This document shows positions 1 to 64,000 of a stretch of 64,000 nt of DNA, piece after piece. A program made the translations under genes and the position numbers. The notes beneath the pieces were generated by a model. It was not told the origin of the DNA. It ran no database searches and worked only from the letters and a program-made list of their open reading frames with translations. The DNA is from Dimorphilus gyrociliatus (taxonomy: Eukaryota; Animalia; Annelida), in the NCBI GenBank assembly GCA_904063045.1, contig CAJFCJ010000071.1, forward strand, positions 56,245 through 120,244. Direction: 5' to 3'. Position 1 is the first letter of the stretch, and each line of letters starts with the position of its first letter.

Positions 1-59
1 TTCACAAGGAAATGATCTGGATTATCCTTGAAGAAAGAAACATTCTGGTTTTACCTGAC

Positions 60-1110
60 CATTTGATGCTAACTCTGCTCCTAAATTCCATAAAAATAAA
101 ATTCACAATCACCATGGACCCAGAATGACATTACAAATAATTACAAAGACTTTTGGCACCCAAAATTAAAGATTATGATTGAGAATTCAATAAAGGATTG
201 CACTTTGTGTGAACAAATGAATGGTAGGAGTAGAGTATACCTTTGGTAGAAACTTTCACCCTGCATCACCAATGGAGTTGGTAGCCATGGATATAATGGG
301 ACCTTACCATGGTTAAGTCATACAGATTCATACTTGTGATAGTGGATCATTTCAGTAGATACACAGTTTTATATGCACTCAAACAGCAAACCAGTAAAGA
401 AATTGCAAACTTCTTTTCAACAGATTTTTTCCCATTTTTGGAATTCCAAAACAAATGTTGACAGATCAAGGAAGAAACTTTGTTGGTAAAGCTTTTAAAG
501 AGTTTATGAAGGTATTAGGTATTGAGAAAATCCAAACAAGCTTATAGAAGCCAGAGCAATGGACTAGTTGAACGAAGAAATAGAGAAGTGAGGAAGGAAA
601 TCAATAAATTAGTGGTGGAAGAAAATCAGCATAACTGGGTTGCAAACTACCTTGATTCAAGCATTTTTGAATCAATCACCTGTAGGAAGTACAAGACTAC
701 ACCCAGGAACTTCTTTTTGGCACAGCCAAACACTGATTGATGTAACAATGCATACTACTCTCCTGAAACAAATGTACTATTTGTATTCAATCACCAGCAG
801 CAATTGTACAGTTAAGAGCTACAGCCTTCTGTAAATCCATCATGGCAAAAGAACAATATAGGGAAAGAAAGAATAGAAATCTCAATCTTCCAAATATTTT
901 GAGGTTGATGATGAAGTATTCTTAAGAAATGATGCTGCAAGAATTGCAATAACAAAAATCCTTCTTTAAAATGGTTAGGCCATACGAATAACAAAAGTCA
1001 ATCATCAAAAGTGGATATATGAAATACAAATGGATGATAATACATGCAAGTTGGTACATGGTAGCAGATTAAGACTAGCCAATGAATCTAATAAGTTGGA
1101 AACAGGGAAA
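60..1110 (+). pseudogene. Retroviral-type integrase (HHCC zinc finger, rve core, GPY/F-like C-terminus), frameshifted
   Basis: Across frames: IHNHHG...CTLCEQ, PMELVAMDIMGP, ILVIVDHFSRY, MLTDQGRNFV, YRSQSNGLVERRNR, FEVDDEVFLRN. Confidence 0.9.
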
Positions 1111-1214
1111 GAAGCAACAAAATCTTTCACCTTGTGGAGAAGGAAATAACACCTCCAATATTTTCTCAGGTAGAAGGAAGAAATGACTTCCAATTCGTTT
1201 GAAGAATCAAAAGG

Positions 1215-1582
1215 CAAGAAGTCATTGCCTTGTGTGACAAGGAGCATTGAGATCCTTTATTACTGAAAAGAAATCAAGTTAATGGATGTTACAATTATGG
1301 ATAAAGAACAATTGGCTTACAATTATAACTTCAGCTGATGGGAAAGCTTTAAAGCAAAAAGGAAGCGTAAAGCTGAATATCCAATTTGCTGGAGAAAGTA
1401 TGGAACAAGAATTTATAGTTATGGAAAATCTAGACATAGCAATAATACTTGGTTGTGATTTCCTACAAACTGTGGGAGCAAACCTCAATTTTGAAGCTAA
1501 ACAGTGTTCTCTCAAATTTGATAGAAGGAAAGGGAACCTGGCTGAAAGAATAAGGCAACCTCAACTAAACAAAGTCATATAG
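1215..1582 (+). pseudogene. Retropepsin-like aspartic protease located downstream of the integrase
   Basis: gccttgtgtgaca-aggagcattgagatcctttatt reads ALCD(T)GALRSFI with one base restored; ORF 1286-1582 has the flap region (ITSADGKALKQKG) and the C-terminal AIILGCDFL motif. Confidence 0.8.
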
Positions 1583-1830
1583 CCATGATGGGACAGCATG
1601 ACTCTTCATCAGAAAGTTCAGATAGTGATGACTCAGAGATGGAAGTTACTAATTCTGATACTGGTTATGACACAAGCAATACTTTCAAAACAGACAGTAA
1701 TTACAGTCTCAATGAACCTTCAAGCTCATCTGAAAGTGATGACACAGAAACAATAATGAACTGGATCAAAATACAGATTCAGAGGCAAACATTATCTCTG
1801 ATAGAGAAGATGAAATATCTAGTTCAGACA

Positions 1831-1937
1831 TGAGTCAATAATTATTGAAAGCGAAATTATTGATATAACCATTCGGATAATGAGTCAATAATTATTGAAG
1901 GTGAAATTATTGACATAACCCATTCGATAATGAGTCC
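1831..1937 (+). repeat. Tandem repeat of about 50-51 bp in the acidic linker between protease and env
   Basis: tgagtcaataattattgaa.. starts at 1831 and 1881, with a partial third unit at 1931. Confidence 0.9.
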
Positions 1938-2098
1938 CATAGTGGTAGATTCATCCAAGATGAGAAAGAAAATACAAGTGACACAGACAATGAGTCAGTC
2001 ATATTTTTAGATGAGACTAAAATCATCTCTGAACAATTAGATTCCCAACAAGAAGTGGAACCCAATATATAGAGTTAGAAGATGGAATAACTATCAGA

Positions 2099-4574
2099 GT
2101 GGAACAACAACACAAAATTTTCAACCATTCAACTATAGCCAACACAGGAAGAGCTAACATGAAACAGATGTTGTGGCTTCCACTAGTGATGACTGTAATG
2201 GTGATCTGTGGCTGCATCCACTCAATAACAGTCCCAAAACCATCCTACCAAGGTGCCCATGTTACAAGTGCAAACATTACCTTAACATTTAAACCACCGT
2301 TATACTTTTGTTCTAACCAACTACCAAGCCAGGCATTTGATCTAGCAGATGAGCCAACTTGTAATATAGAATCACAAGAAACCAAGACAATTACAGCTGA
2401 TATCTATGAATTGAACTTGGAAGAAATTGAAACAAGAGCAGTAAAATGTCAAGTGTATCTAAGAACTAATTTTTACACTTACTATTTCTTTGGAGCAAAG
2501 AAGAGGAGGATTGTTTAACTCAGTTATCAAGTAACTCATGATCAATGCAGACAGATGATAAAAGACAAACGATCTTTCAAGGAAAACCTTTAATGGTGAA
2601 AAGAAACACTTGGATCCACCAAGATCAGTTTCCTGCTGCCTACACATGGCCAACAACGACCAAGGTGCTGGAATACACCACAATTATCCAGTTTGGCAAA
2701 GCATATTGGCAACCTCCTAATATGAAAATTACAACTAATCTGGACTACTGAAGATTGTTTACCAGGGCAGTCCTATTGTGAAACAGAAGAGGCAATTATT
2801 GTCTTTAGGAACCTCAAGAATAATTACACACTTGGGCAACAATCACCATGGATAAAATTAGCAACAGAATTAGTTGTATCAAATTTGCTGGTCACTATTC
2901 TTGTCCAGGGTATTCTATTCTGGACATCCCTTATCAAGATAAGTTTATTGATGGAATTGGTGGTCCTGGAACAAAAGTACTAGTACCACTGGAGGAACAG
3001 AGTTTTAATACAGGAAACAAGCAAGGAACACCTATACAATTTGCTACAATATCAGAAGATTGGCAAAAATGAAGAAAAACGACTATTAAACTATCCAATA
3101 AAGTGAAAGAACAAATTATACTATACAAGCGAAACAACCCCTTACCAAGTCTTAACCAATGGTACAGAGAAACAAACACAAAGTATAAACTAATGAGAAA
3201 TAAAGGCACACTCAAGGAAGTTGTGATATATCATCTACAACAACCCATTAGTCCATCTTACTGGGAGCTGGATAACTATTATATCCAAGAAATGCTGCAA
3301 GCAGTCAATTGGACAAGGGCAACAAGACAATCTGTTACGATTTCAAATATGTATACAGTGAGAAAAGAATCAAAAAGAAGGTATTACCAACATTGGGCAT
3401 ATGGTATAAAGGACCACCAGCCAGAGAATTTAAGATTACCTATGAAGGAATTTATTTTACTCTACACATGAGAATGGCTAAAAAGCAGATGAAGAAGGAA
3501 GCAAAACTGAAACATAAGATAAGTAAAAACCCATACCACAAATTCCCATTGGAAATGAGAGAAGCTGCCCAAACATCTACCTTACTACATGGTATTGATT
3601 CAAATTTTAAGAATTTAAAAAAGTTTACCCAACAGCTGTCAAGTCTTCTCTGCAATCAATTTGTTCAAAGAAGCAGAATGATGGCATTACTAGCAAATTT
3701 GGATCCTCAATTGACCACAGTGTTAACAAATGAGTTGGGAATGCACAGTAGTCAGATGGGAGAATTAGCTATAATTAAACAATGTTCACCAATAGCCTCA
3801 ACAGAAGTAGTTTGTGACTTAAGCATGATAAAAAAGAATAACAAATGTTCTCAATTTTTACTTGTCACCATGAACAACCTGCTTTTCCAAGTAGAACCAG
3901 TTACTCATGTTTTACAGCAAGTCAATCCTGAAGAGATTACCTATAATGAGTGTAAGTCTAACAAGTTATTCTACAAAACAACTCACAACCCATTAAATCC
4001 TATAAGAAACCAACCAATGAAAGACAAAACGTATGTGTATTATTCAGAAAGAGGATGCAGATTTCACACTGTGTCTGCAAAATCCATGCAGTTACATATC
4101 CACAATCACCTTTCTGAACCAAAAATTGAAATTGCCAGATTAGCTGATCTACTCCACCATGGGGTAAAGAAGGATATTGCATACCAGCACTCAAAAATTA
4201 AGCAAGTTATCAGTTCACTGGAACAGAAGCAGGCAAGGTATGATAACATGGTCACTGTTGCAGAGAAAAATGGCATTGTACCCAATTTATCTGGAATTAA
4301 ACAGTTTTTCCATAGTTGGTACTATAAACCTGGGAAAACACTTTATGTTATCATACGAAATATTTGTTTGAGTATTGTAGTGTCAATGGTATGTATCATC
4401 ATTTTCAACTATATTATTGGAAGAAGAAAACAAAGAGAAGAAATTGCTACCCCAAGTGAGAGCACAGATAACTCTCCTGAAAACCCAAAACTAATGAAAC
4501 AAAGTTGTAGCTTTAGTCAACATCAAACTAATGAAGAAGAACAACCACCTGTAATTCTCATTAAATCAAGATGA
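2099..4574 (+). pseudogene. env: Envelope glycoprotein, probably a class III (herpes gB / Mononegavirales G-like) fusogen, split by several frameshifts
   Basis: Signal peptide MKQMLWLPLVMTVMVICGCIHS (ATG 2159), Cys-rich ectodomain, LCNQ...LANLDPQ...QMGELAIIKQCSPI motif, C-terminal TM helix ICLSIVVSMVCIIIFNYII followed by RRK, position between pol and PPT. Confidence 0.75.
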
Positions 4575-4590
4575 AGGGACTCATCTTCAC

Positions 4591-4604
4591 AAAGAAGGGG
4601 GAAG
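4591..4604 (+). promoter_or_regulatory. Polypurine tract (plus-strand primer)
   Basis: aaagaagggggaag immediately 5' of the LTR start tgtacaac. Confidence 0.9.
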
Positions 4605-4605
4605 T

Positions 4606-5240
4606 TGTACAACTTTGGTTATATTTTACATGCTTGAACTCTATTATTTTATGCAACATATACATGTACATCTTAAAACCTACGCAAGAAAATGCTAAAA
4701 CATTGGCCAAACATAAGTCTGATTAGTCAGCTTGAAGGTTCATCTTTAATTACCAATAAAGGTTTGGCCAAGTTATAATTTAATTAACTTGCCTAGGGTG
4801 TGGCCAAGTTATAATTCAATTAACCTTCCTAAATGTTGAACCTTGTAACATCCTGTTACTAAAGATAAATATGAACTACACATTTTGGCAACTGTAAAGT
4901 GATGATTGGATGTCAGAGACAAACCTCAAAGTATATAAATCCTTATTATTCTCATTTGGCATGCAGCTTCCATCTGGACCCAAGGACCTGGGAAAATCAT
5001 CTGGAAACAACCTCCACTGGAACCATCCATCTACTCCTCAACATTGGAAGACAGTTTGGTAATTTGGCAACCTGCTATTACAAACTATCTACTCTGCTAT
5101 TGAACTCTCATATTGTTACTTGCTTAAGTATTATTATTGCGAATAAACCATTTTAATTTAAACATTTGTTTAAAGGTTCGAGTAGAACCAGTATTGTTAT
5201 AACTTGCAAACGCATAGATTTTGCCAGCAAGAGCAGTACA
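4606..5240 (+). repeat. 3' LTR, 635 bp
   Basis: Begins tgtac, ends gtaca; same length as and near-identical to the solo LTR at 15995-16629; followed by ctag. Confidence 0.95.
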
Positions 5241-6126
5241 CTAGACTTAAATAGACTTGGCTGTAGGCCTTCTAGAATATTGAATTGAATAGTAAGAATT
5301 CTTTTATTTCATCATATTTCTAATTGAGTTTTTGTACCAAAAATTAAAAGTCTAATTAAAATGTTAATATTTTATAAGACCATTTTATTGAAAATGGAAA
5401 CATGTAGAGTTTTTATGTGGAGACAATTTGGTACAAATTAACAAGTCTTTTAGGGATTTATCAAACATTTACTACTTTTGAGATGACCTTTGGCCTTGTC
5501 CTATTAAAATTGTTGCATTTTATGCAACTCATAACAAAAATTCAAAGAGTCACATTCTACTCTTTTGAGGTACTTACAAAGAAAATTTTGCAGAAGAAAA
5601 AATATTATTGTTTATATTTTGGTACTTTGTTGTATTGTAATTGTACGAATTTCGGCTTCTTCTGAACATGCATTTTTTCTATATTGTTTGTTCCATTGTT
5701 AATTCCATAGTGGCACCATCCGTCAAAGAATCTATTTCCTACGAAATAAAAGTCTTTCTAAAGCTCCACAATTATAATTCCTATTAAATAAAAGCCTTTC
5801 TAAAGTTCTATTGTATCTGAAGTCTAAATATCATTATGTTATTAATATTCAAATTTTATTACTTTTTTTTAAATTAATATTTATCTTGACAAGTTAAAGA
5901 CTATTTATTGTGACAAGTAGGGCTTTATTAAACTTAATGTCTTTTCTAATTAGTACAAACTAGATCAATTGTATCTATTGGTGTGAAACTACCAACTTTT
6001 TCAACTGATGACTACTATTTTCTTAGCGTTTTAGTAAAGTAGTTTAAGTTTTCTAAATTATACAGAATATAATGAATAGGCGTTGAAATGCATTCCAATT
6101 GCCTCTACAGTGTCCAGTTCTTAAAA

Positions 6127-7635
6127 ATGGCTACAGACAGCTTGCAAAAAATATCACTAAGGTGTATAAGGAATAATTTATCATTATTGAGTAAATTATG
6201 TAAGGAAAACTCACAAGTTTTACCTCCTGGAATTGGAAATATGATTTTCAGTTTTGTAAAGCAAGATTTGACTCCATTATCTGAGAATGAACTTAACTTT
6301 TTTCATCAGACATTTTACAGTTAACAGACATTTTAAAAAAAAACAAGGTTCCTGATGTAATTTTGGCAATATTTTTAAACAGTCATCCCCTGAAATCTCT
6401 ATCATTGAAATATTTTCGTAATGTGCATGAAATACGGATGTGGTAGAAAACGGCCATAAATCTATGGTTTTACCCTAACCCTAACCCAGGCCTTGTTTTT
6501 GCCTAACCTTTTTGAATAGCCCTAACCCTTAGATGGGACCCTCCTAAGAACATATCAACAGTTATCTTATTCCTCCTAACCATTTCCCAGGCTGAAATCT
6601 AACTTTCAAATATTTCATTTATGGCCGTTTTCGACTGGTCCCATGAAATACCTATTAGTGGCACTCTTGAAGCACTTAAGTGGGAGGACTGCAGTTCATA
6701 CATATTTTTCAAACATGCCCAAAAGAATATTTTAAATTCTGGAAATATTTGTAACCTAAAATCTATCGATATAAATTGTTCTCTCAACAGAATATTTGAT
6801 AATTTCAATGTGCTTATAAAATTGTTAGAATCTTCTGCAGCATCTCTTGAAAAATTTACATACATTGATGCTACTCTAGGATATTCTGAAATTGAAAAAT
6901 TAGGCAATATATTGACAACTTGTACTTCATTAATTGAAATTAATTTTGTATTTAGCAATTCTGTAAAAAATTTTGCAAATCTATTAGATGGTCTAACTTC
7001 AACTTCAAACAAACTTCAAAGGATTCATTTTAAGTCTTGCTTCTTTGAGCCATGTACAAGATTCTGTTTCGCTTGTATCACGGAATTGTAGGCAATTCTG
7101 TTTACATTTTATTTTGGTTACTCTTTGTTTCTCTCACACCGTTCTGTTACACTCACTGACTCATACTGACACATAACATGTAATGTTCTGTTCAAGCCAT
7201 ATGACCAAGTTATATTAAGTGATTTACTAAATGAATGTTTATCACTACAAGAATTTTCTCTAAGTGATTTAATAATAGATAAAAGAGCATTTAGAAAAAT
7301 ATGTAAAGTATTACAAAAATCATCACAATCTCTTAGAAAAATTGACTTTGCTAAGAGTAGATTGAATGAGGATGATTCTGTTCCTTTGATGGATTTACTT
7401 ACAGAATGTAGATTTTTGGAGAAAATCAATTTAAGTGATAATAACTTTTCTGAAGCAGATTTCAGATTTTTGAATTTTGAATTGTTTAACATCACCTTCA
7501 AAAAGTCTGTCATCAATGGCATTTTCATGTTGTTTCTCAAAGAATGAAAATGATAATCCTTTACTAAATTTACTTATAAACTGTTTTGCACTAAAAAAAA
7601 CCATTCTGAAGAATAACAATTTGAATGAAAGAGAT
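6127..7635 (+). pseudogene. BC-box/Cul2-box (VHL-box-like) plus RI-like LRR gene of ZYG-11/ZER1/PRAME-like architecture, disrupted by a MITE and frameshifts; runs into the assembly gap
   Basis: MATDSLQKISLRCIRNNL (BC-box-like), VLPPGIGNMIF (Cul2-box-like), then LxxLxLxxN/C repeats (LEKINLSDNNF, LRKLTLLR); removing the MITE restores YFRNVHEIPISG. Confidence 0.7.
6436..6642 (+). mobile_element. 207-bp MULE-type MITE with telomere-like CCCTAA repeats
   Basis: Subterminal inverted repeat gaaaacggccataaat/atttatggccgttttc; perfect 9-bp TSD atgaaatac at 6427-6435 and 6643-6651. Confidence 0.93.
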
Positions 7636-7822
7636 NNNNNNNNNNNNNNNNNNNNNNNNNNNNNNNNNNNNNNNNNNNNNNNNNNNNNNNNNNNNNNNNN
7701 NNNNNNNNNNNNNNNNNNNNNNNNNNNNNNNNNNNNNNNNNNNNNNNNNNNNNNNNNNNNNNNNNNNNNNNNNNNNNNNNNNNNNNNNNNNNNNNNNNNN
7801 NNNNNNNNNNNNNNNNNNNNNN
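7636..7822. other. Assembly gap (187 N)
   Basis: Run of N; next to a 58-bp direct repeat (units at 7845 and 7903). Confidence 0.99.
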
Positions 7823-8800
7823 TATCTTTCCTTTCCTACTTCCTCCTTCTATTATTTGAAAACTATCAACATTTTCAGCATCAGAACTGACTTCCTGACT
7901 TTCCTTCTATTATTTGAAAACTATCAACATTTTCAGCATCAGAACTGACTTCCTGACTTTTATTGAATGAAATTTCATCATGTACATCAATTCTTCTTTC
8001 TTGATCATTATCTGATGAATGACTTCTTCCTTCCTCATTTTCCACAAAGTTATTTTCAAAATCAAATGATAATGTTAACTGTAAGCAGAATTTCATGTTA
8101 ATAATTGAAGAAAGATTAAGTTTAATACATCACCTGATTTTCTTCCTGAAAGGTTTTATTAACAGTAGACATATGTTTAGGACTACTTTTATCAAATCCA
8201 TTTTCTTCCATCATTTGATCTACTCTTCTTATTCTGATAACAACTTGTTGTTTTGTAATATTGAAACAATCAACACAATAATCAGCATCTGCTTTATAAA
8301 AAAATTCATTGAAATAAATGAAAAAAAATAAATTTGATTACCTTTTGAGCACTTTTGGTGATAAAAGTGTTTACATAATTTGCATCTTATTTTTTGCTGA
8401 TTCCAATAAAATTTCCTCATACAACACCAACAGGTTTTTAAATTCATTTTTACACCAATCAATTCAATAGTTAAACCAATCTCTGTAAAGTATCATTCAA
8501 AATAATAAAAATTCATTTAATTCAAAAGACTTTTCCTTCAGAGGAACAGGAAATAGATTTGTAAAAAAAACTGGTAACAGTAACATTAATGAGGTATGTT
8601 TTGCTGAGAATATCAAAGATATAAAAATAACAGTAAAATAACAAATAACAAAATGTAATAAGTAGAACATCACTCTTTCCCTACTGAAGGGTCAATCAAT
8701 CTTGAAAGGGATAAAGTATCCCTGAAATGGGGCGAACTGTCCCCCAAAATGGGGCGAACTGTCCTGGGGCGAACTGTCCAGGGGCGAACTGTCCTGACCC
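7823..8800 (-). mobile_element. 5' end of a MULE-like DNA transposon (family with GGGGCGAACTGTCC subterminal repeats) carrying a PHD-finger exon pair and acidic linker
   Basis: Four tandem ggggcgaactgtcc motifs ending in tgaccc at 8800; minus strand CWCC...CKLCKHFYHQKC, GT-AG intron, DYCVDC. Confidence 0.75.
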
Positions 8801-9559
8801 TGTGTATAGTAAGATAGTTTAAGAATAAAATATAACTAAAGTTGTCCAATACCAACTAAAAGCAAATTTTTTTATTAAAAATAGCTATTAAATTTTTAAA
8901 AATGGTTTCAATTGGAAGATTACAAATTCTTCTTGTTTTTCAATCTCTAGCCATTTTATTCAATTCAATAAAACCAGGTTTTTTTTATCTTTTAATATTG
9001 AAAAATTGCTTATCTATTTTTTATCTTTTGAAGTATTATGAGTTTATATCATTCAAAGAGTTGTTATTAGATAATCAAACTCCTAAATGGCCTACTGGTC
9101 AAATTGTGAAAGTTCCTGTGTTGAGAAATGCTAGATACTATGCCATAAACTTTGACATTTTAAGTATTTCAAATGGCGACTTTAATACAAATAGGTTTGT
9201 GCAAAAAGAGTCTTTTTTATCATTTGTCATTATATTGCCAGATCATCTTTCATCTTCTTTAATTTTTTTTTTCTACAAGAATCCAAAGTGTTTGTCTAAA
9301 GTTTACACAAAACCTTTAATCTAAAGTCTGAATATTGATATATCATTATTCCTACAACAATTTTGACAACAATACAACAGTTGCAGGCTTTAATCAAATA
9401 ATGGCAGTTGAAATTTTAACAACATTTATAGATGTACATAGAGCAATAAGTTTGAGAGATTGTGAAAGAATTTGCCTATCTCTGAAGCTAGTTGTGTGTA
9501 CTTTTCTTATGATTTTGCTGACACATACTGTGTAGGCCTAACAACAGTAATTGTTTACA

Positions 9560-9720
9560 TAGAAATGCTTCTGCAACAAATTCAGTATATAGAAGATTGG
9601 AAGGTTATCATCAAAGGCTCAATAAAATTGTTGGAGAAAATGTTTCTTTTTATTTAGAGATTGATGAGTTAAAGAGGGAGGCAGACATGATCTGGATTTT
9701 GAAAAATTTTAAAAAAGGTT
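9560..9720 (+). mobile_element. Decayed MULE transposase C-terminal fragment
   Basis: Reads RLEGYHQRLNKIVGENVSFYLEIDELKREADMI, matching the NNDLEGWH...LIDELKREA region of other copies here. Confidence 0.7.
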
Positions 9721-9984
9721 AAATTAATGCAAAACAGCTTTTGGAGCTGATATTAATAAACTTCACTTGAAAACACTGGTCATTCATTGTAAAACTTGAA
9801 AAAAAGTTTCTTTGTTTTATAGTTATTTACAAATAATCAATACACAATTTATTTTGTAAACCCAAAGTTCCATATTATAAAAATTTTTCTAATAATTTGT
9901 TTTTCAACATATATTAACATTTAAATGAAATTTATTTTAAGTTTTGTTTTCTTTCAGTTCATGAACATTTTCTGTCAACCTCAT

Positions 9985-10270
9985 TTTAACCTGCTGAAGA
10001 AGTTTACAGTCCATCACAAATCATTTTAAAGCCATCTCCCATGTTTGGATTATGACATAATTCTATATTTTCTAATGAAGAACAGTGATTAAAAGCTTCT
10101 CCAAGTGTTATTGCTTGTTTAACATTCAACTCACACCAAGAAAAATTTACGTTGAATAGATTGTCTGATTGTAAATGTAAACCTAGCTGTTTAAATACAG
10201 ATGCTTGCTCTGAGATGTTTCCTATATCTCTTCTATAATAGTTGAGTGATAAAATTTTTAATGAATTCTT
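9985..10270 (-). pseudogene. RI-like LRR gene remnant of the same family as 35.8-38.8 kb and 46.1-46.9 kb
   Basis: Minus strand KNSLKILSLN...VNFSWCELNVKQAITLGEAFNHCSSLENIELCHNPNMGDGFKMICDGL*. Confidence 0.75.
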
Positions 10271-10869
10271 AATTTTAGTTCTTTTTCTGATTTATCTACT
10301 AAATTAAAACAGTAAAAATAAATAAAATAAAAAATAAAAAGTTTTTCTATGAAAACCTTCAGACAACTCTTTAAAATAATAAAAATATACTTTTCAATTC
10401 ATATTTTTGATAGAATATAAAAATATATGATACCTAGCAAAAAACAAGTGTCAACATATATTCCTCAACACTATTCTACAGTAGTATTCATTGAACTAGT
10501 ATTTATCAGTGTGTTAATAGCTACTTTTGTTTAGGGCCATATGTATATAATTTTCAGTTACATATTTTATTAAGTTATTGACAAACGTCATTATGTCCAT
10601 TAAAGAAAACTGGTATTATCCATTTGGCAAAAGAAGATTTTACTGAAAGAGTAGTTATTTGAAGTTTATCTTAATTAAGAAAGATAGGGTTATTTCATTT
10701 CATGAAAAGATTTAATAATTTTTGAATATTAGTAAATAGTTGAATAGATGTGCAAATGTATCCTTGGAGGATTGAATTCTACCTCAATATATCTGAAGTT
10801 GAGTGTAAAATCTATATTATGTATTTTCCCTAACCCTAAATTGAATAATTATATTTCCACAATAGATGT

Positions 10870-11130
10870 TGTACAACTTTGGTTAAATTTTACATGCTTG
10901 ATTATTTTATGCAACTTATACTTGTACTTCTTAAAACCTATGCAAGAAAATGCTACAACATTGGCCAAACACATGTCTGATTAGTCAGCTTGAAGGCTCA
11001 TCTTTAATTACCAATAAAGGTTTGGCCAAGTTATAATCTAATTAGCCTTCCTAAATGTTGAACCTTGTAACATTCTGTTACTAAACATAAATATGAACTA
11101 CACATTTTGGCAACTGTAAAGTGTTGATCA
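10870..11130 (+). repeat. Truncated LTR (5' portion, internal deletion) of the Gypsy family
   Basis: Starts tgtacaactttggtt and aligns by eye to 4606-4900. Confidence 0.9.
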
Positions 11131-12246
11131 ACTTTCCACCTAATTTTTGTTTTTAGAAAAATTTTAGAAAACTTTGCAATTACATTATAATTTAAAAATT
11201 TTGTATATATTTAACAAACTCATTTGAAATTAATGAATGACATAGAATAAGTTGAAAATGCCAACAAAATACACTAGACAATAGACAATAACAGTTTTAA
11301 CATTTGCCATGTTCTCTCTTTCCCAAGTCAAATGAAATTAAATTATAACTCTGCTGTGGCAATATAAATAATTAATTAACTTACAATATTCTATAATGAA
11401 ATTAAAAATGAATCTTATCAGAGATTGTTAAACATTTCTAGTTGTGAAATATTCAATAGTTCTTTTTTTCAAAAATGTCATATTTTTATGATTCTTTGAA
11501 TATTCAAACTAGGCCTATATTAATTCTTAACCTATGTAACATTTAGTAACGCAATCCATAGAAAGCATAGTATTGTGTCAAGTATAATTTTTTACCTTGA
11601 TGCTGAGGATTTTCTAATTGTTACACAATAATGATAAAAATGATAAAATGTTTTAGGGCAACAGTGACTAGAGTGAAAGAATGAAATATTGGACAGATGC
11701 CAAAAGCATTCAATATACAAATATTAATAAGAAGGTTAATCAATATTCAAATAATCATTCAAACATAATTTTGGATAGGTTTGTCAATTATTCTTTCACT
11801 CAATGGCTTCTAGAGTTCTAATAAATTCAAATATTAATGGGAATGGAATAAAAACCCTATTAGTATGTTTAATGCAGCATCTATTTTCAATATATTCCTA
11901 CTTATTGATTTTATAACAGTTTTTTTTTCTATTTTCATTTAAACTTAAATTCAAATTTATTTCTAGAAATTTTTTTTTAATTTGTTGAAAAATGAAGTGG
12001 CAGCCATTTCAAAAGTGGAAGTGGCAGAAACAAACTTTCAGTTTTAGAAAGGCATAAACTACTTTTACATATCAGACACAGTCCAAACTGGAGATAAAAT
12101 GGCCCTTAACTCAGATTCAGCAATATTTCATAAGGTACTAATGTACAAGGCTCTGGACAGTTCAGCCTACTTTTGGACATTCATAACCCTGTTTGTATTG
12201 AAATTTCCCTAATTCATCAACAAAAATATATTAGCCACTATTTTTT

Positions 12247-13091
12247 GGGTACAGGAGAAAATGTCCACTGGAGAAAACGTCCACTATAGAACTTCAAAGT
12301 AAGATATAAGATATTTGATAGATGGAGTTTTTAGAGAAATTTGACAGGAAAAAATGAATAATAAGAATTACAAATATTGAAATATTAATATATTGATTAA
12401 GTAAAAACAAGCATTATAACAAGAATGATTGAAAACAGTGTAACAACATTAAAGAATAAAGGTATTTTAAACTGGTGAATAAATGTCAGAAGCTTTATCA
12501 AGTAAGTCCAGGGAGGTAATTGAGGCAATTTCAAATTGTTCCCATAAGCTGAATATTTTGCTTTGAATATTCTGATATGCTTTTCTTTGCTGTCTACAAA
12601 TTTTCTTTTCACTCAGTAATTTTTTATATAGCTTTATCAGATCAGCTTCTCTTTTCAGTTCATCTAAAAGCAAATAGAATGCAGTGTTACAGCAAAGATT
12701 CTTGTTAAGCCTGTGATGCCAGCCTTCAAGATCATTATTTGTCCTTATAGCCTCACCATATACAGACCATACCTCTGGTTTATAAAATCCATTTATCCAT
12801 TGTGTCTCAATGTACTCCAATAGAGACTTCATTTCAATAGCACTTATTTCTTTAATAGTCTTAAAAGTTGGTTCTATCAGGTCAGAGGGCAGGAATGGTA
12901 ATGCCATTAATTTCTTCATGATTCTATATTCAGCTTTTTTCTCCTTGTACATCTTACATAATCCTAATTCCTGGAAATAAATATGTCAGTTCTATCTAGA
13001 GCTCACGTGCTAAATTAAAGTATTACTTGAATCTTTCTGTATATTGCCTGTGTCCAGTGAAAAACACACCCTTTAATGTTTGCTTCAGGAT
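12247..13091 (-). mobile_element. 3' half of a MULE transposon (transposase C-terminus plus 3' TIR), cut off by the adjacent MULE end
   Basis: IKGCVFHWTQAIYRKIQ, intron, MALPFLP...RTNNDLEGWHHRLN; terminus gggtacaggagaaaatgtccac at 12247. Confidence 0.88.
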
Positions 13092-13661
13092 GGGTGCAGG
13101 AGAAAATGTCCACAAGAGAAAACGTCCACAGGAGAAAACGTCCACAAATGAGGAGAAAATGTCCACAAATGAGGAGAAAACATCCACAAGAGAAAATGCC
13201 CACAGGAGAAAATGTCCACAAATGACGAGAAAACATCCACAAAAGCAAATGTCCACAGGAGAAAACTTCCATAACTTAGGAAAAAACATCAAGACTAATT
13301 TTTTATATGAACAATGGTTTAGAGATTAATATTTGGTATAGATAAAAAGGTTTAAATATTGTTATTGAGATTATAAAAATTATGCAATGATAGATCCGCC
13401 ATTTTGTTGAGGAACTATTTCCTGTTTATGTTTTCCTGTTTTTGGTTCCTTTCAAAAAAAATAGTTTTGTTAAAATACTATCTGTAAAAGATATTTACTA
13501 AGTTTAATTACAAAACATAGGAAAAATAGAAAAATTTGAATATCTTTGGATAGATCTTTTACATTTTTATCAACTTAAGGTGAGTTTATCATTAACTAAA
13601 TCAGGTTTTTGAAAATTTTGAGCAACCATTTTTGATAACTTTCACTTCTTGTTGATAGATA

Positions 13662-15645
13662 ATGGGATATTGCTACAAATGCAAGGAAAAAATGCTTGGA
13701 AGACAGAATAAAGAAAAATGTCAATTATGCCACCATTTGATAATGATTCATAAGAAATGTATTAAAGGTAAGTTTTAATTCAATTTTTAACAAATGGTAT
13801 TATTCTATATGATAATTGCATTAAACAGGAAATGATCTGTTTCTTTGCAACATTTGCCAAGACATTTCCAAGAGAACATGTTTGGTCACATTACAACATC
13901 TGTCTATCAACCAAATCAAAAGAATGGATTCTGTATTGGAAAAAGGAGTTGAGATAACAGATGAACAAGTAAGCACTGATGCTATAACTGAGAATGATGT
14001 TGTTAATAATGGTTCAGATGTTGAAAAAAATGGAAAACAAAATGATGTTGTGGAAGATAATTATGTTATTGTTGAAAACAATTATACAGAAGTAATGATT
14101 GGGTGTAACATTGAAATAACAACAGAAAATCTTTCATATAATTCAAATAATGTGATGGAAACTTCTTTCCAAAATTCTCCAACATCAAAAAAAGTGGATA
14201 TGGAGCCAACTTTCAAAGTTTTGAAAGGAATGAGTCAAAAAGGCCAAGATCTTTTAGCTTATGATGGTTATATATTTACAATAAAGATGAAAAGATTAAC
14301 AAAAACATTCTGGACATGCAGTGTAAGAAACAAGAACAACAAATGTCAAGTGTAATCAATTGGAAGATCATTTTTATCCTGGAAAAAACCTCATTCCCAT
14401 AAAAGAGAAGATGGACTGGAAAAGAAAATTACAATTAGAAAAGAAATTAAAAAATTGTGTGAAACTGAAACTTTCTTTTCTGGAAAAAGTATTAAAACAT
14501 CACTGTGACTCTGAAAATGCTATTCCATCAATGGATAATTGTGCCAGATTAGCAAATTGGACAAAAAGGAGATTTCAGCCAGCAGAGCCAACAGATGTCC
14601 ACTCAAATTTTGATTTATCATTTATACCTCATAATTTTTTGGTGAAAGATATTAAAATGAAAGATGACAGGATAATAATATTTTCAACTCCAAAACAAAT
14701 TGAGCTTTTGTCAAAGGGAAAGATATGGTTTTTTCGATGGTACATTCAAATGTGTTAGAGATCCATTTTACCAATTGTTCACTGTTCATGGATTCATTAA
14801 AAAACATGGAGAAATGAAACAAGTTCCCTTACTGTTTGCATTTATGGCCTCCAAGAAAAAGACAGCTTATAAGAAATTATTTCAGGTAAATGCTTTTCAA
14901 TTTGCAAAAACAAAATATTAAAAATGTTAAAACAGTCAATAAAGGAGCAGACCAATCAACATATACCAATGAAATTTGTTGTTGATTTTGAAAAGGGTAT
15001 CTGGAGAGCTTTGTCATCTGTTTATCCTGATGTTACAATTAAAGGATGTGTCCTTCACTGGACCCAATCAGTGCATAGAAAAATTCAGGTAATCCTTGTA
15101 ATCATTCACCATGAAAATATGAATATATATTTTAATTATAGGAATTGGGCTACTCCTGTGAATATAAAGCAAAAGGAGAGAGCTATCATACCATGAAAAA
15201 AATTATGGCATTACCATTTCTACCATCAAACATCATTGAGAGTGCATTTAAAAACATGGAGCAGACCACTTCAACACATTTAGGACCATTTATTGATTAC
15301 ATGAAGAACCAGTGGTTACATGGATATTACCCACCACACACTTGGTCTATATATGGTGAAGCAATCAGAACCAACAATGATCTGGAAGGATGGCACAACA
15401 GATTTAATAGGAATATTCATGCAAACTCCTCATTGTATGTGATCATTGATGAATTAAAGAGAGAAGCAGAGTTGATTACACTTTACAAAAAATTATTAAG
15501 TGAGAGAAAGATCTGTAGACAGCAAAGAAAACCATATCAGAAAATTCAAAGTCAGATTTTTGGTATATGGGAGCAATTTGAAGTTAGATCAGTATCTGCA
15601 TCAGAGTTATTAGAAAAGGCAGCAAGCATTTATATTACATCATGA
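13662..15645 (+). pseudogene. MULE transposase: PHD finger - acidic linker - FLYWCH-like - DDE core, with at least 3 short introns and frameshifts
   Basis: MGYCYKC...CQLC..IHKKC/FLCNIC; DGYIF...WTCSVRNK; FDGTFK, VVDFE, GCVLHW, RTNNDLEGWHNRFN; GT-AG introns at 13768-13828 and about 15089-15140. Confidence 0.88.
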
Positions 15646-15801
15646 ACAACTTTAGCTGGTTACAAAAAACTTAGAAATTTTTAGAAAGCCTTATCAGAAA
15701 ATTCAAAGTCAGATCTTTGGCTTATGGGAGCAATTTGAGGTCAGATTAATATCTGCATCAGATTTATTGGAAAAGGCAGCCAGCATTTATATTGCATCAT
15801 A
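15533..15801 (+). repeat. Duplication of about 110 bp of the transposase 3' end
   Basis: atcagaaaattcaaagtcagat...gcatttatatt(a/g)catcat occurs at about 15533 and 15690. Confidence 0.85.
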
Positions 15802-15994
15802 ACTCATTCATTTAGCTTGTTACCATGTTATAAACTTAGTCTTTTATAATTTTTTTGCAGTTTGTTTTGTAGTTATTAGTTTTTGTTTTCAACATATCAA
15901 AATATCATAAATACAAATTATATATTTATTCTCTCAATTTTCCTTTTCATCTTAATCTCCAAAGGTTTTAAAAAGAAAAATTCTCTTTCACTAT

Positions 15995-16629
15995 TGTACT
16001 GCTCTTGCTGGCAAAATCTATGCGTTTGCAAGTTATAACAATACTGGTTCTACTCGAACCTTTAAACAAATGTTTAAATTAAAATGGTTTATTCGCAATA
16101 ATAATACTTAAGCAAGTAACAATATGAGAGTTCAATAGCAGAGTAGATAGTTTGTAATAGCAGGTTGCCAAATTACCAAACTGTCTTCCAATGTTGAGGA
16201 GTAGATGGATGGTTCCAGTGGAGGTTGTTTCCAGATGATTTTCCCAGGTCCTTGGGTCCAGATGGAAGCTGCATGCCAAATGAGAATAATGAGGATTTAT
16301 ATACTTTGAGGTTTGTCTCTGACATCCAATCATCACTTTACAGTTGCCGAAATGTGTAGTTCATATTTATCTTTAGTAACAGGATGTTACAAGGTTCAAC
16401 ATTTAGGAAGGTTAATTGAATTATAACTTGGCCACACCCTAGGCAAGTTAATTAAATTATAACTTGGCCAAACCTTTATTGGTAATTAAAGATGAACCTT
16501 CAAGCTGACTAATCAGACTTATGTTTGGCCAATGTTATAGCATTTTCTTGCGTAGGTTTTAAGATGTACATGTATATGTTGCATAAAATAATAGAGTTCA
16601 AGCATGTAAAATATAACCAAAGTTGTACA
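15995..16629 (-). repeat. Solo LTR, 635 bp, inserted inside the MULE
   Basis: Reverse complement of 4606-5240; 4-bp TSD ctat at 15991-15994 and 16630-16633. Confidence 0.96.
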
Positions 16630-17429
16630 CTATGGACATTTTCTCCTCAGTTGTGGATGTTTTCTCCTGTAGACGTTTTTTTCTTGTGGACGTTTTCTCC
16701 TGTGAACATTTTCTCTTGTGGATGTTTTCTCCTCAGTTGTGGACATTTTCTCTTGTGGACGTTTTCTCCATAAACCATAAAACAGTATGCAAAGCTTATT
16801 AAACAAAATATTTGTATAGTCAACTTCATGATCAACTTTTAAACAGCAAAAGAAACTCTTTTCACAGAGTATAACTTTCTTAAATAACAACTTGCTTTTA
16901 TACTGAAAATTTCATTTTTGCTGATTTTTCATTTGTAAGCAAATTTCAATCAACTATTAACCTTTTCTTTATTTACTGTATAAGTCAATTTTTCAACAAT
17001 AGCAATAAACAACAAAAATACTTTTTTAATACTTTCACCTTTTAATAATGAGCACATGCTGTTGTTTGAACTAACATTTGAATGATGATTGACATTTTAT
17101 GCTACTTTAGTTAATTTTTCAATAATTTAATCACTTTTTGATGTAATAAAAATATGTTGTTACTTTAAGTTAGAGAACCATATGAACAACCTGAAAATTG
17201 AGTAAACAAGTTTTACATTGAAATTAAAGTATTTAACTGCTTTCAACTTTTGTTCATTCTTTTTCATGAATGGAATAGAATTGATTTTGACCTTGGCTTT
17301 TGTTTGGACGTAGAAATTTATTATTACTAAATTTTGATTCCTATTTACTCTGAAAATGACATGACCTAATTTCTTCCATTCACAGAATATGTAACCAATG
17401 TTGCTAAGATTAGATTAAACAGAGACTAC

Positions 17430-18057
17430 TTTACCACTCTTGCTTGGCAAATTTATGCATTTGCAAGTTACAACAGTGCTGGTTCTACTCGAATCTTTAA
17501 ACAAAGTGTTTAATTTAAATGGTTTACTTGAAATAAACTACTTTAGCTGGTAACAACATAAAAGATCAATAGCAGATTAGACAGTTTGTAATAGCAGGTT
17601 GCCAAATTACCAAACTAATGTCCATTGTTGAAAGGGTATAAGGTTTGTCCCAGTGGTTGCCTCCAGTTGATCTTTCCAGTTCAAGGTAAGACAGTTAGAG
17701 TAAAACAGTTAGGGTTTATATAATTGCAGGTTTGTCTCCAATATCCAATCACTACTTCACTGTAGGTGGTCTAGGAACAATATGTTACAAAGTTGAACAG
17801 ATGATAAAGCTAATTATTCATACTTTGGCCAAATGCTAAACAAGCTCATTAATCTTAACTTGGCCAAACCCTAAACAAGCTCATCAATCACAACTTGGCC
17901 AAACCTTAAGTTGCACTTAAACATGAACCTAAAATATGACCAGGCAAGGTCTGAGTTTGGCCAAATGATGATTAATTGTATTTCTGGCATAGGTTTTTGA
18001 ATAAGTGGTATATAGTAGCATAATAGTATAAATATCAAATATATAAAAAGTTGTACA
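17430..18057 (-). repeat. Solo LTR of a diverged sister family, 628 bp
   Basis: Ends ...aaagttgtaca; U5-like end homologous to the 635-bp LTR; 4-bp TSD ctac at 17426-17429 and 18058-18061. Confidence 0.85.
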
Positions 18058-18097
18058 CTACTAAGCCAAGTAATTTGTAATAATTTTAAAAAGACTT

Positions 18098-20600
18098 CTA
18101 ATGCACTTCAATTAAATTCTTCATTACTTTTGTATGATTAAATTGAATAATAAGATTTTCAAATTCATTTGCAGCATTCCATATTTTTCCTAAATCATGT
18201 TTAACTAGATTTTCAAGAATAGTGAATACAAATTGACTATCTTTAGCTGCGTAGTGACTGAAATTCATTTCAGAATTAAATTCATCAGCATTATTGGCTT
18301 TTACAAGAGAATGTGCCACTTTTGTTATAAAATATGAATCTGAGAAGCTATAGTCAAAAGAGAACATATAACTATTAAATGGATTCAATGCTGATGTCCA
18401 TTTCTCTCCAAATGATTTTAATATATTTTCTAATTGACTTTCAACAAATGATACAATTTTTGTTTTATTCTCTCCATTAGCTTTCATTGTTTCAAGTTGT
18501 TTATATCTTTCCAAAATGGCTGACCATATTTTTATAGATTTAGCAAATTTTTCATCCTTCTTTCCATTACCAATTTCAACTATAACCATAATAATATGAT
18601 GGTGAAAATAGTCCAGTCTCGTTCCAAGAAATCCAAGCAAATTTATTTTAAAATCCTCTTTTGAAGATTCTAAAATGATGCAGAAAAACTCTGAAATCCA
18701 TCTTTTGGCAATGTCATTGGCAGGAAATTCAAAATGTAAATGTTTTTGAAGTAAATGAATTACAGTATTTCTCAGTAAATTTCTGTTCTTTTCCCAAAAT
18801 TTTAATACATTTTCAATAATCTTATGTTTGCTTGAATTGCATTTTTTTGGTTGAGTGGTAATTAGGTCAAAGAGGTCAATCTTTTCAAGGTCATTATATA
18901 TGCTTAAAAAGTTTTTTGCTATCTTGATATAGTTTATCCAAAGTAAAGGATTTTGTTTATTAAATAGAAAATCTTTTAATGCTTTTATACTATAGAAGAA
19001 TTTTCAACATACACCAAATATACTGAAGAAGCAGAAATTCCCACAATTACAATACAACAAAGTACAAATATGGCGCAGTCGACAGCCCACAATTCAACTT
19101 TAAGGAATGATATTTTGGTTTATGAAAGTGACAAAACCAGAGCAAAGGAAATAGATGAGTGTCTCTCTAAAATAAAGCCGTGATTTATCTCAAAAAACAT
19201 GATAATTATCTGTACTAGTCAAATGAATGTCACACAATAATGTATGTATGGAGCACCATTCAAAACTAGGCTAACTCTGCTATACTAATTCAATATTACT
19301 TATTTGCTTAGCAGGATAAATCTGACACAAACATTCAAGTTGAATCATTCAGTCCAACCCTCTCAGCCTTAGAGTAACACATTTCAAATTTTAAGACAAA
19401 TTGCTAACACCATGTGTTAATTGGATTATTTTTTCATTTAGTATATGTGAAAATATGTGAAATTGTGTTTGATTAAAAATATTTGTCTGTCATTTTAAAC
19501 AATATCCTGCTCAATAATTATCCTGAAAAATCTATTTTTCAGGGATAGCATTATCGCAGATTAAAATTAATGAAATCAGATAATGTTTTGTCTTGAACAA
19601 ATGATAAAGATGTGTTTATGAATTTTACTTGACTACTTACAACACTTTCCTTCAAGCAGACCTACATAAATAATAGTGTCAGAATAAACTGAATCAGCTG
19701 TATAGATCGTTCTAGAGTTTAAATAACAAATATTATTATCCAGTCTGTAATCAATAGATCTGAAAAATTTTTCAAAATGCTTGAAATTTCAACATTTTTT
19801 ATAAATTCCTACTTGCAATTATCAATTGTAAAGCATAACTCCAAGCAAGATTTCCATGAATCAAAAGGGATTCCCTTGCCTGAATTTCCAGGGAGTCTTA
19901 TGTCATATCGTGGGATTGGTGTGTTCAGCATCTCATATAAACAATCTTTCAATAGAGAAAGAGTGTAGAAAACAATGTTCTGTATAGAAGTTATATTTTA
20001 ATACAATATCAACTTTCGTAATATCACTTTTAAATGGTATTCATTTGATTAAATCATCCATAACTATTGTTTTCACTTTCAACATCGGTTTACTAGGCTT
20101 TTTCAATTCAGCTGCAAATTTCCCTTTTTTGATAAAAATAATTCATACTACAATTTATTTTAAGCCCAATCATGCATAAGTCTTCACTATACTTCAACAG
20201 TCTTCCCCATTCACATTTCTCGAATCAGAATCTTTTTTAAAAGGATCATAAACTGCTCATAAAAGTTTTTAAATTTAAATTTTGTTTCTATGAATTCTTT
20301 TCCAAAATGGTCTAATTTTTTCTATTTCTATATCAAAAATTTGCCCAAAGCCTGGCATCCTTGTGTCATTTCCAAAAAGGAAACCATAGTATAGAATGGC
20401 TGTCTTCTTTCCTATTTTTTTCACAGCTGTCTCTAAGTCTAAGAAGAAATCCTTATCCAAATCAAAGTCATAATTGACTTCTCTTGTTCTGACCTTGACA
20501 TTTCCTAAGGAATGTTGTAAAATGAGCTTTATTGAAACAGATAACGTTGCATATCTCCTTTTGTTTCAATTTCATATAAAATAAACTATTTTAATTTTTC
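18098..20600 (-). pseudogene. Decayed NACHT/STAND NTPase (NLR-like) gene
   Basis: Minus strand KKILIREM*MGKTVEV**RLMHDWA (Walker A plus DWA) near 20220; LLIHGNL...LIIASRN (sensor-1-like) near 19830; a 180-aa helical ORF downstream; many stops. Confidence 0.55.
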
Positions 20601-20889
20601 ACATTAATCGACATATAGACAGAATCAATAGTGGAAATTATCCATCAATAAGTATTGAACTAAACCTAAAAAGTTAATCAATGTCAATTTATTGGAAATG
20701 ATTGATTCTTGCACAGGTGTAAAAGGTAGAATATTAATAGCTCTGTTTTTCATACTGTGTACTTGAAAGCAATAAAAAATATCAGCTAAGAATAATTCCA
20801 ACCAAAAAGAAAAGAAAAAATCTGTTATGTGCATTTCAGTTTGTTACAAAATGATTTTTAGAAAACTATAGACTTAATCATTAAATTTA

Positions 20890-20975
20890 AACATTTATTA
20901 AAAGGTTCAAGTAGAATCAGTACTGTTGTAAGTTTGCAAATGAATAAATTGGCTAAGCAAAGGGTAGTACATTAC
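20890..20975 (+). repeat. LTR 3'-end (U5) fragment
   Basis: aaaggttcaagtagaatcagtactgttgtaagtttgcaaa...gtagtaca resembles 5170-5240. Confidence 0.7.
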
Positions 20976-21133
20976 CACCTATTGATTTTTTTAATTACAA
21001 GACTAATCTTGCCACTAAATTAAACAGGTATAAAAAGCCTTTACTGTATTTTAACACATTATTACTATTTTTTTTTCAATTTAGTTTTATAGATAAATTT
21101 ATCCAATCTTCCTTCAAGGAGGGACTTTAACAA

Positions 21134-21341
21134 GGGATCAACAGAAAACGGCCCCAAGAAGGATATATGAAGGCAGCATTTTGGGTTAAGAAATGGTTAG
21201 GAGGAAAAGAGCATTTATTGATTTGTAGTTAAGGGGGTCCCATCTAAGGGTTAGGAGTAATGAAAAAGGGTTAGGGATACATTAGGGATGGTTTAGGGTT
21301 AGGGTAAAACCATGCTTTTGGGGCTGTTTTCTGTCGCATCC
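21134..21341 (-). mobile_element. Telomeric-repeat MITE, diverged copy
   Basis: gaaaacggccccaa...ggggctgttttc termini; flanks ctttaacaa/ctttagcaa (8 of 9 match). Confidence 0.85.
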
Positions 21342-21546
21342 CTTTAGCAATTATTTATTTTTTATCTTTATTTTCATTTTTATTCTTAATTTTTGTCTTC
21401 TTTACTCATTCATTTAATTTTTTAGCTTTAGCTTTATTTAATTGTATATTACTCATATTTTCAATGTTCTTTTTGTTTGAATTTCAATACAAACTTTTCA
21501 GCATATTTATGGTTTCTCCTATTTTCTGTTATTTATATATTTAAAT

Positions 21547-22639
21547 GAGTATGGGAAAAAACGTCCCAAGGTTGGGAAAAACAAGTAGTGGGAAAAGATA
21601 TTTGAATTTTAAAAAGATTGCTCTATTTTGGGAACGAATGACAATATACTGAGAATATAATAATTAATAATGAATATATGTTTATTTAAATGTATTAAAA
21701 ATGAAAAAAGCTAAGAATGTTATACAAAGTTTAAAACTTACTAGAATAAAGTAAAAATTATGCTAAGACTCTTCTGTAAGAGGACAGCAGATGTAACCAT
21801 TCCCAATCTGTATTCATCCCAAACAGCAAATACTTGGTCCGGCTTCTGGATGACACTTTTCTTCTGATACTTCTTTAGCCTTTTTTCTGATAGAAGTTTC
21901 TCTACAACTGGAATAAGACTTGATTCCTGTTTTAAAATATCTATGAGCATATCAAATGAGCCTATTGCAGGAGTCTTTTCATTTATTCTTCTGTGCCATC
22001 CTTCAACATCATTGTTAGTGCTGATGGCAAGACCAAATACAGACCAACAATTTGGTGTCCAAATTGAATGCTTAATCCAAGTACTTTCAATGTTTCTGTA
22101 AAAATAAATTAACTTTCAAATATCAAATATGGCTGCCAATACAAAAATTATAAATAATAACTGACAGGAGAGAAGGGTTCTTAAAAAATGTATAATCTTG
22201 TAATATTCAAAAAAACCAAATCAATACAAGAGTTTCAATGCTTAAAAAACAAATTAGCCTGAAAATATGCCAAGAACTGCAAAATTTATGTTTCACTTAC
22301 AGACAATAGAAGGAAATAATTCATTTCTCTTTTAATAGCATTACATAATTCAGAGAAAACTGGTAAAAACATCACAATACATATACCTTTCTTCAAAAAT
22401 ATTAATATTTTATTCTATAAATGAAGTAAACAGCAAAAGAGAAAAACATTTCTGATTATAAGTATCAATAATTATGCCAAGTATATCTTTAGCCAGGCAT
22501 AGGAAGTTTTTTCCCAAGCTTTAGGACGTTTTTTCCCAACAATTAGGATGTTTTTTCCCAACAATTAGAACATTTTTTCCCACCCTGGGACGTTTTTTCC
22601 CAGGGACGTTTTTTCCCAAGGACGTTTCTTCCCGACCTC
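21547..22639 (-). mobile_element. Non-autonomous MULE (GGGAAAAAACGTCCC repeat family) with a transposase 3' remnant
   Basis: TIRs gagtatgggaaaaaacgtccc / ggacgtttcttcccgacctc, tandem ggacgttttttccc array, flanking direct repeat atttaaat; minus strand WSVFGLAISTNNDVEGWHRRIN. Confidence 0.88.
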
Positions 22640-23545
22640 ATTTAAATTATCATATAGCCATTTCTTTTTAAATAAATTTTTGCTTTATAAATTTGAACAT
22701 GTTCTGGCTTGTCTCAATTGTGTGGGCTTGAAACAAAAATATCCATACAAACATGTGTTTTATCTCAAAAATAGGTAACAGTCTATTAAAAAATCCCTCT
22801 CATAATGAATACTGTTGTTTGTACTAAAATAAAAGTTAATTGTATATGATTACACAAGAGTAGACCAAAAAATTATGTTTGCTTCATCCATTTTCATGTC
22901 TATGTGTCAAAAAGTGAAAAGAGTCATATTCCATTTTTGACCCATTTTTCCTTCCTTGTCTTTAAAATGTGTCTGATTTAAACTTTTTATAAGCTCATTT
23001 TTAGCTGTATTTTAAATATTAGGCCTATTTTTCATATTATAAAATTATATATAAATAACAATACAATGTAAATATTTAACGCCTATTGTTCATTAAACAA
23101 TACTATTTTAACAAAGATATTCTCTGGATACAAGCAATTAAATAGAAGATCAATTTTGTTTTAATTCTTAACAATTAACATTTCTTTACATAAACATAAA
23201 AATATTGTATCTAATAACAATAATAGATATTTTTCACTTGGATAGAAAACTATGACAAGTCTATTACTGGTCAAATACTTCTTTTTCTTCATTGCATCAT
23301 CCTCATTTAAAATCTCAGGTTAGTTTATGTTAATTCCAATTAGTTATGTTATTGAAATTTTTGTTTGAATCTTAAAAAGAAAAAAGCTGTTTTTGAATTT
23401 TTGTCTTTAGATCATGAAAAACTTATTTTAGAATTGACATAGATTTTTTCTATTAAACCAAACCTTATCTTATTTGCAATTTGTTAGACTAGACTAATAT
23501 TCTGATATAAGATTATACGCTAAATTATTTAGACACTAATTAATC

Positions 23546-26500
23546 AATTTAGCTATGGAATACAACTGTTAAAAGAATCTTTGGTCTTGTTTTTAGCAAT
23601 AGAAACTCATTGTTCAGTTGATAATGACTGCTCAAACTTTCAATATTGTTTATCAGGAAAATGTCTTTGCCAGCCAAAATATGATCAGAAAATTTGCAAT
23701 GATAGTAAGATTACTAAAAAAAAAGGATTGAAATTTTTATAAATTAAAATTTTTATCTTTTTAATAGGTCATAATCTAATTCTAGACAAAAATAAATTTG
23801 TCCATGGTATACATACTTTTAATAAACAAGGAGATTCTATTGGTGATTGCTATGAGTTTTGTTTAAATAACAATATCCATGATTGTATTGGATTTATATT
23901 TAAAGAGCTCAATGATGGAAGTTATAATTGTCAGTTTTATAAAGAAATATCATCTTTGGTATTCAATAATGTATTTTCTTTAATTCTTTTGAAAAGTAAG
24001 AAAAGATGAACAATTATTAAATTATTGTCATTAAAAAAAATTTCTTTTGTTTTTGGACAAATTTAGATAAAAAACTCGCAGTTTGCGGAACAAATGAAAA
24101 TGAAATACCACTGCTTGAAGCATGTTATAACAAACTGTGGGAAGCAAATGGTTGTTTTGGTGAACAATTTAAATTTAAACCTAACTATCAATCAATGACT
24201 GTTCTAGAATTTGATGATTATTCAAAAAAAGTTTTTAACAAGTCTATAAATAGATTTGCAGAGGATGAAAATTCAAATTTCTATAGACTAATCTGTTTTG
24301 AACATATGGATAGTAATGAAATGAATATAGCATTCAATAGTGAAATGGTTGATTATGTTGGAAACTTTCAAAATCCACTATATCACCCAAAACATATTGT
24401 AGATGGTTCACATTATAGTAATATAACACTTGGTTCTTGTACAGTATTAATGAAGTTAAATACTGATGAACCCAAAATTACAATACATTTCAAAGGGAAA
24501 CATATCATTAAAAAAGTAATTCTATGGCCAACCAATCAGCAGAGTAAGAAAAATTCTCTTTTTTTACTCACAATTTCACATAGCAAAAACTTATAAAACT
24601 TTTTTTTTTCAGCTACTCAACAATTACAAATTTATATGCATACTTCCCATAATACATGCTCCGATAATGATATATTTTTAGATAACAATTCACCAACAAC
24701 AGTGTTATGTAATAATTTAAAGCAAACTAGAAGTTCTAATTTAACAGTTCAACCAACACAACAAAATGATATTCTTCAATTATGTGAAATTGAAATAATT
24801 TCTAGTAAATGTTTATATGATTTTATTAAAAAAGTTTATGTTTTTAGCTTTTTCTTCTTCTTTTATTTATAGATAACATAGCCTATTTGAAAGGAGTTAT
24901 TAACAAATATGCACATCGCAAATTGTCTACATTAACTGATGGTCTTACAAATATAAACAGAGAATTGAAAATTGGAGGGCAATTTTGGGTTGCAATTAAC
25001 CTATTTGCTTACTACAATGTTTTAGCTATTGACTTAATATTATCAAATAATTTTCATCTTTCTTATCAATTTGTTATTGAAGTTACAAATGAAAATCCAT
25101 ATTTAAGTTATAATTCTTCTAAATATAGTTTATGCGGAGAATATCCACATAATGCAGTGGGTTACTCTTCCTATCCTGAAAAATTTATTTCATTTTTATG
25201 CCCTAGTAGAGGGGTTAAAGGTCAATTTGTTGTATTTAGAAGAAAAACAACTAATTCTCTTTTATTTCGAATACGTGAAGTAGAAGTTTTTGGCAATTAT
25301 ATCAAACAATCCAATAATGAAAATACAAATATATTGTTACATAAACCAGTTTGGACATCTTCTTCATTTGGTTCAATATACACTCCTCAAAGTTTAACTG
25401 ATGGTCTATACAATATTTTTTATCATTCTAAAGTATCTTCCAAACAATGGGCAAGAGTTGATACGTTTACAAAGTATACTATTTTCAGAATGGCAATTTT
25501 AAATAGAGATGAAAATTGTATTTATCAAAGTCTATTTTTTCTTTTTATTTATCATCCTTTTTCTCTTATGAATTACAGTGCACGATAGAGCGAGGTATAT
25601 TAATGGTTTAGTGTCGAATTATCAAGATTTTAATATTGAGGAATATCATTCTTATTCCGAAAAATGTTTTACAAATAATGAAGATTTTTTAAGTGGAGAA
25701 TATAGACTCTGGGAATGTGAAACGCCATTTCCGGTCGGCCGTTTTGCAATCATTTTTCTAAATTCCGCGAGTGCTATCAATATTCTTGAATTAGAAGCGT
25801 ATGGTCAAGAAATTGTTGATAATGATATGGTTCTCTTACCAGTTACAAATATTGATAGGAGTAATGATGCTAAAAGTATTCAAAATGGAGATGAAAGTGA
25901 TCAATATCCAATAAAAATTATAGATAGTTTGGCCTTTAATGCCTTAAATGATGGATTCTTGTCATGTTCTGGTAATTTGGCATCAAGTAGTTTTGAGGAA
26001 GGACGAATAACTCTCTATATGGATAATCAATATTTAATAAATCAAATTGGTGTTCTCATTCCATTTGAAGCACCAAAAGGTTACTAAAAATTACTATTTC
26101 TTTATCATTAATTGTGTATTTATTATTTTAAAAACTATTTATAGAAAATTTCAAAAATATTCAAGTTACAGTTGAATTATTCTTCTTCGATAAAAACTTA
26201 CAAAAGTCAATTTGTTCAAATTTGACAAATAATTTTAAAATAAAGCAATTGTTATATAAATGCGAATACATTGGCGATAGAGTATCTCTCTATAAATTTG
26301 GTGGTAATGGTTTAATGCAACTTTGCGAAATTTACATTTTTGGTAGGAAACAATTTGTCGACAATGATAAGTCGATTCGTTCTTTTGCCAATGTTATATA
26401 TTCATTAGATACTTGGACAATCTATTCCAATTCAATTTGTGATAGTTTCTATCCTACTCAATATTATTTCATTGAATTACCAGTTTATTGTAAAATAACT

Positions 26501-27105
26501 GCAATTGGTTTTCTTTTAAGAGAGAATGTAGACTTTCAATCAAATTTAAATATTTTTGCTTTATCTTATGGGATAGAAATATTATGTACAACTTTAGATA
26601 TGCATCATCTTCGTGTTGATAAACCTACAAATTTTACATTTCATTGTAAACAAGAAATGATTACAAAATATTTAAGAATTTCATCAGAAATCAAAATGAA
26701 TATTACATGTGATTATTACGTAATAAGTAAAGAAGTTATTGGAATTATTCCAGGTTTGAGAGAGAGAGATATTAATTTTTTTTTACTTAGTCAAATTAAT
26801 CTAATGTTGTTTTTGTTTTTTTTTTTATCATAGTAAAATATCAATTAAAATACGAAAAAAAAATGATTAAACAACCCTACATCTACTCAACAATTCGTCA
26901 AATACAAAATGTTATAGAATGTTACAAAATTTGCAAGATGGATAGAGAAGTTTGTCAGAGTTTAGTTTATTTTGAAACATTAAGACAATGCAATCTGAGT
27001 TCTTTTCCAATTTTTGCAAATTCAAATCAATATTTATTAGAATCAAGTGATAATTATTATTCCATATTATACAAAATTGATAAGAATTTACTGCAATTAT
27101 GCTAA
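23546..27105 (+). CDS. Multi-exon secreted mosaic protein: EGF-like, PAN/apple, several F5/8-type C / fucolectin (FTP)-like domains, C-terminal PAN; exon boundaries approximate and the start exon not located
   Basis: CSVDNDCSNFQYCLSGKCLC; DCYEFCLNNNIHDCIGF; LQLCEIEI, FRIREVEVFGN, ILLHKPVWTSS, LTDG...YHSK...WARVD, LELEAYG; ECYKICKMDREVCQSLVY..RQCNLS; short GT-AG introns between ORFs. Confidence 0.72.
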
Positions 27106-27357
27106 AATGCTTAAAAGAGTTTCCTAGATTATTAAAATTTGGGAACTGTTGATAAAAGACAAATGATAAGATTCTTCATATTTTATCTTATATATCTACT
27201 TTTATTATGAATGTTGTACTTTATTCGACTTTAAATAGACCTAAAATTTCAATTTCCCACTTGGTGGATCGATGAGACTACTTTACTTTACTACTACATC
27301 AGGCGAAATTTCTGACATCAAGAAATGTTGTTTTCTTTGCTGGAAATGCATATATTG

Positions 27358-27830
27358 GTGTTGGATTGCAAACATACCCAAGGCAGGTGCAAAGATACCT
27401 GAGTACATTCGCACCCTTTTTTCTTTAGTAAATTTATTGATTTTTTTTAAAATGGTTTGATTACAAAGGTGTACATATGTTATATTTAAGCTGGAGAGTA
27501 GATAAGAGATGTCTGCATTAATGAATCAATGAATGTCAATTTGTTTAATTTGAAATCATCTCACAAATCAAAAATTTTTGTTTGTATGTCAATACACATT
27601 TTCTTTTGATGTTTGTAAACCCTTTTCTCTGACAATATTTTCTCATAAACTACAATCAATTCAGCCTCATTCTTTAGCTTATCAACAAGCATGTAAAAAG
27701 ATCCTTTAGCAGGTAGCTTACTGTTCATTCTTTGATGCCATCCCTCACAATCATTATTGGTTCTAATAGATAAACCAAAAACTGACCAACTATTTGGTTT
27801 CCACAATTTATTTTTGTTTCAACATTTAGC
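27358..27830 (-). mobile_element. 3' end of a MULE of the GGGTGCGAACGTACC repeat family
   Basis: WKPNSWSVFGLSIRTNNDCEGWHQRMN; degenerate terminal repeats gttggattgcaaacataccc...ggtgcaaagatacc. Confidence 0.8.
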
Positions 27831-28285
27831 ATTAGGTTCGTTCATGGAATTCAATCAAGGTATTATTTCTTATATTTTATATGTTTCAGAGATTATATAA
27901 TACTCATTCAAACAATGTTTCTTATTTAATTACCATATTTCAACATTCAACAAAAGACATCTTAAATTTCTTGAAAGTTTTGGCCCAGGCATCAGGAATT
28001 GATTTCCATTAACATTATATAGATAAGCTATAATCTTTTGGATTAATATTAAAAAGTGCTGTCATATAGGTAGAATATACTGAACTTTGATTATTCAGAA
28101 AGTCCAACAATTGTAATAGGACAAAGTATTTTCTACAAAAGCTTTATTGTTTTTTATGGAAGTGTTAAATGGGTTTATAAATCCTCACTGTTTCATTCCC
28201 ACTATCTTAATAGAATCATATTCTATACAAATTTAATTCATAGTAAAACAATGTTTTCCACACTTCCAAACAAAGTTTTTATTGA

Positions 28286-28492
28286 GGATTCGACAAAAAA
28301 CATCCATAAATCAGTGAAGTTACACTGACCTTAACCCAGCCCTTGTCTGTACCTAAGCTTTTGCATTAGCCCTAATCGTTAGAGGAGACCCTAATATGTA
28401 CAAATCAGTTGCTGTTTTCTTCTGCCTAACCATTTCTCAATCCAAATTTTTGTCTTGAAATTTCTCATTTGTGGACGTTTTCTGTCAACGCC
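28286..28492 (+). mobile_element. Telomeric-repeat MITE, diverged copy
   Basis: 207 bp, same internal sequence as 53341-53547; no clean TSD. Confidence 0.8.
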
Positions 28493-29420
28493 ATCTCTAT
28501 TGGATCTTTTGTTATTGCAATTGTGCATATTTCTTTTAATATTTAATGCTGAATTTAAATTGATTTTCTATTATGATGAATTATTCTTTTCCATTCATTT
28601 GAAGTTTGTTAATGACCATTTCCATTGATTTCCATTCCACAAGCATTATTAGTAAAAGAACAAGCCAATCTACCTTCTATAATTGTATGGTTGTTTCTTT
28701 AGTAATTACATAAGACAAATTTTTATTGTTTAATTCTCTGGCATGGACATATTCTATCAACTCAATGAAGTATATCCTAAAATTTATTCCTTTAGTGAAC
28801 TAGGGAAATTTCTCAAATATTATCATTAAATGTCAAAAAAATAGAGATTCTTTTAAACTGTGTTTTTTCTTCAGCATAACTGGTATTAAAGACCTATTGT
28901 TAAATTATAAATCTTACTTCATTTTTTTGACAAGTAATTTTTGCTTTAATCAATAGGCTAAATTATTGATTGTATAGTAGGACTAAACTTCATTATTCCC
29001 CACAATTATTCATTGAATGTTTGTCACGTAGCAGCAAGCATATTTTTCTTTAATGAAATATTCAGGGAGCATAGACTAAAAAATAGTTGTTGAATGGGGA
29101 CATTTTGTCCAGACCAGTAAAAAACTACTCTTATTAATTGTTTTAGTTTATCAACTAATCATCTCTGCTAATTTCACAATTAATTGAATAGATAGAAATT
29201 CTAGATGGTGAAGCTGTGATCAATCCAAAAAACAATGTCTTCCAAATAATATTAAATGTTAATCCATTGTGAAACTATTTGTTTTCTGTCTCTTTTTTCA
29301 GAAAACAAACAATTTGCACATAACAGAAAAATGTCCAAAACCATAAATGTCAGTTATGAATTTTAATACAACATTGTTAGACTATTTTTCCATTGATGTA
29401 TTCCATTATTTTTTTATCAG

Positions 29421-30360
29421 CTAATAAAGTACTTCACATAATTTTGAAGTTTGTGAATCTGAATATGCTCTAACATATACTCCTTCACAATATCTGCTAT
29501 CACAATCACAGCTATATTTACACATTCCATCACTGGAATATAATAAATTACAAAATTTGAATCTTCCATCAAATTCAATATCAAATTGTGACAGAGGAGG
29601 AATGTACATCATCAATTCATTCAATTAGCCATTTGAACAAGACAGGTTTTGTCCAACTATTGATACTGCTATTGAAACTAATGGTTTATTCACTCCTGGA
29701 AAAGGATATCTAACAATGAATGGACTAGGTTTTAAATCAATACAAGTTGAATTATTTAAATCATTAATTAGATTAAGTGTGCTTGAATGAAAGCTTGTTA
29801 CTGTAGAAAGTTGTGATATGAATTGAGAACTTTATTGATTTTATTTTTATCTTGTTCAAGAGAATATCTTGTGTTTATTAAGTAAACATTCAGAATCTTC
29901 AATATTTTTATCTCCAAGGCCAATTCTTTGACTGTTTTCAATTTGACAACCAGTTGTTAAATGAAGAAGACAAACTATACTTTTTGAATAAAGAGAAAAG
30001 AGGAAAATTGTAAGAATATATGACAATTTCATATCTATACAATCTTTGATGTTGACAATAAGTATATTTCTCAGTTGTTTGGATAACATGTAATGTTGGT
30101 CCAACTCCAGCTCCTGGCTTCAACCAGCAACAACATATACAATTTGACTAGTTGATAATGTCCAATTACTGGTGTCCATATCTGTTACTTTTTCCAAAAC
30201 ACTTAAGCATTGTAATTTTGTAGGAAATTTTCAACTATATCTTAAAGTTGCTTGGTGGAATGTTTTATCTTCTGCTTCGAATACTGGAATTGCAATTTCC
30301 TCAACATTTGGATTTAACAATTGAACAACTGAAAAATACCACCCTTCTATGTACATAGTG
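29421..30360 (-). pseudogene. Frameshifted paralog of the 49468 gene (trefoil-like, PAN, C-terminal Cys-rich domain)
   Basis: CCCWLKPG..GP.TCY; IKDCIDM...CQIE; FDGRFKFCNLLYSSDGMCKYSCDCDSRYCEGVYVRAY matches FLGEFHSCKL...CNYRCECGEEYCQAVYIKAF. Confidence 0.7.
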
Positions 30361-31232
30361 TTGTTAAAAGGAAAAAGGTTCATTCACCATTCAATTGTCC
30401 TTAGATTTTCACAGGGCCAGGACATTTTAGCCTATTTACTAACATACATTTATTGAAATTTGGATTAGGTTTAGCAATTCCACTATGCTAAAGTATTCGG
30501 CTTGTTTCCTGTTGGTGTTTCAGGATGTCACAAAGTTTAATAGACATAATCCTTGTCTTTTATGAAAGCTAATTGAATTATAAGTGATTTGTAAGTAGTA
30601 TATGTATTTGAATAGGGGTGAAACCGTACCCAATACAGGGTTAAACCATACCCAGATACTGATATAATGTATATAGCCAAATGTTTAAAGATACATTTAT
30701 CTAAACAAAATTCAAAGAATTAAAACTGAAATGAAAAGAAAAAGAGAATATGAAATGTAGTTAAAATCTATGGAGCATATACTGTATATCAAATGTTTGT
30801 AGTCATAATTCATCTGCTAATATTTTTCCTAGTTTGTATTCATCCCAAATGTCAAATTTATTTCTTTTTTCTCTGATATTTATATATTTGTTTTTCAGAC
30901 ATCACCTTTTCATAGATAATCATCAAATCTCACACTTCTTTCATTTCATCCACTATTATGTAGAATGAGCCTTTTGAATGCACTTGACTATTCATTCTGT
31001 TGTGCCAACAATCCAGACTATTATTTGTTCTAATTGATAGACCAAACACTGACCAATTTTCAGGTTTCCACATAGAATTACATATTCATGTATTTTCAAA
31101 ATACAAAAGTAAGTCACCAAATTTCAATTGCTCCAAAAGTTCAGACTTCAGTCTACCAAATGTTGAAATGATGACATCAGATGGCAGAATACACAAACAT
31201 AATATATATAGTATATATAACATTATGACATA

Positions 31233-33024
31233 TACAATCCCAACAAAAAATCTATGGCAGGGTTGTTCTTGAAATGAAAAACGTGAAATATTTAAGTAAC
31301 AGGACTTGCTTAATTATATTTTTTTGTTGAGAATGAAGGATAAGACATTTATAGCCAAATTTAAAGATAAAATTCATTTAAACATTTTTTTTATTTTCTA
31401 GTAATTTTTATTCAAAAAATTTTGCAAAAATGGAGGAGGTAAAATTTCTGGCAGGATGCCTGTTCCTGGCAAAAATTTAGATGTTAATCAGATAGAAACC
31501 CACTTTTTTTAATTTTTTATGACATTCCTGAGTACTGTCAAACCATTCTTTGGAACAAACTGTTAAAAAAATTGAAAATGGGCAAAATAAGCCTCGAAAT
31601 GCAAGAAAAAATTGTTGAACTGGACAAAAGAGGGTTAAGCCAGGTAAAGATCTCCAAAGAGCTAAATATTGCTCGCAGTACTATTCAGTACAACCTAAAA
31701 AAGAATGCAAAACATTCTTCTATGGAGGACAGACCCAGGAACCGGTCAAAAACGGCCATAAATGAAATATTTGAAAGTTAGATTTCAGCCTGGGAAATGG
31801 TTAGGAGGAATAAGATAACTGTTGATATGTTCTTAGGAGGGTCCCATCTAAGGGTTAGGGGTATTCAAAAAGGTTAGGCAAAAACAAGGGCTGGGTTAGG
31901 GTTAGGGTAAAACCATAGATTTATGGCCGTTTTCTACCACATCCACAGACCCAGGTCTGGCCGCCCTAAAAAGATTTCAGAAGCAGACAAGAGAAATCTT
32001 ATTGTGATTCAAAAAAAAATCCCTTTTATACAGCCAGACAAGCTTATAGCCAATGGGCCATGGCAGATAAGGTGAGTTTATCATCTGCTAAGAAGATTCT
32101 ATTTGATTATGGATTAAAAAGCTACATGGCAAAAGTAAAACCTTTGACAAAATTGGGGCATCGAAAAAAGAGAATTTTTGGTAAAAAAAACCCTAAAAAA
32201 AAGGAGGATGTGCTTGAGATGAAACAACTTTTGATCTTTATCCTAAACAAAGAGTCAGAGTCAGATGTAAGCGGGAGGATAAGGACAAAGCAAGAAATAC
32301 AAGGAGCAGTTTCAAAACGCAAGACTGTAAGCTGATGATCTGAGGAGCCATCAAATATGATGGTTCCAGAGCTTTAGCATATTGCTCTGATTCAATGAAC
32401 TCAGAGAAATATATCTCAACTTTGAAAGAGCATCTACTGCCTATCTATAAAAGGGAGAACATCTTCCAACAAGATGGGGCACGATGCCACACTTCAAAAG
32501 TGTGTAAATCTTTTTTGAGAAAAAACAAAATAAAATATTTAAAAGATTGGCCAGCACAAAGTCCAGACTTGAACATTATCGAGAACCTCTGGGCAGTGCT
32601 CAAACAGAGAGTTTACAAGAGAATTCCAAAAAATCTGGAGGATTTGAAGGCTATCATAGAGGAGGAATAATTTTTGATTTCTGAAGACTATTTAAAAAAT
32701 TTATATAGCTCCATAAAAAAAAGATGCCGTCTTGTCATCCAAAAGAAAGGATATGCCATCAATTATTAAGTCAAAAATTGGAATTTTTTACATTATTTGA
32801 AATACCTGCCAGAAATTTGACCTCCTCCATTTTTGCAAAATTTTTTGAATAAAAATTACTGGAAAGTAAAAAAAATGTTTAAATGAATTTTATCTTTAAA
32901 TTTGGTTCTATAAATGTCTTATCCTTCATTCTAAACAAAAAAATATAATTAAGCAAGTCCTGTTACTTAAATATTTCACATTTTTCATTTCAAGAACAAT
33001 CCTGCCATAGATTTTTTGGCAGTA
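31233..33024 (+). mobile_element. Tc1/mariner-superfamily transposon with TIRs of about 220 bp; transposase broken by a MITE, a deletion and frameshifts
   Basis: TIRs about 31233-31455 and 32805-33024, TA flanks; HTH MGKISLEMQEKIV...RPRSGRPK; IWGAI; FQQDGARCH...WPAQSPDLNIIE. Confidence 0.93.
31738..31944 (-). mobile_element. Telomeric-repeat MITE inserted in the Tc1 transposase
   Basis: 207 bp; perfect 9-bp TSD acagaccca at 31729-31737 and 31945-31953; removal restores EDRPRSGRPK. Confidence 0.95.
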
Positions 33025-33198
33025 TATTAAATTAACAATGGGTACGGTTTCACCTGCTCCCTATGTATTTGGCCTATAATAGTTTCAAGCATTTTCAAGC
33101 ATAAGTGAAAGCTATAGAGTGTAAAAGAATAACATGAAGAAATCTCTTGTAAAATGTGATTGTTACAGTGCAATATATATAAAATCTGGATTTGATAT

Positions 33199-35040
33199 CT
33201 ACAAATACACTTCACATATTTCCACCAATGGACTTGAATGTGATGGCAAGATATTAATTACCATCTTTCCTACCAGTTCTTCATTTTGAGTGCAATCATA
33301 CTTATATGTCCATAAACTTTCTTGTCCATTTAAAGGGGTAACATTTGAAAGTGGGCAAACTTTTGAATTTTTACTACCAGTTTTCGTGAGTAAAAAGTAA
33401 ATATTTATCAGTTGCTTAGCTTCAACAGTATGCTTTAAAACCACTTCAGCAAATTGTTTTATCCTTCCAAAGTTATTATGTTTAGTTATTCCCACAGTGT
33501 ATGGAATTGTATCAATAGCTGTACAAGTCAAAATATTAAAGTCATTTAAATTGTTTAACGTTGGTTTCTTGCAATCAGCCAAATAGAGAGCATTTATATC
33601 CAAATTAAATAGGCCAAATTTGTAATTATTGACTCTAAATTTAGAGAATTTGGACCCTTCTTTGTTATTTACTCCCAATGTAGTAACTTTATCTACAAAA
33701 GAATGATTAATTTTGTAAATAATCTCAGAAACATTCAATTTTAGTCGGCCAAATTGTATATAATTTTTGGAGAAAACAACAGAAAAATCTGTCCAACTGT
33801 CCAAAGATAAAAGATGATTAGAGTTGTTTTGAGTTGTTATTTCATTTACTATACGATCTTCTATAATAAAAGTAGTCTTTCTAGTATTATCAATATCATT
33901 TCCAATATCCATTGTTATCTTGAGTTTTGAATTTCCGGTTTTATTTAAAAAGTTAATAATGAAAGCATGAGATTTACTGTCACTATTCTTAACAATTTGC
34001 ACACCAAAATTCAATTCTATGATACTTGAAGTGTAGGATGGAGGAAAGTGATAAATAAGTTCATCATTTGTTTCAATGTCAAAATCTTTTTGAGGAATAG
34101 CTAAAAACAGTAAATAGATTCATTGTTTTTTTAAATATATCACCATGGTAATTACTTTCTATGTAGACCTGAATGTAAGCATATCCCATATGATGTCCAT
34201 TGGTGTCATGAAATTTTGTGGACCACAATTTCAAACCTGTTTCCACGAAATTACTGGAGTATTCAAAACATCTTCGAAGTCTAGATGTGGGAAATTGAAA
34301 GGTTTGTTGGAAACTTGAACTCCACTCAACTTTCATTTCAGTAACTAATGTAACACCTCCCACCTCTCTAACAAGAAGAAAGGAAATTAAAATAGTTTTA
34401 AATGAGATATTAATAAAAATTTACCTGCCAGCTAAGCAAATAATCTTGGGTTTAACACCACTGGGAAAGGTTAGCTCATAAACATCGGCATAGCAGTCAC
34501 TCTTCTGGCAAGGGGCTGACCAATCAGCATCATGACTTAAACTGGAATCATAGTCGAGAGCTTTTTTGCAATCATCGATATTATAATTTGGTATATTGCA
34601 ATGGGAGTTTTCTGCAATGTTTGAATAATGTATTTCATTTTTTAGAAGAGGGTCATCAAAAAAGAAGGAAAGAATTTTGTATATTTTCTCAATAATTTAG
34701 CAAATCAATGTATTCGTATAATACCACTGTAAGCGTAAGCCATAACACTGCCAAGACCTCTCTTTGCTGATCCATAGCCTTTGATTGTTGTAACTTTTAT
34801 CCACTCATTTCCTTTACCAACTTCTCTGGGCAGGAGAAAACACTTTTGATATATTTTATCATTGAGCTGATGAGTAGAATTACGACCATTACTATAATCT
34901 ATTCGAACTTTTTTGGTTAAAAGTGGGGCTCTTGCTAATCTTTGTTCAATACAAATTTGAACAATATCATATTGTTGCTTAAATATAATCTTGATATATT
35001 CTGGTGAGCAGCTATTTTCACTATTACAAGCTGAAGCCCA
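33199..35040 (-). pseudogene. Secreted-type mosaic gene: F5/8-like domains, FAMeT (Methyltransf_FA)-like domain, C-terminal Cys domain; frameshifts present
   Basis: WASACNSENSCSPEYIKIIF; DWSAPCQKSDCYADVYELTF; MDIGNDIDNTRKT...LLSLDSWTDFSVVFSKNYIQFG; ends LVEICEVYL. Confidence 0.55.
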
Positions 35041-35769
35041 GTCTTTTTTTTTTGCTAAATTTTTTAGAAAATTATGAATTTGAAAAATTTCTTAAATAAT
35101 TTTCTAGGTAATTAAAATTAACAAACATGTTTGAAGAGTAAAATGAATACTAAATAAGGAGAAAAAGTTTGTAAGGCGAAAAAGCCAGTAATTCGCACTC
35201 AATTCTGTCATTTTGTCAACCAATATAACAAGAATTAAACTAAATTTTAACATATATAGAAATAACGCTATATTTCTTCAGTAAATCCATTATTAACAGG
35301 TGTTTGAATATGCATGTGATCATAGTTTTCCCTTTGTTCTCTGTCTCATTGAATCATTTATATTTTCAGTTACATTTTTAATTCATGTGCACTTCAGTTC
35401 GACATAGATGTTCTTTTAGAAAACCGTCGACTTAACTGTTAAAAATTGATAAAATTCAAGCTGATACAAAAGTTTTTTTAAGAATCTTTCTAACAACTCA
35501 ATACAATATTTAGATTTGTTCTCCCTAAACTTTAAATTAATTTTTCACCTGTAGTAACAACTATTTCCAAAAAGTCTTCCCTTTATGTAGCACACTTCTT
35601 CAGTTCAGGGACATTATGACATGATTTAGCAAGAACCATTTTGAGACTCTTTGGCTAAAACACAAAATGTTTTTAATTATTAGAAACGAAACTCATATTT
35701 CTATGAAAAATAAAATACAAAAAAAATTAACAAAAAAAGACAACAAATTTTTCTGAGAATAATGATACA

Positions 35770-38700
35770 AAAAGTCAAATGTCAATTATTTGCAAACAAC
35801 TTCAAAGATCTAAAAATACGTTCAATTTAAATCATGTAATTTAAATGAAAAACAGACTGAAGAAATTGGATATTTACTTCAAAATTGTTTAAATTTAAGA
35901 GAAATAGACTTGGGAAGAAATGATCAAATGGGAAATGGCATTTTAAAAATTTGTGATGGACTTCAAAATTCTTCAGAATTTTTGGAAAAACAATCTTTTT
36001 CATTATGTAGTTTGAGTGAAAAAATTGGACAGTTGCTGAGGAATTGCTCTAATATAAAAGCTATAAACTTGGAAGGAAATGCTGAAATGGGAAATGGTAT
36101 ATTTGAAATTTGTAATGGACTGCAAAACTCTTCAGATAGTTTGAAAGAACTTATCTTACATACATGTGAATTAAGTGAAGAACAAAGTAAGGCAATTAGA
36201 GATTTGTTAGAAAATTATCAAGAATAAAATTGATATACTTGGGAAGCAATAAAGAAATGGGAAATGGCACATTAAATATTTGCAATGGGCTTCAAAACTG
36301 CACAAATACTTTGGAAAAGCTTTCTTTTTGCCTATGTGATATAAATGAAGATCAATGTAAAACACTTGGAGATTTGTTATACAACTGCTCTAATATAAAA
36401 GTTTTAAACTTGGAAGAAAATACTGAAATGGGAATTGGTATATTTGATATTTGTGATGGACTACAAAACTCTACAGATACATTGAGTTCTCTTTCTTTAT
36501 GCTCCTGTAATTTAAAGATAGAACATACTAAAAAAATTAGAGATTTGTTAAAGAATTGCTCAAACATAAAAGTCATAAACTTATCAGAAAATACAGAAAT
36601 GGAAAAGAAATAATAAGTGTTTGTGAGGAACTTCAAAATTCTTCAGCTACTCCGGAGACAATTATTCTCAGCTCATGTGATTTGAATGACGAAAAAGCTG
36701 AAGCAATTGGAAATTTGTTAAAAATATGTTCAAAAATAAAATCTATAAACTTGGCAGGAAATGAAGAAATGGGAAATGGAATATTCAATATTTGTGATGG
36801 ACTTCAGAATTCTGCATATACATTGGAAAAATTTCATTTTGAGTTTTGTAATTTAAGTGAAGAACATTGTAAAACAATTGGAAATTTACTTCAAAGTTGT
36901 AAAAATATAAGAGTTGTAACATTAGCAGGAAATAAAAGAATGTATAATGGTATATTCAATATTTGTAAAGGACTCAAAATTCTGCAGACAAACTTAAACT
37001 TCTTTCTTTTGAGTCATGTGATTTAAGTGAAAATCAAATTCAAGATATTGCATGTTTGCTAAAAAAGTGCTCAGCTGTAAAAATCAAAAACTATACAGTA
37101 AATGCAGAAATCAGAAATCGAATATTGAACATTTATGAAGACCTGCAAATTTTTCAAAAACATTAAAAGAGCGTTTTTAAAATCATATAATATCCATGAA
37201 AAAGAAAGTAAAGTAATTGGAAGTTTGCTAAAAAATTGCTCAAATATAGAAATAGTATACTTAAGAGGAAATACTGGAATGGGTAATGGTGTATTGGATA
37301 TTTGCAAAGGACTTTGTAATTGTTTAAAGACTTTAAAGGAAGTTGTTTTGATATCCTGTTATTTAAATGAAAATCAAAGCAAAACTGTTGGAAATTTGCT
37401 AAAAATTTGTTCAAATGTAAAAGTCATAGACTTGACAGATAATGCTGATATGGGAAATGGGTTGTTGAATATTTGTCATGGACTGCAAAATTCTTCAAAT
37501 ACTTTAAAACAACTTTGTTTTTCTTCATGTAATTTAGATGAAGAACAAGGTAAAGCAATTGGAGATTTGTTAGTTAATTGTATAAATATAGAGATTATTG
37601 ATGCAGAAATGGGAAATGGGTTATTGAATATTTGTGATGGACTTTGAAACTCTACAAATACATTGAAAGCTCTTGATTTTGAGTCATGTAATTTAAATGA
37701 TGACCAATGTAAAGCCATTGGAGATTTGTTAAAGAATTGCTCAAAAATACTATATATAAACTTGGAGGGAAATACAGAGACTGGAAATGGAATGTTGGAA
37801 ATATTTGATGGACTTCAATCTTCATTCAATACTTTGGAAGTTCTATTTTTATCTTTATGTAATTTGAATGAAGAGCAGAGTAGAGCAGTTAGCTTTTTGC
37901 TCAAACACTGCCCAAATATAAAAAAATTAAAAATAGGAGGAAATGAAGAAATGGGAAATAGCTTATTAGATATTGTTGAAAGACTTCAATACTGTACAAA
38001 TGCAATGGAAGAGCTTTGCTTATCCTCATGTAGCATAACTGAAGAGCAAAGTAAAGCATTCGGTGGTTTGTTCAAGAATTGCTCAAATATAAGATTATTA
38101 AGATTGGAAAGAAATCCTGAAATGGGAATTGGCATTATGGATATTTGTGATGGTCTTCTAAACTCTTCAAATACTTTGAAAGTACTATCCTTAATGTGGT
38201 GTATTATAAATGAAGAACAAAGTAAAGCAATTGGAGATTTGTTAAAGAACTGCTCAAATATAAATATAATAGACTTGGGAGGAAATGTAGAAATGGGAAA
38301 TGGAATATTCAATATTTGTGATAGACTTCAAAACTCTTCAGATAGTTTGGAAGAACTTATCTTATGTTCATGTGATATAAGGGAAGAACAAAGTAAGACA
38401 ATTGGAGATTTGTTAAAGAATTCCTCAGGTATGTATGTAATAAACTTGGGAGGAAATACAGAAATGGGAACTGGCTTTTTGAATATTTGTGATGGGCTTC
38501 AAAGTACTTAGCATTCTCTGAAGGAACTTTATTTTTGTTCATGTAATTTAGATGAAGCACAAAGTCATGCAATTGGAGATTTGTTAGAGAATTGCATAAA
38601 TATAGAGTGTATTGACTTGAGAGGAAATGAAGAAATGGGATATGGGTTAGTGAATATATTTTATGCAATCAAAACTGTGCAAAAATATTAAAAAACATAC

Positions 38701-38800
38701 TTTTAAGCTCATTTATTTTAAATAATGAACAAAGAGAAGCAAAGGGATATTTACTTAGGCATTGCCCAAGTGTTAGGGTTACAATGAAGGAAGCGAAACC
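35770..38800 (+). pseudogene. Long ribonuclease-inhibitor-type LRR array (roughly 17 units of 57 aa), multiple frameshifts and stops; no N-terminal domain identified
   Basis: Recurrent CNLxEEQSKAIGDLLKNCSNIxxIxLxGNxEMGNGIxxICDGLQNSSxTLxxLxLxxC unit across consecutive ORFs. Confidence 0.9.
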
Positions 38801-39988
38801 ATAGAATATTTGTCCAAAAGAATAAACTTAACTGAAAGATTGTTAAGTTTCATTTGTGTAATTTTCTGTTGATTTATAGAATTTTTTTTTTTGGTAAAAA
38901 ATTTCAAGTCCAACCCAACACAGTATTAGATTTTGGACTCGGATAAAATTTTGACATGAAAAATGTTATTTAAAACTGACTTTTCAAATATATATTTCAA
39001 GTCCAAACTGGAGGTTAAATCACCCTTTACCTTAGATTCAGTGGTATTTCATGAGCAGGTAATGAATATGGTTTTGGACCGCCCCATGCAAAGAGGATTA
39101 GCCATATATGTACAGAGGAAGAAACATAGAATTGATTCTAGCTCTTCCTTTGATACATTTTATGAAATGTGACTTACTTGATTGTTATACCTGTGATTAT
39201 CTTATGGCTACCCTCTAATTATTGTTGAACGTAAGGTCGGATGCTAGTGACAGTGTCTAAGGCTGCCAATTTGACAGCCAACTTCACCTACCATGATCTT
39301 CAGAACTCCATAGCTCTGCCACTGCTTGGCCGATTTGGCTGAAATTTTGTACAGTGGTTCAGTTCAATTGATATAGTCCTGTAGAAAATGTCATTAGAAT
39401 CAGAGCAAGTTTAATTTTCAACTTGTGTCAGTGGTCGACTTACTTTTCTGACCACCAAAAAGGTGATTTGTAGCGAACTAAGTATATATCCTCTGATATA
39501 GTAAGTCTATCAGAAGATCAGTCTAGTGAAAATCAAACCAGGCACTTTTTCATTCACTTGAAAAGGGTCAATAGACCCAAAATATTGTGAGGTTTTTATG
39601 AATTGTTAAGTTATTGTGATACAAGTTCTCTTCACCTTTGTTGAGAGTTTGTATTTGGTTAAGCTAAAATGCCGATTGGAATTGCCTTTCCAACAATAAT
39701 TATTATTGGAACCTCATTCATATTATGGCTTGCATATGAAAGAAGATCTAGCAAACTTACTAGGAAAAGACTTTGGAAATACTTAGAAAGAAGGAAAGCT
39801 CAACCCACAGCTCCAGATATTCAACAAGAGGAACTACAGATCCCAACATACTCAAATTAACATTTTTAGTGAATGTTCAAATTCTTTACAATCATCATTT
39901 TATTCACTATTCAGCAGTATTGCATACACAATACTACTCTAGACAACATGCATTAACCAGACATACTTCCTCCTTATATACTCATCCT

Positions 39989-41870
39989 TCAATTATTTTT
40001 ATCTAACAAAATGACTGTTACTTCACACAAATTCACATCATTAGCAGCGTATTTTTGGTAATTTTTTACAATTTGTAAATGATGAATTTCTCCAAATTTA
40101 CAAATATATTTACATAGTTTAATAGAAAATTGTGAATTTTCAAAACCATGAAAGGGACATTGAATGAGTGATTGACTACCACAATTTTCATTATTATCTT
40201 CCTTATAAATCATAATATCTTGACAATCGAATGGATATTTATTCTCTTTAAACCATAGATTAACTTGCATAGAACTATTTGCCAAACTTTCTGTTAAATT
40301 GAATATTGGATGAACAAGTTTGTAAATTATTATCAACAATATCTTGATTATTTGATTGAAGAAAATCCTTTTTAGCAAAACAAGTCATTTTACCAAATGT
40401 TAATTCAACTTGTGATGTTTCATTATCATTAAATATTTTACTAACACAAACTTGTAAGATTGGTAAATCATTTGTTGATAAATTTATAGACCCAGTATAA
40501 CTTCCATTAAAGTTATCTATACATTTACACTTGGTAAATTGATCATGAAAGCAACTTTCTTTTCCATCTAAAAATTTTAATGTTTTCTTATTTGAAGCAA
40601 AGATTACTCCTTCAATATTTTCTGATTTATAATTTTTACAGAAAATAGTAAGGTATTGTTTGCAAAAAAAGCTGTTAGCTGCCAAATGATATTTCAATTT
40701 TCTAAAGATTAAATTGCTTGTACTACAAAACAAAAAACAAAACAAGGAGAAAATGGTGAATCAATTTATTTTGAAAGGTTTTTACCTGGGGAAATAATGA
40801 CTTTCAGCACATTGGTCAGTTGATATTGGATTGTACATCTTTTTACCATTACTTAATGATACCACATCAGATGATTTTATATAACTTGTTGCAGAATCAC
40901 AAACAATTTGGTTGGGTTTTAATCTACGACCAATTGCTTTAATTTCATTCAAACCATGAAATATCTGATTATTGCTCTTATAAAATAGAAATCTAAGAAA
41001 TTTTGTTGTCAATTTTGTTTGTAATGATGTAAATAAACTAGATTTATTTACAATCATTTCAATTAAATTCTCATCAGATTTTATAGTTATAGTATCAATT
41101 TCATTTTCAATTGGCTGTTTTACAATAATATGTTCAATTAAGTATCTATCATGAAATTTTATTTCAATAAATATATTTTCATCAGTTGCCAATGGTTTCC
41201 ACATTTCATCAATATAGACAACAGAATCTTTTATGGCTAATTTACAATTACCAGTTGATGATTGGCAAGTTGAACCACTTTCAATTCTTGAAACATCCCA
41301 TAACATCCAATTATCAATTACATATAAAAAGACAGAGGAATCTTTAAGTTTTGATTCATAAGACCATTCATAACATGATAGAAAATATTTATCAAAGCCA
41401 AGAATTTGAAATTCACCAATTTCTAGATCATTAAATTCTGATTCGCTTACAATTATGTAGATTCTTTTTATAAATGTTACATTAGAAAATTCAATTTCAT
41501 TCCAACCATTTGTAAAGTTATGCTCTAAAACATAATCTTCTGCATCATCTAAAAATGTTAATGTAAAATTCAGTTTTTCGTGTCCATTACGTAATTTCAG
41601 GAAACGTAACATATGCAATTTAAAATGTTCTCCACTTTGAATTCGAAACCATATTTTAATTTGGCTTATATTTTGTCTACCAGCATCAGTCTTATATTTA
41701 AAGGACGTGTCATCAAATAAATTGCCAAATTTATACATTCCCAAGTGTACTGAACCACTTACATCAACATACCTGTGTGGTGAAAGAAGATTTACATAAT
41801 CTTCATAAAATCCAGAGATTAGTGGTACAAATAGTAGTATCGCACTAAAAGATATTTTTGTCATATACAT
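39989..41870 (-). CDS. Secreted protein with tandem F5/8-type C-like domains and a C-terminal Cys domain; one intron (about 40719-40788) and an apparent frameshift near 40290
   Basis: Signal peptide MTKISFSAILLFVPLISG; discoidin-like strands (WKPLATDENIFIEIKF...IEHIIVKQ; GLNEIKAIG); donor ccag/gtaaaa; ends LCEVTVI. Confidence 0.7.
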
Positions 41871-43331
41871 TTATTTTTTCTTCAATTTCTTCAAAGGACA
41901 ATTTTCCAACTAATAAACAGTTTTCTAATATATTGATAATCAATGGTTCAATTCTTCTAGGAATGATTAACAAGTTGAGTATTTATTATTTATGACAAAA
42001 CATGTATGTTTAATAGATGTTTATATTTATTTTATTGACCTAATTTCAGTATATAGACATAGAATTATAGTTTCATATATTTCTCTCAGCCTATCTCATT
42101 TTTAAATAATTAATGATGTGTGTACACTTATAAACTACATCTTTTGAAGATTGTATATTTTTTTGTTACTATATCATAAGATCACTAGAGTAAACATGTG
42201 ATATTGATCAGCATAAACAAGTACATAACTGAGCTAGTTGCTTATAATACTATTGCATAATAAGTGTGTGGTCCTGATGAGCCTTATCTAGGAATTAGAT
42301 CCCTGTGGTTCAATGCCTGTAGTGCATGATAAGAGAATGTATATAAACCAGGGTGTAATTAGGAAAGGTGGTCAGAAAGACTTGATACAACCTCTGTGAA
42401 CCAAGTTGTAAAACTGGCTTCATATTCCTCTCACTATCAATCCTACACCTTTAGCTATCTCACTCATACTTTGGTTCTTATTGGACCCTTACTTACTTAT
42501 AAACCCTAAATAAGAGAGTACTGTGATTGTTAATATAAAATTTGATTATTTAAATATCCATCTGTTTTAAAGAAAGCTTCTTTTTACTTTCTTTATTAAG
42601 TTTGAAAAGAAAAACTGGTTTGATATGAAGAAAACATTTAATGTTCTATTTTCTATGCCCTATCCTCAATTTGCGCTATGTAAAATATGCTGAGTCATAT
42701 ATTGGTTAACAAATTTTATAATTAAATTTTTCTACAATTGACCTTCACCTTTGAATTGATAAAATGTTAGAGATTATAAAAATCTATTATTATCAACTTA
42801 TGAAATAAAAATATCAATGTTCAAAGGTGATAAGAAATTTCTTAAGAGTTCAGTATCCTCTAAATTTGATAAACTAAATTTATTTAATATTTTAAGATGA
42901 AACATAAAACAAAGCAATTGATGTCAATTTCCAATTATCACTATATAGACTATGACTGGTTTCTATTGATAGACTGTCTCCCTGTTCCAATTTTAATAAT
43001 CCTCCTCTGCTCATAATCTCAGTAGCTGCTCTACTCCTTAGCCTTTGCATACCTAATTTTTGTTCATTATATACCATAATATATACTACGCATTGTGAAA
43101 ATGGCCATGTTCCAACAGATATATCAATATAATATAAACCGGAAATGGAAACTTTATAAGAATTTTCTATAGAATTCCAACCAGAATTTGTATCATAAAC
43201 AATTTGTTGATAGGCAATTTTAACCCTTTGGGTTGTTTGTAAATTTTCTGTTCTATAGGCATAAAATGCTGGACGTTGTTCAGTAGCATTGAGTTTAAAT
43301 CCTGATATATAAGTATACAATGATGTTGATC
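41297..43331 (-). repeat. Inverted duplication (2,035 bp) of 59756-61790
   Basis: Both copies have the same length and differ only at scattered SNPs (e.g. DAGRQ/DASRQ, YIMVYNE/YIMVNNE). Confidence 0.97.
42892..43331 (-). pseudogene. Orphan last C1q domain of the 58242 gene, carried by the duplication
   Basis: Near-identical to the last 142 aa of ORF 58528-60195; lacks all upstream domains. Confidence 0.9.
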
Positions 43332-44379
43332 AAAAATTTTCTTTTGGATGTCAATATACTTTTTCTTTTGATGTTTGTAAATCCTTTTTTCTGACAGTAA
43401 TTTCTCATAAACTGCAATCAACTCAGACTCTTTTTTTTAGTTCATCAACCAGCATGTAAAAAGACCCTTTAGCAGGTAGCTTACTGTTCATTCTTTCATG
43501 CCATCCTTCACAATCATTATTGGTCCTAATAGACAAACCAAAAACTGACCAGTTATTTGGTTTCCATAATTTATTTTTGATCCAGTTTGTTTGGAAGTAT
43601 TGCAGCAGGTCTAAAAATTTATTTTTTTCACAAAGTTCTGCATTTATACTGTCAAATGTTGGTTGAATAATATGTGCTGGCAAGAATGGCAGAGCCATCA
43701 ATTTTCTGAAATCTTTCCAATCATTTCCTTTTTCTTTGTATTTCTTTACATAGCCAAGAGCCTATTCAATAATATAAGTTATTCAATAGATAATGTTATA
43801 TATATTTGAATGTAACTAACTTGTATTTTCCTATACACTGCTTGTGTGAAATGAAATATGCAACCTTGAAATTCAGTGAGGGGATATACTTTTGATAATG
43901 CTTTCCATAGTCCTTTTTCAAAGTCCATTGTAATTCTTTTTGGATGAAAATCATTGATAAGATTGTTGATATGCTAGAAGAAAGCAACTTTATTTATCAT
44001 CACTTTTGAAGAGATAATATGAAATATTTACCTGAAATTTTTGTAAGTATGCTTTGCTATGCTTTGATGTCAGGAAAATAAAAACAAGAGGAACTTGCTT
44101 CATATCACCACTCTTCTTAACAAATGAGTGAATAGTGACAAGTTGATAAAATGCTTCTTTTACAATCTTGAAAGCACCATCAATGTACCAACAGTTGGAT
44201 TTTGATAATAAATTCAGCTGATGGTTTGTTGCAAAGATTAAAATTCTTTCTCCATTTTCACAAATATCTTTCTGCAAAATTTCATCAGGCAAAAATGTTT
44301 CATCTAAATTAAAGTTATACAGGTACATTCGCACCCACCCAGGGTACGTTCGCACCCAGGAACGTTCGCACCCGACCCC
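43332..44379 (-). mobile_element. Internally deleted MULE (GGGTGCGAACGTACC family): TIR joined to transposase core, truncated at the duplication junction
   Basis: gtacgttcgcaccc repeats ending gacccc; WYIDGAFK, IVMDFEK, VAYFISH, RTNNDCEGWHERMN; introns at the same positions as the 13.6-kb copy. Confidence 0.88.
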
Positions 44380-44419
44380 CAAAAACACACCTCACCAACT
44401 TAACAAGCATATAGTGTTT

Positions 44420-44893
44420 TGTACAACTTTGGTTATATTTTACATGCTTGAACTCTATTATTTTATGCAACTTATATATGTACATCTTAAAACCTATGCA
44501 AGAAAATGCTATAACATTGGCCAAACATAAGTCTGATTAGTCAGCTTGAAGGCTCATCTTTAATTACCAATAAAGGTTGGGCCAAGTTATAATTTAATTA
44601 ACTTGCCTAGGGTGTAGCCAAGTTATAATTCAATTAACCTCCTAAATCTTGAACCTTGTAACATCCCGTTACTAAACATAAATATGAACTACACATTTTG
44701 GCAACTGTAAAGTGATGATTGGATATCAGAGGCAAACCTCAAAGTATATAAATCCTCACTATTCTCATTTTGCATGCAGCTTCCATCTGGATCAAAGGAC
44801 CTGGGAAGATAGCCTGGAAACAACCTCCACTGGAACCATCCATCTACTCCTCAACATTGAAAGACAGTTTGGTAATTTGGCAACCTGCTATTA
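44420..44893 (+). repeat. 3'-truncated LTR of the Gypsy family
   Basis: Aligns to 4606-about 5080, then diverges after caacctgctatta. Confidence 0.93.
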
Positions 44894-45231
44894 AGAACTA
44901 AAAATAACTCTTTCAAGATTCTATTAGTTTGAGTACTTTGGCAAATTGGTGAATGATTGGAAAGGACCATTACAGTTGTGACGAACCAGAAATTCTGACT
45001 ACTGTAGTCTCTGACAATAGCCAATTGTGTTGCAGCATGCCAAATTAACATTGAATTATGCTTAGACATTCAAATATTTAGTTAAGACAATCAAACTTTT
45101 TTTGCATTATTCACCCAGGCACAAAATGTTTTATTTTTATTTTATTATTATAGTATTCTTATTAAAAATAACAAAAACAAGGAATAGAGGTGAAACTGAA
45201 ACTAAAAATAGAAAAATTCCATATTGTCAAA

Positions 45232-46716
45232 ATGGCGACCAAACAATATACTCTGCATGAAAATGAAGTGGAATGTTCAATTTGCTTTGAATCTTTAGTT
45301 GGAAGAGATCAAAGAATGCTACCATGTCAACATACATATTGTCTTGAATGCATTCAACAACTCAGAATTGAAAATAGTGCAATTTGTTGTCCTCAATGTA
45401 GACAAAATATGAAAATAAAAAATGGAGATATTAATCAACTTCAACATAATCGAATTATAAAATCTGTAATTGATATTAACAAGGAGCCCAGCTTATGCAA
45501 ATATCATGCCAAAAAGTCAGATATTTATTGCCAAACACATAATATTCAAGGTTTATGTACTTCATGTTTGGATGAAAACCATGAGTCTTGTCAAGTTTTC
45601 TCAATGGAAAAATATCAAAAACCGGAGGAACAATTCCGAATAATTTTAGATCAAGACCAAAAGAAAATGACTGAGATTTTTAATAAAATTAATGAACATG
45701 AAAGAAAATCAATAGAAAAAATAAAAAACAAATACAACATTTTGAGGGATAAATTTACAGAGTTGAATAAACTTAGGATTCAATTTTATAAAAAATTCAC
45801 AACTGAACACAAAAAACTGGAAAATTTATTAATTAACTCCAAGAAAACCAAGAATGAAGAAATAGAAATATATTTAGATTTTCAAGTTGATTATGATTTT
45901 TTCAAATGTTTTGATATGAACATTAAAAATGCAGAAAAAGATTTAACAGATAATCAATTCAAAGCATTATCAATGTTGAAAAAACACTTAGAAAATGAAA
46001 AAATTGAAATATTTAACAAACCAATAATTTGTAATAATGTGAAAGATTTGGCAAATCTAATGAAATCCAGAATTAAACCAATTAATTTAGATTTTAAAGA
46101 AATTAATTTAAACAGTGAAAAAACTGAAGATATTAGTAATTTACTAAAACATTGTTCCACAATAGAAACAATAAATTTAGCTGGTAATAAAGAAATGGAT
46201 GAAGGAATATCACTTATTTGTGAAGAACTGAAGATGTCATCAAACACCTTGAAAAATCTTGATTTCCATAATTGTAATTTACAGAGACAACAATGTAGAG
46301 ATATTGGAAATTTACTAAAACATTGTTCTTCAATAGAAACAATAGATTTATCAAGGAATCCAGGAATGAATGAAGGAATATCACTTATTTGTGAAGGACT
46401 AAAGATGTCATCAAACACCTTGAAAAATCTTGATTTCTGTAATTGTAATTTACAGAGACAACAATGTAGAGATATTGGAAATTTACTAAAACATTGTTCC
46501 ACAATAGAAACAATAAATTTAGCTGGTAATAAAGAAATGGATGAAGGAATATCACTTATTTGTGAAGGACTAAAGATGTCATCAAACACCTTGAAAAATT
46601 TTGATTTCCATAATTGTAATTTACAGAGAGAACATAGAGATATTCAAAAGTTACTAAAACATTGTTCCAAATTAAAAACAATAGATAGCAAGTCTGGAAT
46701 TTGCACAATCAGTTGA
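45232..46716 (+). CDS. Intronless TRIM-like protein: RING - B-box2 - coiled coil - RI-like LRRs (494 aa from ATG 45232)
   Basis: C3HC4 RING CSICFESL...PCQHTYCLECI...CPQCR; B-box CKYH...YCQTH...LCTSCLDENH; Lys/Glu-rich coiled coil; 57-aa LRR units; caaaATGGcg start context. Confidence 0.92.
   Translation: MATKQYTLHENEVECSICFESLVGRDQRMLPCQHTYCLECIQQLRIENSAICCPQCRQNMKIKNGDINQLQHNRIIKSVIDINKEPSLCKYHAKKSDIYCQTHNIQGLCTSCLDENHESCQVFSMEKYQKPEEQFRIILDQDQKKMTEIFNKINEHERKSIEKIKNKYNILRDKFTELNKLRIQFYKKFTTEHKKLENLLINSKKTKNEEIEIYLDFQVDYDFFKCFDMNIKNAEKDLTDNQFKALSMLKKHLENEKIEIFNKPIICNNVKDLANLMKSRIKPINLDFKEINLNSEKTEDISNLLKHCSTIETINLAGNKEMDEGISLICEELKMSSNTLKNLDFHNCNLQRQQCRDIGNLLKHCSSIETIDLSRNPGMNEGISLICEGLKMSSNTLKNLDFCNCNLQRQQCRDIGNLLKHCSTIETINLAGNKEMDEGISLICEGLKMSSNTLKNFDFHNCNLQREHRDIQKLLKHCSKLKTIDSKSGICTIS
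46150..46690 (+). repeat. 171-bp tandem repeat encoding the 57-aa LRR units
   Basis: cattgttc unit starts at 46150, 46321, 46492 and 46660 (171, 171, 168 bp). Confidence 0.95.
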
Positions 46717-46897
46717 TATAAATGAAATAGAAAGTAAAGTAATTGGAAGTTTGCTAAAAAATTGCTCAAATTTAGAAAAACTAAATTTAAGAGGAAATAC
46801 TAGAATGGATAATGGTGTAATGAATATTTGTGAAGGACTTTGTAATTCTACAAAGACATCAAAGGAATTTGTTTTGAAATCCTGTTATTTAAATGCT
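46715..46897 (+). pseudogene. Out-of-frame extra LRR unit downstream of the TRIM-LRR stop
   Basis: ESKVIGSLLKNCSNLEKLNLRGNTRMDNG...SCYLN; closely similar at DNA level to 37190-37367. Confidence 0.85.
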
Positions 46898-47559
46898 CCT
46901 TTTCCCATCAAACCAGATGATCCTGTTATCACAACTTTCATATCTTCTTCTGAGTATTATTCCTCCTTATACAAACTGCTGGGATAAATTAGAGCTTAAA
47001 ATCAAAATTAACCTTCTGCAAATGCAATTTCACATATATTGATCAGATCTATTATATAATAAATCAAATATATTCAACTAGAATGTATATAGCGTATTGA
47101 CCTACTTTCTCCTAATCTATAGTGCCTAGATTGGCTTGATAAAAATTTTCTAATGATTTTATTAAGAAATCTACAAGATTGCGATAATAGAAATAGAGAT
47201 AAATGAATTCTTTTTTCAACAACATTCGAGCCTTTATGCTCAAATAATAATAAAAAATAATTTCTATATTCACCTGCACTGAAAATCAAAATGGCTGCCA
47301 ATATGGAGATTGATCTAAATGTTTACTACTTGAATTTTTTTATTGACTATCTTCTAAAGGAAATAAATAATATAAAATAAAAAAGTTTAGTTTTTGTGGA
47401 ATAATTCGATGAATAAAGCTATTTTTTGACGATGATATAGTAGACGTTTTCATTTATGGCCGTTTTCAACAGGACCCGTGGAGATTTTAATGCTTGTTTG
47501 GCTAAGATAAAAGAGAATAAAGGTCTTAAATACATTAATGTTAATTACAAATCCACCAG

Positions 47560-48250
47560 GAAACGGTGGGTCAGTAAGAATTGGAAACAGGGACTAGCAT
47601 CTTTCCCCATAGACTAGTGAAACACAAAGATGTCGGTCTCTACTTACAAGGTAAACCCCTTTACTAAAGTGAGTCAAACTGAGAAGACCATTTCAAGTGA
47701 GATGGTGAAGATATCCCAGTATGGAATGATTTTAAAAATAATGTTTGGAATAAAGGTTGTGAGACTTTGAATAGGGCGAATGAAAGGTATAGCAAGCCTC
47801 ACCAAAATAGCTCTAGTTCAGGATTTCAAAATGCTGTTGAAACAATCTACAGCAAAGACGATATCATCATCAAACCTCCAGATAAAGGAAACAACATTGT
47901 AATCTTGAACATAAAGGTCTATTTGACAGAGACTAACAGACTATTATCTGATAATAACACCTACAAAATGGTCTCTTTTCCTATTTCAAAATCAAGACAT
48001 TCTGAAATCATCTCTATCCTTACAAAACTTAATAAGGAGGACTTTGTAATAAATAGGATGATAAAAAGAGCTTAGCTCAAAATGAAAGCTACAGACTGGT
48101 ATTTTTATCTTCTTCCAAAAATTCATAAAGAAAATTGGACAATTCCTAATAGGATGCCACTTGGGAGACCAGCTGTTTGTTTCAGGGAAGTGATTTATAT
48201 CTTCTCTCCTGTTGGCTAGATGCTTGTCTTCGACCATTGGCTATGGTGTG
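47560..48250 (+). mobile_element. Penelope-like retroelement reverse-transcriptase N-terminal remnant
   Basis: IIIKPPDKGNNIVILN..YL.E..RLLSD..TY; FYLLPKIHK...P.GRP. Confidence 0.8.
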
Positions 48251-49467
48251 TGGGGTATACTGTACGAATGCACGAGATACTTTAGATAGTAGTTCCTAAA
48301 CAGTTACACCAACACTTAGCAAGCTTACAGTGGGAGTGCAATTTTGGGATTGCCAGTCTCTACTGATTGGTCTAAAAAGTAAGAAACCTGATTTATGCTG
48401 AAATCTGAAATTATGCTCAAGGATTTTATACTAAATCATATATGCTATAACTTTTGATTTTCCAATCTTCTTTAGAAATGGAGTTGACAGGGTTTATTCA
48501 ATGTTTCTATTGTACCAAACAAGCTGAAAGAATCGTTTTGTACCTCATCTCCTTCAAATAATTTATATCACGTAGAGTTTCTTTCCGTTTTGCAATGGGA
48601 ATTTTAAACCATTGTAAGCGTTGCCAAATAAAGGCACCACGTGACAAAATTGTATAAAACTGGAGAGGGAAGACACTTAGCGAAATCCTTTTCATCCTGG
48701 CTATCACTCTTTATGAAGGCTTCTTTGGGCCTATAGTAGTATTATGTGTAACATAATGAATATCGTTTATTCAATAGTAAAATTCAATAACAATGTTCAC
48801 TAAAATAATTATGATTGACATTTGCATTTTGTAATTTTAAAACAAAACACTATTCAACAGTACTGTATTTTAAAAACAAAGGTTTATATTAAAGAATTAT
48901 ATTCATTATATATTGAAAATTCATTAGGGTATAGATATAAAGTATTTGAAGAAATTCAAATACATTCTGTTCAAATTGAAATTATCAATTGAAGAATGAA
49001 AGATTTACAATTGTCTTTCCTGTTGATTGTACTATTAAAGTTTGCAGTAAAAAATGTTACATCCCGACTTGACAGTTAGTTTTTACTCTGGTCTTCATTT
49101 AACAAAACTTAAATTTTTCTCAAATTTCAGTGTGTTTTACTGAAGTGCACCAAAAACATAGGCTAACTGGATATAACATTCTGACACCGACTAGTAAGGA
49201 TTTGGAAGAGTGCAAATATGAATGTATAATGAAAAGTACTTGCAAGTAATGAAATACTAAGCTGTAGAATATAACAACTAACCATTCTATTCCTCTCTCC
49301 CTCTCTCTCTCTTTCTCCCTCTTTCTAGGTCAATTGATTATGTACCATCTACAAAGGTTTGTAGTTTAAATTCAGAAGATAGATTCTCTAAACCTGATAA
49401 GTTTGATTTTTGGGAAACCACTAATTATTATGGGCGAAAAAATGGAACATGTGGTAATCTTATAGTA

Positions 49468-50550
49468 TTGAAATTTGTATCATCTTATCTTACATGTTCT
49501 TCTTTGGTTTCTTTTTACACAGACGTTGTTGTCAATGCGGCACAGTGTCAAAATATATCTCTAACACTTTGTGGCTCTTCGCTAACAACTAGAACCTATT
49601 GCGAGGCTTATGGATGTTGTTTTGTTGGTAATAGATGCTACTATGACAACACTTTTATACCTGGATTTATAAAAGTTTCAAGAAAAACAACAACATCATC
49701 AAAAATGTTGGTTTTTAGTGGAATAAATATGATAGATTGCTCAAAAAAGTGTTTAGAGAATCCTCTGTGTAGCTGTTTCGTCTACAATCTCCTAACAACC
49801 TTTTGCTTTTTATCAGCTGATGTTTGTATTGAAAGCGGTGACACTAATTTTGTTGATACAGTAACTTATCATAGGCTAGCTCACAAATCGCTAACTTGCT
49901 TCAAGACCTACTGTAGGGGTGAAACCGGCCACAATGTGAATAGTATCAAAGAATGCAAATCTCTATGTGATGCGCAATCTCAATGCGACATGGCTCTTTA
50001 CTGTCCCGATAAAAGATTAAATCGTTGCTTATTAAGCAATTTAAAAGCTGATACATGTGACTACAATAAAGATGAAGACAGAAAATGGGTTATACATCAA
50101 TCTTGTACTAATGGCCCAATTTTTGACGATACAAAAAGTTCAAGAAATGACAAACTAAAGAAAATAATGGATAGTGAAAGTGAACAAACATGTATTGATA
50201 TAAAACTTGATGAAAAATTTAATTTGAGAATTCCTTGGCCTTCAGTTGATTCTAATTTAAAAAATTTTGAAATTTTAGTTAAAGGTGAAAATCTGCAAAA
50301 TTGTATTAGTTCTACAAAGAGTTTGCCAGATTCTGGAGTGCTTGCTTACATTCCAATTGATGTACAATTAGACCCAACATTTCTTGGAGAATTTCATAGT
50401 TGTAAATTGATTGATGGAGATGGCAATCAGTTTTGTAATTATAGATGTGAATGCGGAGAAGAATATTGTCAGGCTGTATACATCAAGGCTTTTGGAGTAG
50501 TTGAGCAAAATATAAAAGTTTGCAACTATAATTTAACAAATGTACCGTAA
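49468..50550 (+). CDS. Secreted-type protein: trefoil-like Cys motif, two PAN/apple domains, C-terminal Cys-rich domain (true start may lie in an upstream exon)
   Basis: TRTYCEAYGCCFVGNRCYY; DCSKKCLENPLCSCFVY...CFLS; SIKECKSLCDAQSQCDMALY...CLLS; open 360-aa frame. Confidence 0.75.
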   Translation: MKFVSSYLTCSSLVSFYTDVVVNAAQCQNISLTLCGSSLTTRTYCEAYGCCFVGNRCYYDNTFIPGFIKVSRKTTTSSKMLVFSGINMIDCSKKCLENPLCSCFVYNLLTTFCFLSADVCIESGDTNFVDTVTYHRLAHKSLTCFKTYCRGETGHNVNSIKECKSLCDAQSQCDMALYCPDKRLNRCLLSNLKADTCDYNKDEDRKWVIHQSCTNGPIFDDTKSSRNDKLKKIMDSESEQTCIDIKLDEKFNLRIPWPSVDSNLKNFEILVKGENLQNCISSTKSLPDSGVLAYIPIDVQLDPTFLGEFHSCKLIDGDGNQFCNYRCECGEEYCQAVYIKAFGVVEQNIKVCNYNLTNVP

Positions 50551-50897
50551 AAATTACATTCGTATAAAACTTAAATAGCTATGAACTAGAAGTTGACAAG
50601 CATGAAAGGTATGGGTTTGTTTAAATTGACTGGCACCCAATCATTTTCTATCTATGACCATTGTCTGTTAACTGTATTTTAAAGAAAGTTGAAAATAAAT
50701 TTCAAAAGTCAACCTGAATCAATCAATAAATCAATCAATGTAAATCATTAAATTGCCATAGTATTGCTCAATTTTTTAATGTGTTTACTGGTCGGGGTCA
50801 TTGTCTTCTAGTGTGTAATTTTTAATAGAGAACTTCAAACTTTACTTTTTAGTTGACTAGTAAATAGCCTCAAAGTGTCAATACTAATCTCATCTGT

Positions 50898-52414
50898 TTA
50901 TATTTTTGTGTCTGTATGTTTTACTGATAAAAAAAATAAAGGGCTGTAAGAAAATATCCTTGGAAATTGGACAGTATAATCAAAAAAGACTGAAACATAT
51001 ATTCCGGAATCAGAATTTAAGGTCAAGGTAAATAGTCCACAAGAAGTCTGATTATTAGTATTTTTTCCAAAAATACTAAATCTTAATGCTTTAATATTGA
51101 AATGATAATATTGTGGTAGATAATAAAATACTGGTGTGAGTTTTTGAATACTAAACACTCTTGTTGAATCACCTAGAAGACATAATAATGAATGAATAAT
51201 AGATAAGGATTTTGCTTAATTTAAATTTATGAATGAATTAAACCTGTTGAATAAACTTGAATGGCTTGAAAACCAACATATTTTTGGGTATCACTATGAA
51301 TATTCAGAACTGTAACATTAATCCATTGTTCTATAAACTCATCAATATAACTAAAGCATTTTAAATGTCTGTCTTTGGGAAAGTCTAAAATGATAGATGA
51401 ACCAGAGCTCCAATCAACTCTTACTTGTGAAAATAATCTTTTATTAGCCCCCTGTCTGAAAAGTGTCCTCTATTCATTTACTTTCTTGATAAAACAAGGT
51501 TAAATATGATATTTTACCTATTTCCTAAACAATATTTTACAGGTACTACAGCTGTAGAGAATTTAACCAACATATATACACCAATACACCTTAGACCTAG
51601 ACAATTACTCATCCATTCTTGATGAGACAAAAACTGACCACTGATAAGATCTAATGTAAGATTACAATCTCTTGATTTAGAGACACCTTTACTGGCTTCA
51701 CAAATTGCACCTTTTGAAGAATCGGCAACATTTACAAGAAATTCATCATTGTAGTTTTCGGTATCTATCAGGTGAATTAAAAGTATTTTTGTTGTTGTTG
51801 TTTTTTTGTGTTAATTTGATTATTTGAAATAAAATACCCGAGTAAGCATAAAGAAAAATACCACTGAAACCTTTGTTTTGAATTGGTGGGGTTTCAACAA
51901 CTTGTATCTCTACTGACGTTGCTCCTAAACCAATATTCTCTTCCAATAGAAAGCATTGACTGTGAGTACTTGAATCTGGATATATAAAAAAGTTCGAATT
52001 TCCAGGAAATTTAATTTTTAAATTTTGTGGATTCATTGTTGTTTTTAAAAATCCTTTTGTAAGACAAAGTTGAATAATATCAAAACTTTTTCTAAACGAA
52101 ATATTTATAGTATCAGAATTACAGGAAGAGCTTGAACATACTGTCATCCATGAATTGATATTCACCCAAGGTGAAACTAGAGCATTTTTGCAATAGAACG
52201 TTGTATCGTGTACAGTTTTTCTAACATCATTCGAAGAGCAATTTGCTCCATTGTCTAAAGTTGCAACATTGATTAACTGTCCTGTTAATTTAACACTATC
52301 AGTAATATAACAACAAAATTGAGTAAAGTAGATGAGAATGATAAATCTAGTATTCAAATAATTCATTTCAAATTTTGAATAATTTCTAAAAATTGTGCAA
52401 TTCACTTGGTGCAT
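50898..52414 (-). CDS. Secreted protein with an F5/8-like domain; downstream exons uncertain
   Basis: Signal peptide MNYLNTRFIILIYFTQFCCYITDS; NVATLDNGANCSS...WMTVCSSSSCNSDTINISFRKSFDIIQLCL, similar to the 35.0-kb domain. Confidence 0.55.
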
Positions 52415-53097
52415 AGAGCTGAGTGAAAGAGGTAATTGAAGAAAGAAGAGAATATGTAATAATAAATTATTTATGGTGTTGATAGGATCTTTTCCTCATC
52501 TAGTTTCTATACAAAAACAATTTGTACTGTTGACTCTAGGTTACTCATTAATTTTAAATATAGAAAAACTGCTATCATTGTATTACGATCAGTTTTAGAG
52601 CAAATGTTATTCCATTAAAAAAGCTAAGCCTCTACGATGTATCTGATTGTGAGATAAGTGGCGCCATATTTTAACTGATAGAGAGCACCACCAGCATGTT
52701 AAAATATGTGTATAAATGCCTAAATTGACAAAAAATTTTTATTATGTCACCAGATGATGACTGACAACAGTTGGAATGTTTGTAAATTGTAATTGATTTT
52801 ATAAAATACATATATAATATTAAGACTCTTCTGAATTATTTTTATCACATGCTACTTTTATTCTGAATCATTTGCAATCATTTCCCATGTTACCAATGTC
52901 TGATTTTAATTTACCGTGTCTGATTAACACTCACCTGTAATGAAATGGTAAACAAACAAAGAGGGAAGAATTGAAGAGAGCTGACATTTATTATGTACTC
53001 AGAATGTATTGCTAAATATTTGCAGTAAATATTAGTGATGAATGAATGATCACTTTGATAGATTCTTTCTATAAAATAATCAATATTTCCTGACTGA

Positions 53098-53285
53098 GGA
53101 ATGGAAAACGCCCATTTTGCAGTTATTTTGGGGTGAGAATTTGGGTTGGGAAAGGGTTAGGAAAAATATTCCAACAATTGATTTGTAATTAGGTGGGTCC
53201 AAACTAAGGGTTAGGAACAATGAAGCTTAGTCTAGGGCTGGGTTAGGGTTAGAGTAAAACCACAGAACTGTGGGTGATTTCAAAG
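53098..53285 (-). mobile_element. Telomeric-repeat MITE, diverged or truncated copy
   Basis: gggctgggttagggttagagtaaaacc and the family's internal order of motifs. Confidence 0.75.
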
Positions 53286-53340
53286 TAAAGTGAAAATCTT
53301 TATTATTCTTGTGATATAAAAGTGTACAATATAATGTTTC

Positions 53341-53547
53341 GGATACGACAGAAAACGTCCACAAATGAGTGCTTTTACCCTAACCCTAACCCAGCCCTTA
53401 GCTGTACCTAACCTTTTTCATTACCCCTAACCCTTAGAGGAGACCCTCCTAACTGCAAATCAGTTACTGTTTTCTTTTGCCTAGCCATTTCTCAATCCAA
53501 ATTTTTGTCTTGAAATTTCTCATTTGTGGACGTTTTCTGTCGACCCC
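53341..53547 (+). mobile_element. Telomeric-repeat MITE
   Basis: 207 bp; cgacagaaaacgtccacaaatgag / ctcatttgtggacgttttctgtcg inverted repeat; ccctaaccctaacccagccc. Confidence 0.92.
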
Positions 53548-53814
53548 GATATTTCATTTATTGAATAAATTAGATAGTAGCATTTAATTTACATGGAACT
53601 TGTTCAAACTCTACTATTTCATAGTCTTTTTTCGGCTGTTCTTTTATCCATCTTTTGCATAGTGACATTTAAGCCACATCCAAAGTTTCTTATCAAACTT
53701 TCAAAAACGAATTTTGTATAAATATTGTTTTAATTTGCCAAGTCTATTTTTAACTTTAATGTTTTGAGAAAGATTTTTTTAAAAATTTGAGATATAAATG
53801 ATAGCAGTTTTAGT

Positions 53815-55590
53815 AATCTAAATATAAATTAGATTGAATACAGCTGGTGGAAGGCAAAGTTGGTTTCTTAGCAAATAATGCAGAAACTTTTTGTTGTTTT
53901 TTCTAGCATAGCTTTTTAAGAGACACAAATTTGACAGTGTTCTGTCTGTACTCTAATCTAAATTTCTTCAGAGCTTTGACCTTCTACTAAGCCTATGAAA
54001 GTATAATATATTTTCTTACTAGTTGTTAGCCTTAAAAGTTTTTTCTATGGAAAGTTAGGCAAGAAATTCTTTCTGATACTTTCTAGAATAGTGTTGCTCA
54101 GAATTGAGATATTTAGAATTTTTATATTTGAAAAGAAGCAGAAGGAATACTTGAGAATTTTATGGTAACTTTATTGAATGATGATGAGCATTCAGATCAC
54201 CTAGTCAAATGTTTTCATTTAACTGCTCAATGGATCAACCAGCAGATATGTAAGATATCGATTTAACAAATATTTTGAAATGCTATTTTGAATAGATAAA
54301 ATAACTGGAAAGAAATTTTTGAAAGAATACAAACTATAAAAAGATTTCTATAACTGTCCATACTTTAAATAACATTATCTCCTTTGTTGAAACACCAGCT
54401 TGTATGTTGATTTGCAATTGTAGAAAATTTTAGCAAGAACTGAAACATTTGTGCTATTTTTCCCGGTTATGGCCATTTCTCAATGTTACACTTAAAAATT
54501 AAAAATTTTTTTTTGGAATTTTTACTCTTTCCATTCTTAAAAAATCAAAATGGAGTATGTTTTATATTGAAAAACTTAGAATGAGCCATACTGCTGATTC
54601 TCGATTTTTACAATCGGATAATACATTTTTTGACTCTCCCTATTTCTGATTAGGTTTTATAAGTTTGACCAAAACAAGTTTCAAGAGACCCCCATAAAGT
54701 ATAAACTTTCTGTACAAGTAGGACTGTCTATAACTAATCAATCAAAAAATGCTAAGTATGTGTTTTAATCTCATCAGTGTTTTAAATTTTTGGCTAGCTG
54801 CCAAGTATGATTGACCTATCACGAATTGGTCCTGGCCATTTGCACAACTCGTCAAGGTCAACAGTTACTGACATTTTGGAACATCAAATGTTGTCTAATA
54901 CTCAATCTTCAGCGAAATGATTTGAAAAAAGTTGGCCAAATTCAATTCTCTTTTAAATCAATGATCATCAATAGAATTTCTGCAATAGTGATATACTTTG
55001 TAATTGGTGGATAAAAAACCTAGAATAATCTTTTTAAAAAATAACTTTCACTTTTTATTAATAATATTTTCTTAATATTTCAAATTTGGATATTAAACAC
55101 TAACAACTCGTCTACTAATCAGATACTAATTAGTAAGTGGTGTTTTTTTTCTTTCTATAATGAACTGAAACTGCAATGTAAACAAACAGAAAACTTTAAT
55201 AAACCTACTGAAAGTTTACATAGAGCAGTAAAATTACAGAACTTACAGAATAATGTTTTTGCTCACAAGAAAAAGACTCAACATTTTAAGCTTTTTGAAA
55301 AAACTAAAATAGATCTCATTTGAAAAAAAACTCTAAGAAATTTCAATCTTTCAAAAGACATACTTTGTTTTTGTGTCAATTACGAAGAGCAATATATAGA
55401 ATATACCTATATATTTTTCATGGTAATATATAAAAAATCATTTACAGCCCTTTATACTTTTTTAATAGAAAAAGACTAGGCCAGATTTTTTATAGCATAA
55501 AATAACATCAGAAATCTAAATATAAATTAGATTGAATACAGCTGGTGGAAGGCAAAGTTGGTTTCTTGGCAAATAATGCAGAAACTTTTT
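53815..55590 (+). repeat. Direct repeat pair of about 80 bp (about 53815-53895 and 55512-55592)
   Basis: atctaaatataaattagattgaatacagctggtggaaggcaaagttggtttctt.gcaaataatgcagaaactttttgt occurs twice. Confidence 0.9.
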
Positions 55591-55639
55591 GTAATTTTAA
55601 CAAATTTAACTCTACTGCAAAATTCAATGCAGACACTTT

Positions 55640-56849
55640 TGATAAGTGTAATAAATTTTGCAGACAATTATGTTGAGATTACAAATTCTGGATCAAACTT
55701 AATAGATTTAACCCCCATTTACCTATATGAGATATTAGGTGAATAAAGGTACTAAAAAAGTATATTATCCAACAAATTTAGCTGGTACATTACAACCAAA
55801 TGCTTTTTTGAAAGTTCATTATACTGATAGACCAGTAAAGAGAGCTGTTCAAGAAAATTCATATTATTTTGATGACCCTGTCGATACTCCAAGCACATTT
55901 ATCTTATCAGACGGTGTGTATTAAACTTTAGCTTAAAATTCTGACAATCAACTTTATAACAACCTTTTCACAGCTGTCAAGTATCATACTGATCCAGCAG
56001 ATTTTCAACAAAGTGATATAATTGATGGTGTTGTCTTTGTAAAAACACTCACACCAAATATTTATTCTTTTATAAATTGGTCTGGTGATATTATTGTTAG
56101 TAATGGAGCTTCAATTAGAAGCTGAAAATGATTGTCCTAATCAAGGTTGAGTATTCAATGTTGTTTTATACCATTTGTTTTTTAGTAATCCTACTTTAAA
56201 ATAGGTTCCCAAGGTGATCCACATTTACACCAATCTATTGTGGATTCAAAAACTGGACAGCTACATCATATTTGTTATGATGTTGTTGGTAAATCTGACC
56301 AATCAATTTTTATTCTATATGATCCAATCTTAAAGGTCAAGGTCAAAGGAATTCTTAAAGATGATTATTATATCCATGAGATCAGGATAACTGTCGATAA
56401 TCAAGTTATAAAGATTAAAACGTATGTGATAATTTTTCCAGATGATATTATTGAATGGAATAATCATAATCAAATTAAAAAAGCCAGTGAATTTGGACAA
56501 TATTCTTTTCTGTTATCTCAAAATTCTATTCAAATTACTTTTAAAAACCATCCTAAAACACTAACAATTACTGTATTAAGAGAAAACAATTCATTTAAAT
56601 GGCCCATTCTTGAATGTTCTGTTTGATAGTGTCAAAACAGCAGCAAAGAACTATGGCGGAATAATTGGAGATATTGCAAAAAAATCTTTTAAAGTTTTTC
56701 CATCTGCTCAGAGTGATACCAGAGTTGTTTTTCAGATTATTGATGAGTATGTACAAGCAATTAAGAAGACTAGATATGAAAAGAATTGCTGGTTTATTCT
56801 TCTCAGACATTTAATTTCTAAAGATGAACTCTCCAAATACATTTACTAA
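55640..56849 (+). pseudogene. Gene remnant with a lamin-tail-like domain followed by an ITIH C-terminal / VWD-like domain
   Basis: DNYVEITNSGSNLIDLT; spliced exon GSQGDPHL...ICYDVVGK...ILYDPILKVKVKG; GGIIGDIA; frameshifts and stops. Confidence 0.55.
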
Positions 56850-57794
56850 GAGTATCATCTTTCTGATGTGAGATTCAATTAAGCTTAAATTGTAATTTGG
56901 CTAAAAAAAGAATGTAATAAGAAAGCAATGAAAAACATATCTATGGTTCCTTACTCTATCCTTTGCCTAGCCATTGTCATTGTGTTTGTGACATTTGTTT
57001 TTTTTGCCAGATGTCTCACCTAATGTGACCTAACATTAAAATCTTAGAGAGCATTCAAAAAATACATTGATGATTGAGAGAATGTATTTCCAATCTCATC
57101 ATTTTATGGTGTATATGTACTTTATTGTATTATAATTGTAACAATTTCTGACTTTTCAAAGCAGTATAATTCCTTTCCAATCATTTACAAATTTGGCAAA
57201 GTACTCACAAAAATGTATTAAGTAAATAAGTTATAATTTAACAGTACAGTTTAGTCTACAGTTAGAGATTGGAGACTGACAAGCTTTGAAGTGGCCTCTC
57301 CTTTTATATATGAACCGAGCTTGGTTTCAATTAGTCAAAGGCTTGCATGTAACAAATATTCTTTTGAATATGAATGACTATTATATAACATATCTAAAAT
57401 ATTATAGTCTAAATTCAAAATTTAAGTGGAACTTTGCATAATCTCAATTAGAACAAAACTTTTTTATTTGATGAATTTCTGCAGAAAGATTTTTTGAAAA
57501 TGGAGAAAAGATTTTAATCTAGGAAAGGCAGATAAATGTTATTTAACCTGAAAAGTAGATGTGAGATGTCAATATATTTTTTCTATGGGTTAGGTTGAAA
57601 TCAGACTCAGTCGAAATCTTACACTATGAAAATATTTAAACATTCGGTATATTCATAGATTTAAGATATTTAAATGTAAATGTTGGATATCATTTACATG
57701 AAAAGCAAAGTGCAAATATGACAAATTTGCTTGGAAATTGTTCTAGCTCTAATTGAAGAAGCAGAAGATTACAGACTGATAATCTTAAAGGCCC

Positions 57795-57840
57795 TCTGGA
57801 TGATCATCTGTCTCTGTCTGTCTGTCTGTCTGTCTGCCTC
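57795..57840. repeat. (TCTG)n microsatellite
   Basis: tctgtctctgtctgtctgtctgtctgtctgtctg. Confidence 0.9.
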
Positions 57841-57939
57841 AGAACTTTAGGGATATTTTGTAATTTGACAACCTACTGTTATGAACTATCTATTCTGCTA
57901 TTCAACTTTCATATCGTTTGCTTAAATATTATATTTATG

Positions 57940-58025
57940 AATAAAGCATTTAAATTAAAGGTTCAGGTAGAGCCAGTACTTTTGCTGTAACTTGCAAAAT
58001 GCATAAATTGCTCAACTGAGTAGTA
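57940..58025 (+). repeat. LTR 3'-end (U5) fragment
   Basis: aataaagcattt...aaaggttcaggtagagccagtact...aacttgcaaa resembles 5140-5230. Confidence 0.65.
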
Positions 58026-58241
58026 TCCTAATCTTTATTTATCATTATTCTTTGATAAAGTACATGTCATTTAAAAATATAGTATAACTAAGGTCAAGGA
58101 AATCTATTTATTTTTTGTGAATTTTCAACATCAATGGATTGATAGAAAAAGTCTTATCTGAAAAAAAATCTTATCTTTTGAAATAAAAGAGGAAATTCTG
58201 CTTCATTTCAAAAGTGTAAAAAGTAGTTGTAACAAAGAAAA

Positions 58242-60195
58242 ATGAAATTCATATTTTCTCTTTTATTTTGTAACTAGATTTTTTTTATTTCTTTTTCAGT
58301 CTATAATCAATTTTTAATTCATTTTTGTTACAGTTTTATCACTGGTTGAATGGAATTTTTCGCAGTTTGTTTGCCCTCTTAATTCTGAATTAAGACCAAT
58401 TGATGGTTCTTATCCGGATCCTGAGTATTGTGGTACTTACTATCATTGTATTAATGGTACAGCCCATCCTCAACAATGTCCTCCTGGACTCTTCTTCACG
58501 ATCTCATTAACAAATTGTAAATATTCTATGTGTGTTGAGCCTGAGGAGGCGGATTGTCCTGGTGGAAATTCATCCATGATTGTTAAGTCAGATTACCCTT
58601 CAGAGTGTTCTATGGATGATGATACTCTAATTACACCTCAACAGTCTTGTTATCTAAAGAATGATGACTGTGAAGGAGGACAAAATGGAACATTTCCTAA
58701 CCAAAATGACTGTAGGCAATACTATCATTGTTACAATGGAGTTGCTTGGCCACAGCAATGTCCATCTGGTTACTTCTTTAGTCCAACATTGAATGTTCGT
58801 GATTGTACAACTAGAATATGTGTTACTGCTGAAGAGTCTAAGTGTCCTATACCAGGAGGATGGTCCGAATGGTCTGAATGGAGCGGATGTGATCCAAATT
58901 GTGGTGATGGTTTAAAAACAAGAACAAGAAGTTGTTCAAATCCTCCACCATCCAATGGAGGAGCAGAATGTCCTGGTAATTCAGTAGATTTAGAATTGTG
59001 TTTAAACCCTCCTTGTAATCTTTATAAAAATCCTTCATTTATGGTATCTTTAACAAGAACAACACAAATTAGAAGAGGGAAACTTGAATGGCATAAAGTA
59101 AATTATGATAATGGAGATTTATTCAACACTGCAACAAATTCACTGAATATAACTAAAAATGGATTTTACTATCTATCATATACTGGAACAACATCAACAG
59201 CTTCATCAATAAGCTATTTAGCACAACTTAGAAATGTTGGTGTTGATAATATCCTCTATCAAGGAAAAAGTTATCACAGAGATACATTCAGTTCAGCTGG
59301 AATATATATATTTACACCTCTCAATCAACCTTATATTTCTCATGAATTAGAAACTCATACAGTAAGCAGTGAAAGAGGTTTCGAAACATCTTGGACAGGT
59401 TTTCATTACAATTCTGAAAATGTATTTTTTGTTGGTAGATATACAGATTTTTTCCAAAATGGACAACCAATTACATTTCAAAGGATTGTTACTTTAAGAG
59501 GTGCATCAATGAATACTCAAATGACTGAAATAATTGCATCATCAAAAGGATGGTATTTCATTAATTTTGGAAGTGGATTCTACAGTTTTAGAAAATGCTT
59601 AGTCAGCTTAACAATCAATGGTGAAACAATATCGAAAGAGAGAATGATAGTTAAAAGCAACTCTATTAGAGAACACAATCAAGCATCAAGAGGGATAATG
59701 CTCCATTTGGAGGAAAATGACAGATTATCTTTAAAATTGATAGAAGGATCTGTAAGATCAACATCATTGTATACTTATATATCAGGATTTAAACTCAATG
59801 CTACTGAACAACGTCCAGCATTTTATGCCTATAGAACAGAAAATTTACAAACAACTCAAAGGGTTAAAATTGCCTATCAACAAATTGTTTATGATACAAA
59901 TTCTGGTTGGAATTCTATAGAAAATTCTTATAAAGTTTCCATTTCCGGTTTATATTATATTGATATATCTGTTGGAACATGGCCATTTTCACAATGCGTA
60001 GTATATATTATGGTAAATAATGAACAAAAATTAGGTATGCAAAGGCTAAGGAGTAGAGCAGCTACTGAGATTATGAGCAGAGGAGGATTATTAAAATTGG
60101 AACAGGGAGACAGTCTATCAATAGAAACCAGTCATAGTCTATATAGTGATAATTGGAAATTGACATCAATTGCTTTGTTTTATGTTTCATCTTAA
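58242..60195 (+). CDS. Secreted protein: signal peptide - 2x chitin-binding CBM14 - TSP1 - 3x globular C1q; exons 58242-58269 and 58334-60195
   Basis: Spliced leader MKFIFSLLFFLSLVEWNFSQ over a 64-bp GT-AG intron; YPDPEYCGTYYHCING...CPPGLFF; FPNQNDCRQYYHCYNG...CPSGYFF; WSEWSEWSGC...TRTRSCSNPPPSNGGAEC; three C1q-type repeats (GFYYLSY, GWYFINF, GLYYIDI; TSFxGF-like ends). Confidence 0.9.
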
Positions 60196-61790
60196 AATAT
60201 TAAATAAATTTAGTTTATCAAATTTAGAGGATACTGAACTCTTAAGAAATTTCTTATCACCTTTGAACATTGATATTTTTATTTCATAAGTTGATAATAA
60301 TAGATTTTTATAATCTCTAACATTTTATCAATTCAAAGGTGAAGGTCAATTGTAGAAAAATTTAATTATAAAATTTGTTAACCAATATATGACTCAGCAT
60401 ATTTTACATAGCGCAAATTGAGGATAGGGCATAGAAAATAGAACATTAAATGTTTTCTTCATATCAAACCAGTTTTTCTTTTCAAACTTAATAAAGAAAG
60501 TAAAAAGAAGCTTTCTTTAAAACAGATGGATATTTAAATAATCAAATTTTATATTAACAATCACAGTACTCTCTTATTTAGGGTTTATAAGTAAGTAAGG
60601 GTCCAATAAGAACCAAAGTATGAGTGAGATAGCTAAAGGTGTAGGATTGATAGTGAGAGGAATATGAAGCCAGTTTTACAACTTGGTTCACAGAGGTTGT
60701 ATCAAGTCTTTCTGACCACCTTTCCTAATTACACCCTGGTTTATATACATTCTCTCATCATGCACTACAGGCATTGAACCACAGGGATCTAATTCCTAGA
60801 TAAGGCTCATCAGGACCACACACTTATTATGCAATAGTATTATAAGCAACTAGCTCAGTTATGTACTTGTTTATGCTGATCAATATCACATGTTTACTCT
60901 AATGATCTTATGATATAGTAACAAAAAAATATACAATTTTCAAAAGATGTAGTTTATAAGTGTACACGCATCATTAATTATTTAAAAATGAGATAGGCTG
61001 AGAGAAATATATGAAACTATAATTCTATGTCTATATACTGAAATTAGGTCAATAAAATAAATATAAACATCTATTAAACATACATGTTTTGTCATAAATA
61101 ATAAATACTCAACTTGTTAATCATTCCTAGAAGAATTGAACCATTGATTATCAATATATTAGAAAACTGTTTATTAGTTGGAAAATTGTCCTTTGAAGAA
61201 ATTGAAGAAAAAATAAATGTATATGACAAAAATATCTTTTAGTGCGATACTACTATTTGTACCACTAATCTCTGGATTTTATGAAGATTATGTAAATCTT
61301 CTTTCACCACACAGGTATGTTGATGTAAGTGGTTCAGTACACTTGGGAATGTATAAATTTGGCAATTTATTTGATGACACGTCCTTTAAATATAAGACTG
61401 ATGCTAGTAGACAAAATATAAGTCAAATTAAAATATGGTTTCGAATTCAAAGTGGAGAACATTTTAAATTGCATATGTTACGTTTCCTGAAATTACGTAA
61501 TGGACACGAAAAACTGAATTTTACATTAACATTTTTAGATGATACAGAAGATTATGTTTTAGAGCATAACTTTACAAATGGTTGGAATGAAATTGAATTT
61601 TCTAATGTAACATTTATAAAAAGAATCTACATAATTGTAAGCGAATCAGAATTTAATGATCTAGAAATTGGTGAATTTCAAATTCTTGGCTTTGATAAAT
61701 ATTTTCTATCATGTTATGAATGGTCTTATGAATCAAAACTTAAAGATTCCTCTGTCTTTTTATATGTAATTGATAATTGGATGTTATGGG
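59756..61790 (+). repeat. Second copy of the 2,035-bp inverted duplication
   Basis: Reverse complement of 41297-43331. Confidence 0.97.
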
Positions 61791-61822
61791 TACAAGACAT
61801 GTCAAATCTGTTTTCACTTTAA
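61217..61822 (+). pseudogene. 3'-truncated copy of the 41870 F5/8-domain gene
   Basis: Near-identical first 191 aa, then switches to MULE antisense sequence at 61791. Confidence 0.9.
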
Positions 61823-62800
61823 TATCCACTTCTAAATTCTTTTTTCTGTTGTGATTATGTTCCAAATTCCATTTTGTCTTATTCTGGCCACACATCTTTT
61901 CTTCTTACTTCTCACACTGCACACCCAAATAGTACTTGATGGTGTTTTATGTTTAACAACAAAAGAATATCCATCATTAAGTAAAATATCATGTCCCTTT
62001 CTACTTCCTCCTTTTACAATCTCAAAATCACTTTTTGTGGATGATTCACAATATTCTTCAGCATTCTCTTCAACTTCCTCCAAAGAGTCTAGGTCCATTG
62101 ATTGGCATTCTGAAAGAACATGATTTTCATCCTCCAATATTGATTCCTCAACTGCAGCCATCTTATTTCTTTCATGAATAAAGCTTTCTTCAGAATTTAC
62201 TTTGAATTCATGAATTTCCAGATTAGTTAACTTCTTGAGCATGACAGTACATTTTCTTTTGTTACAAGGTTTGCAAATTGGTATGTTATGTGTTTCTATA
62301 AGAATATGTTAAAAAATAGAATTACATGAAAGCTGATTAAATAGTTACATACCTGTGCATTTCCTATGAATAAGATTCTTACAAAGGCTGCATTTCAAAT
62401 ATTTTTGCCTTCCATAAATTGTTGAATGACAAATGTGACATTTGAAAGCCATTTTATAATCTTCAATGAAATGTAGATGGTTATCTAAAAATATTTCCAG
62501 TTATCAATAAATCTCCTTTCCAAATATTCAAAATGGCTGAAATTTTATTTATGAAAAATATTCAGCTTTTTCACAATTGAAGATAATACATTACATCAAA
62601 ATATCATGCATCAACAATCTCAATGATTAGATATAGATACTCACTTCTGTTGAAGCTTCCAAGAAGAGCTTTGTCCAAATTTATTCAGTAAATATAGCTT
62701 TAAAAATAGATTTATAGCTAAATCTTTTATTCAAAAATTCAAAAAAAAACAAGTATAAAAATAGGTACGTTCGCACCCAGGTATGTTCGCACCCCAACTC
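61791..62800 (-). mobile_element. 5' part of a MULE (GGGTGCGAACGTACC family): TIR, PHD finger, FLYWCH-like domain; truncated at the duplication junction
   Basis: TIR ending caccccaactc at 62800; ATG 62452 MAFKCHIC...KCSLCKNLIHRKCT, 57-bp intron 62296-62352, THNIPICKPC; NDGYSF...WVCSVRSKKKRC...HNH. Confidence 0.9.
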
Positions 62801-63343
62801 TTGATAAATAGATCAACTATGATGACTAATAGCCCTTGTTTGAGTCTGCTCTGCTATTGTTTTAGGGTTAGATTTGAGTTTCTAAACTATCTCTCTGTAG
62901 TATAGTCAATATTTGACCCTGATTAGTCCTTGGTATGTAAAAAGAAAAGTAGAGGGGAAAAAATATGATAGGAAATAATAAAAACAAAAAAAATCTGTTA
63001 TCTAGCAGAAAATGAAACAAACAACAAATTTTTTAGAGTAGATGAAGTTTGTATTAAGTAAAACTGGCTCTTAAACACATTTAAGGGTGAACAAGTATTA
63101 CTCAACGCCATGTTTGATGGCTCACCTTTTAGGTAGATCGCCACAAAACATTGGCAATTGACCACATTTGGCACTGTATGTTAGGTGTCCAGCTATATGT
63201 CCACCAGATGAAAAAAGAGTGCTGTTTGCACAATAATTATTATTATACTGTGTCAAAGTGAAAACTGTCAAGGTAAAGCGTTTTTTGCTCCCGTCCTCCA
63301 GGTGGTTGGTACATCCAAGAAAGATATCTACTTAATTAGAATA

Positions 63344-64000
63344 CTAATAGATTTCAACTGAAGTGGTTGTCAATTCTTTTACAAATTCTACTCTAAGTTC
63401 GACATAATCAATTCCTTCTTTACATTTGAACAGTAAACGATTCCAACTTGAATCATCAATTTCTATTTCTGGACACATTACGAATAAATCATTGTTATCC
63501 AACAGATTTTTGGCATAAACAATGCTTTGATGTGATGTATTTATACCCGAAACAATTATGTAATAATAACTGCTGAAATTAATAGTTGACCTTGCTATTT
63601 CATAGGTATATTTCAGAATTGGATTAGAACATGGTTGGGGTTGGTCTGAAACAAATAGAAAGCTAATTGGTAAAAGTAAATTTAAAACAAAATACTGTTT
63701 AACATTAACTTTTCTTATGCAAATAAGGTATTGCCAAGAGGTCAACTTCGTGAATTATTTGAATTGCACTTGATATAATTGATAAAAACTTTGTGAATAT
63801 GATACGATATTTTTGGCAAATTATTTGAGTTTCTATAAAAGAATATTCAAGAGATTTGTATTCATATACTTGACTTTTAAAATTCAATATTCCAACACTA
63901 GTTGTCGATATTGGATGAGTACGATAAACTGAAAATGAACGATGATCGTTCGTCATGAACTTTTCAATAAAATAGGTTAACTCACTGGTTAGGCACACTA
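63344..64000 (-). CDS. Part of another secreted-type gene (F5/8-like / Cys-domain), extending beyond the window
   Basis: Consecutive minus-strand ORFs with LFVMCPEIE...LFKCKEG..YVELRVE..SVEIY, similar in style to neighbouring genes. Confidence 0.45.

What the first reader, a model, noticed from the sequence alone, without database searches (positions are those of the whole stretch)
45232..46897. TRIM-LRR: tripartite-motif E3 ligase fused to NLR/RI-type leucine-rich repeats
Seen: one intact intronless ORF with a C3HC4 RING, B-box2, coiled coil and 57-aa LRR units. Established: the standard TRIM C-terminal classes use PRY-SPRY, NHL, COS-FN3, PHD-bromo, MATH, ARF, filamin or TM domains rather than LRR, and 57-aa (28+29) units are the ribonuclease-inhibitor/NLR LRR type. 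Inference: this is a restriction-factor-like ubiquitin ligase whose specificity comes from an NLR-style sensor. An out-of-frame extra unit after the stop suggests the LRR tail was recently shortened.
Basis: partly seen in the sequence, partly recalled or inferred. Interest (0 to 1): 0.85.

Follow-up and report, generated by a model that had tools for sequence, protein, structure and literature searches.

The report
TRIM-type ubiquitin ligase with LRR tail
This is a real, uninterrupted gene-like reading frame for a TRIM-type ubiquitin ligase whose usual target-binding end is replaced by NLR/ribonuclease-inhibitor-type leucine-rich repeats. It is one member of an expanded family, not described in the papers searched, found in a tiny marine worm and at least two other unidentified samples.

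Summary
Window 45232-46716 (+) is one intact 494-aa ORF. It has a C3HC4 RING, a B-box2, a long coiled-coil helix, and eight LRR strands built from 57-aa (171-bp) units that are 89% alike.

Sequence profiles and predicted folds match TRIM RBCC structures (TRIM3, TRIM2, TRIM21, KAP1). The tail matches NLRP and ribonuclease-inhibitor LRRs.

It is not a one-off. At least 32 diverged representatives share this head and tail. On a tree of the heads alone they form one group. They include unnamed Dimorphilus gyrociliatus proteins and ORFs from two unidentified SRA data sets. This scan also flagged other copies on other pieces of the same genome.

TRIM surveys and phrase searches gave no description of a TRIM-LRR class.

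The stop codon is real: three DNA runs agree with no differences.
- The ORF ends in the repeat phase where most relatives end.
- The out-of-frame unit is 87% identical to a decayed LRR array 9 kb upstream, but only about 70% to the ORF's own units.

No RNA data could be found, so expression and any immune role remain inference.

Verdict: a new C-terminal variant of the TRIM kind. Interest is moderately high.

The parts
45232..46716 (+). Complete intronless coding sequence, 494 aa, including the TGA at 46714-46716
   Evidence: the start aligns with residue 1 of relatives; three DNA runs confirm the 3' end with no differences
45274..45402 (+). C3HC4 RING finger (residues 15-57). It keeps the E2-contact Ile17, Pro54 and the linchpin Arg57.
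   Evidence: Pfam hits above cut-off; ligands conserved in 54 heads; TRIM2 RING fold match at rmsd 2.0 A
45496..45591 (+). B-box type 2 zinc finger (residues 89-120)
   Evidence: profile matches to the TRIM21, TRIM3, TRIM72, TRIM5, TRIM29 and TRIM41 B-box regions; conserved ligands; pLDDT 95-98
45604..45846 (+). Coiled-coil helix (about residues 125-205)
   Evidence: AF2 helices 125-192 and 196-205; the profile aligns through TRIM3 RBCC position 239; KAP1 RBCC fold match
45847..46083 (+). Low-confidence linker between the coiled coil and the LRR (residues 206-284)
   Evidence: pLDDT 26-39 in the full model, 56-81 in the head model
46084..46686 (+). RI/NLR-type LRR domain (residues 285-485, eight beta strands)
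   Evidence: pLDDT above 90; Foldseek matches to NLRP1/3/5/9, NLRX1 and ribonuclease inhibitor
46128..46683 (+). 171-bp tandem repeat, 3.3 copies, 89% matches, which encodes the 57-aa LRR units
   Evidence: unit comparison
46707..46895 (+). Post-stop LRR unit, out of frame with the ORF (frame +1, open 46682-46987). It is a 189-bp patch 87% identical to 37181-37369.
37181..37369 (+). Counterpart of the post-stop unit, inside the decayed LRR array at 35790-38660

Best explanation
The locus encodes a member of a lineage-specific TRIM (RBCC) family. In this family the C-terminal recognition domain is a ribonuclease-inhibitor/NLR-type LRR solenoid instead of a SPRY domain or NHL propeller.

Shown:
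- The reading frame is intact and uninterrupted.
- The RING, B-box2, coiled coil and LRR are each supported by profile and fold evidence.
- The RING keeps all its zinc ligands and the residues that RING E3s use to engage a charged E2 (Ile17, Pro54, Arg57).
- Heads that carry LRR tails form one group next to heads that carry a beta-rich, propeller-like tail. This points to a single swap of the recognition domain.
- The heads are closest to the TRIM2/TRIM3/TRIM56 type.

Inferred mechanism:
- The coiled coil makes an antiparallel dimer, as in other TRIMs.
- The LRR concave face binds a target.
- Target binding brings RINGs together, so that the target, or the ligase itself, is ubiquitinated.

Several features fit a fast-evolving recognition role, most likely in immunity or genetic conflict. 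The family is expanded, intronless and partly tandem. Unit number varies from 2 to 14. The units in this copy were amplified recently. This functional step is inference only.
For: ORF and start.

RING: Pfam hits.

RBCC: profile matches to TRIM21, TRIM3, TRIM2, TRIM72 and KAP1. RBCC model with mean pLDDT 84 and TRIM fold matches.

Catalytic features: invariant ligands and E2-contact residues in 54 heads.

LRR: fold matches to NLRP and RI.

Family: D. gyrociliatus proteins P0001, P0002, P0004, P0010, P0011, P0013, P0045 and P0049, plus Logan ORFs. Single-exon paralogs in GCA_904063045.1. Tandem pairs.

Tree: the 32 LRR-bearing heads lie on one side of a branch, SH-aLRT 99.

Units: 237 units, 2-14 per protein.

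Genome context: the D. gyrociliatus genome paper reports that its few expanded families are mostly locally duplicated immune-related genes (PMC7854359). It does not name this family.
Against: No RNA run holding the locus was found, so transcription is untested.

The exact protein is not in the 15-billion-protein collection, so this copy may be unannotated.

The locus lies between transposon fragments and next to a decayed LRR array.

Differences between its units show no purifying selection (pN/pS about 0.8-1.7 on 12-21 differences). That fits either diversification or decay.

No ligand, E2 or activity data exist for any member. The B-box does not reach Pfam's threshold on this protein alone.
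Confidence: 0.6

Rival explanations
1. This copy is a young duplicate on its way to becoming a pseudogene. The family is functional, but this locus is an unexpressed remnant. Its array was rearranged by unit amplification, a frameshift or conversion patch at the 3' end, and a breakpoint at 46895.
For: An out-of-frame LRR unit follows the stop, with sharp breakpoints at both ends. Transposon fragments flank the locus and a high-copy repeat lies at 44414-44983. The neighbouring array at 35790-38660 is already broken. The exact protein is absent from public protein sets. No RNA evidence was found. pN/pS between units is about 1.
Against: The 494-codon frame is fully open in DNA with about 30% G+C, where stops are frequent. 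All sixteen zinc ligands and the E2-contact residues are intact. The protein's length and end phase match those of relatives such as P0004, P0018 and P0019. The LRR is the size of the solved NLRP1 LRR domain (TM by target 0.82).
Confidence: 0.3
2. The gene is functional, but the LRR is not a sensor of foreign molecules. It would be an adaptor for the animal's own substrates, or an autoinhibitory lid as in NLRs. The family expansion would then serve a non-immune process such as germline or developmental proteolysis.
For: RI-type LRRs serve as substrate receptors in ordinary ubiquitin ligases (the FBXL and PRAME/LRRC14 types; established knowledge). The same genome holds a second LRR family with a different N-terminus (P0157 and window 6127-7900). 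The closest RING relatives, TRIM2 and TRIM3, are not immune proteins.
Against: Birth-and-death expansion, variation in unit number and recent unit amplification are more typical of recognition families under changing selection. This argument is indirect.
Confidence: 0.3
3. The fusion is an artefact: an assembly mis-join of a RING gene and an LRR gene.
For: Short-read contigs break inside the tandem units, so no single contig spans the whole ORF.
Against: Contigs from two runs cover 45219-46167, across the head-to-LRR junction, with no differences. Dozens of paralogs from three data sources have the same head and tail in one ORF.
Confidence: 0.02

Closest known systems
TRIM/RBCC ubiquitin ligases, especially Marin's subfamily C (TRIM2, TRIM3, TRIM32, TRIM56, TRIM71; classes VII and X)
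   Same: RING, B-box2 and coiled coil in the canonical order. The best sequence-profile matches are TRIM3, TRIM2, TRIM56 and TRIM21 and the fold matches are to TRIM RBCC structures. A sister group in the same organisms has a beta-rich, propeller-like C-terminus.
   Different: The C-terminal domain is an RI/NLR-type LRR, which no TRIM class in the surveys read contains (PMC3503706, PMC2533329, PMC3137616). The genes are intronless and expanded in one lineage.
NLR (NACHT-LRR) innate immune receptors and ribonuclease inhibitor
   Same: The LRR has a 57-aa two-repeat unit. The best fold matches are the NLRP1, NLRP3, NLRP5, NLRP9 and NLRX1 LRRs and RI.
   Different: There is no NACHT or other NTPase domain and no death-fold domain. 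The N-terminal effector is an E3 ligase head.
LRSAM1 (an LRR-coiled coil-SAM-RING E3 that recognises bacteria; reviewed in PMC8567218; oyster homolog in PMC11863841)
   Same: One polypeptide combines an LRR recognition domain with a RING E3. This gives a precedent for LRR-directed ubiquitination of foreign targets, including in a lophotrochozoan.
   Different: The domain order is reversed, there is no B-box, a SAM domain is present, and no sequence relationship was detected here.
Teleost NLR-B30.2 receptors and finTRIMs (PMC2657112)
   Same: Modules are shuffled between the TRIM and NLR families within expanded families. An Atlas fold hit to a NACHT-LRR-PRY/SPRY cluster shows the mirror-image combination.
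   Different: In fish the TRIM recognition domain (B30.2) is added to an NLR. Here the NLR-type LRR is added to a TRIM head.
Uncharacterised B-box or RING plus LRR proteins in AlphaFold DB and the ESM Atlas (A0A814JAE2, A0A815G8F3, A0A820AZP3, A0E2B2; Atlas clusters with zf-B_box plus LRR_4/LRR_8)
   Same: Structural alignments span nearly the whole model, from head to LRR. The Atlas clusters combine a B-box with LRRs.
   Different: Identity is only 14-18%. The LRRs in the Atlas clusters are of the LRR_4/LRR_8 type, and the organisms are not shown. None of these proteins appeared among the 150 best RBCC-profile hits, so they are probably independent fusions. I could not fetch their sequences.

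Membership tests
TRIM/RBCC | N-terminal C3HC4 RING finger | tested here: met
   Pfam hits above cut-off; ligands invariant; TRIM2 RING fold match at rmsd 2.0 A
TRIM/RBCC | B-box type 2 directly after the RING | tested here: met
   Family profiles align through the B-box of TRIM21, TRIM3 and TRIM72, and to isolated TRIM5, TRIM29 and TRIM41 B-boxes. Eight ligands are conserved. pLDDT is 95-98. Pfam zf-B_box alone is below threshold for this protein and weak in relatives.
TRIM/RBCC | Coiled coil after the B-box | tested here: met
   Helix 125-192. The profile aligns to TRIM3 RBCC up to chain position 239 and to KAP1 RBCC. Foldseek matches the KAP1 tripartite motif. Dimerisation itself was not tested.
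TRIM/RBCC | C-terminal domain of one of the recognised classes (COS/FN3/SPRY, PHD-bromo, NHL, filamin, MATH, ARF, TM or none) | tested here: not met
   The C-terminus is an RI-type LRR. The TRIM surveys read hold no mention of LRR.
TRIM/RBCC | E3 ubiquitin ligase activity | not testable with these tools
   Only the conservation of Ile17, Pro54 and Arg/Lys57 supports competence.
NLR (NACHT-LRR) | Central NACHT/NB-ARC NTPase domain | tested here: not met
   No NACHT or AAA hit in Pfam at E up to 1. Residues 125-284 model as a helix and a linker.
NLR (NACHT-LRR) | C-terminal RI-type LRR | tested here: met
   Fold matches to NLRP and NLRX1 LRRs; 57-aa period
Ribonuclease-inhibitor-like LRR class | Alternating 28/29-residue repeats giving a 57-residue unit, with a helix on the convex side | tested here: met
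   171-bp period. Strand-helix alternation with one strand every 28-29 residues. RI matches 1dfj, 4peq and 4per.
LRSAM1 | N-terminal LRR, then coiled coil, SAM and a C-terminal RING | tested here: not met
   The order here is RING-B-box-coiled coil-LRR. There is no SAM hit.
F-box/LRR or PRAME-type substrate receptors | An F-box or BC-box head that recruits a cullin ligase | tested here: not met
   No F-box hit. The head is a RING-B-box.

The most novel reading that the evidence does not exclude
RBCC-LRR proteins are a previously unrecognised class of cytosolic pattern-recognition ubiquitin ligases. In dinophilid annelids, a TRIM head would have captured an NLR-type LRR once and the fusion then radiated. 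These proteins would sense foreign molecules directly through the LRR and respond by ubiquitination rather than by NACHT-driven oligomerisation.
Probability: 0.25. Interest if true: 0.8.

Novelty: new variant of a known kind. Interest (0 to 1): 0.6.

Why it matters
TRIMs and NLRs are two of the main families of intracellular innate immune proteins, and each is defined by its own recognition module. A family that joins the TRIM effector head to the NLR-type recognition module would show that these modules are interchangeable in nature. It would add a C-terminal class to the TRIM classification. It would also give a compact, single-exon system for asking how an LRR can direct a RING ligase. Many paralogs with 2-14 units are available for comparison. 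Because the family is expanded in an animal with a very small, streamlined genome, its retention suggests a real function.

Tried and rejected
RNA evidence. Both run searches returned only DNA-like runs. Expression therefore remains untested.

Intron at the 3' end. I found no plausible splice donor and acceptor that would join the ORF to the +1-frame unit (reading). Rejected.

Assembly error at the stop. Rejected, because contigs from three runs agree with no differences.

Identity of the Logan source organisms. A paper search for the SRA accession prefix found only unrelated studies.

dN/dS against a close paralog. This was not possible, because the nearest relatives are only 30-40% identical. 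Comparing units within the gene has too few differences to decide anything.

Bacterial promoter and terminator scan. Run, but irrelevant for a eukaryotic locus, and the counts were at shuffle level for promoters.

The beta-rich sister tail as an NHL propeller. Only weak WD40/PQQ-like hits, with the best E-value 0.0017. Not established.

A word-indexed search with the 23-sequence family profile found no named RBCC-LRR protein outside D. gyrociliatus. That search scored only 8000 candidates, so absence elsewhere is not shown.

The genome paper's text and the supplements held as text do not mention this family.

Full report
**What is in the sequence**

Window 45232-46716 on the + strand is a single open frame of 494 codons ending in TGA. 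The window has about 30% G+C, so a frame this long is not expected by chance. The ATG at 45232 aligns with residue 1 of many relatives, so the ORF is a complete coding sequence without introns. The finding's end coordinate, 46897, includes a further LRR unit that lies beyond the stop in another frame.

**The head is a TRIM tripartite motif**

- RING. Pfam places RING models above their curated cut-offs at residues 14-58.
- B-box. The B-box does not reach Pfam's threshold on this protein alone. A profile of four related heads aligns RING plus B-box to TRIM21 (5olm, E 1.8e-13). It also matches isolated B-boxes of TRIM5, TRIM29 and TRIM41.
- Whole motif. A profile of 54 heads aligns positions 8-209 to the TRIM3 RING-B-box-coiled-coil construct (8amr, E 5e-21), and also matches TRIM2, TRIM56, TRIM72 and KAP1.
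- Model. With that alignment AlphaFold2 models residues 1-285 at mean pLDDT 84. The RING and B-box reach 95-98, and there is a helix at 125-192. Foldseek's best matches are the KAP1 tripartite motif, TRIM21 RING-B-box and the TRIM2 RING at 2.0 A.
- Conserved residues. Across the 54 heads the eight RING ligands and eight B-box ligands are invariant or nearly so. The residues that RING ligases use to engage a charged E2 are kept: Ile/Leu/Val at position 17 in 51 heads, Pro54 in 40, and Arg/Lys57 in 43. Their role in E2 engagement is established knowledge of RING E3s, not something tested here.

**The tail is an RI/NLR-type LRR**

Tandem Repeats Finder reports a 171-bp unit, 3.3 copies, 89% matches, at 46128-46683. 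That gives 57-aa units, each holding two repeats. The full-length model has pLDDT above 90 over residues 285-485, with a strand every 28-29 residues. Foldseek's best PDB matches are the LRRs of NLRP5, NLRP3, NLRP1 (TM by target 0.82), NLRP9 and NLRX1, and ribonuclease inhibitor. There is no NACHT domain.

**It belongs to a family**

- The first protein search found D. gyrociliatus [quoted passage not shown] entries of 485-797 aa with the same head and tail.
- An exhaustive profile search with the head alone gave 25 hits below 1e-30. Nearly all of the best 35 carry the same 57-aa units.
- Named sources are D. gyrociliatus only. The remainder are ORFs from Logan assemblies of SRR23372216/28/29/31 and ERR14224706.
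- Those SRR contigs are AT-rich animal DNA and share no repeats with the window. Two D. gyrociliatus contigs share several transposon copies with the window at 84-92% identity. Together with the gypsy-with-envelope elements the genome paper describes (PMC7854359), I infer that the window is D. gyrociliatus or a very close relative. The family therefore occurs in at least one other organism.
- The paralogs P0001 and P0002 are single-exon in the public assembly. Tandem pairs occur in the SRR organism.
- Earlier first-reader notes of this scan list further copies on other pieces of the same genome. I did not see those sequences.

**One origin of the fusion**

A maximum-likelihood tree was built from the heads alone: 92 rows, LRR columns excluded by construction. 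It puts all 32 LRR-bearing proteins on one side of a branch (SH-aLRT 99). They sit inside a 66-row group whose other members have a beta-rich C-terminus of about 250 aa. Canonical TRIMs with SPRY or other tails fall outside that group. The beta-rich tail gives only weak propeller-like hits. The simplest reading is one replacement of a propeller-like recognition domain by an LRR, followed by birth-and-death expansion. The proteins carry 2-14 units each, 237 units in all.

**The 3' end**

The stop is real. Contigs from three DNA runs, under two organism labels, cover 46570-46981 with no differences and no insertions or deletions.

After the stop, frame +1 is open from about 46682 to 46987. It encodes one good LRR unit and then unrelated sequence. 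Two results weaken that reading:
- Most relatives end 14-25 residues after their last full unit, just past a final short strand. This ORF ends in the same phase, with nine extra residues.
- The 189 bp at 46707-46895 are 87% identical to 37181-37369, which lies inside a long LRR array at 35790-38660 that is broken into several frames. The same 189 bp are only about 70% identical to the ORF's own units. The similarity stops sharply at both ends.

The piece may be a conversion tract, a juxtaposed fragment, or an older 3' part of the gene. I cannot decide among these. Some short contigs join 46512 to 46805, which would put the piece in frame. Whether they come from an allele or a paralog is unknown.

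The three full units differ at 12-21 positions, with pN/pS about 0.8-1.7. Those numbers are too few to separate diversification from relaxed constraint.

**Mechanism**

What is shown is an intact RBCC head with a competent-looking RING, joined to a folded LRR the size of the NLRP1 LRR domain. By analogy with solved TRIMs, I infer an antiparallel coiled-coil dimer. Its LRRs would bind a target, and its RINGs would become active when brought together, ubiquitinating the target or the ligase itself.

An immune or conflict role is suggested only by the family's mode of evolution and by precedent. LRSAM1, an unrelated LRR-RING ligase, recognises bacteria, including in an oyster (PMC8567218, PMC11863841). 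Fish have made the reverse fusion, an NLR carrying a TRIM-type B30.2 domain.

No RNA run was available, so even transcription of this copy is untested. The exact protein is absent from public protein sets.

**Novelty**

- Phrase searches for TRIM-LRR, RBCC-LRR, RING-LRR and similar terms found no paper that describes such a protein.
- Three TRIM family surveys do not mention LRR.
- The D. gyrociliatus genome paper reports nine expanded families, mostly immune-related local duplicates. It does not name this one in the text or supplements held.
- The proteins are therefore public but uncharacterised.
- Whole-length structural matches to a few uncharacterised AlphaFold DB proteins, and Atlas clusters that combine a B-box with other LRR types, suggest that similar fusions arose elsewhere. 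I could not retrieve those sequences to test this.

I rate the finding as a new variant of a known kind: TRIM ligases with a new recognition domain.

Noticed in passing
window 35790-38660 (+): A long RI-type LRR array of about 17 units, broken into at least five ORFs in different frames, with no RBCC head upstream. GC skew is strongly positive (+0.28) over 36-38 kb. It holds the closest relative of the post-stop unit.
   Followed up: partly
window 6127-7900 (+): A second kind of LRR gene. Its N-terminus matches the D. gyrociliatus 908-aa LRR protein P0157 (52% over 62 aa) and the Logan proteins P0003, P0005 and P0006, with LRR pieces downstream. ORF translations show a run of X (unknown bases) at about 7630-7830.
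   Followed up: partly
window 9995-10264 (-): An isolated fragment of an RI-type LRR unit.
   Followed up: no
window 44414-44983: A very high-copy repeat just upstream of the gene. Summed contig depth is hundreds to thousands of times that of the unique gene head, in all the DNA runs. Related copies lie at 4604-5242 and 15995-16629 and on a D. gyrociliatus contig (L007).
   Followed up: partly
window 46352-46693: Word depth over the LRR units is 5-60 times that of the gene's unique head in three DNA runs. Either there are more unit copies than were assembled, or close paralogs exist elsewhere in the genome.
   Followed up: no
P0023, P0031 (D. gyrociliatus); L012:885-6506: A sister subfamily with the same RBCC head but a beta-rich C-terminus of about 250 aa that matches no Pfam family and gives only weak propeller-like hits. 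Three such genes lie side by side on one Logan contig.
   Followed up: partly
L008:18335-22139: In D. gyrociliatus, a gene with faint NACHT and clear caspase (Peptidase_C14) hits lies 6 kb downstream of the RBCC-LRR gene P0002.
   Followed up: no
AlphaFold DB cluster hits: RI-type LRRs like this one are also found fused to ADP-ribosyltransferase, MACPF-like, U-box, F-box and kinase domains in uncharacterised proteins of other organisms.
   Followed up: no
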